A stretch of DNA of 62,718 bases from Novosphingobium sp. (GCA_029247785.1 JAQWKP010000377.1:1-62718), one strand, 5' to 3'. Shown: positions 1 through 62,718, counted from the stretch's first letter. Translations and numbers: made by a program. Notes: generated by a model from the letters alone, not told the origin.

Positions 1-268
1 GGTTCACCGCTTGCACGGCGAGTTCGGTGAGATCGCGGCGATCGGTCCAGCCCATTTCCAGAACCACGCTTCTGGTCAGGCGCGACAATCCGCTCGCGAA
101 TTTGGGACTATGCGCGGCCAGCGCGAGACCGGTGTGGCTGGCGTCAATTTCCGGAGCGGTATTGCCCGGAAACAGCTGTTCGAAAAATTCAGCGATGCCC
201 TCCCTGGTCGCTTCATCGGCGTCGTCAGGGCAGTCCGATGGTTTGAAGACGGGTTTCACTCTTGCCAT
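1..268 (-). CDS. Partial CDS running off the window edge; probable AhpD/carboxymuconolactone decarboxylase-like protein
   Basis: Not in the ORF track. Manual translation from ATG 268 (GGGGA RBS) gives MARVKPVFKPSDCPDDADEATREGIAEFFEQLFPG...AAHSPKFASGLSRL...RRDLTELAVQAVN, open to the edge and resembling an AhpD-like N-terminus. Confidence 0.6.
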   Translation of the reverse strand, partial: MARVKPVFKPSDCPDDADEATREGIAEFFEQLFPGNTAPEIDASHTGLALAAHSPKFASGLSRLTRSVVLEMGWTDRRDLTELAVQAVN

Positions 269-365
269 GCGCGCATCCCCAGGGTGATGAAACCATGCTT
301 CTGGACCCGAAACGGGCCGGGCGGCAAGGCGTTCAATCGGTGTTTACCTTCTTCGGTTAGATTGA

Positions 366-740
366 TTGGCTGAAACTGCGGAGAGACACGTGCTCGATAT
401 CACTCAGACCAACAGGGCGAACCCCAGGCAGCCGGTGCTGCTCGAAGCGCGCTGCCGCAAGACCAGCTGGCTGATCAACCGGGTTGAGTTTGCTAACATC
501 TCCGAAGGGGGTTGCTGCATCATTGGCCGCACCGAAGGGCTGGCCCGTGATCAGGAGATCGAGCTGCGTTTCGCCGGTCTCGAGGCAATAAAGGGCACTG
601 TCAGGTGGATCCGCGACGGACGGGTGGGCGTTGCCTTCACCGAACCGCTCGCGACTGAAACCGTCGAGAATCTCGCTGTGACCTATCCGCTAGGCGAAGC
701 GAAACTTCCTGGTATTCGCGATTCCCTGAAACAAGCCTGA
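366..740 (+). CDS. Single-domain PilZ protein (putative c-di-GMP effector)
   Basis: RxxxR (RANPR) and N/DxSxxG (NISEGG) motifs, plus VRW..G..GVAF. Confidence 0.85.
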   Translation: MAETAERHVLDITQTNRANPRQPVLLEARCRKTSWLINRVEFANISEGGCCIIGRTEGLARDQEIELRFAGLEAIKGTVRWIRDGRVGVAFTEPLATETVENLAVTYPLGEAKLPGIRDSLKQA

Positions 741-785
741 CGCCGCGCATGTCCTGATCCGCGGGCAGTGCGCTGCACGCCAACA

Positions 786-861
786 TCCACTCCTGAAATT
801 TTGAGGGTGCGCACCCGGCCATGTCTGGCTAAGGGATTCGCAAAACCTTAAAAGGAGTGGA
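786..861 (+). promoter_or_regulatory. Putative structured 5' leader sequestering the ALDH Shine-Dalgarno
   Basis: TCCACTCCT (786-794) is the exact reverse complement of AGGAGTGGA (853-861, contains the SD); three short inverted repeats lie between them. Confidence 0.4.
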
Positions 862-865
862 GCCC

Positions 866-2338
866 GTGGGATTTCTTTCGCCCGACATCAGCGCCTTGCC
901 GCGCCATCCCCTGATCATCGGTGACAGCCGTGAAGAGAAAGGCAGCGGCGACCTGCTGGGCCATATCTATCCAGGCACCGGCCAGATCACGCGCGAAATT
1001 CACATGGCCAGCCCAGACGATGTCGATCGGGCGGTCGCCGCCGCGCGCGCTGCTGCTCCGGCCTGGCGCGATATGCCCGGCGACCAGCGGCGCAACCTGT
1101 TTTTCAAGCTTGCCGATCTGTTCGAAGCCAAGGCACAGGAAATCGCGCCTTCGATAGTCGCCGAGAACGGTTCGATCTCGATGGCTGCGCCGCATATGGC
1201 ATACGATGCCGCTCAGAAATTCCGATATTTTGGCGGCTGGGCTGACAAGATCCACGGGCGCACCATCCCGATGTGGGGCGCGCCGGCGCATGACTATGTG
1301 ACCTACCAGCCCTTTGGCACGGTCGGCGTGATCGTGCCGTGGAACGGGCCGCTGTTCGCCGCGACCATGGTGATCGCACCGGCGCTGGCAGCGGGCAACA
1401 CGATCGTTCTCAAGTCACCAGACCTTGCGCCTTATAGCGCGATGATACTGGTCGAACTGATGCTGGAAGCTGGCTTTCCCGCTGGTGTGATCAATCTTGT
1501 TACCGGTGCCGCCGATGTCGGTGCGGCGATGGTCAGCCATCCGGGTATCGACAAGATCATGTTCATCGGTTCGGGCGGGACCGCGCGCAAGGTCATGGCC
1601 AGCGCGGCGCAGTCGCTCAAGCCCTGCGGCCTCGAACTGGGCGGCAAGTCTGCCGTGATCGTGTTCGATGATGCCGATCTGCAGCAGGCGGCTCAGAAGG
1701 GCCTTTCAGGAGCGGTCGCCGCTAATGGTCAGGGCTGCGTTAACGGCACCAGGCTGCTGGTTCAGCGCTCAGTCTATGAGCCTTATCTTGAAATGCTCAA
1801 GGCGACAGCGGGCTATATCAATGTCGGCGATCCGATGGACCAGACCACCACGATGGGGCCAGTTATCTCGCAAGGCGCGCTGGATCGCATCATCGGCATG
1901 GTCGAACGCGGAGCCGAGCAGGGCGGCCGCATCGTTTGCGGCGGTGAGCGCATGGGCGGGGACCATTCCGATGGCTACTTCCTGCCCATCACGATTCTTG
2001 CCGATGTCGCAAATGATAGCGAGATCGCCCAGCACGAGGTGTTCGGCCCGGTGCTCGCGGTAACGCCCTTCGACACCGAAGAGGACGCCATCGCGCTAGC
2101 CAATGGCACTGACTATGGCCTGGGCGCTTATGTTCACACCACCAATTTGCGCCGCGCCCATGTGGTAACGGCCCAGCTTCAGGCCGGCCAGATCCACGTC
2201 AATGGCGCTGGCGAGGCAATGCAGCCTAATGTGCCGTTTGGTGGCTGGAAACATAGCGGGCAGGGCCGCCTGGGCGGGACCGAGGGGCTGCATGAATTCC
2301 TCCAGCCCAAGAATATCTGGATGAGCCTTGAAGGTTAG
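866..2338 (+). CDS. Aldehyde dehydrogenase
   Basis: PWN, LELGGKS, GQGC (catalytic Cys), EVFGPV and PFGGWKHSG motifs. GTG 866 lies 8 nt after AGGAG (ORF track start 857). Confidence 0.95.
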   Translation: MGFLSPDISALPRHPLIIGDSREEKGSGDLLGHIYPGTGQITREIHMASPDDVDRAVAAARAAAPAWRDMPGDQRRNLFFKLADLFEAKAQEIAPSIVAENGSISMAAPHMAYDAAQKFRYFGGWADKIHGRTIPMWGAPAHDYVTYQPFGTVGVIVPWNGPLFAATMVIAPALAAGNTIVLKSPDLAPYSAMILVELMLEAGFPAGVINLVTGAADVGAAMVSHPGIDKIMFIGSGGTARKVMASAAQSLKPCGLELGGKSAVIVFDDADLQQAAQKGLSGAVAANGQGCVNGTRLLVQRSVYEPYLEMLKATAGYINVGDPMDQTTTMGPVISQGALDRIIGMVERGAEQGGRIVCGGERMGGDHSDGYFLPITILADVANDSEIAQHEVFGPVLAVTPFDTEEDAIALANGTDYGLGAYVHTTNLRRAHVVTAQLQAGQIHVNGAGEAMQPNVPFGGWKHSGQGRLGGTEGLHEFLQPKNIWMSLEG

Positions 2339-2349
2339 GAGCTGGGACA

Positions 2350-3144
2350 ATGGCTGAACTATTAGACCACGAAACACGCCGCGCGCGCGGAGCCGATATC
2401 CAGGCGCAGGTCACCGGCAAGCCGTCAACCGAGACGGCCACTCTGTTGCAGGAAACCTGGCGCGATTTTGCCTTCGCCGAAGTATGGAGTCGGCCCGGGC
2501 TGGACCGGCGTGGGCGCTATTTGATCGCGATGGCTGGCTGCGCGAATACACCGGGCCCGAATGACCAGCTTGTCAATGATGTCCGCGGCGCGCTGACCGA
2601 AGGCGAGCTTACCCTGGCCGAACTGCGCGAGGGCGCACTGCACCTGGCCTGTTATGCCGGATTTTCGAAGGGCGATGCGTGGGACGATGCGATCACGCAA
2701 GTCCAGGAAGAACTCGGCCTTGCTCCGGCGGAGACGCCGCCATTGCGTGGCGCGCCCTGGGACCCGCAAGTCAGGCAAGAGGAAGGCGAGGCTGGTTTTC
2801 TCAAGGTCATGACATTTGGCGGACCGCCGCCGAATAATGGCGTGCCTTACATGGAGGCGGGCATCCTCAACTTCATATTCGGTGAGATGTGGTGTCGGTC
2901 CGGGCTTGACGAGCGCTCACGGCGCTGGATCACGCTGGTCGCTGTGGCGGATTCGCGCTGTGAGATTCCGATCAAGAGCCATTTCCATTCCGCCATGACC
3001 AGCGGCAATTGCAAGCCTCCGGAACTGCATGAATTCGTGCTGCAATATGCGCTCCACGCTGGCTGGCCGAGAGGGTCAGACGTCCAGGGCGCGGTGTTTG
3101 AAATGATCCAGAATTTCGAGGCCGACAAACCCTGGAGCGGCTGA
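2350..3144 (+). CDS. Tandem-domain carboxymuconolactone decarboxylase (CMD) family protein
   Basis: Two F.E.W.R.GLD.R.R repeats, followed by YAGF and HAGWP motifs. Confidence 0.85.
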   Translation: MAELLDHETRRARGADIQAQVTGKPSTETATLLQETWRDFAFAEVWSRPGLDRRGRYLIAMAGCANTPGPNDQLVNDVRGALTEGELTLAELREGALHLACYAGFSKGDAWDDAITQVQEELGLAPAETPPLRGAPWDPQVRQEEGEAGFLKVMTFGGPPPNNGVPYMEAGILNFIFGEMWCRSGLDERSRRWITLVAVADSRCEIPIKSHFHSAMTSGNCKPPELHEFVLQYALHAGWPRGSDVQGAVFEMIQNFEADKPWSG

Positions 3145-3157
3145 ACGGGAGGAATAT

Positions 3158-3913
3158 TTGTCTTTATCACCTGACATGAACGGCAAGATTGCCGTCGTAA
3201 CCGGTGCTGCCTCTGGCCTAGGCCGGGCAACTGCGCTCAAGCTGGCCGATGCGGGTGCAAGCCTGTGCCTGGTCGATGTTCACGAAGAGCGCCTCGCCGA
3301 GACGCATGGTATGATTTCAGACAGCGATGTCATGCTGCATCACGCCAACCTTGCTGATGCGGAGAACTGCCAGTCGGTGATCGATGCGGCGGTTGAACGC
3401 TTCGGCAAGCTTGATGCCTTGTGCAATGTAGCCGGGCTCATCCGCATGACGCACTTTGGCCAAATGGCGCGATCGGATTATGATCTAACCATCGCGGTGA
3501 ACCTGACTGCTCCGGTCCTGCTTTGCCAGGCCGCGCTACCTCATCTGCTCGAAAGCGAAGGGGCGATCGTCAACGTTTGTTCGTCGGCAGCCTTTATCGG
3601 TGAGGCCTATGCGGTTGCCTATTGTGCCAGCAAGGCGGGGCTGTTGGGCGCGACCAAGGCCATGGCGATGGAAAATTCGCGCAAACCCATCCGCATCAAT
3701 GCGGTCGCGCCGGGCGGGATGATGACCAATATCTCCGATGGCATGACCTTCCCCGAGGATGCCGAGATGGACCTCATCGCGCGCTACTCAGGACTGCGCG
3801 GTCTGGTCGAAGTGGACGATGTCGCCGATATGGTCGCTCTGCTCGCTTCGCCGCAGGGCCGCGCCTATCACGGCGCTTGCATCAATATCGATGCCGGAAT
3901 CACTGCGGGATGA
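3158..3913 (+). CDS. SDR oxidoreductase
   Basis: TGAASGLG, NVAG, YCASK; TTG start after GGAGG. Confidence 0.9.
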   Translation: MSLSPDMNGKIAVVTGAASGLGRATALKLADAGASLCLVDVHEERLAETHGMISDSDVMLHHANLADAENCQSVIDAAVERFGKLDALCNVAGLIRMTHFGQMARSDYDLTIAVNLTAPVLLCQAALPHLLESEGAIVNVCSSAAFIGEAYAVAYCASKAGLLGATKAMAMENSRKPIRINAVAPGGMMTNISDGMTFPEDAEMDLIARYSGLRGLVEVDDVADMVALLASPQGRAYHGACINIDAGITAG

Positions 3914-4716
3914 GCGGAATGAAAACGGGATTCATCGGTGTTGGTAGTCAAGGCGGACCAATGGCTGAGCGCATGCTCGCAGCCGGATTCGACCTCACTG
4001 TCTGGGCGCGGCGCACTGAAGTGATGGAAGAATGGGCCGCAAAGGGCGCAACTGGTGTCGATCAGGTGGCCGAGTTGGGGTCGGCTTGCGACCACATCGG
4101 CGTCTGCGTTGTCGACGATGCCGGAGTCGCGGAAATCTGCGACCAACTGATCCCTGCGATGCGTGAAGGCTCGCTGCTCGCGATACATTCGACGATTCTG
4201 CCGGAGAGCTGCGAGAAGCTGGAAGCGCGCTGCGCCGAGCGCGGAATAAAGTTCCTCGATGCGCCGGTAAGTGGTGGAGAACCAGCTGCAACAGCGGGAG
4301 TGCTGACCGTGATGTGCGGCGGCAATGAGGACGCATTCGAGGCGGCAAAGCCGGTGTTTGAAAGCTTCGGCAAGCTGATCGTGTTGCTCGGTGGGGCAGG
4401 AGCGGGACAGCGCGCCAAGATTGTCAACAATGCGCTGATGTCAGCCCATTTCGGTGTCGGCCATGCCGCGGTTCAGGCGGCCGAAAAACTGGGGATCGAC
4501 CGCACGGCCTTTTGCGAGCTGATCAACGCCAGCAGCGGTCGCAGCTATGCCTTTGAGGTCTATGCAAGATTGCCGACACCGGAAGCCTTCGCGATGGGCG
4601 CAGCTCTGCTGAACAAGGACGTCAATCTGCTGGCCGCAACGCTTGGCGATGATGATAATACCGAGCTGCTGAAACACGCGGCGGACTATTTTCTCGGCCC
4701 GGCATTGGCCGGTTGA
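3910..4716 (+). CDS. NAD(P)-dependent beta-hydroxyacid dehydrogenase (3-hydroxyisobutyrate dehydrogenase family)
   Basis: GFIGVGSQGGPMA, LDAPVSGG, AKIVNN; ATGA overlap with the upstream SDR. Confidence 0.9.
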   Translation: MSGMKTGFIGVGSQGGPMAERMLAAGFDLTVWARRTEVMEEWAAKGATGVDQVAELGSACDHIGVCVVDDAGVAEICDQLIPAMREGSLLAIHSTILPESCEKLEARCAERGIKFLDAPVSGGEPAATAGVLTVMCGGNEDAFEAAKPVFESFGKLIVLLGGAGAGQRAKIVNNALMSAHFGVGHAAVQAAEKLGIDRTAFCELINASSGRSYAFEVYARLPTPEAFAMGAALLNKDVNLLAATLGDDDNTELLKHAADYFLGPALAG

Positions 4717-4740
4717 AACCCATTTCCAGGAGAGATTTGC

Positions 4741-5526
4741 ATGGCATTTTCCGCCGATGAATTCCGCCTTGACGGCAAGGTCGCAGTGGTCACCGGCGCA
4801 GGTGGGCGCGGCAACAACATTGGCCGCGCTTATGCACTGGGTCTGGCCGATGCTGGTGCTTCAGTTGTTGTCGCCGATCTCAATGAAGAGGGCGCAGGCG
4901 CTGTTGCCGATGAAATCAATGCTGCGGGAGGCAAGGCTGTCGCGGTGCGAGTGGATGTGGCTGACGAAGCCTCGACTCTAGCCATGGCGGCATCGGCCAA
5001 GGAGGCCTTTGGCGGCGTCGATATTCTCGTCAACAATGCCGCGCTGATGGTCGATATCAGCTATGACGATACCGAAACGGTCTCGCTCGACGATTGGAAC
5101 AAGGCCTTTGCGGTCAATCTCAATGGCGCGCTGCTGTGCAGTCGCGCGGTGGTTTCGTCCATGCGCGAGCGGGGCGGCGGGCGGATCGTCAACCAGACCA
5201 GCGGCGGCGCGTTCCCGGCGATCGGCCTCTATGGCATTACCAAGCTGGCCCTGGTCGGCTTGACGACGACGCTGGCCAAACAGTTCGGCAAGGATAATAT
5301 CACCTGCAATGCCATCGCGCCGGGCAATGTCACATCCGATGCTGGCAAGATGCTGGTGCCCGACGATTCGCCCTTCATCCAGTTTCTCGAAATGACCTGC
5401 GCTACCAAGCCGCGCGGCGCGCCTGACGAATTGGTCGGTACGCTGATGCTGCTATGCTCGCCGGCGGGGCAGTGGATCACCGGGCAGACCATCCATGTCG
5501 ATGGCGGCTGGATAATGCGGCCCTAG
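4741..5526 (+). CDS. SDR oxidoreductase
   Basis: TGAGGRGNNIG, NNAA, YGITK, TGQTIHVDGG. Confidence 0.9.
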   Translation: MAFSADEFRLDGKVAVVTGAGGRGNNIGRAYALGLADAGASVVVADLNEEGAGAVADEINAAGGKAVAVRVDVADEASTLAMAASAKEAFGGVDILVNNAALMVDISYDDTETVSLDDWNKAFAVNLNGALLCSRAVVSSMRERGGGRIVNQTSGGAFPAIGLYGITKLALVGLTTTLAKQFGKDNITCNAIAPGNVTSDAGKMLVPDDSPFIQFLEMTCATKPRGAPDELVGTLMLLCSPAGQWITGQTIHVDGGWIMRP

Positions 5527-5598
5527 GCTGAGAGCGTTCGGCAATATTCGAGAGCGATCGATACTATAAAATTCGCCAATGAAGGAGTTGCAACAGTC

Positions 5599-6606
5599 AT
5601 GAGAGCCATGCGCCTCCAGCACCCCGCGAGCCTCGACAATTTGACGCTGTCCGAAGCGCAAGCGCCAGCGCCCGGGCCCGGCGAGATCAAGGTGCGTATC
5701 CGCGCTGGCTCGCTCAATTTCCGCGATGGGCTGGTGGTCAATGGCTTCTTCCCGACCATGGAAGGGATCATTCCGCTGTCCGATGGGGCTGGCGAGGTTC
5801 TGGAAGTGGGTGAGGGTGTCAGTGAATTCGCGGTGGGCGATGCGGTGGTCAGCACCTTCCACCCGAAATGGCTCGACGGCCATATGGAGAAATCGCAGCT
5901 CGATAATTCACCGGGTGGTCCGGCAGACGGTTTTGCCTGCGAGGAAGCAACGCGGCCTGCGAGCTATTTCACGCACGCGCCGAAAAACCTGTCTCATGTC
6001 GAGGCCGCGACTTTGACCTGCGCGGGCGTCACGGCCTGGCGGGCCCTGGTTACAGACGGCAAGGTCAAGCCGGGCGCGACGGTGCTGGTCCAGGGCACGG
6101 GCGGGGTGTCGCTGTTCGCATTGCAGATCGCCAAGGCAGCGGGCGCGACAGTGATTGCGACCAGTTCTAGCGCCGTAAAGCTCGAACAACTCAAGGCGCT
6201 CGGTGCCGATCATGTCATCAATCACCGCGAGGATGCGGAATGGGGCCAGACGGTTCTGGGCCTGACCGACGGATTGGGTGTCGATCACATTGTCGAAATT
6301 GGCGGGCCGAACACGCTCGGCCAGTCGTTCGTCGCGGCACGCACCGGCGGGCATATCGCGATCATCGGGGCGGTTGCGGGATTCGATGTCGATACGATGC
6401 CGTTTGCGGTGGTTCAGGCCAAACGCCTGCGCCTCCAGGCAGTCACGGTCGGAACCCGGCGCGACCAGCAGGAACTGGTGCGGGCAATCGAGACACATGG
6501 CATCACACCGGTGGTCGATCGGACATTTCCGCTCGAAGAGCTTGCCGATGCCTTCCGCGCCATGCAATCAGGCGAACATGTCGGCAAGATCTGCATAGAG
6601 ATCTGA
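5599..6606 (+). CDS. MDR family NAD(P)-dependent alcohol dehydrogenase / quinone reductase-like protein
   Basis: SLNFRD, SDGAGEV, QGTGGVS, HVGKI. Confidence 0.9.
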   Translation: MRAMRLQHPASLDNLTLSEAQAPAPGPGEIKVRIRAGSLNFRDGLVVNGFFPTMEGIIPLSDGAGEVLEVGEGVSEFAVGDAVVSTFHPKWLDGHMEKSQLDNSPGGPADGFACEEATRPASYFTHAPKNLSHVEAATLTCAGVTAWRALVTDGKVKPGATVLVQGTGGVSLFALQIAKAAGATVIATSSSAVKLEQLKALGADHVINHREDAEWGQTVLGLTDGLGVDHIVEIGGPNTLGQSFVAARTGGHIAIIGAVAGFDVDTMPFAVVQAKRLRLQAVTVGTRRDQQELVRAIETHGITPVVDRTFPLEELADAFRAMQSGEHVGKICIEI

Positions 6607-6632
6607 CCGTAGCCAGACCCGGGAGACATTCG

Positions 6633-7724
6633 ATTTCAATCCTCTTGAACGACGAACAGGAAGCCATCGCCCGCGAAGCCCGGCGCATACTCGACGACCG
6701 GGTCGATCAGGCCCGGTTGATGGCGCTGATCGAACAGAGCGGCGCGCATGATGAGAGCTTCTGGACCATCGCAGTGGAGCAGGGCTGGACCGGGATCGGC
6801 ATCGACGAAGATCACGGCGGCATCGGCCTTGGCCTGATCGAATTGGGCCTAGTCGCGCAGGCCACGGGCGCTGCGACTGCAGGCGCGCCTTTCCTGACCG
6901 GGAACAGCGGAGCAGCCCATGACCTGCAGGCTGCCGGGAGCGATGCTCTCAAGGCGCAATGGCTGGAAAAGCTCGTATCGGGTGAGGCGACGGCTTGCTG
7001 TGCCTTTGCCGAAGCGTCATCGCCGCTGCCGTCGACACCAAATGTGCAGTTCGCCGATGGCAAACTCTCGGGCACCAAGCCGAGTGTCGCAGGTGGCCTC
7101 AAGGCCGACTTCGCCATTGTGCTCGCTCGTTCGGAAGCGGGCGAGGATGTTCTGGCCTTGTGTGATCTGGCAAGTAACTCTCGTACTCCCTTTGAAAGCT
7201 TTGATAATTCTCGACTCTATGCCGATCTTGAATTCTCACAAAGTCCGGCGGAAGTGTTCGCCCAGGGCAAAGCAGCCCGCACGCTTGCGCTTGCAGCGCT
7301 CACCCGGATGGCTCTGGTTACTGCCTGGGAGCAACTGGGCGGGGCCGAGGCGCTGCTGTTTATCGCCCGCGAATATGCCAACACCCGCAAGGCCTTCGGG
7401 CAACCCATCGGCGCGTTCCAGTCGGTCAAGCATCGCATCGCCGAGCTATATGGGCTGGTCGAGATCACGCGCGCCAATTGCATCCACGCTTCATCGCGTG
7501 AAGGTGAGGCGGATTTCCTGCGCGCCGCTGCTGCCGCGCGTCTCTCGGCGACCGAAGCCTACGACACCGCAGCGCGCGATACGGTGCAGATCCATGGCGG
7601 CATCGGGGTGACCTGGGAGAGCGGGCTGCATCTCCACATGCGCCGCGCCCGCAGTCTCGCCATCGAACAGGGCAATATGCTGTTCTGGGAAGACATACTT
7701 ACGGACGAACTCGCCAGCGCTTGA
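6633..7724 (+). CDS. Acyl-CoA dehydrogenase family protein (short, probable partner subunit)
   Basis: RKAFGQPIGAFQSVKH and QIHGGIGVTWE. Start uncertain: ATT 6633 (6 nt after GGGAGA) or TTG 6645. Confidence 0.85.
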   Translation: MSILLNDEQEAIAREARRILDDRVDQARLMALIEQSGAHDESFWTIAVEQGWTGIGIDEDHGGIGLGLIELGLVAQATGAATAGAPFLTGNSGAAHDLQAAGSDALKAQWLEKLVSGEATACCAFAEASSPLPSTPNVQFADGKLSGTKPSVAGGLKADFAIVLARSEAGEDVLALCDLASNSRTPFESFDNSRLYADLEFSQSPAEVFAQGKAARTLALAALTRMALVTAWEQLGGAEALLFIAREYANTRKAFGQPIGAFQSVKHRIAELYGLVEITRANCIHASSREGEADFLRAAAAARLSATEAYDTAARDTVQIHGGIGVTWESGLHLHMRRARSLAIEQGNMLFWEDILTDELASA

Positions 7725-7741
7725 CACTTCGGAGGTAGTCC

Positions 7742-8677
<936 letters not shown>

Positions 8678-8819
8678 CCGGGGTTATGGCGCTTCGCACC
8701 GACGTTGAGGCACGCGTTGAAAGACGGCAATTGGGTGGTTTTGCGACTGGCCGCATTGGGGGTAATAGCAAGGTGAGCGGCCGTTCGTTTGGGACGTCGT
8801 TTCTTGATGGAGCAGGATC

Positions 8820-9344
8820 ATTCCGCCGCCAATCCCCGTGCGTCTGATGCCTCATGATCCAAGTTGGGCAGATCGCGCCGCCGCTGAGGCGGACCGACTT
8901 CAAGAGGGGACGGCATCAATTGTCGTCGTACACCATATCGGATCTACCTCCATCCCGGGGATCGTCGCAAAACCTGTCCTCGATCTGATGCCAGTCGTTT
9001 CCGATCTTGCTGAGTTGGACTTTGAACGGCCATCCATCGAAGCCCTCGGCTATAGGTGGCATGGACCCTATGGAATGCAAGGGCGACGCTACTGCACTCT
9101 ACACAACCTAGAAACCCGCGACCGAATTGTGCAAATCCACTGTTTCGCCGAGAGCGACCCCGCAATTCGCAGGCATTTAGCCTTCCGCGACTATCTGCGT
9201 AGTTCACCTAAACTCGGAAAGGAATATGAGCGAGAAAAGTGCAGATGCGCGAAACTTCACCCTGAAAACAGTCATGCCTATTCAGACTGCAAAGATGCCT
9301 GGATCAAGCGCATGGAAGCGGAAGCGCTAGCTCGCCTCGGCTAA
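8820..9344 (+). CDS. GrpB (UPF0157) nucleotidyltransferase-fold protein
   Basis: [13 protein letters not shown] and HLAFRDYLR...Y...K. Start GTG 8838 or in-frame ATT 8820. Confidence 0.85.
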
Positions 9345-9365
9345 GCGACTAACGTCTGGTTCCAG

Positions 9366-9677
9366 TTAATCGCCTAAGACGATGCACCGAATGGAACTGG
9401 CTCGTAATCTGCTATCCGCCAATCGGGCACCAAGTGTTGGATTTTCATCGGTGTACAGCACACAGCTATCCAACATCGTCCCTCTTACCTTCCAGTCGCC
9501 CCAATCGATCGATCCATCGACAAACTCGTTTCCTACATCCCCATATGCTGGCAAACTGACGTCGCGCAAAATGTCGCCTTTGGCCACCGACACTCGAAAA
9601 GCCCTCGGGTCGCTGGAGTCATCTTGCTCAGAAAGGTCTACGAAGTCTTTGATTATTATATAGGGTTTAGGATTGGG
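9366..9677 (-). pseudogene. Possible 5'-truncated gene remnant of unknown function
   Basis: Lower-GC frame stays open from 9677 to 9366 with no ATG or RBS at its 5' end; it stops where the 32-bp repeat begins. Confidence 0.3.
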
Positions 9678-9709
9678 CTAAGGTGACACCGTGTAACCTT
9701 TGTAACCTT
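9678..9709. repeat. 32-bp dispersed repeat, copy 1
   Basis: CTAAGGTGACACCGTGTAACCTTTGTAACCTT, 29/32 identical to 57539-57570; embedded in the 14-bp IR GGGCTAAGGTGACA / TGTAACCTTAGCCC (9675-9714). Confidence 0.85.
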
Positions 9710-9830
9710 AGCCCAAAAGACGAAAGCCGCGTACCCATTGACCCCGGACCGGTTCCGGGGAACATGGCGTCTTGAAATACCGGGTCTTGCGAACTGAACC
9801 CGAGACCTTCCCGCAGGGAGAGACAGAACG

Positions 9831-10235
9831 ATGAAATTTGCGATGCATGCGACCAAGCTGGTCGTTCGTGATGTCGAAGCTGCCGAGCGGTTCTATTGTG
9901 CGCTGGGCATGACGGTGGTGAACCGCAACACCGGCGGCGAGAAGGAAGTGCATCAGCAGCAGTCGTGGCTTTCATCCACGGGCGCCGAGGGCGAGCATAT
10001 CCTCATCCTCACGAAATTTCTCGAGCTGCCGGAGCCCAAGGACCCGTCCTATCCCGGCGAAATCTGGCTGTGTTTCATGGTCGAAGATGTCGAGGCGACA
10101 TGCGCGACTGTCGAGGCAGGGGGAGGGCACGTTGTCAGGGCTGGAGAGGATCGACCTGAACATTCGGTTCGCGCTGCGGTGGTCGCCGATAACGAAGGCC
10201 ATTTCATCGAACTTGTCGGGCCGATGAAGGTCTGA
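9831..10235 (+). CDS. VOC / glyoxalase family protein
   Basis: LVVRDVEAAERFY, CFMVEDVEA and D.EGHFIELV patterns. Confidence 0.85.
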   Translation: MKFAMHATKLVVRDVEAAERFYCALGMTVVNRNTGGEKEVHQQQSWLSSTGAEGEHILILTKFLELPEPKDPSYPGEIWLCFMVEDVEATCATVEAGGGHVVRAGEDRPEHSVRAAVVADNEGHFIELVGPMKV

Positions 10236-10266
10236 ACGCCCGAAAATTCAAATGCGGGAGAACGCA

Positions 10267-11193
10267 ATGAGTGGAATGTCAGGCAAGCGGGTGCTCATCA
10301 CCGGGGCAAGCGGGCTTGTCGCGCTTCCGGTCGCGGTTGAGCTAGCCAAGGCCAACGAGGTCTATGCCGTTGCGCGCTATTCGGATCCCGAACAGAAGCG
10401 GCTGATCGAAGAATCGGGGGCCCGTGCAGTGAGCTTCGATCTTGCCGGTCTCGACCTTTCGCCGCTGCCGAAATCGGTTGATGTGGTGATCAATTATGCG
10501 GTGCTGCCGCCGAGTTTCAAGGATGCCTATGAGGTAAATGCCGGGGCGACCGGGCGTCTCGCCAGTCGATATCGTGATTGCGAAGCGTTCGTTCATGGCA
10601 GCACCGGCTCGCTCTATGAGTTTCAGGGCGAGCGACCTTTGCGTGAGGATGATCCCTATGGGCTCCACAGCTCGGCCGAAAACTATGCTGCGAGCAAGAT
10701 TGCGGCGGAATTCTTGATCAAGCAGCTGTGCATTGAATTCGACATGCCGACAGTGATAGTGCGGATTTTCTCATTCTATGGCCCGCGTGGTGGCGGACCG
10801 ACCCAGCGGGTCGACCAGATCGCCCAGGACCTTCCCGTCAGTGTCTATCCCGGCACCAGCAACACACACACGCCGATGTATGAGGATGACTACGTCGAAA
10901 AGACCATCGCGGCGGCGGGGATTGCAAAAGTCCCTGCCGAGATCGTCAACCTGGGTGGAACCGATATAGCGACGACCCAGCAATATTGCGCAATTGCCGG
11001 TGAGATCCTCGGCAAGACGCCGGAATTTGTTGAAAACAGCAAGGCCTGGCCGATCTGGGGCGACACGACGAAGATGGTCGAACTGCTCGGGCCCTGCAAG
11101 GTGTCAGTACGCGAGGGCATCAGGCGGGTGATCGAATCTGGTCTTGAAGCCCGGGTCGGCGCGCATCATGTGATCGGGCAGCCGAAAAAGTAG
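10267..11193 (+). CDS. NAD-dependent epimerase/dehydratase (extended SDR)
   Basis: LITGASG, YAASK, RIFSFYGP. Confidence 0.9.
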   Translation: MSGMSGKRVLITGASGLVALPVAVELAKANEVYAVARYSDPEQKRLIEESGARAVSFDLAGLDLSPLPKSVDVVINYAVLPPSFKDAYEVNAGATGRLASRYRDCEAFVHGSTGSLYEFQGERPLREDDPYGLHSSAENYAASKIAAEFLIKQLCIEFDMPTVIVRIFSFYGPRGGGPTQRVDQIAQDLPVSVYPGTSNTHTPMYEDDYVEKTIAAAGIAKVPAEIVNLGGTDIATTQQYCAIAGEILGKTPEFVENSKAWPIWGDTTKMVELLGPCKVSVREGIRRVIESGLEARVGAHHVIGQPKK

Positions 11194-11209
11194 CGCTGGT
11201 GGGCGGGGC

Positions 11210-11893
11210 CTAGCTGCAGGCGGAAGTTCCACCGGAACCGGTCACGCCCGGAGTGAGATTGCGGTCGTCTCTGACCAGGAAGGCGGCTTCCTTCTTGAAG
11301 TTGACATTGCCGACGAAGATATCGCCGAACAACGGTTGGTACTGAAAGAAGATCTCGGCATACATCACCGACGCACCAGCGGGCGCGGTGATCAGGCTGC
11401 CGGGCCGACCAAGTCCAAGAATTTCCTCGCCACTCAGGCCGTTATTGGAGCCGTCATCACCATAAGAGGAGTCCTTGTCAAAATCGCCGGCACAGCGTTG
11501 CCAATGGATATACTGACGACCGGAGTCTTCGTCGCGCTCAAGGCTGGTCAGGATAACCCGGCCATTCTCGCTCAGACGGATATCTGACCCCTGCCGCAAG
11601 GTGCCGCCCATGATCGAATCGATGTCCGTTTCGGTAACGGTTGGTGTGATGCTGCTGTTGTCAGTCTGGCCGAGCCGCGATGAATTGTCCGCCAGCGAGG
11701 TGGCGATCTGGCTCACTTGCATGTTTACCGACGCCATATAAGCGATTTCCGTGCCGTACATGCCCATGGTGATGAGCACGGGTAGCGCGATCGCCATTTC
11801 GATCGCGGCATTGCCGGCGCTGTCCGGCCTGAGGCGCTTGATGAGACGCCTGCCGACGCGGGCAAGGCTATTTTTGGGGCGGGAAAGTTTCAT
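11210..11893 (-). CDS. TadE/TadG-like pseudopilin
   Basis: G-N-A-A-I-E-M prepilin cleavage motif plus hydrophobic helix; ATGA overlap with the upstream gene. Confidence 0.85.
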   Translation of the reverse strand: MKLSRPKNSLARVGRRLIKRLRPDSAGNAAIEMAIALPVLITMGMYGTEIAYMASVNMQVSQIATSLADNSSRLGQTDNSSITPTVTETDIDSIMGGTLRQGSDIRLSENGRVILTSLERDEDSGRQYIHWQRCAGDFDKDSSYGDDGSNNGLSGEEILGLGRPGSLITAPAGASVMYAEIFFQYQPLFGDIFVGNVNFKKEAAFLVRDDRNLTPGVTGSGGTSACS

Positions 11894-12495
11894 GGGTCGC
11901 TGCATGTCCCTGCGTCGGAGCCGTAGTCATCCTGGTCTGCAAATGGCTGGTTCTTGGCGATAGCCGAGGCAGTCAGAGTGCGTTTGCCGTAACGGTTGGT
12001 CGTGCCGGGGATGCCGAAGACCGGCACATATTCCACCGTGACCGAGTAGACGACGACGTCACCGGCACCCCCATTTCCGTTTGTGCCGATATCGCTGTCC
12101 CACTCGCCATTGCCGTTTTCGTCGCTGAAGTTCTCATCATTGTCGCAAGTGTCGTTATCATTGGAATCGTTCCACTGCTCGGGACGCCCGATGTCGGCAA
12201 AATCGAAATAGCTGGAGCGTTCGGAGGCGAATGTAGCATTCGGAAGAACTGGCGAGACGGAGGCAATTACCCTTGCGTCGGCCGCAGATGTGTTGGCTGT
12301 TTCAAGCGAAGCGCTTCTGGCGGCTTCCTGGACCGCGCCATGCAGCACCGACTTGGCATAAGCCATCTGGCCAATGTCGAAAGTGCCCATCAGCATCCCC
12401 AGCAGGACGGGTGCAATCATGGCGAATTCGACCGCCGCCGTGCCGTCGTCATCCGAGCCGAGCAGCTTAGGGCTGAGTTTTTCTCGCAGCGTCAC
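11890..12495 (-). CDS. TadE-like pseudopilin
   Basis: GTAAVEFAMIAP motif, EAAR and C-terminal NQPF; D/N-rich DxNxNG repeats. Confidence 0.88.
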   Translation of the reverse strand: MTLREKLSPKLLGSDDDGTAAVEFAMIAPVLLGMLMGTFDIGQMAYAKSVLHGAVQEAARSASLETANTSAADARVIASVSPVLPNATFASERSSYFDFADIGRPEQWNDSNDNDTCDNDENFSDENGNGEWDSDIGTNGNGGAGDVVVYSVTVEYVPVFGIPGTTNRYGKRTLTASAIAKNQPFADQDDYGSDAGTCSDP

Positions 12496-14438
12496 TGGAT
12501 TATCCTCAATTCGCCGACCTGCTTGGCGATTTCCTGGAACGCCGCATTTAGTTCGTCGGAGGAATTAGCGGTGTAGGAACTGCTGTCCGAGGCGCAGGTC
12601 GTGAGATCGGTTGAAAGACCCGAGGTGAATGCGATCGACCAGATGCGGATGCCCTTCGCCTTGGCTGCCGCGCAGATCGCGAGGAAGCGCGAAGTATGGC
12701 GGTCAGTGTGCTCGCCGCGATCCGAGCCGCCGTCAGTGGTGACTCGACGGTCATGATATTCGATGCCGTAGGTCGACTGGAGATAACGATAGGGCTGCAT
12801 GACGCCATCGGTCATGAAGATGATGTGCCGCGATACCTCGCCGCCATTTGCCGGCGTTTCATTGACGTTGGCGGCGAAGATGCCGTCGGGCGTACTGAGT
12901 CGCGCGCCCCACAGCATGCCGAAATCGAGGTAAGTGTTGCCCGATGCAACCATTGAGTCGGCATAGGTGTCGAATTCAGTTTCGGTCATTTCATCGAGAT
13001 TCTGGGACTCGTGAGGACAACGCGAGCTCGCGCTTCTGCCGTAATCGCTGGTCGTGGAATTAGTGTAGTTGCCCCCGGAAGTCTGCCTCAGATAGGCGAC
13101 GTCCGGCCACATCGGTGCCCATTTGGTCGCGTCCTTGCCGGTGTCCGGCGCTGAATCGATGTCGAGATCAAGCGCGGCAGAAGGGGTAATGCCTGACACA
13201 GTCGAATAGCGGAAATTGGGTGCCGCACTAGTCGAGCGTTCCTCGATACAACCGTCCCAGGTCGAACTCTCGGCGCTGCCTTCAAAGCCGGTGTTGGTCG
13301 AGGCTGCAGCAAAGGTCTTGAAGACGCTCGTATCGTAGGTGACCTGCTTGTAGATCCACTTGTCGAATTCCAGCGATGTTGTCTCGATATAGACGGGATC
13401 CCTGACCTCGTCCTGGTGAGAGATGAAGTCACGCGTTACGTCACGAGCTTGTCGCCGCCACTTGCCTTTTTTCTTCTTGCATCGGTAGTCAGTCATCTCC
13501 TGCTCTTGCGTCGTGGTGGTCCTCGTCACCTGTTGATCGCTGCCATTGATGAAGGTCGACGTTGTAATGGTCGGTGAGCCCGTATCTGCCCAAGCCGTGT
13601 CCGATGGAAGCCCGTTTTTGCAGGCGTTTTTCGAATTATATTTCGTAGACGAAATATTGCTCCAGCTGTCGTAGTCGTAGTTGTCATATTCTGTACTAGT
13701 CGAAGAGGTTGGATCGTCCCAATGATCGAACTCCTGGTTTACGACCGTCTCAAAGACGGCCTCTTTCGACTGGATCGGCCATGCATCAACCAGATAGTCC
13801 GGGTTGACGTCGTAAATCAGCTGTCCGACATTTACTGCGGAGCTATAGGGCACGAAGCCATAGCGAATGCGTGCATTGGTTCCGGTAGTCGCGGTCTGCA
13901 GCGTGTCGTAGAAATCCTTCATCGCCGCGCGCAGCGCCTGGATACGGGTCTGGGATGTTCCGGAAAGGGTACTGCCCATCGAGCCGGTGTTATCGAGCAC
14001 CATCACGACGTCGCTATTGCCGACGCCCATGGACGCAGAGCAGCCGACCGCCAGGTCGAATCCATCGACGCCGAAGACCTTCATTATCGTTGAAGCGACC
14101 TTGGTAGTGGCGACGCCGTCGACCGAGGCACCATTGTCAGCCGAGCTCGGCGTGAAAACCGTGTCGGTTGCCTGTTCGCTGCTGTTGTTGAAATTGGTTG
14201 CGAAATAGGCGTCTGCCTGGGATTCTGCGTTACTATCAAAGCCGTTTGTGGAGACATTCTTGCGCCCGGCCAGCACGGCCGCATCGCAGGCAGACTGCAA
14301 TCGGTTTTCCGCCTTGTAGGCGCGGCTCATATCGATACCGCCACCGACGATCGCGACAGACACCATCAGGCCGGCCGCAGCAATCGGCAGCACATTACCT
14401 TTCGTGTCGCAAAAGAGGTTCCCAAAGACTTTGGTCAC
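12492..14438 (-). CDS. TadG-like pilus-tip protein with vWA domain
   Basis: GNVLPI...LQSACDAAVLAG Tad domain; MIDAS DNTGSM and IIFMTDG. Confidence 0.88.
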   Translation of the reverse strand: MTKVFGNLFCDTKGNVLPIAAAGLMVSVAIVGGGIDMSRAYKAENRLQSACDAAVLAGRKNVSTNGFDSNAESQADAYFATNFNNSSEQATDTVFTPSSADNGASVDGVATTKVASTIMKVFGVDGFDLAVGCSASMGVGNSDVVMVLDNTGSMGSTLSGTSQTRIQALRAAMKDFYDTLQTATTGTNARIRYGFVPYSSAVNVGQLIYDVNPDYLVDAWPIQSKEAVFETVVNQEFDHWDDPTSSTSTEYDNYDYDSWSNISSTKYNSKNACKNGLPSDTAWADTGSPTITTSTFINGSDQQVTRTTTTQEQEMTDYRCKKKKGKWRRQARDVTRDFISHQDEVRDPVYIETTSLEFDKWIYKQVTYDTSVFKTFAAASTNTGFEGSAESSTWDGCIEERSTSAAPNFRYSTVSGITPSAALDLDIDSAPDTGKDATKWAPMWPDVAYLRQTSGGNYTNSTTSDYGRSASSRCPHESQNLDEMTETEFDTYADSMVASGNTYLDFGMLWGARLSTPDGIFAANVNETPANGGEVSRHIIFMTDGVMQPYRYLQSTYGIEYHDRRVTTDGGSDRGEHTDRHTSRFLAICAAAKAKGIRIWSIAFTSGLSTDLTTCASDSSSYTANSSDELNAAFQEIAKQVGELRIIQ

Positions 14439-14693
14439 ACAGCGGCTCCCGAATTGAACGCCAACACGGATCGCGTGATGGATGCTTCGATATAGGCCGG
14501 TGGTGCTTGAGGAAAAATTTCGAGGCAGGGTTAAAAACTAGGAAACAAATAGCGGGTTAGGGTGCTTAAGGAGCTATACACTATGTTCCTTATTCGACCT
14601 TTCAGGCTTGGGCTCTAGAGGTCGTCAAGGCTCTAGGAAGGTCTTTGGCAATGATAAAAAATACTTTGCCATCAAATTATTGAGCGTTTGAAT

Positions 14694-15260
14694 ATGCCCA
14701 TTATATACTTCAAACTGATCATGGCCGCTCTCGTGCTCGCTCTGTGCCTTATAGTTTTCATGGGCTTGCGTGTCAGGATTGGCTTGCCAGCGTTGCGTCT
14801 TCCATCGTTCAGCATGCGGATTACAATTCCTAAGCTTGCTCGTCCGAACAAAGAGGCAGCTTCCGAGGCCAGCAGCGAACTGTCGCATCGTGCACGTCAG
14901 CTGGCGGCCTTACGTAGGGAAGCCGCAGTTTCCCTGGATGGCCCTGGTGGGCCGGAGAACCCGGTGGAAGAGACGATGAGGAGCCTCGAGCAGGCCTTTG
15001 AATCCTTTGAATCCGGCAGGATCAGCGCTGATACCTATCGTTCGCTGCTGCTTGCTGAGAAGCGCGCAGCGGTCAGGCGCCGGGCAGGGCTGGAAGCCTC
15101 CGATGAAACGGAAATCGGCCGGAGCGAACTGCCACAAGCTAGCGCTGCCGTTGACGCGGTCGAATGGTGCCTGAACTGGATCGACGAGTTTGAACAGCTC
15201 AGCGTCTCGGCCAAGAGTCTGTTCAACCCGCCGGAACTGACCCCTATGGCGTATTCGTAA
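14694..15260 (+). CDS. Hypothetical membrane-anchored protein
   Basis: N-terminal hydrophobic helix followed by a charged helical region; 3' end overlaps the convergent thiolase-like gene. Confidence 0.6.
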   Translation: MPIIYFKLIMAALVLALCLIVFMGLRVRIGLPALRLPSFSMRITIPKLARPNKEAASEASSELSHRARQLAALRREAAVSLDGPGGPENPVEETMRSLEQAFESFESGRISADTYRSLLLAEKRAAVRRRAGLEASDETEIGRSELPQASAAVDAVEWCLNWIDEFEQLSVSAKSLFNPPELTPMAYS

Positions 15261-16443
15261 GCACCGCCGCGCCGCCGAAATAGGGTGCGGAATATGAAAA
15301 CACCGCGTTGCTGACATTGCGCTGCCGTTGTCCCGCGCGTCCGGAGAGCTGCAGATAACATTCGAGCAATTGCGGCAATCCGTGGAGCCGGCCATTTCCG
15401 ATTGCACCGCCCCCTGACAGCGCCGCGATCGAATTTGGCCTGCTGGCATCGATTCCGCCGTCGAGGATGAAACGATGCGCTTCGCCGAGCGGGGTAAAGC
15501 CGAGGGCCTCAAGCCAGATATAAACGAAGGGCGAGAAGGCATCATAGGGTTGGACGAGGTTGATCTCTTCGCGAGAAATGCCTGCAGCTTCCCACAAGCG
15601 GGCCGATAGTGCCTGTCCTGCCTCCTCCATATCGTCGAGCGTCCAGTGGAGCGGCAGGCGATGACGCTGCGGATAGCCATTGGCATAGCCTGACATATAG
15701 ACGGGCTTATTCGGCAGGTCCTTAGCCCGCTCTGCGCTGGTCAGGATGAAAACGCCGACGCCCTGGACCGGGATGTCGCAATCGAGCCGGCACATCGGAT
15801 CGACGATAACCGGTTCAGCGAGGTAATTCTCTGTAGTGATTGGCTTGCCGTGCCAGTAGGACCACGGGAGTTTGGCTCCGTTGTTCCTTGCCTCCGTGAC
15901 GACGTGGGCCATGGCCTCGCGCGTGGCGCCGTAGCGCTGGCAATATTCGGTGTAGACCATGGCAATTGCCGGTAGCCCGCCAAAAAAGCCCTGCGGCGCA
16001 CACCATTGCATCATGCCGGCAGCCTCAGTCATCGGGTTGTCGTTATATTTGCCTGCCGGAGGATTGTGCAGTGCTCGGTGCAGCAATACATAGTCCGCTG
16101 CCCCGCTTGCCACTGCGTTGACTGCCAGCGTCAGCGATCCGGTGAGTTGGCCATGTCCCTGGAACCCCACCGCATAGGCCGGTTCGATCCCGAGATGTTC
16201 TGCCAGCCACGCCGGAGAAACGGTGCTGATGCCGTCCTGTGCTTCGTGACCGCCCGAGGTCGGCATTAGAGCCGAGGCGGCAAAGCCGTCGATCTGCTGC
16301 GGTTTGAGCCCGGCATCGGCGATCGCCTCGCGCGCGGTTCGGATCGTCGTGACACCCAGCGGTTCGGTGGGGCGGCGAACGACCTGGCTTTGGGCATAGC
16401 CGACAATCGCAACCTTGTTGCGCGCTTCAAAAGTTCCGCTCAT
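15244..16443 (-). CDS. Thiolase-superfamily protein (SCP2-thiolase / Ltp2-like)
   Basis: VAIVGY, AIADAGL..IDG, LDCD, YDAF, GG..GNGRLHG; coupled to a DUF35 gene. Confidence 0.88.
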   Translation of the reverse strand: MSGTFEARNKVAIVGYAQSQVVRRPTEPLGVTTIRTAREAIADAGLKPQQIDGFAASALMPTSGGHEAQDGISTVSPAWLAEHLGIEPAYAVGFQGHGQLTGSLTLAVNAVASGAADYVLLHRALHNPPAGKYNDNPMTEAAGMMQWCAPQGFFGGLPAIAMVYTEYCQRYGATREAMAHVVTEARNNGAKLPWSYWHGKPITTENYLAEPVIVDPMCRLDCDIPVQGVGVFILTSAERAKDLPNKPVYMSGYANGYPQRHRLPLHWTLDDMEEAGQALSARLWEAAGISREEINLVQPYDAFSPFVYIWLEALGFTPLGEAHRFILDGGIDASRPNSIAALSGGGAIGNGRLHGLPQLLECYLQLSGRAGQRQRNVSNAVFSYSAPYFGGAAVLTNTP

Positions 16444-16856
16444 GACTTGCCTGCCATCACGAAGGCCGGCACTGCAACGCCGGGCGCGAGATCGTCAAAT
16501 GTCAGAGTGACTGCATCGCCAAGCGTGAGAGGGGTGTCGGCGCCATCAATCAGTCGTCCGATCAGCCGCACATCGGGGTGATCATCTAGCTCGACATCGA
16601 CCAGCAGGAACGGGAGTTCAAAGCCTGAGAGGAAGGACTGGCGAATGACCGTCCAGCTCCTGACCCTGCCATGGCCGGAGACCTGCTTCCAGACAAAGTC
16701 TGGTTCGATGCTGTGGCAATTGGGGCAGGTTACGTCTGGGGGGTGGGTGACCTTTGCGCATTGCGAGCAGTGCGCTAGTTTCAGTTCATGCCGCGAACAG
16801 GCATCCCAATAGGGTGCCGACATTTCGTCGGGGACGGGCAGGATATGTCCGGTCAT
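16440..16856 (-). CDS. DUF35 Zn-ribbon/OB-fold acyl-CoA-binding protein
   Basis: PYW...CSQC...PP..CPNC...SG.G.V.SWTV. Confidence 0.9.
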   Translation of the reverse strand: MTGHILPVPDEMSAPYWDACSRHELKLAHCSQCAKVTHPPDVTCPNCHSIEPDFVWKQVSGHGRVRSWTVIRQSFLSGFELPFLLVDVELDDHPDVRLIGRLIDGADTPLTLGDAVTLTFDDLAPGVAVPAFVMAGKS

Positions 16857-16910
16857 GCAGAAGCCTTGCAAGGCGCGAGACCGGAAGGAACGTCCGTCCG
16901 GCCCTTGCGC

Positions 16911-18110
16911 TCAGTCGAAATGGAACAACCTGCCAGCAATTCCGCCGACGATTTCGCGCATGTCTGCATCGGGAATGCCTTTGAACTCCTGGGCAATGTA
17001 GTCCCGAGAGTGGGGATAGGTGGTTTCCGAATGCGGGAAATCTGACGACCACATGATGTTCTTGCCACCGGGCATGTTGCGCATTTCGATACCGATCCGA
17101 TCGCGCAGGAATGAGCCCCAGATGTTCTGGTCCATGTAAAAACTGGGCGGGTGCTGGCATTCGTTGCCGACCCAATAGCGGTGCTTGCCCCAGCTATGGT
17201 CCATGTATTGCGCGGCAAAGGCCATCCAGCCAACGCCGCTTTCTATCATCGCCCAGCGCAGCTTCGGGAAGCGATCGAATAGCCCTCCATAGATCGCGAC
17301 ACAGACCGGCTCGGCCATGGCTAGCTTAGACATGAGATGGTCAGGCAGGAAGTGATCATTCTCGCCAAACCGGGTGATCCGTCCGCCAAGATGCATGGTA
17401 ATGGTGATATCGAGTTCGCAGACCTCGGCCCAGAACGGTTCGAATTCCTTGTGCCAGTAAGACCGGTTGCCGCTTGGATCGCCGGTCAGCGCTGCGACTT
17501 GCGAATCGCTCATGTTCTTGATCCCGGCAGAGGTCTTGATGCCATCTGCCGCCTGCGGGTAGGCAGGTATGTTGATCGTGCGGAAGCCGAGCCTTGAAAC
17601 TTCTCGCAATATTCCGATCGATTCCTCGACATTACGCATCGGCACATAGGCGACTCCCCTGAACCGGTCGGGAGCTTCCGCGCAGAAGTCGGAGAGCCAG
17701 CGATTATAAGCGCGGTAGCTTTCGATCAGAAGTTCGCTGTTCGCGGTGGGCAGCGGGCCGCCACCGAAGAGAACCGCAGCGTCGATCTGGTCGTCGTCCA
17801 TGTCCTTGAGGCGCTTTTGCGCTGACATCGCACTGCGCAGGTCGGCCAGCTTGCCCTTTTGCTTGAAATTGATCTCTTCCTTGCCGGCGAGGAAGGAGAG
17901 GAGGTTGAGCGGACGCTTCTTGCCTTCGAAAACGACCCAGTCATGCTCGTCGCCTTCCTCGATGGTCGGAGCGAGTTCGCGCAGGTGCTCGGGCAGATAA
18001 TCCTTCCAAAAGGTGTGCGGCGGATCGACATGCTGATCGGCATCGACGATCTTGTAGCGGCTCTTCGAATCGTCTTTCGTTTGGGTTCTTTCAAGCTCTG
18101 ACACGCTCAT
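16911..18110 (-). CDS. Amidohydrolase_2 family protein (hydratase/decarboxylase-like)
   Basis: DADQH, AYNRW, ESGVGW, MWSSDFPHSE. Confidence 0.9.
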   Translation of the reverse strand: MSVSELERTQTKDDSKSRYKIVDADQHVDPPHTFWKDYLPEHLRELAPTIEEGDEHDWVVFEGKKRPLNLLSFLAGKEEINFKQKGKLADLRSAMSAQKRLKDMDDDQIDAAVLFGGGPLPTANSELLIESYRAYNRWLSDFCAEAPDRFRGVAYVPMRNVEESIGILREVSRLGFRTINIPAYPQAADGIKTSAGIKNMSDSQVAALTGDPSGNRSYWHKEFEPFWAEVCELDITITMHLGGRITRFGENDHFLPDHLMSKLAMAEPVCVAIYGGLFDRFPKLRWAMIESGVGWMAFAAQYMDHSWGKHRYWVGNECQHPPSFYMDQNIWGSFLRDRIGIEMRNMPGGKNIMWSSDFPHSETTYPHSRDYIAQEFKGIPDADMREIVGGIAGRLFHFD

Positions 18111-18165
18111 CTCAGCTCTCCTGTGTTTCTCGCTTCAGCCTCGTGGGCCTAGCTGCTGGCGGCAA

Positions 18166-19407
18166 TCATGAACCAATCTGTGGCGTATTGCGAGTGGGAA
18201 CGCGTTCGTCTGTCCGCATGGGAATGGTCCCGACGAGAATAGCAGCGACCAGTGCCATCGGGATCATCGCCAGGAAATAGAGGTCATAGGAGCCCGAATG
18301 GTCGAAGATCGCACCCGACAGGATTGGGCCGACGCTGGAGCTGATCGAGAGAATTGCCACCATCAGCGAGTAGATGGTGGCGAAGACTCCCGGATCGAAG
18401 CCCTTGGCAATCAGGTAGGCAATGATGTCGCCATCGGCTCCGGACACGAACCCCAGGATGACTACAGCGGCAATGGCGGTTGCCAGGGAACCATCGAAGC
18501 TCAACAACAGCGCGCTGATCACCAACGGCAGTAGGAAGATGCCGATTGCAAGTGGTCGGGTTGGCAGCAAATCAAGCAGCAAGCCGGTGCTCAGCCGTCC
18601 GACGATGGCGAATATGCCGGTAAGGCCGGCGATGCCTGCGGCGCTTGTGAGAGAGAGGCCCGCGCCCTGGAAGATTGGCACAAGGTGGAGCAGCAGGCCC
18701 AGAGTCAGCGCCGAGAAGATCGCGCCAGCCAGCGCCAGGGAAATGAAGCTACGGGACAGATAGACATGTCTGAGTTCGCCTAGGGGAACGGTCTTGCGGG
18801 CCTGCACAGCCTGTTTCTCGCCATTGTCGGTATCGACGAAGAACAGCCAGGCGAGGGGCAGCATCAGCAGGCCCCAGCTCAATGCCATTGCGGGGTAAGA
18901 CATGCGCCACCCTATTTCCGCTATGTAATAGGCCGCGACCACCGGCCAGATGGTTGTCGCTACGCCTGATCCGGCCAGCACCGTCGCCAGAGCTAGCCCT
19001 CGCGAGGCCTTGAAGCGGGTGACCACGGCTTTTACCCAGACCGCACCGCCGATCATCGAAGCGAGCAGGGCCTGGACGAAAGCAATCCCCCACCATTGCC
19101 AGATCGAGCCATCGGCTAGGCCAAACAGTGACAGGCCGACCATAAATGGCACAATGCCGATCAGCGCCATCTTTCTCGGTCCAATCCGGTCTATGAGCCG
19201 ACCGATAAAGGGTGCCATGATCAGCGCGACCAGCGAATGGATTGTGAAAGCAGCCGAAAACTGCGCACGCGACCAGCCGAATTCGCTGGTCAGTTCCTGC
19301 ATGAACACGCCGCTCGAATAGGCGAAGCTGGCGCCGCCAACATAGCCAAGCATCGAAACCAGTGGGAGCGGCCACATGGCCGACCATTCAGCGCGCGCAG
19401 TGGTCAC
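18166..19407 (-). CDS. MFS transporter
   Basis: About 12 hydrophobic helices; GRLIDRIGPR MFS motif A. Confidence 0.9.
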   Translation of the reverse strand: MTTARAEWSAMWPLPLVSMLGYVGGASFAYSSGVFMQELTSEFGWSRAQFSAAFTIHSLVALIMAPFIGRLIDRIGPRKMALIGIVPFMVGLSLFGLADGSIWQWWGIAFVQALLASMIGGAVWVKAVVTRFKASRGLALATVLAGSGVATTIWPVVAAYYIAEIGWRMSYPAMALSWGLLMLPLAWLFFVDTDNGEKQAVQARKTVPLGELRHVYLSRSFISLALAGAIFSALTLGLLLHLVPIFQGAGLSLTSAAGIAGLTGIFAIVGRLSTGLLLDLLPTRPLAIGIFLLPLVISALLLSFDGSLATAIAAVVILGFVSGADGDIIAYLIAKGFDPGVFATIYSLMVAILSISSSVGPILSGAIFDHSGSYDLYFLAMIPMALVAAILVGTIPMRTDERVPTRNTPQIGS

Positions 19408-20258
19408 GAGTGGCGTCCGACAAATTCAAGCAGGGCAGGGGCGAGCAGGGGATAGAGATCAAACACCGAACCGCCCTTGCGGCCAGTGAACATGTCCATC
19501 CATTGCTCGTTCGACCAGGGTGAAGGAATGTGCGTTGCACCCGGAACCAATCGTGCAATCGCGTCCGAGACGGATGGTGGATGGACGTCGTCATTGCCTG
19601 CGACGATCAGTGTCGGGATGGAAATGGTTGAGAGATCTGCGTCTGGAACCCCGGCAAGCGACGCCTCGGGGCTGTAGTAAAAAGCCTCGTTCCAGCGCTT
19701 CATCTGCTCGGCAAATTGTGTCGGGTCTAGCGCCAGAAGCCGCTCTCGATTGCCGGGGTTGGCAGCAATCCGGTCGGCGAAGAATGGCGATTGCCCGACC
19801 GCTTCCATGCCGCCGGCTTCTGCGGCCATGATATAGGGCACATGATAGCTGAAACCGAGGAACTGGCAGCTGTATGGCCCTCCCGACGCGGACCAAAGCA
19901 GCAGCCCACGCGCAGTCTCAGGGTGGCGCAACGCGGAAAGAGCCGAGGTACGACAGCCCGCCGAACCACCCGCAATCCAGGCTGGTCCCAAGCCGAGGTG
20001 AGCGATCAGATCCGACAGATCATCCGCCCAGACCTCGGCCTCAACATCGCCGCCAAACCAGACGTCGGACCCGCCTGCATTGCGGCGATCCCAGGTCAGA
20101 ACGCAAGCTTCTTCCGCGAGCAAATCAGCCAGTGCCGCCACTGCCTCGCCAGCCTCGCGCCCGCCCGGGGTTAAGGTGATCAGTCGGCCCTGGCCGCGCA
20201 GCCAGTAACGCAGGCTGCAACCGTCACGAGTGACGAAATGGTGCTCGCTCGGCTTCAA
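19404..20258 (-). CDS. Alpha/beta hydrolase
   Basis: WDRRNAGGS, GGSAG nucleophile elbow, GND.VH; TTG start overlaps the GMC stop. Confidence 0.85.
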   Translation of the reverse strand: MKPSEHHFVTRDGCSLRYWLRGQGRLITLTPGGREAGEAVAALADLLAEEACVLTWDRRNAGGSDVWFGGDVEAEVWADDLSDLIAHLGLGPAWIAGGSAGCRTSALSALRHPETARGLLLWSASGGPYSCQFLGFSYHVPYIMAAEAGGMEAVGQSPFFADRIAANPGNRERLLALDPTQFAEQMKRWNEAFYYSPEASLAGVPDADLSTISIPTLIVAGNDDVHPPSVSDAIARLVPGATHIPSPWSNEQWMDMFTGRKGGSVFDLYPLLAPALLEFVGRHS

Positions 20259-21880
20259 CGGCGGTTGCCATGCACGAAATCGGCGCAGCGTTCGCCGATC
20301 ATGATGGCCGGCGCATTGGTGTTGGCCGACGGTAGCAGTGGAATGATAGAGCAGTCGGCGATGCGCACTCCATCGACTCCGTTCACCCTGAGTTGCGTAT
20401 CGACTACGGCTTCGGGGTCGTTGCCCATGCGGCAGGTGCCGACTGGATGCAGACCGGTTGCGCTGCAGGCGCGGAGTTGATTGTCCCATTCCTCATCGCT
20501 CTGGTGCGGATCGGGCGGAAAGGCCGTTGCCTTGATGTGCGGGGCCAAGGCAGGTGCCTCGAAGATGGTATTGGCGAATTTGAGGCCCTTGCGCATACGC
20601 TCAAGATCGGCGGGATCCTCGTAGATACGATAGTCGATCATCGGTCGGCTTGCGGGATCGGTATCTTGCAGCAGGATTTGTCCGCGGCTGTTGGGCGTCA
20701 TCAGATTGACGCCAATGGTGATACCGAAATTCTTCGCCGAATCGGGCACCGGGTTGTCCGCACCGAAATAGCCCTTGGCGTTGGCGTCGGCCCAGAATGG
20801 CAACATCTGATATTTGATATCGGGATACTGGAGATCGGGGTCCGAGCGGACATGCGCCATGGCATGGACAGCAGCTGTCGCCAGCCAGCCGCGCCGCGTG
20901 AACAGATATTTGAGCCCCTCACGCGCCAGGATCAGCGGGTTATTCCTGACGTTGTAGGTGGGTTCGTAGACCAACCGGGAATTAGGCAGGCTGGGATGCT
21001 CGTGCAGGTTCTTGCCAACCTGTTCGCGGGCAGCAACCACATCGATACCGCGTTCCTGCAAATGCGCTCCCGGGCCAACACCCGAGCGCATCAGCAGCGG
21101 CGGCGTCTGGATCGTGCCGCTCGACAGGATGACTTCGCCATTGACCCGAATATCGCGCGATTTGCCGTTGTAGGTGAAGCGCACGCCGACCGCGCGGTTG
21201 CTTTCGAACAGGATCTTGTCGACCATCGCGCCTGTGATGACCTGGAGGTTAGGGCGGCTCATCGCCGGCTTTAGAAAGCCTTCGGCCGCGCTGCACCGCT
21301 TGCCGTTACGCTGGGTTGCGTGGTTGACGAATGTGCCGTCGATATCACCGGCGCAATAGTCCTCGACCTCGCCCATGCCGACTTCCTTGCAGGCATCCAT
21401 GAATGAATAAGCGAGGGGGTGCATCGCTCGCAGTTGCGAGACCCCAAGCGGCCCGCCTTTCCCGTGCGAGGGGCCGTCCTCGCCGTCGAAATCTTCCGAC
21501 TTCTTGAAATAGGGCAGGACCTCGTCCCAGCTCCAGCCGGTGCAGCCCAGTTCCTTCGACCAATGGTCGTAGTCATAGGTCGTGCCGCGAATATAGACCA
21601 TGCCGTTGATCGCCGAGCCGCCGCCCAATCCTCTGCCCGCCGACCAAAACACACGTCGATCGTTTTGGGTCGCATCGGGTTCGGTGAAGTACATCCAGTT
21701 GGTTTCCTGGTTGGCGACGACCATTTGCAAGCCTGCAGGAACGTCCACCAACAGTCGGTCGTTGGCGTCGCCAATCTCCAGGAGCACTACGCGCTTGTCG
21801 GGGTCTTCGGACAGACGGGCGGCCATCACGCAGCCCGCGCTGCCGCCGCCGCAAACGACGTAGTCAGCTTCTTCGATCAT
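20255..21880 (-). CDS. GMC oxidoreductase (choline dehydrogenase-like)
   Basis: GGGSAG, GGGSAINGM, HPVGTCRMG, NTNAPAIMIGE. Confidence 0.95.
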   Translation of the reverse strand: MIEEADYVVCGGGSAGCVMAARLSEDPDKRVVLLEIGDANDRLLVDVPAGLQMVVANQETNWMYFTEPDATQNDRRVFWSAGRGLGGGSAINGMVYIRGTTYDYDHWSKELGCTGWSWDEVLPYFKKSEDFDGEDGPSHGKGGPLGVSQLRAMHPLAYSFMDACKEVGMGEVEDYCAGDIDGTFVNHATQRNGKRCSAAEGFLKPAMSRPNLQVITGAMVDKILFESNRAVGVRFTYNGKSRDIRVNGEVILSSGTIQTPPLLMRSGVGPGAHLQERGIDVVAAREQVGKNLHEHPSLPNSRLVYEPTYNVRNNPLILAREGLKYLFTRRGWLATAAVHAMAHVRSDPDLQYPDIKYQMLPFWADANAKGYFGADNPVPDSAKNFGITIGVNLMTPNSRGQILLQDTDPASRPMIDYRIYEDPADLERMRKGLKFANTIFEAPALAPHIKATAFPPDPHQSDEEWDNQLRACSATGLHPVGTCRMGNDPEAVVDTQLRVNGVDGVRIADCSIIPLLPSANTNAPAIMIGERCADFVHGNRR

Positions 21881-21914
21881 TTGTCTCTCTCCCAGAGATT
21901 ATCGTTCGGCGGCC

Positions 21915-23177
21915 TTATGGCTTGATACCCATCCGTTCGAGCCCATAGGCTTCGATCGCATTGCCTCGGAACAGCATGTGACGCTCCGTGTCGTTCAGCC
22001 CCGCGATGTCGGCCAACCCGTTCGCCACTTCGACGACATTGGGGAATGCGCATGCAGAATGCGGATAATCCACTTCCATCATGATCTGGCTCATGCCTAT
22101 CAAATCGCGGCTGAGCAGAGCCGTGTCATCGTCGAAGATACAGCCGTAAACATGGCCTTTGACGTAGGAACTGGGCGGGTTTGGCGTGCGCTGGTAGCCG
22201 TGCCCCTCCTTATCCCTTGCGGCCCAGACCTTGTCCGCGCGTCGAACAGCATAGGGCAGCCAGCCTATCTGCCCTTCGGAATAGGCGATCTTGAGGTTGG
22301 GAAAGCGCTCGAAGACCCCTGCCAGCAGGAAATCCAGCGCCGAAGTCATCGAATCAATGAACATGATGATCGAGGTCATCATGTAGGGCGCGTCTTCGGA
22401 GGTCGTCGGAATCTTGGGCGAGGAGCCAATATGCATGCTGAGATTGGTCCGCGTTTCATCGCAGGCCTGGAACAGTGGGTCCCACGCTCCGGTGTAGAGC
22501 GAGGGCAGATCCAGCTCATAGGGGTTCTCAAGGAACGACGCAGCAATCGCGCCTTTTGCTGCACAGCGCCGCACCTCCTCAGCGCAGAGCAGGGGATCCC
22601 ATAGCGGGAGAAGGATCAGCGGAATCAGCCGACCCTTGCCTTCGCCGCCGCACCAGTCATCGATCATCCAGTCATTATAGGCCTGGATGCAAGCGAGCCC
22701 GAGCTCCTTGTCAGGCTCGCGCAAATAGAGCTGTCCGCCAAAGCCAGACAGGGTGTTGCAGAAGCACATCGAGGCTTCGACGTGATTGCTGGTCATGTCT
22801 GCAAGCCGGGGCGCCTGTTGCCATGAGCCCGGATGGATTTCATCATAGGTCATGGGCCGGTGCTCGATCTTCTTTTCGTCGAAACCGACAGCATGGGTGA
22901 TCGGCGTGAGCATCCCGCCGCACGGCTTGCCGTCATAGATCCAGTAGTCGCCCTCCACACCGTCAGGATGGCCGAACTGGGTTCCGCCTTCGCGCGCATC
23001 CTTGGGCACGAGAATCTTGTCGCGCTTCACCTGGGGACCGCGATCCTTGAACTTTTGCGGCAGGCGCGTGCTCCACAGGTCAGGCGGTTCAGTGACGTGG
23101 TCGTCGACCGAAATGATCCAGGGCATGGTTTCCAGCGAAGTGTCCGATGCTTGCTTGGTCAGCGTCTCGGCGGTCAT
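21915..23177 (-). CDS. Amidohydrolase_2 family protein
   Basis: SVDDHV.EP, AYNDW, MHIGSS, SEGQIGW, DYPHS. Confidence 0.9.
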   Translation of the reverse strand: MTAETLTKQASDTSLETMPWIISVDDHVTEPPDLWSTRLPQKFKDRGPQVKRDKILVPKDAREGGTQFGHPDGVEGDYWIYDGKPCGGMLTPITHAVGFDEKKIEHRPMTYDEIHPGSWQQAPRLADMTSNHVEASMCFCNTLSGFGGQLYLREPDKELGLACIQAYNDWMIDDWCGGEGKGRLIPLILLPLWDPLLCAEEVRRCAAKGAIAASFLENPYELDLPSLYTGAWDPLFQACDETRTNLSMHIGSSPKIPTTSEDAPYMMTSIIMFIDSMTSALDFLLAGVFERFPNLKIAYSEGQIGWLPYAVRRADKVWAARDKEGHGYQRTPNPPSSYVKGHVYGCIFDDDTALLSRDLIGMSQIMMEVDYPHSACAFPNVVEVANGLADIAGLNDTERHMLFRGNAIEAYGLERMGIKP

Positions 23178-23247
23178 AATTTCTCTCTCCTTTTCGGCTC
23201 GGTCCTATCGTGAAGCAGAACTGCCGGTCTTATCCATTTGACTACGG

Positions 23248-24048
23248 TTATCCCCGGGCTGCTGCTTCCCGTTCCTGCAGAAATGCGATGACTGCACTGG
23301 CGACAAGCTCTGGCTGTTCAGGCAGGATAGCATGGCCGCAATGCGGAATCTCGGCATAGCTGGCCTGCTCACCCAACGCTTCGACTGAATTGAGGCCGGA
23401 CTGGCGCGGCGACATCGCATCTTCGAGCGGCTGGAGTATCATGATCGGTTTGTTCCCGGCGCGCCACCATTCCTCGGGATCGGTCTTGAGCGCTGAAGTG
23501 CTGACGATACTCGCTGCGGGCCACCAATCCTCGAGCCAGCAGCCCGGATCATTGCCGGGAGCGAAAAAGGCTGTGCTGAGCGCTGCACGTCGCTCATCCT
23601 CGCCCAACGTCTCGTCGTGGCAGCGGCCCATGGCCTGGATGACGTCGTCGGTTACCGGATATTTGCCAAGATCGTGGCCGCCGCAGGGCATGACCATGAC
23701 GCTGCGGATGAGCTCGGGATGAAAGCTGGCGGTTCCCCGAGCGACAATGTTGCCTAGCGCATGGCCAACGATATGGACTGGCCCTTCGCACAACTCCTCG
23801 ATCACCCCGGCGACGTCTTCGGCGATGTCATGCAAGGTGAAGTCACTTTCCGGACCGTGGCTGCGTCCCGCGCCGCGCATATGGATCGCGATGGAGCGGA
23901 AGCCTGCCTTGGAGAGGTCGTCTTGTAACATTGAAAAATCGCCTGCGCCGCGCATGGCCGAGGCGATCAGGACCACATCGGGGCCTTCGCCCGCGACAAT
24001 CGCTTCCATGGTGACGCCGCGTTCCGGGTCCTCGACGAGAATACTCAT
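23248..24048 (-). CDS. Alpha/beta hydrolase-fold protein with Ala at the nucleophile position
   Basis: RGAGRS, GHALG (normally GxSxG), CGHAILPE. Confidence 0.8.
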   Translation of the reverse strand: MSILVEDPERGVTMEAIVAGEGPDVVLIASAMRGAGDFSMLQDDLSKAGFRSIAIHMRGAGRSHGPESDFTLHDIAEDVAGVIEELCEGPVHIVGHALGNIVARGTASFHPELIRSVMVMPCGGHDLGKYPVTDDVIQAMGRCHDETLGEDERRAALSTAFFAPGNDPGCWLEDWWPAASIVSTSALKTDPEEWWRAGNKPIMILQPLEDAMSPRQSGLNSVEALGEQASYAEIPHCGHAILPEQPELVASAVIAFLQEREAAARG

Positions 24049-24060
24049 TTGTGTGTCTCC

Positions 24061-24858
24061 TCAGGGTTTGGCACCGCCGGTTGTGTGGGGAAAGCGGACC
24101 ATGGTTCCGCCATCGATCACGAGGCATTGGCCGGTCATATAAGAAGACATGTCCGACAGCAGGAACAGCAAGGGTCGGGCAAGTTCATGGGCGCGACCAA
24201 ACCGCTGGAGCGGAACGCCTTCGCCTTTGGCCATGGTGTCAAACATGGCGAGGGCTTCTTCCTCACTGCCGGGAAAATTTTCTGTCAGACGCGGAACGGC
24301 GGTAATGTCCGGCGCGATGGCATTTACGCGTACCCCAACTGGACCCCATTCGGCCGCCAGTGAGCGCGCGAGCGACATCACGCCAGCTTTGGCCATGCCA
24401 TAGGCGACCTGGTTGGAGGCCCCATAGATCCCGGACACCGATGCAACCATCGCGATAGCCCCGTCGCCCACGGCGAGCATATGCTTTCCCGCAGCTTGGC
24501 AGACATAGACATGCTGCATCAGGTTGAGGTCCATTTGTTGCTTCCAGTGGGCCGGGTCGTTGTCGATGAACTGACCCATCTGCACCAGGCCAACAACATT
24601 GGCGAGGCGAGTCAATCCGCCGAGTTTATCATGTGCTTCATCGACAATGGCCTTTGCGCCTTCGGGAGTGGTGACATCGCCGACGATCGCGTGGCCCCCG
24701 ATCTCATTCGCGACATTGCTTGCTCGATCCGCATCGATATCGGCTACGGCGACCTGGGCCCCAGCCTCATGCAGCAGATGCGCTGTCAGCCGCCCATGGC
24801 CATAGCCGCCGCCGACGACCAACGCCTTGTGGCCATCGAGCCCGAAAATGTCTTTCAT
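24061..24858 (-). CDS. SDR oxidoreductase
   Basis: GGGYGHG, YGMAK, TGQCLVIDGG; start may extend to GTG 24888. Confidence 0.9.
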   Translation of the reverse strand: MKDIFGLDGHKALVVGGGYGHGRLTAHLLHEAGAQVAVADIDADRASNVANEIGGHAIVGDVTTPEGAKAIVDEAHDKLGGLTRLANVVGLVQMGQFIDNDPAHWKQQMDLNLMQHVYVCQAAGKHMLAVGDGAIAMVASVSGIYGASNQVAYGMAKAGVMSLARSLAAEWGPVGVRVNAIAPDITAVPRLTENFPGSEEEALAMFDTMAKGEGVPLQRFGRAHELARPLLFLLSDMSSYMTGQCLVIDGGTMVRFPHTTGGAKP

Positions 24859-25037
24859 ATCCTCTCCCATGGGCCGATCATCGCTCACCCTAGTGCGATC
24901 AGGTGGATTACCAATCTTGACGCGTCGTGAGTCGTTGACTGGTGTCTATCATTGTGAATAGCTCTTCGAAATTGCAAACCTTTCAGGATGCATGGTCGCG
25001 CGGAAGATATTGCGATACGACCTGAGTGGAGACGAGA

Positions 25038-25931
25038 GTGAATGACATGGCAGCGAATATCGCAGGGCAGCGCCTGGGCAGAATCGGTGTGTGGTCTATC
25101 CAGTTTCGCTTCGCCGATCCGACTTTCATTGCCGAAGCAGCTGCAGAGGTTGAGGAGCTTGGCTACGGTGCGATCTGGTTTCCAGGCGGGCGAGGGGGAG
25201 ACCTCGACGCAGCCTTTCGCACTATCCTGGAGGCGACGAACGAGGTGGTTGTTGCCAGCGGCATTCTCAATATCTGGATGCATGAGCCCGAGGAAGTAGG
25301 CCAGTGGTGGCACGCCTATAGCGATGCTCAGAAGGCCAGGGTGATGCTGGGCCTGGGCGTCGGTCATGCCGATGCGATTGGTAATGCATGGAAGAAACCG
25401 TTGAGCAAGATGACGGCCTATCTCGATGGGCTCGATGCCGTCGGGGTTCCACACGAAAGTCGCTGCATCGCCGCGCTAGCTCCGAAGATGCTGGGTCTGG
25501 CCGCAACGCGCTCGGCAGGTTCGCATCCCTATCTCGTGCCGCCCGAGCATTCGGCGATTGCCCGCGAAACCATGGGTCCCGACGCATTGCTCGCGCCAGA
25601 GCAGGGCGTGATCCTCGACAGCGATCCCGCAAGCGCCCGGGCCAAGGCGCGTGAACAGCTTGAAGCCTATGTTGGCCGGGAAAATTATTGTAACAGCTGG
25701 AGGCGTCTCGGCTTCACTGATGATGACATCGCGACCAGGAGTGACCGCTTGGTTGATGCGATTTTTGCGTGGGGAACCCCCGAACAGATCGGCGAGCGCC
25801 TCAAGGCGCATCTCGATGCCGGTGCGGACCATGTTTGTCTGCAAGTGATATCGGGCGGGCCGGGCACGAATGATCCCGCGGAACTCAGGCGAAGCTGGCG
25901 CGATCTCGCACCGATAGCGGCGGGGCTCTGA
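25038..25931 (+). CDS. Luciferase-like (LLM) oxidoreductase, resembling the predicted F420-dependent MSMEG_4141-type family
   Basis: EELGYGAIW, SGILNIW, LGLGVGH, HPYLVPPEH, LAPEQ, GADHV. Confidence 0.85.
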   Translation: MNDMAANIAGQRLGRIGVWSIQFRFADPTFIAEAAAEVEELGYGAIWFPGGRGGDLDAAFRTILEATNEVVVASGILNIWMHEPEEVGQWWHAYSDAQKARVMLGLGVGHADAIGNAWKKPLSKMTAYLDGLDAVGVPHESRCIAALAPKMLGLAATRSAGSHPYLVPPEHSAIARETMGPDALLAPEQGVILDSDPASARAKAREQLEAYVGRENYCNSWRRLGFTDDDIATRSDRLVDAIFAWGTPEQIGERLKAHLDAGADHVCLQVISGGPGTNDPAELRRSWRDLAPIAAGL

Positions 25932-25955
25932 CGTGATAACGAGGGGAGAGATTTC

Positions 25956-27077
25956 ATGAAACCAGGCATGGTATTGCGGGGCGTATCGATGTGCGCTCTG
26001 GTGACAGCTTGCACTGCCGAGACCCCGCAGGGTCTGGTTGAACCGGACGAAGTGATCTGCGGCGTCGCGAATGTTGAAGACATGGTCGCGCTTCCAGACA
26101 GCCCTTGGATCATCGGCAGCGGCATTGGTGACAGTTTCTTCCAGTCCGGCGGGCTGCATTTGATCAATGAGGATGAGGCAAGTGCTGCCAAGCTCACTCT
26201 GGATCTGTCGGAGGGCCTGAAGCCGCGCGCACCGTTCGATCAATGCTCCGGTCCGCCGCCTGCTGATGCATTCTCAGCCCATGGCCTCAGTCTTGTCGCC
26301 AATGCCGATGGCACCTCAAATCTCTATGTCGTCAACCACGGCGGTAGGGAATCGATTGAGGTGTTTGAAGTCAGGCGGACCGAGGCCGAGCCGCAATTCA
26401 GCTGGATCGGCTGCGTGGCCACGCCGGACACCGCCACGTCAAATTCTGTATCGGCACGACCGGACGGTAGCATCGTGATGTCGGCTTCCGGAACCTATGA
26501 TGAGCCGGCACCAAGCTTCGCAGCGCTCGCCGAGATGGTCAAAAGTGGTGTGGAACTTCCCGAAATGGATGCCGAGGCGGCTTCGAGCACGCGCGGCGCG
26601 GTGTTCACCTGGACCCGCGACCAGGGCTGGATGAAAGTCCCCAACAGCGAGTTGAAAGGCAATAACGGCATTGAATTGTCGCGCGATGGCAAGTGGGCCT
26701 GGGTCAATTCGTGGCCCGGATCGAGCGTCACTTTTATGCCGCTTGATCCCGTGCTGGGCGAAAGCCGCGAGGTTAAGCTGGACTTCAAGCCCGATAACAT
26801 TCGCTGGTCTGCGGGCGGCAGTCTGGTCGCGACGGGCCACTTGGCGAGCATCGACCGAGTGGCGAAATGCGCGATGGGCGATCCAACCGCCTGTGAGATC
26901 GACTATATGGTTGCCGCGATTGACCCCGACAGTTTCGAGGTGAAGCCGCTGTTCCGCGGCAAAGGAACGCAGCAACTCGGTGCCGCGACGATAGCGCTCA
27001 AGACTGTCAAAAATCTGTGGATTGGTACAGTGCGCGGACAATGCATCGGCCGCGTGGCCTTGCAAGGCGGCGAATGA
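25956..27077 (+). CDS. Paraoxonase/SMP-30-like beta-propeller lactonase/arylesterase, probable lipoprotein
   Basis: Lipobox-like VTAC; EDM, F.AHGLS, LYVVNHGGRESIEVF, NNGI, PDNI. Confidence 0.8.
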   Translation: MKPGMVLRGVSMCALVTACTAETPQGLVEPDEVICGVANVEDMVALPDSPWIIGSGIGDSFFQSGGLHLINEDEASAAKLTLDLSEGLKPRAPFDQCSGPPPADAFSAHGLSLVANADGTSNLYVVNHGGRESIEVFEVRRTEAEPQFSWIGCVATPDTATSNSVSARPDGSIVMSASGTYDEPAPSFAALAEMVKSGVELPEMDAEAASSTRGAVFTWTRDQGWMKVPNSELKGNNGIELSRDGKWAWVNSWPGSSVTFMPLDPVLGESREVKLDFKPDNIRWSAGGSLVATGHLASIDRVAKCAMGDPTACEIDYMVAAIDPDSFEVKPLFRGKGTQQLGAATIALKTVKNLWIGTVRGQCIGRVALQGGE

Positions 27078-27105
27078 TCGCGATCAGCTAGCCAGGGAGA
27101 AAAAT

Positions 27106-28377
27106 ATGACGGTTTCAGCACCCGAATTGCCGCTTCGAACAGATCAGCCCTCGGGTCCGCGTCCACTCGACGGCGTGCGCGTGATCGACTTTACCCGTGT
27201 GTTGGCGGGGCCGTTCGGCACGCAAATCCTCGGCGATCTCGGGGCCGAGGTAATCAAGATCGAAAACCCGCTCGGCGGAGATGACACAAGGATGTTGTGG
27301 CCCGAACCGGGCTTTGGCGGCGAGACATCGTTCTTCATGTCGCTCAATCGCAGCAAGCGCAGTGTCGCGATCGATCTCAAGAGCGAGGCTGGCCTCGAAG
27401 TTGTGTTCGATCTTCTGGCTACGGCCGATGTGTTGGTCGAAAACTTCGCTGGCTCTGTGATGCCGCGATTTGGCCTTGACTATGACAGCCTGAAGGAGCG
27501 TTTCCCCCAACTGATCTATTGCTCTGTCTCGGGCTACGGGCGTTCAGGCAGCAATGCCAATGCCGCAGGCTATGACACACCGCTGAGCGCCGAGACGGGG
27601 AACATCGCTCTCAACGCCTATCAGGACGGCGAACCGGTCATGGGAGCAATCACCTATACAGACATAAGTACCGCGCTGAACTCGACGATCGGCGTGCTGG
27701 CAGCGCTTCATGCCCGGGACCGGACTGGGCGCGGACAGCATGTCGATGTCGCCATGTTCGATGCTGCTCTGGCTAACCTTTCCTTCTTGGGAGCTGGTTT
27801 TCTCGCCACAGGGCAGGAACCACGACTCAACACCCAGAGAACTGCTGGGCCATCGGGACTGTGGGAGACCGCCGACGGTCAGATTACCATTACCAGTGGC
27901 AACCCCAAGATGTTCGTCGCTTTCTGCGAACGCGTTGTCGAGAAGCCCGAATGGCTTAAGGATCCGCGCTTCGCGACCATGCAGGAGAGGATACAGACCC
28001 ATGCCGAGGCTTTCACCGCTGAACTTGCGCCGATCCTGAAAGCGCAAACCAGTGCCTACTGGTCTGAGCGGTGCAAGGGCGCGGGTGTTCCATGCGGTGT
28101 GCTTCGCTCCGCGGGAGAAGCATTGCTGTCTTCCGAGGCCAGCGAGCGTGGAATCGTCTTCAACCTTCCGCATCCGGTCGCAGGCCAGGCTCCAGTGATT
28201 GCTCAGCCCGTGCGATTCAGCGACACGCCCTGCCAATATGGCGTGCCCCCTGTTCTGGGTGAGCACACGAACGAAGTGCTGTCCGGGCTGCTTGGCTATT
28301 CGGAAGAGCGCATCGCTGAACTTGAGACAGAGAGCGCCATCGCCTGCGGGTCAGTGGATGCCGCGAAAGCAAAATAG
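27106..28377 (+). CDS. Family III CoA-transferase (CaiB/BaiF)
   Basis: PLDGVRVIDF..VLAGP, LGAEVIKIE, NRSKRS, catalytic Asp in YTD, PP.LGEHT. Confidence 0.93.
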   Translation: MTVSAPELPLRTDQPSGPRPLDGVRVIDFTRVLAGPFGTQILGDLGAEVIKIENPLGGDDTRMLWPEPGFGGETSFFMSLNRSKRSVAIDLKSEAGLEVVFDLLATADVLVENFAGSVMPRFGLDYDSLKERFPQLIYCSVSGYGRSGSNANAAGYDTPLSAETGNIALNAYQDGEPVMGAITYTDISTALNSTIGVLAALHARDRTGRGQHVDVAMFDAALANLSFLGAGFLATGQEPRLNTQRTAGPSGLWETADGQITITSGNPKMFVAFCERVVEKPEWLKDPRFATMQERIQTHAEAFTAELAPILKAQTSAYWSERCKGAGVPCGVLRSAGEALLSSEASERGIVFNLPHPVAGQAPVIAQPVRFSDTPCQYGVPPVLGEHTNEVLSGLLGYSEERIAELETESAIACGSVDAAKAK

Positions 28378-28389
28378 GGGAAGTCTGCA

Positions 28390-29157
28390 ATGCAATATCT
28401 TACGCCGGGAACGGCAATACTGGTCACCGGGGCGACCGGCGGTATCGGCTTCGAGGTAGCCCGACATGCAGCGGCGGACGGGGCCATTGTCGGAGTTCAC
28501 GGCTCGCGCCAGGAATCGGTCGATGCGGCCATCGCGCGCATTTCGGAACTGGTGCCCGATGCAAAGCTGATCGGTGCACCTGCGAATTTTCAGGAGGATG
28601 GCACGACCGGGCCGATGGTTGATAGATTTGCGGAAAGGGCGGGCAAGCTTGATGCTCTGGTCCATTGCGCGATCACCGGGGCAGCCGGGACCCAGGGACT
28701 GTTTCGTAAGACGCAACCTGAAGCCTATGCGAGAAATGCTGAGCTTGTGCTTGGTGTATTCCAGCAGCTGTCCTTCGCGGCCTATCACCATTTGGCCAAG
28801 CAAGAGAACGGTGGCACCATCGTCGCCTATATCTCCGATGCAGGGCGCTTTCCCGCCGCGCACCAGACGATGCTTGGTTCGGTATTTGGCGGGATCATCA
28901 GTTTCGTGCGCAATCTAGGCTTCGAGGGGGCTCGCGAGAAGGTTCGCGCTCATGTCATTTCACCGAGCTATGTCAAAGACACGCCGGTGTTCGAACGATT
29001 TGGCGTGGGCGGACGCGGTGAAACGGCGGAAAAGCGCGCAGGCCTTGGCCTGCCGTCCCCAAGTGACCTTGCCCCGCTGACGCTGTTCCTGTGCGGCCCC
29101 GATGCGACGAAGATGACCGGTCAGGTACTCAGTGTGAATGGTGGCCTGAATACTTGA
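28390..29157 (+). CDS. Atypical SDR lacking YxxxK
   Basis: TGATGGIG, SDAG, TGQVLSVNGG; LGSVF occupies the YxxxK position. Confidence 0.85.
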   Translation: MQYLTPGTAILVTGATGGIGFEVARHAAADGAIVGVHGSRQESVDAAIARISELVPDAKLIGAPANFQEDGTTGPMVDRFAERAGKLDALVHCAITGAAGTQGLFRKTQPEAYARNAELVLGVFQQLSFAAYHHLAKQENGGTIVAYISDAGRFPAAHQTMLGSVFGGIISFVRNLGFEGAREKVRAHVISPSYVKDTPVFERFGVGGRGETAEKRAGLGLPSPSDLAPLTLFLCGPDATKMTGQVLSVNGGLNT

Positions 29158-29192
29158 GCTTGCCAAGGCGGACTTTTGCCATGGTGCCGGGC

Positions 29193-30182
29193 CTAGCTTG
29201 CTCGCAAATGGCGGGTAATGAAGTCTGCCTGCTCCTGCTGCAGTTCCCGGTCTTCAGGTGCGGCGCCGTAAAAGCCGACATGACCCATGGCTTCGCCGAC
29301 ATGAAGATCGGCGGGGATATCGGCCCGGAGCAGGGCGCGGTGCATCATCACGGTATTCGAAAGGAACAGGTCGCGGGTTCCGGTGGTCAGCATCGTCGGC
29401 GGAAAGCCCTTGCTGAAATCGCCGTAGAGCGGTGAGAGATAGGGGTCTTTGAGGTCATGGCCGTCGGCGTAAAGCGCTATCGACTTGGTGAGTCGGCCCA
29501 GCACGGAATCGATCCCGAGATTGGTCTCGAAGCTATCGCCGGATTCGGTGAGGTCAGCTTCCGGCGAATGCAGCATGCACGCGGCTGGCATCGTCAGGCC
29601 TTCGTCCCGCGCCTTGAGCATGCAAGAGACCGCCATGCCACCGCCGGCCGAGGGGCCGTAGATGGCGATGCTATTGGCGGCATAGCGCTCGAGCACGAAA
29701 CGGTAAGCTTCGACCGAATCCTCAAGGCCCGCTGGGAAGGGTGATTTGGGCGGCATGCGATAATCGATCGAAAAGGCCCTCAGCCCGGTCAGTTGAGCCA
29801 GGGGGAATGCAGCATAGGCCGCCGCGACGCCGCTACCCACAGTGAATCCCCCACCATGCATGACATAAAGGGCCTTGTCGGCCAGGTCAGCGGAGAGATT
29901 CTGCGGTTCAATCTCGTAGAGCGTTGAGTTCGAGAGGCGATGCTCGGTCACTTTCGGTGCGGTTGCAGGGTCAATCCCCTGCGCCAGCGCGTGCGTGAGC
30001 ATCTCGTTGCGTTCGCGGGTGTGCTCTTCCCAGGCGGCCTTGTCAGACGGATCAGGCTCGACCTCCGCGCCATAAGGGCTGGGCATAGCCAGCATCGCCT
30101 GTGCTTCCGGGCTCACCGATGTCGGTATCGGAATGACCCTTGCAGGGACCACAAGGCCCTTGGCGAGTTGTTCGTCACTCAT
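29193..30182 (-). CDS. HSL-family (family IV) esterase/hydrolase
   Basis: HGGGF, DYRMPP, GPSAGG, GTRD, MGH. Confidence 0.9.
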   Translation of the reverse strand: MSDEQLAKGLVVPARVIPIPTSVSPEAQAMLAMPSPYGAEVEPDPSDKAAWEEHTRERNEMLTHALAQGIDPATAPKVTEHRLSNSTLYEIEPQNLSADLADKALYVMHGGGFTVGSGVAAAYAAFPLAQLTGLRAFSIDYRMPPKSPFPAGLEDSVEAYRFVLERYAANSIAIYGPSAGGGMAVSCMLKARDEGLTMPAACMLHSPEADLTESGDSFETNLGIDSVLGRLTKSIALYADGHDLKDPYLSPLYGDFSKGFPPTMLTTGTRDLFLSNTVMMHRALLRADIPADLHVGEAMGHVGFYGAAPEDRELQQEQADFITRHLRAS

Positions 30183-30186
30183 CTTC

Positions 30187-32526
30187 TCACTCCTGCGGTA
30201 AGGCATAGGCGACGACACTATCGCCGATATCCGTGCCCAGCATCATGTGGCCACCCGCAGCGACCACGACATATTGTCGGCCTGTCTTCCCAGAGACGTA
30301 GCTTATCGGAGCTGCCTGTCCGCCTGCCGGTAACCTCCCGCGCCACAATTCGGCGCCGGTGCTGGTGTCGAATGCGCGCAGGTAATTGTCGATCGAAGCG
30401 CCGATGAACAAGAGGCCGCCGGCCGTTGCTACCGAACCGGCGATGTTGGGCGCGCCCGGTACGGCTATCCCGAGCGGGGCCTGGTCGGCGCTTGTGCCGA
30501 AGGGATGCTGCCAGGCAATTGTGCGAGTCTCGAGGTCAATTGCAGTCAACTTGCCCCAGGGCGGCGCATTGCACGGAATGCCGAGGGGCGAGAGCAATAC
30601 TTTGGCATTGGCGGCATAGGGCGTGTCGCGTTGCGGCGAAAAATCGGCTCTGGCGGGCGGACCCTTGCCCGGACCGGGATAGGGCGTGAGCTGGTTGGTC
30701 ATCGCCAAGTGTGACGAGTTCACGAACATCGTCTTGCCGCTATTGCCAATGGTGACGCTGCCCCAGTTCATGATGCCGTAATTGCCGGGATATTGGAGTG
30801 TCAGCATGGTCGAAGGTGGCGTGTAGCGTCCTTCATAATGGGCCGAACGGAAGCGGATGCGGCACAGTAATTGGTCGAGAGGTGTTGCGCCCCACATGTC
30901 CTTTTCCCGCAGCGGCGTGGGATCGAACGGGGAGGCGAAGCCGGTCGAGCTCGGCTGGGTCGGCGAATAGAGCTCCGATGCCATGCTGCCCTTGGGCGCC
31001 GGGAGTTCCTTGACTTCGGTGAGCGGTTTGCCTGATCGGCGGTCGAGAATGAAGATATCGCCCTGCTTGGTCGGCTGCGCCAGTGCAGGCATCGTGGTTC
31101 CGTTCGGCATCGGCAGGTCGAACAGGACTGGCTGGGCAGGGACATCATAGTCCCACAGATCGTTATGAACCGTCTGGAAATGCCAGCGCCGCTTGCCGGT
31201 CCGACTGTCAAGCGCGACGACTGCACTTGTATAGCGCTTCTCCAGCTCTGTGCGGTTTACGCTGACATAGTCCGGGCTGACATTGCCGGTGGGGACATAG
31301 ACCAGCCCCAGTTCGGGATCGGCGCTCATCACCGTCCAGCTATTGGCCGTGCCGCGAGAATATTCCTCGCCGGGAGCGATGATCCGGTTCTCGTCCTCGG
31401 CGCTGGGGTCCCATGCCCAGGCAAGTGCGCCGGTGGACACATCATAGCCACGAATGACGCCCGACGGACTCTTCCTCTCGACGCCGTCGAAAACGAAGCT
31501 GCCAACCACGGCAACGCCATTGGCGATCGCGGGAGGAGAGGTCACGATGTAGCCACCGTCCGGCACTTCACCGAGGCCCTCGGTTAGGCGGACCGCGCCG
31601 TCTGTTCCGAAATACTCGCAGGGTTTCCCGGTATTCGCATCCAGCGCCATCAGCCGGGCATCAAGCGTGGCATAGATAATCCGTTTCGCGCAGGTCTCAT
31701 CGCTGCTGGAAGTCTCGACATAGGAAACGCCCCGGCAGGTGAGTACGCCCGGCCGCTTGAGGTCGAGCTTGGGATCGTAGCGCCATCGCTTTATGCCGCT
31801 ATCGGCATCGGCGGCGATGACAAGATTATGTGGCGTGCAGATATAGACCAGCTCGCCGACCTTCAGCGGCGTGGCCTGGAAAGTGTGAGCGCCGCGTTGT
31901 TTCGGAAAGGCCGAGGGGAGGTCGCCTGTATTCAGGGTCCAGGCGACTTCCAGCGAAGCGACATTATCCGGCGTGATTTGCGCGGCTTGCGCATAGCGCG
32001 TGCCGGCCTGGGATTGGCCGAATGCCGTCCAGTCCTCGGCTGGGGCCGCTGCAACCGGTCCGGCAAGTTCGCCGCCTTGAAAGGGCGGCAGGCGGATAAT
32101 CCAGATCAGGAAAGCGATGGCAGCGAGGTCTGCCATCAATACGCAGGCCCATGCGAATTTGTGATCGTCTGAGTGCATGAACTGCCGATGGATCACAACC
32201 AATGCAGCGAGGGCGGTGGGGCCGCCGAGCCTTGGCACCAGCTGCCAGAAATCTGCACCTACCTCTCCAAACGCCCAGATGCAGGTCGCGATAAAGACGA
32301 GGAGATAGACGATCATGCCCCATAGCGCGCGGCCGACGAGATATAACCATGCAGCCAAGATGCAGCCGATGCCGGCGATGGCGTAATAGGCAGAGCCGCC
32401 CAACCACAGCAGCCAGGCACCGCCCCCGGCCAACCACAAGCCGACCAGCCCCAGCAGCGCTCCGATAGCTATCACACCCCATCCGCGTTTGCTACCAGCT
32501 GTGTCCATGCTCGATCTGGCTTCCAT
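30187..32526 (-). CDS. Membrane-bound PQQ-dependent dehydrogenase (glucose/quinate/shikimate family)
   Basis: Five N-terminal TM helices; CRGVSY, FQTVHNDLWDYDVPAQP, PCNAPPWG, QYVVVAAGGH. Confidence 0.93.
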   Translation of the reverse strand: MEARSSMDTAGSKRGWGVIAIGALLGLVGLWLAGGGAWLLWLGGSAYYAIAGIGCILAAWLYLVGRALWGMIVYLLVFIATCIWAFGEVGADFWQLVPRLGGPTALAALVVIHRQFMHSDDHKFAWACVLMADLAAIAFLIWIIRLPPFQGGELAGPVAAAPAEDWTAFGQSQAGTRYAQAAQITPDNVASLEVAWTLNTGDLPSAFPKQRGAHTFQATPLKVGELVYICTPHNLVIAADADSGIKRWRYDPKLDLKRPGVLTCRGVSYVETSSSDETCAKRIIYATLDARLMALDANTGKPCEYFGTDGAVRLTEGLGEVPDGGYIVTSPPAIANGVAVVGSFVFDGVERKSPSGVIRGYDVSTGALAWAWDPSAEDENRIIAPGEEYSRGTANSWTVMSADPELGLVYVPTGNVSPDYVSVNRTELEKRYTSAVVALDSRTGKRRWHFQTVHNDLWDYDVPAQPVLFDLPMPNGTTMPALAQPTKQGDIFILDRRSGKPLTEVKELPAPKGSMASELYSPTQPSSTGFASPFDPTPLREKDMWGATPLDQLLCRIRFRSAHYEGRYTPPSTMLTLQYPGNYGIMNWGSVTIGNSGKTMFVNSSHLAMTNQLTPYPGPGKGPPARADFSPQRDTPYAANAKVLLSPLGIPCNAPPWGKLTAIDLETRTIAWQHPFGTSADQAPLGIAVPGAPNIAGSVATAGGLLFIGASIDNYLRAFDTSTGAELWRGRLPAGGQAAPISYVSGKTGRQYVVVAAGGHMMLGTDIGDSVVAYALPQE

Positions 32527-32672
32527 CACACCCCTAGCAGTCACGATGGCTTATGCCATTTGTATCGTCTCACAATAGGTATCACAGATCTCGCGCGCAG
32601 GAAGCCCTGCCATTTCAGCGCCATATTGCGCTGCCCGCAGGGGAGCGGCGATATGAACGGTGGGATGAAAAG

Positions 32673-32748
<76 letters not shown>

Positions 32749-32840
32749 ACACGATGGCTTAACGGCGGCTTACGGTTGGCCGAATCGCCGGGAGCGGTCG
32801 ATATAGCGATTGGGGCGGCGAGTTAAAGGCATATTATCGA

Positions 32841-33953
32841 TCATCCGATCCCGGTTGATCGGGTTTGCCAACGGTCCGCTGCAAGCAGGGTGCCGAAGCA
32901 AATCATGACGGTCATCATTGAGGACCCGCCATGGCTCATGAATGGCAGTGGAATGCCCACCACTGGCGCCAGGCCCATTACCATCATCAGGTTGACTGCA
33001 ATGTAAAAGAAGATCGTGGCGGTCATGCCGGCCGCGAGCAGTCGGCTGAAGCGGTCCTTGCCGTTGCTGGCAACTCTCATGCCCCAACGCAGGATCAGGC
33101 CGAAGACGATCAGGACAAATAATCCACCGATCATACCCCATTCCTCGGCCATCGTTGCGAAGACGAAGTCGGTATGGGCTTCTGGGAGATATTCAAGATG
33201 GCTTTGCGAACCATTTCCGAAGCCCTTGCCGAAAATGCCCCCCGACCCGATCGCGATCTTGGATTGAGTGATGTGATAGCCCGCTCCCAGCGGATCGCTT
33301 TCAGGATCGAGAAATGTCGTCACACGGTTGCGCTGGTAATCGTGGAGCAGGGCGAAGAAAGCGAGCGGCGCGGCAATCGCTGCGGCACCAGCGGCTCCGA
33401 GGAACCAGCGCAGCGGAAGTCCGGCAAGAAACATCACCACGACCCCGCCGAAAACGATTGCGAGCGAGGTGCCAAGATCAGGCTGCAGCAGGACAAGCCC
33501 CACGGGCACGCCGATTAACGCTCCCGCCGGAAGCAATCCTCGCCAACTTGCCGTCATCGCCGCCGGTAATGTGTCGTAGAATCGGGCAAGAACCAGCACG
33601 ATAGTCGGCTTCATCAGTTCGGACGGCTGCAAGGTCATGAAACCAAGAGAGAGCCAGCGCTGGCTGCCGCCGCCAATCGCGCCCAGCATCTCCACCAGCA
33701 GCAGCAGTACGAGCACGCCGCCAAAGGCGGGATAGGCCATGAATTTGTACACTTGTTGCGGGATGCGCGCCATCACCAGCGCCATCGCGAGGAAAAGTGC
33801 GAAGCGAATGAGATGGGAGGTCGCATAGGGCTGCATGTTCCCGCCAGCCGCCGAATAGAGAACCGCGCAACCAAACAGCACCAGCGCAACGAGTGGCGCG
33901 ATAACATGCCAGGGTTGGCGAGCGACGGGCTCGGGAATGAATGACGGGCTCAC
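32841..33953 (-). CDS. rodA: Rod shape-determining protein RodA
   Basis: QPSELMK, QPDLGT, PEAHTDF, GIPLPF.S.GGSS; mre operon context. Confidence 0.96.
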   Translation of the reverse strand: MSPSFIPEPVARQPWHVIAPLVALVLFGCAVLYSAAGGNMQPYATSHLIRFALFLAMALVMARIPQQVYKFMAYPAFGGVLVLLLLVEMLGAIGGGSQRWLSLGFMTLQPSELMKPTIVLVLARFYDTLPAAMTASWRGLLPAGALIGVPVGLVLLQPDLGTSLAIVFGGVVVMFLAGLPLRWFLGAAGAAAIAAPLAFFALLHDYQRNRVTTFLDPESDPLGAGYHITQSKIAIGSGGIFGKGFGNGSQSHLEYLPEAHTDFVFATMAEEWGMIGGLFVLIVFGLILRWGMRVASNGKDRFSRLLAAGMTATIFFYIAVNLMMVMGLAPVVGIPLPFMSHGGSSMMTVMICFGTLLAADRWQTRSTGIG

Positions 33954-36049
33954 TGGCCCGACTCCGGGGCTGAGGATGGTGTTGTGGCCGGGGCAGGGGG
34001 CGGTACGGAAACTGGAGTTGCTGGGTCCGGCGGAAGTGGGACAACGGGCTCCGGCGGCGGTGTGCGGGGCCCTTCAACAATCGGCTGGGCTGTTTCCTGC
34101 TGAGTCTCTTCCTCTTCGCGCGCCTTTTTCTTTTCCTCATCGGCTGTGACCTTGGGCGCGCTGTCGCCAAATGCCGCGGTGTAAGCGCGGTATTTCACGT
34201 CGAGCCGTTGTTGTGCGGTGCCGCCCCAGACTTTCTCATAGCCGTGCAATACTTCCAGCGCCTTGGCTGGGTCGAACAGGAAGGTCATCACGTCGCGCGC
34301 AACCGGGTAGGCTGCTGAGGAACCGCCGCCGTGCTCAATGACGACTGCACAAGCGTAGCGCGGCTTGTCGAACGGGGCGAAGCAGACGAAATGGCCGTGA
34401 TCGCGGTATTTCCATGGGCCGCCTTTGCCGCTGCTGACATTGAGCCCAACGACCTGTGCGGTGCCGGTCTTTCCTGCCAGCTTGACGTCTTCAAGCGGCA
34501 GGCGTGCGCGCCCGGCGGTGCCTGGGCCATTGACCACATCCGACATTGCCTGGTGCACGAAGTCGAGGTGATCCTGAGGGAAATCAAGCGAGGATGCCTC
34601 GGGCGCGCTGGGATTGAGTAGCAGGCGTGGCATCACCATCTTGCCGCTTGCAATGCGGGCAGTCATGACTGCTTGCTGCAGCGGATTGACCAGCATGTAG
34701 CCCTGGCCGATAGTCGCGTTGGCAGTATCGAAGGTCTGCCATTCCCGATCATATTTGCGCAGCTTCCATTCTGGATCGGGAACGGTGCCATAGGACTGCC
34801 CGAGAACGGGAAGTTCGAATTCCTGCCCGAGTCCCAGGCGCCGGGCCATCGCCGCGATCTTCTCCATGCCAATCTTCTGGGCGAAGTAGTAAAAATAGAC
34901 GTCGCAGCTCTGATAGATGGCCTTTGCCATATTGACCGAGCCGTGTCCGCCCCGGTTCCAGCAATGGAACACACGGTTGCCGACGCGCAGGCCTCCGCCG
35001 CAGCCGACTGATTCCTCCGGATCGAGCCCCGCTTCAAGGAAAGCCAGAGCGACCATCGGCTTGACCGTGGAGCCCGGCGGATAAAGGCCGCGCAGCACCT
35101 TGTTGCGCAATGGAACGTGATCGTCGTCCGACAGCATCTTCCATTCGATGCGACCGATGCCATCGGAGAAGCTGTTGGGATCGAAGCTGGGCATGGACGA
35201 CATCGCCAGCAAATCTCCGCTGTTGCAGTCCATGACGACGACTGAGCCCGATTCCGGTCCGAGCCGCCTTGCCGCATAATCCTGGAGCTGGCTGTCGATG
35301 GTGAGGCGTACGGGTTTGCCTGGAACATCATCGCGTGTGTCGAGATCGCGAACGATTCGCCCGCTGGCTGTGACTTCCACGCGCCGCGCTCCCGGCTTAC
35401 CGCGCAGAGTCATCTCGAATTGCTTTTCCAGTCCGTCCTTGCCGATTTTGTAGCCGGGCGTGATCAGCAGCGGATTGCGCTCCTTCCCGAAGTCCTCCGC
35501 CGACGCTGTGCCGACATGGCCAATCAGATGCCCAACCGAAGGACCTGTCGGGTATAGTCGCGAGAAGCCGCGCTGGGTAATAACTCCCGGTAATTCGGGC
35601 AGGCGGACACTGACGGCCGCATAGCGTTCGATATCGACCCCGCTGGCGACTTCGACGGGTGCAAATCCGTTCGAACGTTCGATCTTGTCGGTCAGATCGC
35701 GCAAGTCGACCGCAGTCAGCTGGAGGATTTCGCCCAGCCGAGTTATCGTGTGCGCGCCGTCGGACATCCGGTCCGGGATGATGTCGATGCGGTAATCGGC
35801 CCGGTTTGAGGCGAGCGGGATGCCGTTGCGATCAAGCAGCCATCCGCGCCGGGGCGGAATCAGTGAGAGATTGACCCGGTTGCTTTCCGATTCGAGTTGG
35901 TACTTCGCGTTCTGGGCGACCGCGAGATAGCCAAGGCGTCCGGCGAGAAGCAGGCCGAGCCCGCCCTGAACGCCAGCCACCACCAGGGAGCGTCGGTCGA
36001 AACTGTTGCGAAGGGTGCCGATGCTGACATGGCGCTTGCCTAGCGACAT
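33950..36049 (-). CDS. mrdA: Penicillin-binding protein 2
   Basis: YPPGSTVK (SxxK), SCDVYFY, KTGTAQV. Confidence 0.96.
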   Translation of the reverse strand: MSLGKRHVSIGTLRNSFDRRSLVVAGVQGGLGLLLAGRLGYLAVAQNAKYQLESESNRVNLSLIPPRRGWLLDRNGIPLASNRADYRIDIIPDRMSDGAHTITRLGEILQLTAVDLRDLTDKIERSNGFAPVEVASGVDIERYAAVSVRLPELPGVITQRGFSRLYPTGPSVGHLIGHVGTASAEDFGKERNPLLITPGYKIGKDGLEKQFEMTLRGKPGARRVEVTASGRIVRDLDTRDDVPGKPVRLTIDSQLQDYAARRLGPESGSVVVMDCNSGDLLAMSSMPSFDPNSFSDGIGRIEWKMLSDDDHVPLRNKVLRGLYPPGSTVKPMVALAFLEAGLDPEESVGCGGGLRVGNRVFHCWNRGGHGSVNMAKAIYQSCDVYFYYFAQKIGMEKIAAMARRLGLGQEFELPVLGQSYGTVPDPEWKLRKYDREWQTFDTANATIGQGYMLVNPLQQAVMTARIASGKMVMPRLLLNPSAPEASSLDFPQDHLDFVHQAMSDVVNGPGTAGRARLPLEDVKLAGKTGTAQVVGLNVSSGKGGPWKYRDHGHFVCFAPFDKPRYACAVVIEHGGGSSAAYPVARDVMTFLFDPAKALEVLHGYEKVWGGTAQQRLDVKYRAYTAAFGDSAPKVTADEEKKKAREEEETQQETAQPIVEGPRTPPPEPVVPLPPDPATPVSVPPPAPATTPSSAPESGQ

Positions 36050-36606
36050 CAGCGTATTTCCATGAAATGGATCAGCCTCAACCTGTCGAGCCATGCGACC
36101 AGCCGGTCAACCAAGGGATAACAGAGAATGGAAAGGGCAATCTGGGGCACAACGACCTGTAACGCAGTTGAGCCACCCGCCAGATTGGCGAGCAGCAGGC
36201 AGACCAGGATATAGGACGCAATCAAGCCTGCCGCCAGCAGCCATTCCGTGGAGAAATTGCGCCAGGGCAGCCTTGCCTCCACATAGTCGAGCGCAATTGC
36301 TGCGGCCGACCACAGCATCATCGCGCTGCCCAGAGGCTGGCCACTGTAGAGATCGTCGATAAATCCGAGTGGAAGGCCGGCCCATATCGGGAGCAGGCCA
36401 GGACGCAGTTGCCGCCAGGAGATGAACACAAGAAATGCCAGGGGTGGTAGTACCGGGGCGGAAGAAATCGCTATCCAGGTAGGCAACAGGGTTGCGAGGA
36501 TCACGCTGAACCAGGGTACGCTGCGGGCAAGCGGCGGCCACGGCTGGCGGTTGATGCGTGGCTGCTTGTTCCGTCCCATCGCGGCGAAGATTTCCGTAAG
36601 ACCCAT
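36049..36606 (-). CDS. mreD: Rod shape-determining protein MreD
   Basis: Hydrophobic protein with GFIDDLYSGQPLG, lying between mreC and mrdA. Confidence 0.9.
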   Translation of the reverse strand: MGLTEIFAAMGRNKQPRINRQPWPPLARSVPWFSVILATLLPTWIAISSAPVLPPLAFLVFISWRQLRPGLLPIWAGLPLGFIDDLYSGQPLGSAMMLWSAAAIALDYVEARLPWRNFSTEWLLAAGLIASYILVCLLLANLAGGSTALQVVVPQIALSILCYPLVDRLVAWLDRLRLIHFMEIR

Positions 36607-37493
36607 CAATCAGTCGATCCTGGCAGTTCATCTTCGGAGGCTGGGTTCGCCTCAGGTGCCCAGACCGGCTCGACGATGACATATTCCGTAGCTGCAGGAT
36701 CGCTCAGCACTGCGGCGATGGCGCCGTCCGAGATGATCCTTTCGGCGATCGCAATGGCTGTGCCGGGTCGGTAAAGCCCGCCCGAACCCGATGTAACGAA
36801 GACATCGCCCTGTTTGATAGGGTTGACCCCGAGATTGATCAGCCTGACCTGCACCGTCCCATCGCCGCGCCCCTGGGCGAAGGCGGCTATGCCGTCCTTG
36901 GCTCGGCGTACTGGAACCAGGCTCTCGGTGTCGGTCACCAGCAGAACCTTGGCGCTGCTCGTGCCCGCCTGAAGGACACGCCCGACCAACCCGCGAACCG
37001 AGCGGACCGGCATGCCGGGAGCGACCCCATCATTCCTACCCGCCCCGATCGCTGCGAAGCGCCGTGTGCTGGTTGCGGTTGAGCTGGTAAAGCGGGTTAC
37101 GGCCACCGGTTCCGGGCCATTTTGAGCAAGGCCGAGCAGCCGTTTCAGCCTTCGGTTCTCATCGGCAGTGGCATCGGCCTCGGCAATGCGTGTCTTCGCT
37201 TCTGCGAGTTCACGCTCGAGTTTTCCGTAGTTGCGGGCGGCCTTGATATAGCCAGCAACAGTGGAAAAAGTGTTTTGCCCTGCCGCGCGGCCGCTTGCGA
37301 CCGCTGTGCCCGGCGGCTCGGCGGCGTCCGCAGCGATTCCGCGAATGCCCGAAAGGATTTGGGGCTGAAATATTGAAAGGATCAGCAGGCCGCTGCCCAG
37401 GACAAAACCAGCCACGCCGGCCAGATAACCGAAAAAGGTTCTGTATTGCGCCCTGCGGGAGTGACCGGAGCGCCGAATTGATGACGGCGCCAT
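36606..37493 (-). CDS. mreC: Rod shape-determining protein MreC
   Basis: TM helix plus coiled coil (ENRRLKRLL), GLVGRV, VTSGSGG. Confidence 0.93.
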   Translation of the reverse strand: MAPSSIRRSGHSRRAQYRTFFGYLAGVAGFVLGSGLLILSIFQPQILSGIRGIAADAAEPPGTAVASGRAAGQNTFSTVAGYIKAARNYGKLERELAEAKTRIAEADATADENRRLKRLLGLAQNGPEPVAVTRFTSSTATSTRRFAAIGAGRNDGVAPGMPVRSVRGLVGRVLQAGTSSAKVLLVTDTESLVPVRRAKDGIAAFAQGRGDGTVQVRLINLGVNPIKQGDVFVTSGSGGLYRPGTAIAIAERIISDGAIAAVLSDPAATEYVIVEPVWAPEANPASEDELPGSTD

Positions 37494-37557
37494 GCTGTTC
37501 CTTCTCCCATCCGAGCAGCTCCCTGGCAGGCAGGTCGAACTGCGAATTGCAAATTGC

Positions 37558-38631
<1,074 letters not shown>

Positions 38632-38791
38632 TTAGCGCTCTGACAGCGAGAAGTGATAACCGGCACGTGACAATGAAAGGCGGGTCCTTAGCCCAAGCAG
38701 CTGCAAAACGCCAAAATTTTATGCCAAATTCTGCACTGATAATCGTATTCCCGGCTCGAAATTCGGTCAAGCTGACGCTAGCTTGCGCGTC

Positions 38792-40594
38792 ATGCCTGAA
38801 ATCCGCCGCCTGCCAGAAGATCTCATCAACCGAATCGCCGCTGGCGAAGTGGTGGAGCGGCCTGCGTCTGCGCTCAAGGAATTGGTCGAAAATGCGATCG
38901 ATGCAGGGGCCAGTTCGATCGCAGTACGGCTTGGCACGGGCGGGCTCGATCTGATTGAGGTGAGCGACGACGGCTGCGGCATGAGCGTAGAGGAAATCGC
39001 CTTGTCGCTGGAGCGCCACGCGACATCAAAATTGCCCGATGAACAGATCGAACAGGTCGCCACGCTGGGCTTCAGAGGAGAGGCGCTGCCTTCGATTGCC
39101 AGCGTCGCCCGCCTGACCATCGAGAGCCGGGTTCGCAGCGCTTCGGAAGGCTGGCGGCGCGTCGTCGATCACGGCCAGGTGACAGACGATGGTCCTGCAG
39201 GTCTGCCGCCCGGAAGCCACATCCGCGTTGAACAGCTGTTTGGCAAGGTCCCGGCGCGCCGCAAATTCCTGCGCAGCGCGCGTTCCGAATATGCCGCTTG
39301 TCTCGATATCGTCCGCCGCCTTGCCATGGCGCGGCCCGAAGTGGGCTTCACGCTCGAGCATGACGGCAGGCGCACGCTTGCAGTGCAGCCCGGCGAGGAG
39401 CTGGCAACACGGGTCTCGCGCTTGATTGCCCGCGAACTTGCCGAGGACGGTGTCGTGATCGATGTTGAGCGTGGCCCTGCAAGGCTGACTGGGGTCGCTG
39501 GTCTGCCAACTTTCAATCGCGGCGTCGCCGATCACCAATATCTCTTCGTCAATGGTCGCCCGGTACGGGACAAGCTGCTGATCGGCGCGGTTCGCGGTGC
39601 CTATTCCGACATGTTGGCACGGGGCCGCCACGCGGTTCTGGCGCTGTTCCTTGAGCTTCCGCCGAGCGAACTCGACGTCAATGTCCATCCGGCAAAGACC
39701 GAGGTGCGCTTCCGCGATCCGGCCTTCATTCGCGGCTTCATCGTCGGCGGCTTGCGGCACGCGCTGGAGGCGCAAGGCCAGCGCAGCGCGCAGGCACCAG
39801 CGGCCTCGGCGATGGGCAAGTGGCAAAGCGATCTAGTTGACGAGCGCACGCCAACATCGTCGCTGCAATCGTTATTCGCCCGTCAGCACAGTGAACCGCA
39901 AGCGCGCGTGAGTGAGGGAGGTAAAGTTTGGCGCAGCTATGAGCAGGACCTGATGCTGAAGCCAGAGGCACGGGCTGAAGAGGCCGAAGCCCTGTCGGGG
40001 GATGCGGCGCAATATCCGCTTGGTGTGGCGCGTGGGCAGGTGGCCGAAACCTATATCATCGCCGAGGCAGAAGACGGGTTGGTCATTGTTGATCAGCATG
40101 CCGCCCATGAGCGGCTTGTGCTAGAGCGCCTCAAGGCGGCCGGTGCAGGGGAGACTGGCGCGCGCAGCCAGGCACTGCTGTTGCCAGAAGTGGTCGAACT
40201 CGAGGAGCCTGCCTGCGACCGGCTTGAGGAGCGAGCAAAACAACTGGGCACGCTTGGTCTTGTCATCGAGCGGTTCGGTCCGGCGGCAATGCTGGTGCGA
40301 TCGGTCCCTGCAGCGCTGGCCGGCGGCAATGTCCATGCCCTGGTGCAGGATATCGCTGACGATCTCGCCGCAAATGGTGAAGCGCTGCTGCTCGGCGAAA
40401 GGCTCGACCATGTGCTGGCGACGATGGCCTGCCACGGATCGGTCAGGGCAGGGCGTACGCTATCCGTCGTTGAAATGAATGCGCTGCTGCGCGAGATGGA
40501 AGTTACTCCCCGATCGGGCCAGTGCAATCATGGCCGTCCGACCTGGGTCAAGCTTGCCCATGGCGATATCGAGAAACTGTTTGGGCGAAAGTGA
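38792..40594 (+). CDS. mutL: DNA mismatch repair endonuclease MutL
   Basis: IAAGEVVERP, GFRGEAL, DQHAAHER, CHGS, CNHGRP. Confidence 0.97.
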   Translation: MPEIRRLPEDLINRIAAGEVVERPASALKELVENAIDAGASSIAVRLGTGGLDLIEVSDDGCGMSVEEIALSLERHATSKLPDEQIEQVATLGFRGEALPSIASVARLTIESRVRSASEGWRRVVDHGQVTDDGPAGLPPGSHIRVEQLFGKVPARRKFLRSARSEYAACLDIVRRLAMARPEVGFTLEHDGRRTLAVQPGEELATRVSRLIARELAEDGVVIDVERGPARLTGVAGLPTFNRGVADHQYLFVNGRPVRDKLLIGAVRGAYSDMLARGRHAVLALFLELPPSELDVNVHPAKTEVRFRDPAFIRGFIVGGLRHALEAQGQRSAQAPAASAMGKWQSDLVDERTPTSSLQSLFARQHSEPQARVSEGGKVWRSYEQDLMLKPEARAEEAEALSGDAAQYPLGVARGQVAETYIIAEAEDGLVIVDQHAAHERLVLERLKAAGAGETGARSQALLLPEVVELEEPACDRLEERAKQLGTLGLVIERFGPAAMLVRSVPAALAGGNVHALVQDIADDLAANGEALLLGERLDHVLATMACHGSVRAGRTLSVVEMNALLREMEVTPRSGQCNHGRPTWVKLAHGDIEKLFGRK

Positions 40595-40622
40595 CGCGGC
40601 GGTCCATCGCCGCTGTTCATGC

Positions 40623-41351
40623 TTACCCTTTCAGGCTCCAGCCGCCTTCCACGCGGAGCGCTTGTCCGGTCGTGTAGGAGCCGCGCATCAGATAGAGATA
40701 AGCCTCAGCCGCCTCATCCGGAGTGCCAACGCGCGGTAACAGTTGCTTGGAGAGGCGCGCTTCCTGGAATTTGCGGAACTCGGGCGGGACATTGTCGAAG
40801 GCTTCGGTCAGGATTGCGCCCGGGCATACCGCGTTGACGCGGATCGGCGCGAGTTCGACGGCGAGGCCCAGTACCAGATGCTCGACCGCACCGGCCATCG
40901 CGGCAGCTGTTGCCATGCCCTTGTCGGGTCGGTGAGCGGCCATGCCGTTGGTCAGGGTGATAGATCCGCCGGGCGGCACGCATTTCGCGCCGTGTTTTGC
41001 CACCGCCAATGCGCCCCAGAAGCGCACTTCGAACAATTCCGCCGCTGCCTTGAGGTCGGTTTGCGAAAATTCGGTCTGCTCAACCGGGCCCCAGTCGGCT
41101 GCGGTGAATACAATGTGGTCGAATGAGCCGGAGCTTGCGAAGAATGCTTCGATTGCGGCTTCGTCGGTCACGTCGAGCGTGGCGCTTTCTCCCCCGCCGA
41201 GGCGATCGAGCGCACCGCGCAGTTTTTCCTCGCTGGTTGAGGCGATCGTAACTCGCGCACCCTCGGAAAGCGCCGCGCTGGCGATTGCGAAGCCTATCCC
41301 CGATGAGCCGCCAATGATGAGTATCCGCTTGTCTTTTAGGACCTTGCCCAT
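40623..41351 (-). CDS. SDR oxidoreductase (no canonical YxxxK)
   Basis: GGSSGIG, RVNAVCPG, TGQ.L.VEGG. Confidence 0.85.
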   Translation of the reverse strand: MGKVLKDKRILIIGGSSGIGFAIASAALSEGARVTIASTSEEKLRGALDRLGGGESATLDVTDEAAIEAFFASSGSFDHIVFTAADWGPVEQTEFSQTDLKAAAELFEVRFWGALAVAKHGAKCVPPGGSITLTNGMAAHRPDKGMATAAAMAGAVEHLVLGLAVELAPIRVNAVCPGAILTEAFDNVPPEFRKFQEARLSKQLLPRVGTPDEAAEAYLYLMRGSYTTGQALRVEGGWSLKG

Positions 41352-41447
41352 TGTACTTCCCCAGAGCTGCCTCGACTAAACCACTTAGCGCCTGACAGGC
41401 AAAGCCGGAACTGACATAATCGCGCGAAACACTTGGGAGAGGTGGAC

Positions 41448-42392
41448 ATGGCAACCCAGTCGCTAAAATCCGGCAAGACGCTGCATATCCAGCCGCTTAC
41501 CGGCTCAATCGGCGCCGAAGCGCGGGGCGTCGATCTCAGCCGTGAGGTCCCGGAGGATGTTGCCGAGGCGATCCGTCAGGCCTTCGCCGAGCACCTTGTG
41601 CTGGTATTCCGCAATGAGAACGACATTAATGAGGATGAGCAGAACCGCCTTGCAGCGCTATTCGGGGAATTGCAGCCGCTCCAGGTTTTTCAGTTTCTCG
41701 GCGCGATGCAGGCCTCGATCACGTTCAACCCGGGGTCTCGGATCGAGGCTTCGAACGACGATAACGCGCCCAAGGGCAGCGCCCCGGTCCAGCGCAATGA
41801 TTTGATGGCGCTGGGTCTGGCTGGCGAATTTGATGGCTGGCATGTCGACAATGCATTTGCTCATTTCCTGCCCAAGGCGGCGGTGCTGCGCGCGGATGTG
41901 ATTGCACCGGTCGGGGGCGACACCTGTTTTGCAGGGCTGACTGCGGCCTATGACTTGCTGTCACCGATGATGCAGGAGTGGCTGGCCGACGCAAAGGCGG
42001 TCTATCTCGTTCCGGACGGTTTCAAGGAAGGCATCAACATCCACCAATATGGACCGGATGCCGAGGAGCGATTCGATGCCGAATATCCGCCCAGGGAATG
42101 GCCGCTGGTGATCGCGCACCCGGTTACGGGCCGCAAGGCGCTGTTTATCGTGCCGGGCTATGTCGCGCATATTGTTGGGCTCAGCCGGCCGGAAAGCCAT
42201 GCGATGATCCGCATGCTGTGCCAGCACGTCCGTTCAGCCAGCTTCATTTACCGTCACCATTGGCAGAAGGGCGATCTCGTGGTGTGGGACGAGGTTTTTG
42301 CGCTGCACCGCGCGCCTGACGATTTCATGCCGCATGATCGCAAGGTGGTGCGCGTTACTGCCGGGCAACAGGTTCCAACGGCGGCCTCATAG
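41448..42392 (+). CDS. TauD/TfdA family Fe(II)/2-oxoglutarate dioxygenase
   Basis: GAEARGVDL, WHVD, GGDT, HPVTGRK, WD...LHR. Confidence 0.92.
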   Translation: MATQSLKSGKTLHIQPLTGSIGAEARGVDLSREVPEDVAEAIRQAFAEHLVLVFRNENDINEDEQNRLAALFGELQPLQVFQFLGAMQASITFNPGSRIEASNDDNAPKGSAPVQRNDLMALGLAGEFDGWHVDNAFAHFLPKAAVLRADVIAPVGGDTCFAGLTAAYDLLSPMMQEWLADAKAVYLVPDGFKEGINIHQYGPDAEERFDAEYPPREWPLVIAHPVTGRKALFIVPGYVAHIVGLSRPESHAMIRMLCQHVRSASFIYRHHWQKGDLVVWDEVFALHRAPDDFMPHDRKVVRVTAGQQVPTAAS

Positions 42393-42418
42393 AGAAGCGA
42401 CGGGAAGGATATTGCCAT

Positions 42419-42886
42419 ATGGACCCGATCGAGGAGTTCAGGGCGATTGAGGAGATTCGGCAGCTGAAATCGCGCTATTTCAGGTTCGTGGACACCAAGG
42501 ATTGGGAAGGGCTCGCCACGCTGTTCTGCGAGGATGCGGTTTTCGATACGCGCGGTGCTGCAGGGCAGGAAGAGCCGGCTGAGGACGGCCCGCAGGTCTC
42601 GCGGGGTCGGAAAGCGATTGTTCGATACATCAGCGAAGGCCTGCAACATGCGGTTTCGGTCCACCATGGGCACGGCCATGAGGTGACGATCGATTCATCC
42701 AAGGAAGCGCATGGTGTCATCGCCATGGAGGACTTTGTCGAGTGGCAGAAACCCTTCAAGGCCAGCTTGCGGGGCTATGGCCACTATCATGAGGTTTACC
42801 GGATCGAAGACGGGGCCTGGCAGATATCGAAATCGACCCTGACGCGGCTGCGGGTCGATACTGATCTGCCTGCCGAAGCGATGTAG
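42419..42886 (+). CDS. NTF2-like / SnoaL_4 (BaiE-like) protein
   Basis: IRQLKSRYFRFVDTKDW, SVHHGH, MED, GYGHYHE. Confidence 0.88.
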   Translation: MDPIEEFRAIEEIRQLKSRYFRFVDTKDWEGLATLFCEDAVFDTRGAAGQEEPAEDGPQVSRGRKAIVRYISEGLQHAVSVHHGHGHEVTIDSSKEAHGVIAMEDFVEWQKPFKASLRGYGHYHEVYRIEDGAWQISKSTLTRLRVDTDLPAEAM

Positions 42887-42893
42887 GCCAATC

Positions 42894-44531
42894 CTATTCC
42901 CAGTCCCTGACCGGTGTCGGTTGCAAAGGCGGATCCGGCAGCACGACATTGACGTCCTTGGCATAGGCATCCCATGCTTCCAGCATCGCGGCCTTCTTTT
43001 TCGGCTCGGTATCCGAGAGGTCCTGTGTCTCGCCCGGATCGAGGCGGATGTTGAACAGTCGCCATCTTTTGTCGCCGATATCGGTGATCTTCCAGTCGCC
43101 GCGACGCAATGCGCGCGAGCCGAATAGCTCGGTGCCGACCGCTTTGTCTTCGGGATAGACCGCCGCACCGGTGCTGAGCAGCGGGCCCCAACTCAACCCG
43201 TCGATAGGCTGTACAGCTTGTCCGGCAAACACTCCGGGTTCGACTTCGACTCCGGCCATGTCGAGCGCGGTCGGGACGATATCGGTGACATTGGTATAGG
43301 CGCCGCTGATCGCTCCGCTTTGGCTGACACCGGGCCCCGAAACGAATGCTGCGGTGCGGATGCCACCTTCGCTGGCGAATGTTTTCCAGCGCCAGGACGG
43401 TGCGCTCGCTGCTTGAGCCCAGCCCGGGCCGTACTGGATATAGCTGCTGGCCGAGCCCATCTCCTCGGGTTTGCCTTCGCCCAGGCCTGTCGGCACGTCG
43501 CGCCCCTCGGCCCCGTTGTCGGACAGGAAGAAGATGACGGTGTTGTCGTATTCACCTAAGGCCTTGAGTTGATCGACCACTGTTCCGACTGCTGAATCGA
43601 CCTCCTCGACCATCGCCGCATAGACCTCCATGCGGCGTGAGGCGAGGCGCTGCTCCTCTGGAGAGAGCGAATTCCAGCTGGCAGCATCGACCATCCGGTG
43701 CGGATCGACCGAGGCATCCATCAGCCCCAGTTCCTTCTGGCGCTGCAGCCGTTTCAGCCGCAAGGCTTCATAGCCAGCATCATATTGGCCGCGATATTTG
43801 GCAATTGTCTCGGGTGGCGCCTGCAAGGGCGCATGCGGCGCGGTGAATGTGAGAAAGGCGAGGAAGGGCTTGTCCGCTTCCGGTCCGGCTTCGCTCGCAT
43901 CCAGCTGTTCAACCAGCTTGGTGGCAAAGAAGCGCGAGGAATAGAAATCCTCGGGCAATTGCGTGACCACCGTGCCATTCTCGCGATACCCAGACATCTT
44001 GTTCGGGTCCGGCGACAGGCCTAGGCCGAAATGGTTGTGGCAGCAATTGAGCATCGCAAAGCTGTTCTGAAATCCGCGCGCATGGGGCGACTGGTCGGCC
44101 TGAACACCAAGGTGCCACTTGCCCGAAAAAAAGGTCCGATAGCCCGCCGCCGATAGCCTTTCGCCGAGCGTGACGGCATCGCCGCGAAGGTGGCCTTCAT
44201 AGCCGGTCTGGCCGACCTGGTTGTCCTGTATCGATTCGGGCATGTTGCCGAGCCCGGCGCGGTGGCTGTCGCTGCCGGTCAGCAGCATCGCCCGGGTTGG
44301 CGCACAGGCGGCGGCGGTGTGAAAGTCGGCCATGCGCAGGCCGGACATCGCCAGCCGATCGAGATTGGGAGTCGATATTTCGCCGCCGAATGCGCCGAGG
44401 TCCGAGAATCCAAGATCGTCGGCGACGATGACGAGGAAGTTGGGCGGGCTTGGCCGTTCCTCTGCGTGAGCCAGAGAAGTTGTGGCCAAAAACGCAGCGG
44501 CGGCGGCAAGCAACGGCGGTCTGGAAGGCAT
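42894..44531 (-). CDS. Exported arylsulfatase (formylglycine-dependent)
   Basis: Signal peptide (AHA), ADDLG, CAPTRAMLLTG, GKWHLG, APHAPLQ, SDNG. Confidence 0.93.
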   Translation of the reverse strand: MPSRPPLLAAAAAFLATTSLAHAEERPSPPNFLVIVADDLGFSDLGAFGGEISTPNLDRLAMSGLRMADFHTAAACAPTRAMLLTGSDSHRAGLGNMPESIQDNQVGQTGYEGHLRGDAVTLGERLSAAGYRTFFSGKWHLGVQADQSPHARGFQNSFAMLNCCHNHFGLGLSPDPNKMSGYRENGTVVTQLPEDFYSSRFFATKLVEQLDASEAGPEADKPFLAFLTFTAPHAPLQAPPETIAKYRGQYDAGYEALRLKRLQRQKELGLMDASVDPHRMVDAASWNSLSPEEQRLASRRMEVYAAMVEEVDSAVGTVVDQLKALGEYDNTVIFFLSDNGAEGRDVPTGLGEGKPEEMGSASSYIQYGPGWAQAASAPSWRWKTFASEGGIRTAAFVSGPGVSQSGAISGAYTNVTDIVPTALDMAGVEVEPGVFAGQAVQPIDGLSWGPLLSTGAAVYPEDKAVGTELFGSRALRRGDWKITDIGDKRWRLFNIRLDPGETQDLSDTEPKKKAAMLEAWDAYAKDVNVVLPDPPLQPTPVRDWE

Positions 44532-44666
44532 GCTGATCCCCAATATCGGCGCGTTGCGCCGGGTCTGTTGCCATGCTGCCCGCTCTGGAGCTGGTCTGCA
44601 ATAAGTTCGATTGATCTTGCCCGGCTGCCATGTACATTCGGCTCGATAATGCCGGGAGAGCAGATC

Positions 44667-45494
44667 ATGTCGGCGACTACCACAAGCATCAAGGTGACGC
44701 CGATCACGCCGTCGATCGGCGCGGTGGTTGAGGGTGTGGACTTGCGCGAGCCTCTCGATGAGGAGACCGTCCGCCAATTGCGCGAAATCTGGCTCGATCG
44801 CGGCGTGATATTCCTGCGCGATCAGGGCATCTCAGAGGAGCAGTTGGAGCGCTACATCGGCTATTTTGGCACGCCGATTACTGAACCGTCCAATGTGTCA
44901 TATGGTGCTCCGTCGGATGCCCCGCCGGTCCATTCGGGCGACAGCGGGCTGGTCAAGGCGGTGGCCGAGCGGTGGCATGCCGATGCCAGCTGGTTGGCCG
45001 AGCCACCGGCGGCGACCGCGCTGCGCATGGTGCAGATTCCGGAAGTTGGCGGTGATACCTGTTGGTCGAATGTGACCCAGGCCTATGAGGACCTGATCGA
45101 GCCGCTACGGGCCTTGCTTGATAGTCTTGATGCCGTCCACTGGATGGCACCTTCACTGGCGGCGATGGGAGTCGACGCGCAGGACGACAAGACCGAATAC
45201 ACTCATCCGGTGATTGCGGTTCATCCCGAAACCGGTCGCAGGGCGCTGTTTGTCAGCGAGGGTTGGACCAAGTGCATCGTTGGTCTTCCAGCCTCTCAGG
45301 GCAGCCACTTGCTGGCGCTTGTCTATGATCACATCAAGTCGCCTCACTATACGATGCGCTGGCGCTGGGCTCCAGGCGACATTGCGCTGTGGGACAACCG
45401 CGCAGTCCAGCATTTCGCTGTGCCAGATTACGATTCAGGCCGCATCATTCAGCGGGTCGTCACCGCCGGTGTGCGGCCAGTCGGTCCGCAATAG
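44667..45494 (+). CDS. TauD/TfdA family dioxygenase (taurine/alkylsulfate type)
   Basis: WHAD, GGDT, HPETGR, WDNRAVQH. Confidence 0.93.
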   Translation: MSATTTSIKVTPITPSIGAVVEGVDLREPLDEETVRQLREIWLDRGVIFLRDQGISEEQLERYIGYFGTPITEPSNVSYGAPSDAPPVHSGDSGLVKAVAERWHADASWLAEPPAATALRMVQIPEVGGDTCWSNVTQAYEDLIEPLRALLDSLDAVHWMAPSLAAMGVDAQDDKTEYTHPVIAVHPETGRRALFVSEGWTKCIVGLPASQGSHLLALVYDHIKSPHYTMRWRWAPGDIALWDNRAVQHFAVPDYDSGRIIQRVVTAGVRPVGPQ

Positions 45495-45505
45495 GGGAGA
45501 GCCAG

Positions 45506-46078
45506 ATGGATGCGCAGACAAAGATGGCAGCAGGCGTGCTCAGCCATGTCGAGGCGATCTATCGCCCCGGAGACCGCCAGCTCGCCACCGATCTGTTCGA
45601 GGCTTTGGGCTGCAAGACCTATGACACCGAAACGCCAAGCCTTGCCGGGAGCAGCTATATTTCGGTCCATCCCGATCACAGTGACCGCAGTCTCGATAAT
45701 GTCCTCTACCTGTCCGAAATGACCGAAGCGCATTGCGGGCTGGATGATATCCTCAAGGCGCGGCTCGAAAGTGATGAGGAACTGCGTGCGGCGCGTGATC
45801 AATACCGGAACATGGCTGACGAAAAGCCGTTCGGCCTGGCACACATCGCGATCCGCTACCCGACTTACGACATGCTGGAGCAGGTGCTGGCCGAGGCCGA
45901 GCAAAAGCTCACACCCGAGATGAGAACGCGCGCATCGCTCAGGATATTCCGGCCAGGCGACAGCAAGGATATTGGCTGGGACAGCATTCAGGCCTTTGTT
46001 TACACCGATATCGCGGTTTCCGGCATATCGGTATTCGGGCAGGTTTTTGAATTGTCGGCCTATGGAGAGTGGAGCTGA
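45506..46078 (+). CDS. Hypothetical protein, possible VOC-like fold
   Basis: GGAGAG RBS, typical codon usage, TGATG coupling to the next gene. Confidence 0.75.
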   Translation: MDAQTKMAAGVLSHVEAIYRPGDRQLATDLFEALGCKTYDTETPSLAGSSYISVHPDHSDRSLDNVLYLSEMTEAHCGLDDILKARLESDEELRAARDQYRNMADEKPFGLAHIAIRYPTYDMLEQVLAEAEQKLTPEMRTRASLRIFRPGDSKDIGWDSIQAFVYTDIAVSGISVFGQVFELSAYGEWS

Positions 46079-46542
46079 TGTCAGACGACAAATTGCAGGA
46101 GCTGTTTGATATTGAGGCGATCAAGCAGCTCAAGGCGCAATATTGCGTCTGCGTTGCCAATGAGGACTGGGATACCTTCTTCACCCTATTCGCCGAGGAC
46201 CTTGAATTCGTCATGCCGGCGGGCGACAGCTTCAAATCGCGCAGCGCATTTTACGACGTGCACAAGGTCAGCCTGCAGGATCCGAAGGTCTGGGGCGTAG
46301 TGCGCTGCTTCACGCCGATCATCACCATCACCGGGCCGAACAGCGCGACAGGATTATGGGCGATGGAAGACGTGCATGTCTGGCCGCCATTCGAGGGGCC
46401 CCGGGTCGGCCATCATGGCTATGGCCATTATCACGAGGACTATGTCCGCCTCGATGAAGGTTGGCGCTTCAAGCGTATCGAAGTGACCTATAACCGCATG
46501 GACGCGCTGGAAGGCGGTATGGCTGAGGGTGCGGAGTTGTGA
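46078..46542 (+). CDS. NTF2-like / SnoaL_4 (BaiE-like) protein
   Basis: IKQLKAQY, WAMED, GYGHYHEDY. Confidence 0.85.
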   Translation: MSDDKLQELFDIEAIKQLKAQYCVCVANEDWDTFFTLFAEDLEFVMPAGDSFKSRSAFYDVHKVSLQDPKVWGVVRCFTPIITITGPNSATGLWAMEDVHVWPPFEGPRVGHHGYGHYHEDYVRLDEGWRFKRIEVTYNRMDALEGGMAEGAEL

Positions 46543-46548
46543 GTCGCT

Positions 46549-47649
46549 TCACACGTTGAATTTGAAATGCAGCACGTCGCCATCCTTGACGACGTAATCC
46601 TTGCCTTCCTGGCGTAGCTTGCCGGCGTCTCGCGCGGCATTCTCACCGCCCAGCGAGACGAAATCGTCAAACGCGATTGTCTCGGAGCGGATGAAGCCGC
46701 GTTGCATGTCGGAATGGATTTCACCCGCTGCCTCGGGGGCTTTGGCGCCGCGATGAGCGGTCCATGCGCGCGCTTCCTTGGGGCCGACGGTGAAGAAGGT
46801 GATCAGGTCGAGCAGATCATAGCCAGCGCGAATGATGCGGGTGAGGCCGGTTTCGGACAGACCCATCTCTTCCAGGAAGATCAGTCGTTCGTCAGGCTCC
46901 ATCGCGATCAGCTCGGCCTCGATCGCTGCCGAGACGATCACCGCATTTGCACCCTGGGTCTTGGCCATTTCGAACACGCGGGCTGAAAAGTCATTGCCCT
47001 CGGCAGCGGCGTCCTCTTCGACATTGCAGACGTAGAGCACTGGCTTCGCGGTGAGCAGCTGGGCCTGGCGGAAGATTCGCGCTTCCTCTTCGTCCTTGGG
47101 CTCGGTGAGCCGGGCGGGCTTGCCCTCGCGCAGCAGCTCGAGAGACTGGCCGAGCACATTGGCAGTGATCTTGGCCTCCTTGTCGCCTCCCGTGGCGCGC
47201 TTGGCCGCAGCAGGAACGCGCTTTTCGAGGCTTTCGAGATCGGCCAGCAGCAGCTCGGTTTCCACCGTTTCGGCATCGGCGAGAGGGTCGACATGGTTTT
47301 CGACATGCTGGATGTCGTCGTCCTCGAAGCAGCGCAGCACATGGATGATCGCATCGACTTCGCGGATGTTGGCGAGGAACTGGTTGCCCAAGCCTTCGCC
47401 CTGCGATGCACCGCGCACCAGGCCGGCGATATCGACGAAGCCGAGCTGGGTCTCGATCTCCTTGTCCGATTTGGCAATTTCGGCCAACTGGTCGAGGCGC
47501 GGGTCAGGTACGCCGACCTGGCCGACATTGGGCTCAATCGTGCAAAACGGATAATTCGCAGCCTGTGCGGACTGGGTCTCGGTCAGAGCATTAAACAAGG
47601 TCGACTTGCCGACATTGGGCAGGCCGACAATCCCGCAACGAAAACCCAT
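46549..47649 (-). CDS. ychF: Redox-regulated ATPase YchF
   Basis: GIVGLPNVGKST, NYPFCTIEPN, DIAGLV. Confidence 0.97.
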   Translation of the reverse strand: MGFRCGIVGLPNVGKSTLFNALTETQSAQAANYPFCTIEPNVGQVGVPDPRLDQLAEIAKSDKEIETQLGFVDIAGLVRGASQGEGLGNQFLANIREVDAIIHVLRCFEDDDIQHVENHVDPLADAETVETELLLADLESLEKRVPAAAKRATGGDKEAKITANVLGQSLELLREGKPARLTEPKDEEEARIFRQAQLLTAKPVLYVCNVEEDAAAEGNDFSARVFEMAKTQGANAVIVSAAIEAELIAMEPDERLIFLEEMGLSETGLTRIIRAGYDLLDLITFFTVGPKEARAWTAHRGAKAPEAAGEIHSDMQRGFIRSETIAFDDFVSLGGENAARDAGKLRQEGKDYVVKDGDVLHFKFNV

Positions 47650-47734
47650 CACATGCTCCTGATCGCGGCGTTCATGCCGCCAGAGCGCGGGCCTTTAGCC
47701 GGGGGGAGGCGGTTTGACCAGAGGCAGCCCGATG

Positions 47735-48730
47735 TCAGTCCAGCACTGCCTTGGCCCATTCGCCATAGGGCATCCTGCCGAGCCATTTTAGCTGGACCTC
47801 ACGGCTGATGCGATTGATCTCGAGCTGAGGCTTGGGGCCGGGGTGTACGGGCCGTCGCAGCGGCCTCGTGCCAGTGGGCATGGCTGCAACCTCGGCGATG
47901 GCGAGCGCGACCATGTTCGGATCGGGCGCGTTGGGCCATGTTCTGCCGCGCCGCATGCCAGACATCCGCTTCACCATTTCGGGATAGCCGGAGGAATGCT
48001 TTTCTTCCATCCGCTCGGCAAGAGCTTCAGTCAGCTTGGCGCGGTTATTGCCGATATTGGTGGGGAAACCGCCGGGCTCGATAATGCACACCTCGATGCC
48101 ATGCGGAACAAGCTCATAGGCGAGCTGTTCGCACATCGATTCGACTGCGAACTTGCTCGCCGAATAAATGCCGCCGCCCGGCATGATGACCCGGCCCATC
48201 TGCGATGAGACGTTGAAGATCAGTCCGGACCTGCGGCTGCGCATGCCCGGCAGCACCGCGCGGATCGTACGCAGATAGCCATAGACATTGGTGTCAAACG
48301 ATAGCTTGGTCGCTTCCATGTCCTGAAGTTCGACAGGACCGCTGATATTGATCCCGGCATTGTTGACCAGTATGTCGAGTGGTCCGCCGTTCATCCGCTC
48401 GGCCTCGGCAATGGCACCTGCAACCAGACCGTCTGACAGCACATCGAGCTCAAGAATATGCAGGTCGAGCTTTTCATCAGCCGCTATCTTGAGCAATTCA
48501 AATCCCTCGGGACGCGGCATGTTGCGCATGGTCGCAAACACCTTCGCGCCCCGGCGAGCGAGAAGTTTCGCGGTGAGATTGCCGAAGCCGGAAGAAGTGC
48601 CGGTTATGAGGACGCTCACGCCGGTGAAATCGCGTAGGGCGGGGGATGTCGCCATGACGGTCTCACTCGCTGCCAGGCTTGCGACAGCCGCGGTTCCGGC
48701 GAGCAGATTGCGACGGGTCAGGTCGGTCAT
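47735..48730 (-). CDS. SDR oxidoreductase with twin-arginine signal-like N-terminus
   Basis: MTDLTRRNLLAGTAAVASLAA; TGTSSGFG, NNAG, YSASK. Confidence 0.88.
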   Translation of the reverse strand: MTDLTRRNLLAGTAAVASLAASETVMATSPALRDFTGVSVLITGTSSGFGNLTAKLLARRGAKVFATMRNMPRPEGFELLKIAADEKLDLHILELDVLSDGLVAGAIAEAERMNGGPLDILVNNAGINISGPVELQDMEATKLSFDTNVYGYLRTIRAVLPGMRSRRSGLIFNVSSQMGRVIMPGGGIYSASKFAVESMCEQLAYELVPHGIEVCIIEPGGFPTNIGNNRAKLTEALAERMEEKHSSGYPEMVKRMSGMRRGRTWPNAPDPNMVALAIAEVAAMPTGTRPLRRPVHPGPKPQLEINRISREVQLKWLGRMPYGEWAKAVLD

Positions 48731-48984
48731 GTTTGTTCTCCAGGGTAAACCAGTTCGATTCGCGGGACACCAAGCTCGCAGACTGGGCGCAATGCATCCT
48801 CGAAATACCGTCGCATCATGTCCTTGGGGACAAGGCAGTCGGCGCAAGCATCGGGTCCCGCTTCGATCCGGGCAACCAAATTGGATCCAGCAGCTTCCGA
48901 CAGTTCCAGAGCGTAGCCGTCGGCTTCAAGCATCGAGCCCAATCTCGAGAGCGCTTCGGTGATGAAAGGGGGAGGCGTGGGCAT
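48727..48984 (-). CDS. Small CxxC protein, NifU C-terminal-like
   Basis: LEADG...DACADCLVP; ATGA overlap with the downstream SDR. Confidence 0.75.
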   Translation of the reverse strand: MPTPPPFITEALSRLGSMLEADGYALELSEAAGSNLVARIEAGPDACADCLVPKDMMRRYFEDALRPVCELGVPRIELVYPGEQT

Positions 48985-48992
48985 CGCGGCTC

Positions 48993-50078
48993 CTAGCTGG
49001 GCGTCCTGATTTTGCGTGTGACCGCATTCATCATGCCTTGAAGGTAATAGGGCCAGCTTCCCGCGGGGCCACCGCAGGGGACGACGAACAGCTCGTCAGG
49101 CGAGGCCGAGCCTGCCACCGCCATGAAGTTCTCCTCATCGCCCGGTTCAACTTCTTCCAGCCGAGGCCGCTGGAATGAGACTTTCCAGCCCTCGCGTTTC
49201 AACCAGGCGACCGAGCGGCGTGTCCCATCGTACAGCGCCTCGCGAATGTCCGCCTTGGTCCATCCGGCATTGGCGAACAGGGCAGCGTTTTCGATCGGCA
49301 ATAGCAATGCAGCGCAGCCGCTGGGCCGCAGGTTTCCTGCGCCGACGATATAGTGGGCCATGGTATCGATCCATGCGTCGGGCGTCTGTTCGGAATGGGC
49401 GCAAATCCAGTTATAGCCGGAGGTGAACATCAGCGTGATCGTGCTGTCTTCCGGCGCAAATCCTCGTTCGACATGGACTGGAAGCAGCGAGGGAAAAGCC
49501 TCTTCGTTCTCGATGATGTGATAGCCCGCATACTTGGCAGGCTGGCCCATCATCGATCGGTCCAGCTTGGGCCGCCCATGCTCATGCGGCTCACCGCCTG
49601 CACCGGCGATGGATGCCAGCGTGTTGATCTGGATGAGGCGCACAGCCCGTCCGATAGAGGAATTTGCACGGTTTCCCGGGCCGAGCATATTGCCGTGGAA
49701 ATTCATCCCCAATTTATGACGGATCGGGCCATTGACGATGAAGCCGATGGTGAAACTGCCGGTTGAGGTGTTCACCACATGGGTCGGGAAATCATGCTCC
49801 AGCATCGCTTCGACGATCGCGACGACGACCGGGAAATATTCGGGCAGGCAACCGGCCATGACCGCGTTGATCGCAAGTTTCTCGGCATAGACCGGGATCT
49901 CGCGTTCGTTGTAATAGCCGATCTTGCTGTCCGCCTCGAGCCCGGCTGCATCGAGGAAACGCGCGACCTTTTCAGGCGTTGGCGGTATGATCGGCAAGCC
50001 GTCGGTCCAGCCCTTGGCGTGGTAGAACTCGTTGGCCTCGTCGAAATCGCTGACGTCGAACTGAAGGGTTTCATTCAT
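48993..50078 (-). CDS. Conserved uncharacterised protein, the usual partner of UGSC-family proteins
   Basis: WTDGLPIIPPT, EKLAINAVMAGC, GPGNRANSSIGRA, IENE, LHVERG-like and GGPAG motifs. Confidence 0.8.
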   Translation of the reverse strand: MNETLQFDVSDFDEANEFYHAKGWTDGLPIIPPTPEKVARFLDAAGLEADSKIGYYNEREIPVYAEKLAINAVMAGCLPEYFPVVVAIVEAMLEHDFPTHVVNTSTGSFTIGFIVNGPIRHKLGMNFHGNMLGPGNRANSSIGRAVRLIQINTLASIAGAGGEPHEHGRPKLDRSMMGQPAKYAGYHIIENEEAFPSLLPVHVERGFAPEDSTITLMFTSGYNWICAHSEQTPDAWIDTMAHYIVGAGNLRPSGCAALLLPIENAALFANAGWTKADIREALYDGTRRSVAWLKREGWKVSFQRPRLEEVEPGDEENFMAVAGSASPDELFVVPCGGPAGSWPYYLQGMMNAVTRKIRTPS

Positions 50079-50325
50079 CGGGCACCTCAAGCGAGCCTTT
50101 CCAGTGGCGGTCGATCCGCCAAAGAAGTGCTGCGCCGAGAAACGGCCATAGAGCACCGGCCAAGCTGGCATGGATCGCCAACCCGATCGCTTCGATCTGC
50201 ATCGTATCCTGCCCACCAATGAACAAGGGCAGAGGTCCAGTCACAAGAATGATCAGCGCGACCACGAATAGAACCCACGGTGCATGCAGTACCGCGGCGT
50301 TGAAGATTGACCTCATCGACTTCAT
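50071..50325 (-). CDS. Small two-TM membrane protein
   Basis: Two hydrophobic segments; overlaps both neighbours (ATGA at 50322-50325, 8-bp overlap at 50071-50078). Confidence 0.7.
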   Translation of the reverse strand: MKSMRSIFNAAVLHAPWVLFVVALIILVTGPLPLFIGGQDTMQIEAIGLAIHASLAGALWPFLGAALLWRIDRHWKGSLEVPDE

Positions 50326-50867
50326 TCAGCTGCGGCCCGAAGGTCCTCGCCAAACATCACCGCCGGAATTTGCGACGCGGCATGCTGCGCGCGCTGGCGC
50401 AGGTGTGTCTCGTCAAGGCTGCCAATCGGATGATCGACGATCGCCCATTCGATTGCCGGCATATTGCTCATGCGGGTGGTGGTGATCACTGCATCGGTGA
50501 ACGGGGTGGTGCTGACCAGAACGGCGGGAATGCCCTTCTTTTCCATCTCGATGGCATTGGCGATGCCGGACGTGCTGCAGGCACCGCAATCGCCATTGGC
50601 GAGGATCACCGCGTCGCAATCGAGCAGATCGCCCCATTCGTGCTCATCCATCAGCCGGCCCGGATCGTAGATGCCGGGGACGATGGTGAAATTATAGTCC
50701 TTCGCCAGCTCCTCGCGGATGAATTCGAGCAGCTGCGAGGCGTTGAGCTTCTGGTTGCTCCACAGGCCAATGCTCTTGCCTTCGAGCGTGTCGAGCCGTG
50801 GGGCGAGCGGCAAGCCCGCTGAAGCGCTATCGGCGTCGGATGGTTGGGTTGGGTCGAGAACGATCAT
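50322..50867 (-). CDS. UGSC-family (seleno)protein homologue, Cys form (DCGAC)
   Basis: VLDPT...LAPRLDTLEGKSIGL..N.K.N, GDCGACS, E.KGIPAV, HPI. Confidence 0.78.
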   Translation of the reverse strand: MIVLDPTQPSDADSASAGLPLAPRLDTLEGKSIGLWSNQKLNASQLLEFIREELAKDYNFTIVPGIYDPGRLMDEHEWGDLLDCDAVILANGDCGACSTSGIANAIEMEKKGIPAVLVSTTPFTDAVITTTRMSNMPAIEWAIVDHPIGSLDETHLRQRAQHAASQIPAVMFGEDLRAAAE

Positions 50868-50919
50868 GACCGGATATCCTCCCTCGCACGGGACGCATTC
50901 CCGCGTCTATTCGATCAAT

Positions 50920-51492
50920 CTAACCTTCCTGGAGCCGCATGGCTACATCATTCATGAATCGCGCATCCTCGCCCTTTGCGAGCCACTCAGCTTCGGCGCT
51001 GAGCGCTCCCAGCATTTCAGCAAGATCGTCGATTTCTGCCTTGGCGTAATTGCCCAGGACATGGCCGGTTACCCGTTCCTTGTGGCCGGGATGGCCGATT
51101 CCGATGCGCACGCGGCGAAAATCGGGGCCGAGATGCTTGTCTATGGAGCGCAGGCCGTTGTGTCCGGCGGTGCCGCCACCCTGCTTCACCTTGACCTTGA
51201 ACGGAGCCAGGTCGAGTTCGTCGTGGAATACGGTGAGGGCGGACATGTCCAGCTTGAAGAAGCGCATCGCCTCACCAACCGCGCGGCCGCTCTCATTCAT
51301 GAATGTGGCGGGTTTGAGCAGGATTACCCGCTCGTTGCCGATCCGGCCATCATGGACCCAGCCCTGGAACTTTTTCTGGGCAGCTCCAAAGGAATGGACC
51401 TCGGTGATCGTATCGAGCACCATGAAACCGACATTGTGCCGGTGCATCGCATATTGCGGACCCGGATTACCAAGGCCGACCCAGAGCTGCAT
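50920..51492 (-). CDS. pth: Peptidyl-tRNA hydrolase
   Basis: GLGNPG, RHNVGF, HDELD, GHNGLRS. Confidence 0.97.
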   Translation of the reverse strand: MQLWVGLGNPGPQYAMHRHNVGFMVLDTITEVHSFGAAQKKFQGWVHDGRIGNERVILLKPATFMNESGRAVGEAMRFFKLDMSALTVFHDELDLAPFKVKVKQGGGTAGHNGLRSIDKHLGPDFRRVRIGIGHPGHKERVTGHVLGNYAKAEIDDLAEMLGALSAEAEWLAKGEDARFMNDVAMRLQEG

Positions 51493-51563
51493 GTCACCTC
51501 CTGGTGAACCGCCGCTTCCTGATATGCAGGCTTCGGCGGCGCCAGACTAGGACCAAATTCCGT

Positions 51564-51588
51564 CCGTCCCGACCCTATGCCGGGACGG
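51564..51588 (-). terminator. Hairpin downstream of rplY (possible terminator or stability element)
   Basis: CCGTCCCG / CGGGACGG 8-bp IR with a weak U tract. Confidence 0.4.
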
Positions 51589-51597
51589 TACTTAATT

Positions 51598-52305
51598 TTA
51601 ATCGTCGCTTTCGCTGTCACCCTCGGCGGCGCCTTCTTCGCTGGCCTCGCCTTCGGTCTCGCCTTCGGTTTCACCCTCGAGCAGTGCTTCGGCCTCAGCA
51701 GCCTCGGCTTCGGCGGCTTCGGTCTCAGCCTGCTTGAGCGCAGAAGGAGCAACGATGGTGACAACCGTAAAGTCACGGTCGGTTATCGCGCTTTCTGAGC
51801 CGTCGGGCAGCGTTATCTGGCTGAAATGGACGGCGTCGCCGACTTCCAGGCCGGTTACGTCGATGACGATTTCGTCCGGGATGCGGTCGGCATCGCAGAC
51901 CAACTCGAGGTCGTGGCGCACCATGTTGAGAACGCCGCCGCGTTTGAGACCCGGCGATTCTTCCTCGTTTATGAAAACCACGGGCACGTTCACATCGACC
52001 TTGGCGCCCTTGGCGAGCCGCAGGAAATCGGCGTGCATCGGACGATCGCTAACGGGGTGGAAGGAAACGTCTTTGGGCAGCGTCCTCACTTTGTCGCCGC
52101 CGACTTCGACCAACACGATTGAGTTGAAGAAATGGCCGGTGCCAAGCTGGCGGCGCAATTCCTTCTCCTCGATATGGACTGTCAGCGGGTCTTCTTTGCC
52201 GCCATAAATGACGGCGGGGACGCGGCCTTCGCGACGCAATGCCCGGGAGGCTCCCTTGCCTGCCCGATCGCGCGAAACGGCCGGCAGGGTAAGCGCATCG
52301 CTCAT
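51598..52305 (-). CDS. rplY: 50S ribosomal protein L25 / general stress protein Ctc
   Basis: [26 protein letters not shown], acidic tail. Confidence 0.96.
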
Positions 52306-52341
52306 GATCTCTACCTTTCGAATGCCTGATAGTTAAAACTG

Positions 52342-52373
52342 CCCGTCACGCCTCCAGGGATGACCATAACGGG
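52342..52373 (-). promoter_or_regulatory. Putative rplY leader hairpin
   Basis: CCCGTTATG / CGTGACGGG 9-bp stem (two G-U pairs) around a GTCATCCCTGGAGG loop. Confidence 0.45.
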
Positions 52374-52435
52374 AAGCGCGGGCCCTTATCGGCAATCCGC
52401 ACACATGGCAAGGTGGTACGCACGGAACGAGGTCG

Positions 52436-53305
52436 TCAGCGTAGCCGCGTGACCGAGTAGCCCTCGGCCACGAACAGCGCCGGCAGGCCATCGGGACCCG
52501 CCATATGTGCCGCGCCGACAGCGACGAAGGGATGCTTGCCCGCTGCCAGTTCGCGAGTAACGGCCTCGCTCCAGCGCTGGTTGCGGCTGGTAAACAGCAC
52601 TGCGCGCAGCTCTGGATCGGCGAGCAGCCCGCGGCTTGTCTCCATTTCGATCGCAGCCATGTCGCCGCTGTGCCATGCTTGGGCAAGGCTGGCAGTTTCG
52701 CGGTCAAGAACGCCGGTATCGGCGACGATGGCGGTCAGAAGGTCGCGCTGTTCTGGCATCGGCAGGCCATCGAAGAGGCGCAGCTGTCCCTCGGCACCTT
52801 CCAGCTCGACAATCCGCTTGCCCTTTGCCTGCGCCACAACCGCGCGGTCGATGCCATATTCCGAATTGGCATCTGAAGTCTCGGCTCGGGCCAGCGTCAG
52901 CGCTACTGCCCAGGTTTCGATGCTGGAGAAGCCGTTGTCCTTAAGCCCGTGCTTGTCGAGCAGGCGCAGCAGGGGCGCCCGCACTTCCGGGGCAACCCGC
53001 TCGGTCAGCAAAGGCAATCCTGGAGTGTGTGCCAACTTGGCAAATGTCCGCGCCATGGCGGCCTGGTCTTCAAGCCCAGCCACCTCAACCATCAGCGTAT
53101 CGGCCTGCAACAGGGCATCGGCCACCTCAGCAGTCTGCCAAAGCGCGGGCTTTTCAAGGGCGTGGATCGTGCCGAACAGCCAGGCCTTTTGCCCCTCGGC
53201 ATTTTCGACCAGCCAGATCGCCGGATCGGCAGGGACTGGCTCGGGCGCGCAGGAGGCCAGCAGCAGCGCCGAAAAAAACGCTCGCAGCGACCGCAATCGG
53301 GTCAT
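52436..53305 (-). CDS. TraB/GumN (Tiki-like) family lipoprotein
   Basis: Lipobox LASC; LFGTIH, RN..W, AVGAAHM.G. Confidence 0.9.
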   Translation of the reverse strand: MTRLRSLRAFFSALLLASCAPEPVPADPAIWLVENAEGQKAWLFGTIHALEKPALWQTAEVADALLQADTLMVEVAGLEDQAAMARTFAKLAHTPGLPLLTERVAPEVRAPLLRLLDKHGLKDNGFSSIETWAVALTLARAETSDANSEYGIDRAVVAQAKGKRIVELEGAEGQLRLFDGLPMPEQRDLLTAIVADTGVLDRETASLAQAWHSGDMAAIEMETSRGLLADPELRAVLFTSRNQRWSEAVTRELAAGKHPFVAVGAAHMAGPDGLPALFVAEGYSVTRLR

Positions 53306-54351
53306 TGGATCCGTTCGCTGACGATTCCAGCCACGGCAAGCTGCTCCTGCAGGCTGCCTTCGCCTGCAAGGTGCCCCGCTCCGACCGCAAGGAACACCGT
53401 CCCCGGCTCATCCAGCCGCTCATCGACCCAGAGGGCCCAGGTCTTGTTGCGCGAGATAAGCAAGCGATCGATCAGCACCGGATCGGACTGGCTGGAATTC
53501 ATCAGCTCCGCCAGAGCTTCCGCATCGCCGGACTTCCACGCCTCGATCATCGCGGCAAGCTGGGTCTTTATATTGGGCAGCTCCGAGACGATCTGGCTCA
53601 GGTAATTTTTCTGCACTTCCAATGGCAAACTGTCGAACAGACTGAGCTGATATTCTGCAGTTTCAAGGCCCTCCTGTGGTATGTCGCGTTCGCTTGCCCA
53701 GGTCTCCAGCAGCTTTTCGACACCGTTCTCGCCAGCATATCCTTCCCGCATCAGCGGCAGTGTCGACAGGCCGACCGAGGCATACCAGGGTTCAAATGGA
53801 TCGAACGCCGCGTGAGGCACGCGTAGCGCGGTCAGCGCCGCCTCATAGGACGCGCGCTGCTCATCAGAGAGCAGGCTGCGTAGGGTCTTGCCATCGGTCA
53901 GCATTGCCTTGTCCATCACCAGCGCCTGCATCGTCAACGGATCGCCCCCTGTAATTTCGGTGACCAGGAGCTGCGAGGAATTTGCCGCCCGTGCGACCTC
54001 GCCGTTGAACCAGTCGATCCCTTTGGGGAGAATGTGGACGGTGCCGAAGATATAGATCGTCGTATCTTCATCTGCGACTTTCCACAAAGCAGGGTGGGCA
54101 ACTCGCGTTGGGTTGCTTTTCGATGCTTCGACCTTGTTAGGCTTGACGAGCTGAGCGGGATCGACTTTCGTAACTGCTACTGTGGCAGGTTTGTCAGGTA
54201 GACCGTACTCGACTTTGTCAATTTGGGGCTGCTCGGCAACTGTCGGTGGTTCCGGTGATTCTACTGTTTGAACCACCTTGCCATCGGCGGGTGACTGGCA
54301 TGCGGCGAGGGCGGCGAAGGCAAGGGTGCACAAGCGTGACGTCATTTTCAT
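53302..54351 (-). CDS. TraB/GumN family lipoprotein with a P/V/K-rich linker
   Basis: Lipobox LAAC; PALWKVADEDTTIYIFGTVH, AVGAGHL.G. Confidence 0.9.
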   Translation of the reverse strand: MKMTSRLCTLAFAALAACQSPADGKVVQTVESPEPPTVAEQPQIDKVEYGLPDKPATVAVTKVDPAQLVKPNKVEASKSNPTRVAHPALWKVADEDTTIYIFGTVHILPKGIDWFNGEVARAANSSQLLVTEITGGDPLTMQALVMDKAMLTDGKTLRSLLSDEQRASYEAALTALRVPHAAFDPFEPWYASVGLSTLPLMREGYAGENGVEKLLETWASERDIPQEGLETAEYQLSLFDSLPLEVQKNYLSQIVSELPNIKTQLAAMIEAWKSGDAEALAELMNSSQSDPVLIDRLLISRNKTWALWVDERLDEPGTVFLAVGAGHLAGEGSLQEQLAVAGIVSERIQ

Positions 54352-54472
54352 GTCGGCGCTTATAGCCGCCCAATCTAACCCGTCGATTAATGAATCTGGC
54401 CGGGCCTTCTTCCACGGCCAGCAGAGCCTGGCTTATTGACCCTGCAAGGCCCATCCGCCAAAGCCGCGAGCC

Positions 54473-55375
54473 ATGGCGGACACGGCAAACCCACTCAGTT
54501 TTCAGGACATGATTCTCACGCTTCACAGCTTTTGGAGCGCGAAGGGCTGCGTGATCCTCCAGCCCTATGACATGCGCATGGGCGCAGGTACATTTCACCC
54601 GGCAACCACCCTGCGCGCACTGGGCCCGGAACCGTGGAATGCCGCCTATGTCCAGCCCTCGCGCCGCCCGACTGACGGGCGCTATGGCGAGAACCCCAAC
54701 CGGCTGCAGCATTTTTACCAGTATCAGGTGATCCTGAAGCCCAATCCGCCGGATTTGCAGGAACTCTATCTTGAAAGCCTGACCGCCATCGGCATCGACC
54801 CGCTGGCCCATGACATTCGCTTCGTTGAAGACGATTGGGAAAGCCCGACTCTAGGCGCATGGGGACTGGGCTGGGAAGTGTGGTGCGACGGTATGGAAGT
54901 CACACAATTCACTTATTTCCAACAGGTTGGTGGTTTCGATTGCAAACCGGTGGCGGGCGAACTGACCTATGGGCTTGAGCGGCTCGCCATGTATATTCAG
55001 GGCGTCGACCGGGTCTATGATCTCAAATTCAACGATGCCGGCACGTCCTATGGCGATGTCTTCCTCGCCAATGAGCAGCAGCTGTCGAAATACAACTTCG
55101 AGATTGCCGACACCGATGAGCTGATGGTCGGGTTCGAGAACGCGGAACGCGAATGCATGCGCTGCATCGAGGCGGATATCCCGCTCGCCGCCTATGACCA
55201 GGTGATCGAGGCCAGCCATGTGTTCAACCTGCTGCAGGCGCGCGGCGTGATCAGCGTGCAGGAGCGCGCCAGCTACATCGGCCGCGTCCGCGACCTAGCC
55301 AAGGGCAGCTGCGAAGCCTGGATCGCCAATAATGCCGAGCGCTGGACCGTGGAATATGAAGGGTGGTCGGCGTGA
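54473..55375 (+). CDS. glyQ: Glycine-tRNA ligase alpha subunit
   Basis: [29 protein letters not shown]. Confidence 0.97.
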
Positions 55376-57462
55376 GCGATTTCCTTCTCGAACTACGCTG
55401 TGAGGAGATTCCCGCGCGGATGCAGGCCGGCGCTCGCCGCGACCTGGAGAAACTGTTCCGCCAACAGATAAAGGATGCGGGAGTCGAGACAGAGGCCATC
55501 ACCATATGGTCGACGCCGCGCCGCCTTGCGCTGGTTGCGAAGAACCTGCCACTTGCGACTGAAGCAGTGCGGGAAGAGACCAAGGGCCCTGCCACTAGCG
55601 CGCCCGATCAGGCGCTTGAAGGCTTCATGCGTAAGGTGGGGCTGACCCGTGACCAGCTCGAGGTTCGCGAGATCAAGGGCAAGGAAACCTGGTTCGCGGT
55701 GGTCGAAAAGCCGGGCAGGTCGGTCGCCGAGGTTCTGGCGGAAGCAATCCCCGCGATCATCCGCGCCTTTCCGTGGCCCAAGTCGATGCGCTGGGGCGAA
55801 AGCTCGTCCAGCACCGAGAGCCTGCGCTGGGTGCGTCCATTGTCCGGAATTGTCGCGATTCTGGGTGACGATTTGGTGGAATGCGAAATTGAGGGGGTGC
55901 GCTCGGCCTATGCGACCATGGGCCACCGTTTCCACCATCCCGGCGCAATCACCATCGGCGGCGCGAATGACTATGCCGAAAAGCTGCGCGCCTGCCATGT
56001 CATCGTCGATCATGAGGAACGCCAGGACCTGATCCGGGCGCGTGCGACCGAGGCCACACAGGCTGCTGGGCTGGAGCTGGTCGAGGATGAGGGGCTGGTG
56101 GTCGAAAATGCCGGCCTGACCGAATGGCCAGTGCCCTTGCTCGGCAGGTTCGACGAGGAATATCTTGAGGTTCCTCCTGAAGTTATCCAACTAACGGCGC
56201 GTGTAAATCAGAAATATTTTGTCTGTGAGCAAGGTGGCAAACTTGCGAATGCCTTCGTCTGCACTGCCAATATCGAGGCGGCGGATGGCGGTGAAGCGAT
56301 CGTCGCAGGCAACCGCAAGGTCCTCGCCGCAAGGCTGAGCGATGCGCGTTTCTTCTGGGAGCAAGACCGGAAGAAGACGCTGCAAGAGCACGCCAAGGGT
56401 CTGGAGCGGATTACGTTTCACGAGAAACTTGGCACGGTGGCGCAGCGTGTAGATCGAATAGCAACTGTAGCATCTGATCGCCTCCCAGAGGCAATTGGTT
56501 GGCCTGAGGCAAAGGCGCGGAAAATGCAGCCACTGTTACGCCAGGCTGCGCAAATTGCGAAAGCTGACCTTGTAACCGAGATGGTCGGAGAGTTTCCGGA
56601 GCTCCAAGGGGTAATGGGTGCGTATTACGCTGAAGGCTACGGAAATGAGATATCCGAAGCCATTCGCGACCACTATAAGCCTGCGGGCTTGAACGACGAC
56701 TTGCCAAGCGGCGAAGTCGGTACTTTGTTGGCTGTTGCTGATAAGGCGGATGCCTTATTCGGCTTCTTCGCGCGTGGACTGAAGCCTACCGGCTCAAAGG
56801 ATCCTTTTGCACTTCGGCGAGCTGGACTAGGTGTCATTCGGCTGATCGTTGAAAATAACATTCGTCTTCCACTCAGGCGGCTTTTTGGCGCCATTGATCG
56901 GGAGCGATTGTATGATGCAGATGGGGTCGATTATGAGAATCCTACAGAAGAAATTGTTGAGTTCATAATCGACCGCCTCAAGGTCCAGCAGCGCGAAGCC
57001 GGGGTCCGCCACGACCTGATCGACGCCGTCTTCGCCCTCGGCGGCGAGGACGATCTTGTTCGCCTGCTCGCCCGTGTGCACGCCCTGCAAGCCTTCATCG
57101 GCACCGAGGACGGCACAAATCTGCTCGCCGGCTACAAGCGCGCGGCCAATATCCTCAAGAAGGAAAACTTCGAAGGCGGGCAGGCAGAAGTTTCGCTTTC
57201 CTACACGCCCGAAACCGAAGAGAAGGCGCTGATGGATGCGCTGGCAATCGCCGGGCCCGAGGCGGCCGCTGCTGTCGAAGCTGAAAACTTCGCCGCCGCC
57301 ATGTCCGCCCTGGCCTCCTTGCGCGCGCCGATTGACGCGTTCTTCGAGAACGTCACGGTCAATGACCCTGATGAGGACAAGCGCGCCGCCCGGCTCGCCC
57401 TTCTAGACCGGTTCCGGACGGCGGTGCACAATGTCGCGGATTTCTCGGAGATTGAGGGATAA
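55372..57462 (+). CDS. glyS: Glycine-tRNA ligase beta subunit
   Basis: [32 protein letters not shown]; GTGA overlap with glyQ. Confidence 0.96.
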
Positions 57463-57538
57463 GCCCCCCCTTCGCGTGTCACCTCGCTTAGCTGATATGA
57501 TATAATTGGTTGAAATTGAAGGGGTTAAATGCTGTAGC

Positions 57539-57570
57539 CTAAGGTGACACGGTGTAACTTGTGTAACCTT
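57539..57570. repeat. 32-bp dispersed repeat, copy 2
   Basis: CTAAGGTGACACGGTGTAACTTGTGTAACCTT, 29/32 identical to 9678-9709. Confidence 0.85.
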
Positions 57571-57596
57571 GCCTCTTCAGAAAAGGCACAAGTTTG

Positions 57597-60266
57597 ATGA
57601 ACAGGCGGGTCTATACATTCGGGGGCGGTGTCAGCCACGATGACCCGCGTGCCAGCGATACCGCGCTGCTGGGCGGCAAGGGCGCGAGTCTGGCCGAAAT
57701 GGCCGCAATCGGCCTGCCGGTGCCACCCGGCTTCACCATCACCACAGAGGAATGCGTGGAATATCTCGCGCAGGATTCCGGGTTTTCGACGGATTTGCGC
57801 GGTCAGGTGGCCGAAGCGCTCGCCCATGTCGAGTCAATTGTTGGCAAGAGCTATGGCGATGCTTCCGACCCGTTGCTGGTTTCGGTTCGTTCGGGGGCTC
57901 AGGCCTCGATGCCGGGGATGATGGATACGGTGCTCAATCTCGGCCTAAATGACGCGACTGTCGAAGGGTTGGCGACAACTTCGGGAGACCCGCGTTTTGC
58001 CTGGGATTCCTATCGCCGCTTCATCCAGATGTATTCCGATGTGGTGCTCGGTATCGATCATCACCTGTTTGAGGATGAGCTTGAAATCATCAAGGAAGAT
58101 AATGGTTTCTTCAATGATATTGAGCTTGAGGTTGAACATTGGCAGTCGCTGGTCAAGGCCTATGGCCGGATCGTTGAGGAGGAACTGGGTGCAGCATTCC
58201 CGCAGGATGTAGACGAGCAGCTATGGGGCGCGATTGCCGCGGTTTTTGACAGCTGGGATGGGGACCGCGCGAACGTCTATCGTCGCCTCAACGATATTCC
58301 CGGAGACTGGGGCACAGCGGTCAACGTCCAGGCGATGGTGTTCGGCAATATGGGTGAGACTTCGGCAACGGGCGTTGCCTTCACGCGCGATCCTTCCACC
58401 GGGGAAAAGGCCTATTTCGGCGAATGGCTGGTCAATGCCCAGGGCGAGGACGTGGTCGCCGGAATCCGAACGCCGCAATATCTCACCGAGGCGGCGCGCG
58501 AAGCCGCTGGAACGAAGCAGCCGTCAATGGAACAGGCGATACCTGAGGCCTATGCCCAGCTGGCCGACAACTTCGCGCGGCTCGAAGCGCATTATTGCGA
58601 CATGCAGGACATCGAATTTACCGTCGAACGTGGCAAATTGTGGATGCTGCAGACCCGCGCCGGCAAGCGCACAGCCAAGGCGTCGCTGAAAATGGCGGTC
58701 GATATGGTCGACGAGGGGCTGATTGACGAGAAAGCCGCTGTGTTGCGGGTTGACCCGATGGCACTTGATCAGTTGCTTCATCCTACGCTTGATCCAGCAG
58801 CCCCGCGTGACCTGATCGGGCGAGGCCTGCCTGCCTCTCCCGGCGCTGCCTCGGGAGTGATCGTGCTCGATGCCGAGACCGCCGAAAATCGTGCGGAACT
58901 GGGCGAAGCGGTGATCCTGGTGCGGGTTGAGACCAGCCCTGAGGACATTCACGGCATGCATGCCGCCAAGGGTATTCTCACCGCGCGGGGCGGAATGACC
59001 AGCCACGCTGCAGTGGTAGCACGCGGCATGGGCCGGCCTTGCGTTTCCGGCGCGGGAGGGCTGACGATTGACCTGGCGACCCGTACCATGCGGTTCGGAG
59101 GACGCGAATTTGCCGAGGGCGACGTAATCACCCTCGACGGTGCATCAGGCGAGATCATGGCTGGAGAGGTGGCGAGCGTCGAACCGGAGCTGTCAGGCGA
59201 TTTTGGCACGCTGATGGCCTGGTCCGACAAATATCGTGGCATGGCGGTCCGTACCAATGCCGAAACGCCCGAGGATTGCCAGATGGCGCGACGCTTCGGG
59301 GCGGACGGGATCGGGCTTTGCCGGACGGAGCACATGTTCTTCAATGCCGCCCGGATCAGTGCAGTGCGCGCGATGATCTTGGCCGAGGATGAGGCCGGAC
59401 GGCGGGCGGCGCTGGCCAGGCTGCTGCCGGAACAGCGATCCGATTTTCACGCGATATTCGAGGTGATGGCTGGACTGCCGGTGACGATCCGCCTGCTCGA
59501 TCCGCCGCTCCACGAATTCCTGCCACGAGCCGATGCCGAATTCGTCCAGCTTGCCGATGTAATCGGCGTCGGCGTTGAAACCCTGCGCCGACGGGCCGAG
59601 GAACTGCATGAATTCAATCCGATGCTTGGTCATCGGGGCTGCCGGATCGGCATAACATTCCCGGAAATTTACGAGATGCAGGTGCGCGCCATATTCGAGG
59701 CTGCCTGCGATGTGGCGGGGCAGAGTGGCGAATCGATCTTGCCGGAAATCATGGTCCCGCTTGTCGCCACGACCCGCGAATTCGAGATAATCCGGTCGCT
59801 GATTGACCGGACTGCGCAGGATGTTCTTGCTGAAAAGGGCCAGGCGCTCGAATATCGGGTTGGCACGATGATCGAGCTGCCGCGTGCAGCATTGTTGGCT
59901 GGGGAGCTGGCGAAGCAGGCGAGCTTCTTCTCCTTTGGTACCAATGATTTGACGCAGACTACGCTTGGCTTGTCACGCGACGATTCAAGCAAGTTTCTCG
60001 GTACTTACGTCGAGCAGGGGGTGTTTCCGCGCGATCCGTTCGTGACGCTGGATATCGAAGGCGTCGGCCAGTTGATTGCTATCGGCACCGAACGCGGCAA
60101 AGCGAGCCGGCCTGAGCTGAAAGTCGGCATTTGCGGCGAACATGGCGGCGATCCGGCGAGCATCGTGTTCTGCGAGCAAGTCGGGCTGGACTATGTCAGC
60201 GCCTCGCCTTTCCGCGTACCGATCGCGCGCCTGGCCGCAGCACAGGCGGCGCTGGCCGAGGCATGA
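57597..60266 (+). CDS. ppdK: Pyruvate, phosphate dikinase
   Basis: LLGGKGA, GGMTSHAAVVARG, GLCRTEHMF, GICGEHGG. Confidence 0.97.
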   Translation: MNRRVYTFGGGVSHDDPRASDTALLGGKGASLAEMAAIGLPVPPGFTITTEECVEYLAQDSGFSTDLRGQVAEALAHVESIVGKSYGDASDPLLVSVRSGAQASMPGMMDTVLNLGLNDATVEGLATTSGDPRFAWDSYRRFIQMYSDVVLGIDHHLFEDELEIIKEDNGFFNDIELEVEHWQSLVKAYGRIVEEELGAAFPQDVDEQLWGAIAAVFDSWDGDRANVYRRLNDIPGDWGTAVNVQAMVFGNMGETSATGVAFTRDPSTGEKAYFGEWLVNAQGEDVVAGIRTPQYLTEAAREAAGTKQPSMEQAIPEAYAQLADNFARLEAHYCDMQDIEFTVERGKLWMLQTRAGKRTAKASLKMAVDMVDEGLIDEKAAVLRVDPMALDQLLHPTLDPAAPRDLIGRGLPASPGAASGVIVLDAETAENRAELGEAVILVRVETSPEDIHGMHAAKGILTARGGMTSHAAVVARGMGRPCVSGAGGLTIDLATRTMRFGGREFAEGDVITLDGASGEIMAGEVASVEPELSGDFGTLMAWSDKYRGMAVRTNAETPEDCQMARRFGADGIGLCRTEHMFFNAARISAVRAMILAEDEAGRRAALARLLPEQRSDFHAIFEVMAGLPVTIRLLDPPLHEFLPRADAEFVQLADVIGVGVETLRRRAEELHEFNPMLGHRGCRIGITFPEIYEMQVRAIFEAACDVAGQSGESILPEIMVPLVATTREFEIIRSLIDRTAQDVLAEKGQALEYRVGTMIELPRAALLAGELAKQASFFSFGTNDLTQTTLGLSRDDSSKFLGTYVEQGVFPRDPFVTLDIEGVGQLIAIGTERGKASRPELKVGICGEHGGDPASIVFCEQVGLDYVSASPFRVPIARLAAAQAALAEA

Positions 60267-60269
60267 CGT

Positions 60270-61037
60270 TCAGCGCTTCCAGCCACTCAGGGTAAGGATT
60301 TCAAAGCGCTCGACCGTGCGCCCGTTTTCTCCTGCTGCGTAGAATGCGGCGCGGGCGCGCTCCAGCGCGGCCTTGCCAAGAGGTGGGCCGGGGTCGGCCA
60401 GCACATTGGAGAGGCCCTGGGCACGCAGGTCGGCGACCAAGCCATCAAGCGAGCGGAAGCTGACGTCGAGGGAGCGCGAATCGACCACCGGATCGGCAAA
60501 GCCAGCGCGTTGCAATAGCTGTCCGCCGGCCCTGACATCGACTTGGGGGTGAATACGGGGCGCGGGCCTGTCGCCATCGGCCACAAGCATCGCCTCTCGC
60601 AGTACCGGTAGGCTGCCGGAGCCAAGGAAACTGGCGATCATCAAGCCGCCGGGGGCAAGCGCATTGTGGATATGGATCAAGGCGCCGGGGAGATCGTTGA
60701 CCGTGTCGAGCGTGCCGAGACTGAGGACAAGCTCGCGGTCGCTGTCGTCGAACGGCTGTTCCTCATTGAAGCCTTCGAGTGGATCAGCATGGTCAAGGGT
60801 GCAATCTTGCCTTCCGATCTCGGCGAGTCTTTCGAAACCGTCATAGCCCCAGTCGCCGATGATGAGGCCACGCCGGAACTCGACGCGCAGGAAGCCGGCG
60901 CGTTCGATCACATCCTCAATCATGTCGTTGATGAGATAGCGCGGTGCATCCGGCCTGGCCTGAAGCGCTCGCATCCTACGACGCGCCGCAATCCAGCGTT
61001 TTGGCGCGAAGATCATCGGTGGGGCTTTGGCGGGCAT
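60270..61037 (-). CDS. SAM-dependent methyltransferase (BioC/NDUFAF5-like), divergent from comF
   Basis: LDTVNDLPGAL, LLQRAGF.DPVVD; conserved head-to-head position with comF. Confidence 0.85.
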   Translation of the reverse strand: MPAKAPPMIFAPKRWIAARRRMRALQARPDAPRYLINDMIEDVIERAGFLRVEFRRGLIIGDWGYDGFERLAEIGRQDCTLDHADPLEGFNEEQPFDDSDRELVLSLGTLDTVNDLPGALIHIHNALAPGGLMIASFLGSGSLPVLREAMLVADGDRPAPRIHPQVDVRAGGQLLQRAGFADPVVDSRSLDVSFRSLDGLVADLRAQGLSNVLADPGPPLGKAALERARAAFYAAGENGRTVERFEILTLSGWKR

Positions 61038-61109
61038 GGCGCCTCCTGCCGCGCTTGCAGGGGCCGCGCAAGGCCTTGCCCTGAAGGCAGCAGCGACTAG
61101 GATCGGGGA

Positions 61110-61841
61110 ATGGCGCTTGCCGAAGCTCTCGCACCCGTTGTCGACCTTGTGTTTCCGCCGCGCTGTCCGCTGTGCGGGCAAGGTATTTCGGCACAAACTG
61201 GACTATGCGCCTCATGCTGGAGCGATTTGGTTATACCCGGCGAGCCCGCTTGCGAGAGCTGCGGCCGTCCGTTCGGCGACGGTATCCTTGATGGTGCGAT
61301 CTGCGCGCCATGTCTGGCCCATCCGCCGCGTCACGACGGCATAGTTGCTGCAACATTGTATAACGACTCCTCGCGCCGGCTTGTACTCGCGTTCAAGCAC
61401 AGCAATAGGATCGCGCTGGCGCCGATGATGGCGCGCCTCATGACAGCGAAGCTTGATCTGGCCGAAGAGGACTGGGTTGTCATTCCTGTCCCGCTCCATC
61501 GCTGGCGGCTGTGGCGGCGCGGTTTCAACCAGGCCGCGGTTCTCGCAAGGGAAGTTGCGCGTCAGACAGGGTCTACGCTGACCGTCGATGCGCTGCTTCG
61601 CCACAAGTCGACTCCGGTACTCGGCGGATTGGGTGCGAAGGCCAGGACACGGGCGCTGGCAGGGGCGATTGGCATCAATCCTCGCCGATCTGCCAATGTG
61701 CAGGACGCGCGCATTCTCCTCGTCGATGATGTCATGACCAGCGGCGCGACCAGCGACACGTGTATTGCCGCGCTCAAGCGGGCTGGCGCGAGCGAAGTGA
61801 AACTCGTCTGTTTTGCCCGGGTCCTCGATGAGGCGCTTTGA
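61110..61841 (+). CDS. comF: ComF family protein (double Zn-ribbon plus phosphoribosyltransferase)
   Basis: Four CxxC pairs, RGFNQA, LVDDVMTSGAT. Confidence 0.9.
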   Translation: MALAEALAPVVDLVFPPRCPLCGQGISAQTGLCASCWSDLVIPGEPACESCGRPFGDGILDGAICAPCLAHPPRHDGIVAATLYNDSSRRLVLAFKHSNRIALAPMMARLMTAKLDLAEEDWVVIPVPLHRWRLWRRGFNQAAVLAREVARQTGSTLTVDALLRHKSTPVLGGLGAKARTRALAGAIGINPRRSANVQDARILLVDDVMTSGATSDTCIAALKRAGASEVKLVCFARVLDEAL

Positions 61842-61848
61842 AAGCCCC

Positions 61849-62070
61849 AAACGAAAACGCCCGGAGCAATGCTCCGGGCGTCCTCGTGACGAAACTTGAA
61901 GAGCCCTGTACGAAACAGTTAAGCGACGCCCCTGCGGTGGCCTGGCTCAATCCCTCATTTCTTTGACCCGATTCCAACAATCTGGAAACTGGACCCGACC
62001 CTGAACCATGGCGCCTTTAAGCAAGCACTCAACGTTCTGAGTTGCAGCTACGAAACTGCTGCTCGCCTGT
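61849..62070 (-). ncRNA. Candidate structured non-coding RNA, unassigned family
   Basis: Intergenic region with no credible long ORF, several nested stems, three GTTTCGT motifs and its own terminator. Confidence 0.5.
61858..61880. terminator. Rho-independent terminator (U-rich tail on the minus strand, possibly bidirectional)
   Basis: CGCCCGGAGC-AAT-GCTCCGGGCG perfect 10-bp stem, followed on the minus strand by TTTTCGTTT. Confidence 0.8.
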
Positions 62071-62189
62071 TTCCTCTAATTTGAGCATTTGAAAAGGCTA
62101 ATTGCGCGGCTTGATGGATTTTGGTCTACAGCTGTGGTTATCCTGCAACAATTCTCGGCATTTCACCCCATTCAAGGACCATTTGAGCC

Positions 62190-62567
62190 ATGACCAGCTC
62201 CTCAAGGGCCCAACGCGAGCAGGGCACGGCATTTCTGCCTCGCTTCGATTCTCAGGGTCTGCTCACCGCAATCGCGGTCGATTCTGTCTCAAAAGACGTG
62301 CTGATGGTCGCCTTCATGGACGAAGCGGCCCTGGCCAAGACCCGCGAGACTGGCCTGGCCCATTTTCATTCGCGGTCTCGAGGCCGGCTGTGGATGAAGG
62401 GGGAAACCTCTGGCCATTTCCTGCATGTCGAGGAAATCCGCGTCGATTGCGATCAGGATGCGCTGGTTTTGTTGGTGCGGCCCGATGGTCCAGCCTGCCA
62501 CACCGGTGAATCCAGCTGCTTTTATCGAAAGCTTGACGGCGAGGGCCTTGAGAGAATTATCGGTTAA
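62190..62567 (+). CDS. hisI: Phosphoribosyl-AMP cyclohydrolase
   Basis: SRSR..LW.KGETSG, DCDQD, ACHTG..SCF. Confidence 0.96.
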   Translation: MTSSSRAQREQGTAFLPRFDSQGLLTAIAVDSVSKDVLMVAFMDEAALAKTRETGLAHFHSRSRGRLWMKGETSGHFLHVEEIRVDCDQDALVLLVRPDGPACHTGESSCFYRKLDGEGLERIIG

Positions 62568-62609
62568 ACCGACGTCTCAGGCGAGGCCGCAACAGGAGCA
62601 AACAGCACA

Positions 62610-62718
62610 ATGCCGACTTATAAGGCGCCATCCCGCGATGCGAGCTTCGTTATCAACGAAGTGATCGGGCTTGAGCAATATAGCGAATTGCCCGGATTTG
62701 AGAGTGCGAGTGCGGATA
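62610..62718 (+). CDS. Partial acyl-CoA dehydrogenase (N-terminus only)
   Basis: AGGAG RBS; MPTYKAPSRDASFVINEVIGLEQYSELPGFESASAD resembles the N-terminus of long acyl-CoA dehydrogenases. Confidence 0.7.
   Translation, partial: MPTYKAPSRDASFVINEVIGLEQYSELPGFESASAD

What the first reader, a model, noticed from the sequence alone, without database searches (positions are those of the whole stretch)
47735..50867. Five-gene CxxC redox operon: UGSC-like protein, 2-TM protein, conserved partner, NifU-like protein and Tat-signal SDR
Seen: five co-oriented genes inserted between the core genes pth and ychF, joined by overlaps or an 8-bp gap (ATGA at 50322-50325 and 48727-48730). Gene 1 has D-C-G-A-C (TGC codons), gene 3 has AVMAGC, gene 4 has C-A-D-C and gene 5 has TRRNLL. 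Known: the UGSC family is named for a Sec/Cys-G-S-C motif and, as I recall, usually sits next to WTDGLP/AVMAGC proteins; I know of no characterised function. Inference: this is an undescribed thiol or Fe-S redox relay with a membrane component and possibly an exported oxidoreductase, perhaps linked to sulfur released by the neighbouring sulfatase/TauD block.
Basis: partly seen in the sequence, partly recalled or inferred. Interest (0 to 1): 0.8.

Follow-up and report, generated by a model that had tools for sequence, protein, structure and literature searches.

The report
Cysteine-only UGSC redox module, two bystanders
Three of the five genes encode a cysteine-only version of a widespread but unexplained selenoprotein (UGSC), its near-constant partner and a NifU-like CxxC protein, which likely work together as a thiol-driven reductase of an unknown small molecule, while the small membrane gene and the dehydrogenase predicted to be exported are neighbours that do not travel with them.

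Summary
The five ORFs, junctions and motifs are as described, but they are not one system. Gene 1 is a UGSC-family protein (Pfam E 2e-37). Its Cys94 aligns with an in-frame UGA in 58 of 62 readable distant loci, and with the catalytic Sec of GrdB/PrdB (HHalign 93-94%). Gene 3 is 'Unknown_1' of Zhang and Gladyshev 2008: a huge family with one near-invariant Cys and no clear solved fold, with UGSC within 1 kb in 66 of 80 distant loci. Gene 4 is NifU-C-like and is fused to gene 3 in 39 of 119 close homologues. Gene 2 is missing from all four orthologous loci, and its relatives sit between nuoG and nuoH. The Tat-SDR belongs to the pth-ychF site (25 of 29 orthologue loci) and is beside the module in only 2. 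The TauD/sulfatase link fails (3 and 1 of 99 loci). Best reading: a cytoplasmic GrdB/PrdB-like thiol reductase of unknown substrate (0.5); main rival an Fe-S enzyme (0.22). The scan noted this pair many times and this trio once on other DNA. The all-cysteine form makes a question open since 2007 easy to test.

The parts
50322..50867 (-). Gene 1: UGSC-family protein, cysteine form (C94-G-A-C97), 181 aa; core of the module
   Evidence: Pfam PF24696 129.2 bits vs cut-off 25; NCBIfam NF041046 100.6 vs 125; GrdB/PrdB-like by HHalign; model pLDDT 87.9
50577..50588 (-). CxxC motif of gene 1; Cys94 is the position read from UGA in most distant relatives; at the N-terminus of helix 95-110 in the model
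48993..50078 (-). Gene 3: WTDGLP/AVMAGC protein ('Unknown_1' of Zhang and Gladyshev 2008), 361 aa; core partner
   Evidence: no Pfam or NCBIfam family at cut-off; 4030 representatives at E<=0.001; same motif in Fig. S1A of PMC2398784; model pLDDT 94.3
49848..49850 (-). Cys77 of gene 3, the only conserved cysteine (99 of 101 aligned members)
48727..48984 (-). Gene 4: NifU-C/Nfu-like CxxC protein (C47, C50), 85 aa; third component in this clade
   Evidence: profile hits NifU 1XHJ E 1.5e-5 with CxxC aligned; fused to gene 3 in 39 of 119 homologues
50071..50325 (-). Gene 2: 84-aa ORF with two hydrophobic stretches, inserted at the gene 1/gene 3 ATGA junction; bystander
   Evidence: genes 1 and 3 abut directly in G756; homologues between nuoG and nuoH; hydropathy peaks 2.6 and 1.6
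47735..48730 (-). Gene 5: classical SDR with twin-arginine leader, resident of the pth-ychF interval; bystander
   Evidence: PF00106 E 1.4e-42; orthologues in 45 of 376 genus genomes; RR kept in 30 of 30 fetched; pth or ychF adjacent in 25 of 29, module adjacent in 2 of 29
50920..51492 (-). pth, upstream flank, 52 bp before gene 1
   Evidence: TIGR00447
46549..47649 (-). ychF, downstream flank
   Evidence: TIGR00092

Best explanation
Genes 1, 3 and 4 travel together or fused and likely form a cytoplasmic thiol-driven reductase, in which gene 3 would bind an unknown small molecule, Cys94 of gene 1 would attack it as the Sec of PrdB/GrdB does, and the CxxC of gene 4 would return electrons; genes 2 and 5 do not travel with them. 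In detail (all inferred): Cys97 resolves the Cys94 adduct to a disulfide; Cys77 of gene 3 takes over the intermediate or relays the disulfide; gene 4, or a redoxin or ferredoxin:thioredoxin-reductase domain in other lineages, or the housekeeping thioredoxin where no third gene exists, re-reduces it. Shown: family identities, linkage and fusions, the Sec/Cys equivalence, homology to the GrdB/PrdB active-site region, conservation of the cysteines, and the independence of genes 2 and 5. Predicted only weakly: contact between genes 1 and 3. Not shown: any chemistry, substrate, expression or co-transcription.
For: UGSC lies within 1 kb of the partner on the same strand in 77 of 91 loci, 66 of 80 from GTDB. 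UGSC sequence is fused to it in 30 of 46 long representatives, picked from 150. The first Cys is UGA in 58 of 62 GTDB loci with a readable motif, the usual sign of a catalytic redox residue. HHalign of UGSC against 6 GrdB/PrdB-like sequences gives probability 92.8-94.1, E 1-4e-7, with C94 on the Sec and C97 on the next Cys; independent weak hits to TIGR01917/NF040794/TIGR01918 over residues 84-160. PMC11229817 (passages) describes the PrdB Sec as the attacking residue, with a separate substrate-binding subunit and an electron-transfer protein. Gene 3 keeps Cys77 in 99 of 101 and a set of polar residues at 86-100% (D26, N71, R137, N139, R144, N152, E190, H202), as an enzyme would. The add-on domains fused to the partner are all disulfide-handling or CxxC modules: AhpC-TSA/redoxin 3, FeThRed_B 2, Pyr_redox_2 1, NifU (weak) 1 of 46. 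In 80 GTDB loci 5 had a redoxin and 3 the Nfu-like domain, never both. Complex prediction of gene 3 with gene 1: weak support, score 0.53, best of 3 controls 0.00, runs agree in at least 87% of contacts, partner pLDDT at least 90. The mark was reached by 116 of 157 solved complexes and 2 of 215 mismatches, but at 0.60 or under by only 18 solved ones and by both mismatches. Three paralogous pairs in this genome and up to five per genome in the genus fit substrate-specific paralogues.
Against: No substrate is indicated: neighbours differ from locus to locus, apart from an MFS transporter behind one sister clade. PrdB with Cys in place of Sec was inactive (PMC11229817), so an all-Cys enzyme would need easier chemistry than C-N cleavage. 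The pyruvoyl subunit that activates the substrate in Prd/Grd has no counterpart: PF09338 hit 0 of 101 gene 3 family members and was not found in this genome (the same search rang in G789). The GrdB/PrdB homology covers only 77-104 columns and the template had 6 sequences. A third component is a minority trait (8 of 80 GTDB loci). 14 of 80 GTDB loci had no UGSC in the DNA held, 3 of them short or cut at the gene. The known role of the Nfu CxxC is [4Fe-4S] binding, not disulfide exchange (PMC5014551 passages).
Confidence: 0.5

Rival explanations
1. A two-subunit Fe-S enzyme: C94 and C97 of gene 1 plus C77 of gene 3 would hold a [4Fe-4S] cluster with one open iron (a hydro-lyase type site), and gene 4 would be its dedicated Nfu-type cluster carrier.
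For: Gene 4 is NifU-C-like with the CxxC aligned; Nfu CxxC binds [4Fe-4S], and aconitase uses CxxC plus one distant Cys (PMC5014551). Foldseek's top rows for the gene 3 model are class I (Fe-S) fumarate hydratases: 7XKY_A E 1e-3, probability 0.77, TM 0.27. One actinobacterial locus has IscA-like and Mrp/NBP35-like genes nearby (L099). Exactly three cysteines are conserved across the pair.
Confidence: 0.22
2. An antioxidant or repair system with the roles reversed: Cys77 of gene 3 would be the attacking residue (on a peroxide, sulfoxide or oxidised protein), and gene 1 would be only its dedicated reductant.
For: One near-invariant Cys in gene 3; redoxin and thioredoxin-reductase-type fusions; a location that would give housekeeping expression with pth and ychF (no terminator-like site with a real T run).
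Against: Many divergent paralogues per genome in catabolic-looking surroundings fit varied small-molecule substrates better; gene 1 is related to GrdB/PrdB, whose Sec attacks the substrate; the pth-ychF location is limited to a few close relatives.
Confidence: 0.18
3. One reading: all five genes form one relay with a membrane anchor and an exported oxidoreductase, handling sulfur from the neighbouring sulfatase/TauD block.
For: All five are translationally coupled or nearly so here; the SDR also flanks the module in G756 and G746.
Against: Gene 2 absent from 4 of 4 orthologous loci and 99 of 99 partner loci; the SDR is beside the module in 2 of 29 orthologue loci but beside pth or ychF in 25 of 29; TauD in 3 and sulfatase in 1 of 99 loci, against roughly 65 TauD-like loci in this genome; genes 1, 3 and 4 show no signal peptide while gene 5 has one.
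Confidence: 0.05

Closest known systems
UGSC-containing (seleno)protein, Pfam PF24696 / NCBIfam NF041046, and its fusion partner 'Unknown_1' (Zhang and Gladyshev 2008, PMC2398784, Fig. S1A)
   Same: Gene 1 passes the Pfam cut-off; gene 3 carries the motif shown for Unknown_1; the pair is adjacent here and fused elsewhere; function unassigned in the 2026 review PMC13188914 (passages).
   Different: Cys instead of Sec and C-G-A-C instead of U-G-S-C; below the NCBIfam cut-off; a third NifU-like CxxC gene that I did not find in the passages read; the model matches flavodoxin/Rossmann-like alpha/beta proteins whereas the 2008 paper guessed a thioredoxin-like fold.
D-proline reductase PrdB/PrdA/PrdC and glycine/sarcosine/betaine reductase GrdB/GrdE/GrdA
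   Same: Homologous active-site region with U/C-x-x-C at the same place; same layout of a Sec/Cys subunit, a larger partner and an electron-transfer protein.
   Different: No pyruvoyl proprotein homologue; the partner is unrelated by HMM; gene 1 is far below GrdB cut-offs and lacks the long N-terminal part; host is a marine, likely aerobic alphaproteobacterium rather than a Stickland fermenter.
NifU C-terminal / Nfu Fe-S carriers (PF01106; PDB 1XHJ, 2Z51)
   Same: Length, the L-x-x-D-G-x-D pattern and CxxC align; 6 of 15 family members hit PF01106.
   Different: Gene 4 itself has no Pfam hit; it is tied or fused to one partner instead of the general Fe-S machinery; cluster binding untested.
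Class I fumarate hydratase alpha subunit (7XKY, 5L2R)
   Same: Top Foldseek rows for the gene 3 model, over much of its length.

Membership tests
UGSC family (PF24696) | Score above the Pfam gathering cut-off over the full model | tested here: met
   129.2 bits vs 25, residues 3-171 on profile 2-170 of 172
UGSC family (NF041046 equivalog) | Score above the NCBIfam cut-off | tested here: not met
   100.6 bits vs 125, E 7.8e-29
UGSC family | U/C-G-S-C motif at the family position | tested here: met
   C94-G-A-C97 aligns with UGA-G-S-C of distant loci; the Ala variant also occurs with UGA (L019, L083)
UGSC family | Selenocysteine (in-frame UGA) | tested here: not met
   TGC codon; selA not found in this genome, control rang
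UGSC family | Adjacent or fused Unknown_1 (WTDGLP/AVMAGC) partner | tested here: met
   gene 3; motif matches Fig. S1A of PMC2398784
GrdB/PrdB selenoprotein B | Homologous U/C-x-x-C catalytic region | tested here: met
   HHalign probability 92.8-94.1, 77-104 columns
GrdB/PrdB selenoprotein B | Score above family cut-off | tested here: not met
   TIGR01918 17.4 vs 65.45; TIGR01917 22.3 vs 602.2; PF07355 no match in this genome, rang in 4 of 5 other genomes
Proline/glycine reductase complex | Pyruvoyl proprotein partner (PF09338, PrdA/GrdE) | tested here: not met
   0 of 101 gene 3 family members hit it; not found in this genome; search rang in G789
Proline/glycine reductase complex | Reductive C-N cleavage activity | not testable with these tools
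   needs an assay
Thioredoxin-fold oxidoreductases (literature guess for UGSC) | Thioredoxin fold | tested here: inconclusive
NifU-C/Nfu (PF01106) | Sequence homology with aligned CxxC | tested here: met
   profile of 15 hits 1XHJ E 1.5e-5, 2Z51 E 2.6e-4, 2JNV E 3.3e-3; C47 and C50 invariant
NifU-C/Nfu (PF01106) | Pfam hit for this protein | tested here: not met
   no hit for gene 4 itself; 6 of 15 relatives hit, best E 3.9e-7
NifU-C/Nfu (PF01106) | [4Fe-4S] bound at a homodimer interface | not testable with these tools
   needs reconstitution
Class I fumarate hydratase alpha subunit | Shared fold | tested here: inconclusive
Class I fumarate hydratase alpha subunit | Three conserved Cys ligands in the chain (number recalled) | tested here: not met
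   only Cys77 is conserved; C226, C255, C335 are not
Classical SDR | adh_short domain with TGxxxGxG, NNAG and YxxxK | tested here: met
   PF00106 145.8 bits vs 26.6; motifs read in the translation
Tat substrate (gene 5) | Twin-arginine leader | tested here: met
   RR followed by a hydrophobic, Ala-rich stretch in 30 of 30 fetched orthologues; Pfam TAT_signal is below cut-off, 14.2 vs 22.7
Tat substrate (gene 5) | Export to the periplasm | not testable with these tools
   needs fractionation

The most novel reading that the evidence does not exclude
UGSC plus Unknown_1 is a third branch of the glycine/proline reductase chemistry, with no pyruvoyl cofactor: a GrdB-like Sec/Cys subunit docked on a partner of unsolved fold, fed by swappable CxxC modules (Nfu-like, redoxin, ferredoxin:thioredoxin reductase), which reductively cleaves carbon-heteroatom or heteroatom-oxygen bonds in dissolved organic matter across thousands of aquatic and soil bacteria. 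This locus is a Sec-free, three-protein version in which an Nfu fold has been recruited as the electron (or cluster) donor.
Probability: 0.3. Interest if true: 0.8.

Novelty: new variant of a known kind. Interest (0 to 1): 0.52.

Why it matters
UGSC was among the most abundant selenoprotein families of the Global Ocean Sampling set (255 sequences in 37 samples, PMC2398784 Table 2) and is still listed as uncharacterised in a 2026 review. Its partner family has 4030 representatives at 50% identity, no Pfam model and no clear solved fold. Most copies need Sec insertion, which blocks easy expression; this locus supplies all three parts with cysteine only, so binding, redox cycling, Fe-S content and a structure can be tested in E. 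coli at once. The link to the GrdB/PrdB active site gives a concrete mechanism to test. The negative result matters too: the membrane gene, the SDR and the sulfur block should be left out of such work.

Full report
Observation. The five ORFs, their junctions and the four motifs are in the sequence as stated, between pth and ychF. Contigs from two studies of marine metagenomes carry the junctions, one contig spanning 46909-50861 without a difference. GC content is that of the surroundings, 59-60%.

Gene 1. It matches Pfam UGSC over its whole length (E 2.3e-37) and NCBIfam NF041046 below cut-off. In 80 GTDB loci gathered with the gene 3 alignment (the best 80 of 617), the motif could be read in 62: 58 have UGA and 4 have Cys where gene 1 has Cys94. 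selA was not found in this genome, with the control ringing. So this is a Cys form of a selenoprotein. The model (pLDDT 87.9) alternates strands and helices, with CxxC at the start of helix 95-110, and its listed matches are flavodoxin/WrbA and Rossmann-like proteins at middling scores; PMC2398784 had guessed a thioredoxin-like fold (passages). Weak NCBIfam hits to GrdB families led me to fetch GrdB and PrdB-like genes from other genomes. HHalign against 6 of the 8 fetched gave probability 92.8-94.1 with Cys94 on the Sec. Gene 1 is therefore related to the GrdB/PrdB active-site region but is not a member of those families.

Gene 4. It has no Pfam hit, but a 15-sequence profile finds NifU C-terminal structures with the CxxC aligned, and 6 of 15 members hit PF01106. 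It is fused to the C-terminus of gene 3 in 39 of the 119 closest homologues, and to either end in four distant ones. It is clade-specific: 3 of 80 GTDB loci have it, 5 others have a redoxin on the partner, none both; FeThRed_B and Pyr_redox_2 fusions also occur. These add-ons look like interchangeable electron inputs (inference).

Gene 2. Four orthologous loci were found: G756, G775, G746 and metagenome contig L102. None has gene 2. In G756, the closest (gene 1 82%, gene 3 76%), genes 1 and 3 abut through ATGA, so gene 2 entered at that junction. It has no match in 99 partner loci. Its three credible homologues in the genus (E 1.8e-9 to 7e-5) lie directly behind nuoG, ahead of nuoH, in the complex I operon; in this genome nuoG and nuoH abut. 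In all four cases the upstream gene ends A-A-E-stop with GCAGC-N-GAATGA. Gene 2 is best read as a roaming small membrane ORF.

Gene 5. A classical SDR. Close orthologues occur in 45 of 376 genus genomes; 30 were fetched. All 30 keep the twin-arginine leader, so the signal is likely real. Of the 29 outside this genome, 25 are next to pth or ychF and 2 next to the module. G775 and L102 have the module without it. The SDR is the older tenant of the site, and the module likely arrived beside it.

Sulfur block. It lies beyond ychF. TauD was found in 3 and a sulfatase in 1 of 99 partner loci, and this genome has roughly 63-68 TauD-like loci by a binned tblastn count. G775 and G746 have other genes in that interval. 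The link is not supported. Across distant loci the recurring neighbours are general catabolic and transport genes with no fixed pathway (labels read by eye from N-terminal motifs, not from HMMs); one sister clade has an MFS gene behind the module (3 of these were scanned).

Mechanism. By analogy with PrdB, whose Sec attacks substrate bound on a partner subunit and is regenerated by PrdC (PMC11229817 passages), I propose that gene 3 binds a small molecule, Cys94 attacks it, Cys97 and Cys77 resolve or relay, and gene 4 returns electrons (0.5). Against it: no pyruvoyl subunit, PrdB U-to-C was inactive, and no substrate clue. The Fe-S rival (0.22) rests on three conserved cysteines, the Nfu carrier (PMC5014551 passages) and the weak fumarate hydratase likeness. 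A repair or antioxidant role with Cys77 as the attacker gets 0.18, the five-gene model 0.05.

Literature and earlier notes. Searches for UGSC (9 papers, 8 papers) returned selenoproteome surveys; I read passages of PMC2398784, PMC13188914 and PMC1976440 and saw only listings of the rest. None of the passages assigns a function or mentions a NifU-like partner. Subscription journals and bioRxiv supplements were not searchable. The scan has noted the UGSC/partner pair in at least 8 other genomes and this trio in one; I had reached the reading before looking, and these notes are not counted as evidence.

Verdict. A real three-gene Cys variant of a known but uncharacterised module, plus two bystanders. 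New variant of a known kind; interest 0.52.

Noticed in passing
window 50071-50325; L156 1365-1625; L157; L158 1489-1743: A family of about 85-aa two-helix ORFs that start inside the stop codon of genes ending A-A-E (GCAGC-N-GAATGA): behind nuoG in three genus genomes and behind the UGSC gene here. Suggests movement by short homology at translational-coupling junctions; L158 has a further gap before nuoH.
   Followed up: partly
window 47735-48730 and L173-L201: A Tat-signal SDR conserved at the pth-ychF site in many genomes of this genus; an exported NAD(P)-binding enzyme of unknown role, worth its own look.
   Followed up: partly
L002 (G000:C98) and L003 (G000:C257): Two more UGSC + partner pairs in this genome, both Cys forms; the C98 partner is 55% and the C257 partner 33% identical to gene 3.
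   Followed up: partly
L117 174-715 (G756:C406): The closest orthologue of gene 1 has an in-frame TAG at codon 10: assembly error or a broken gene.
   Followed up: no
window 40623-46542: SDR, two TauD-like dioxygenases, two SnoaL-like proteins, a sulfatase with a signal-like N-terminus and a 190-aa ORF with no Pfam hit, between mutL and ychF; other genes fill this interval in G775 and G746.
   Followed up: partly
whole genome G000: Large paralogue expansions: roughly 65 TauD-like, 54 SDR-like and 12 SnoaL-like loci by binned tblastn.
   Followed up: no
L164-L170: PrdB-like genes with in-frame UGA in four genomes where no PF09338 (PrdA/GrdE) match was found in three; their partner is unknown, and no gene 3 homologue lay in these loci.
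   Followed up: partly
P0247, P0251, P0254-P0256, P0258, P0266: Proteins of about 710-740 aa that appear to hold two tandem copies of the gene 3 domain, suggesting it works as a dimer.
   Followed up: no
L026, L030-L032, L038, L045, L048, L069, L070, L073, L075: Gene 3 homologues, mostly in Dehalococcoidia and Poribacteria, with no UGSC gene found within about 8 kb on either side.
   Followed up: no
L099 2466-4846: An actinobacterial UGSC/partner pair near Mrp/NBP35-like, ArsR-like and IscA-like genes.
   Followed up: partly
window 52436-54351: Two tandem, mutually similar genes (TraB/GumN-like by recall, not scanned) between rplY and glyQ, conserved in G775 and G746.
   Followed up: no
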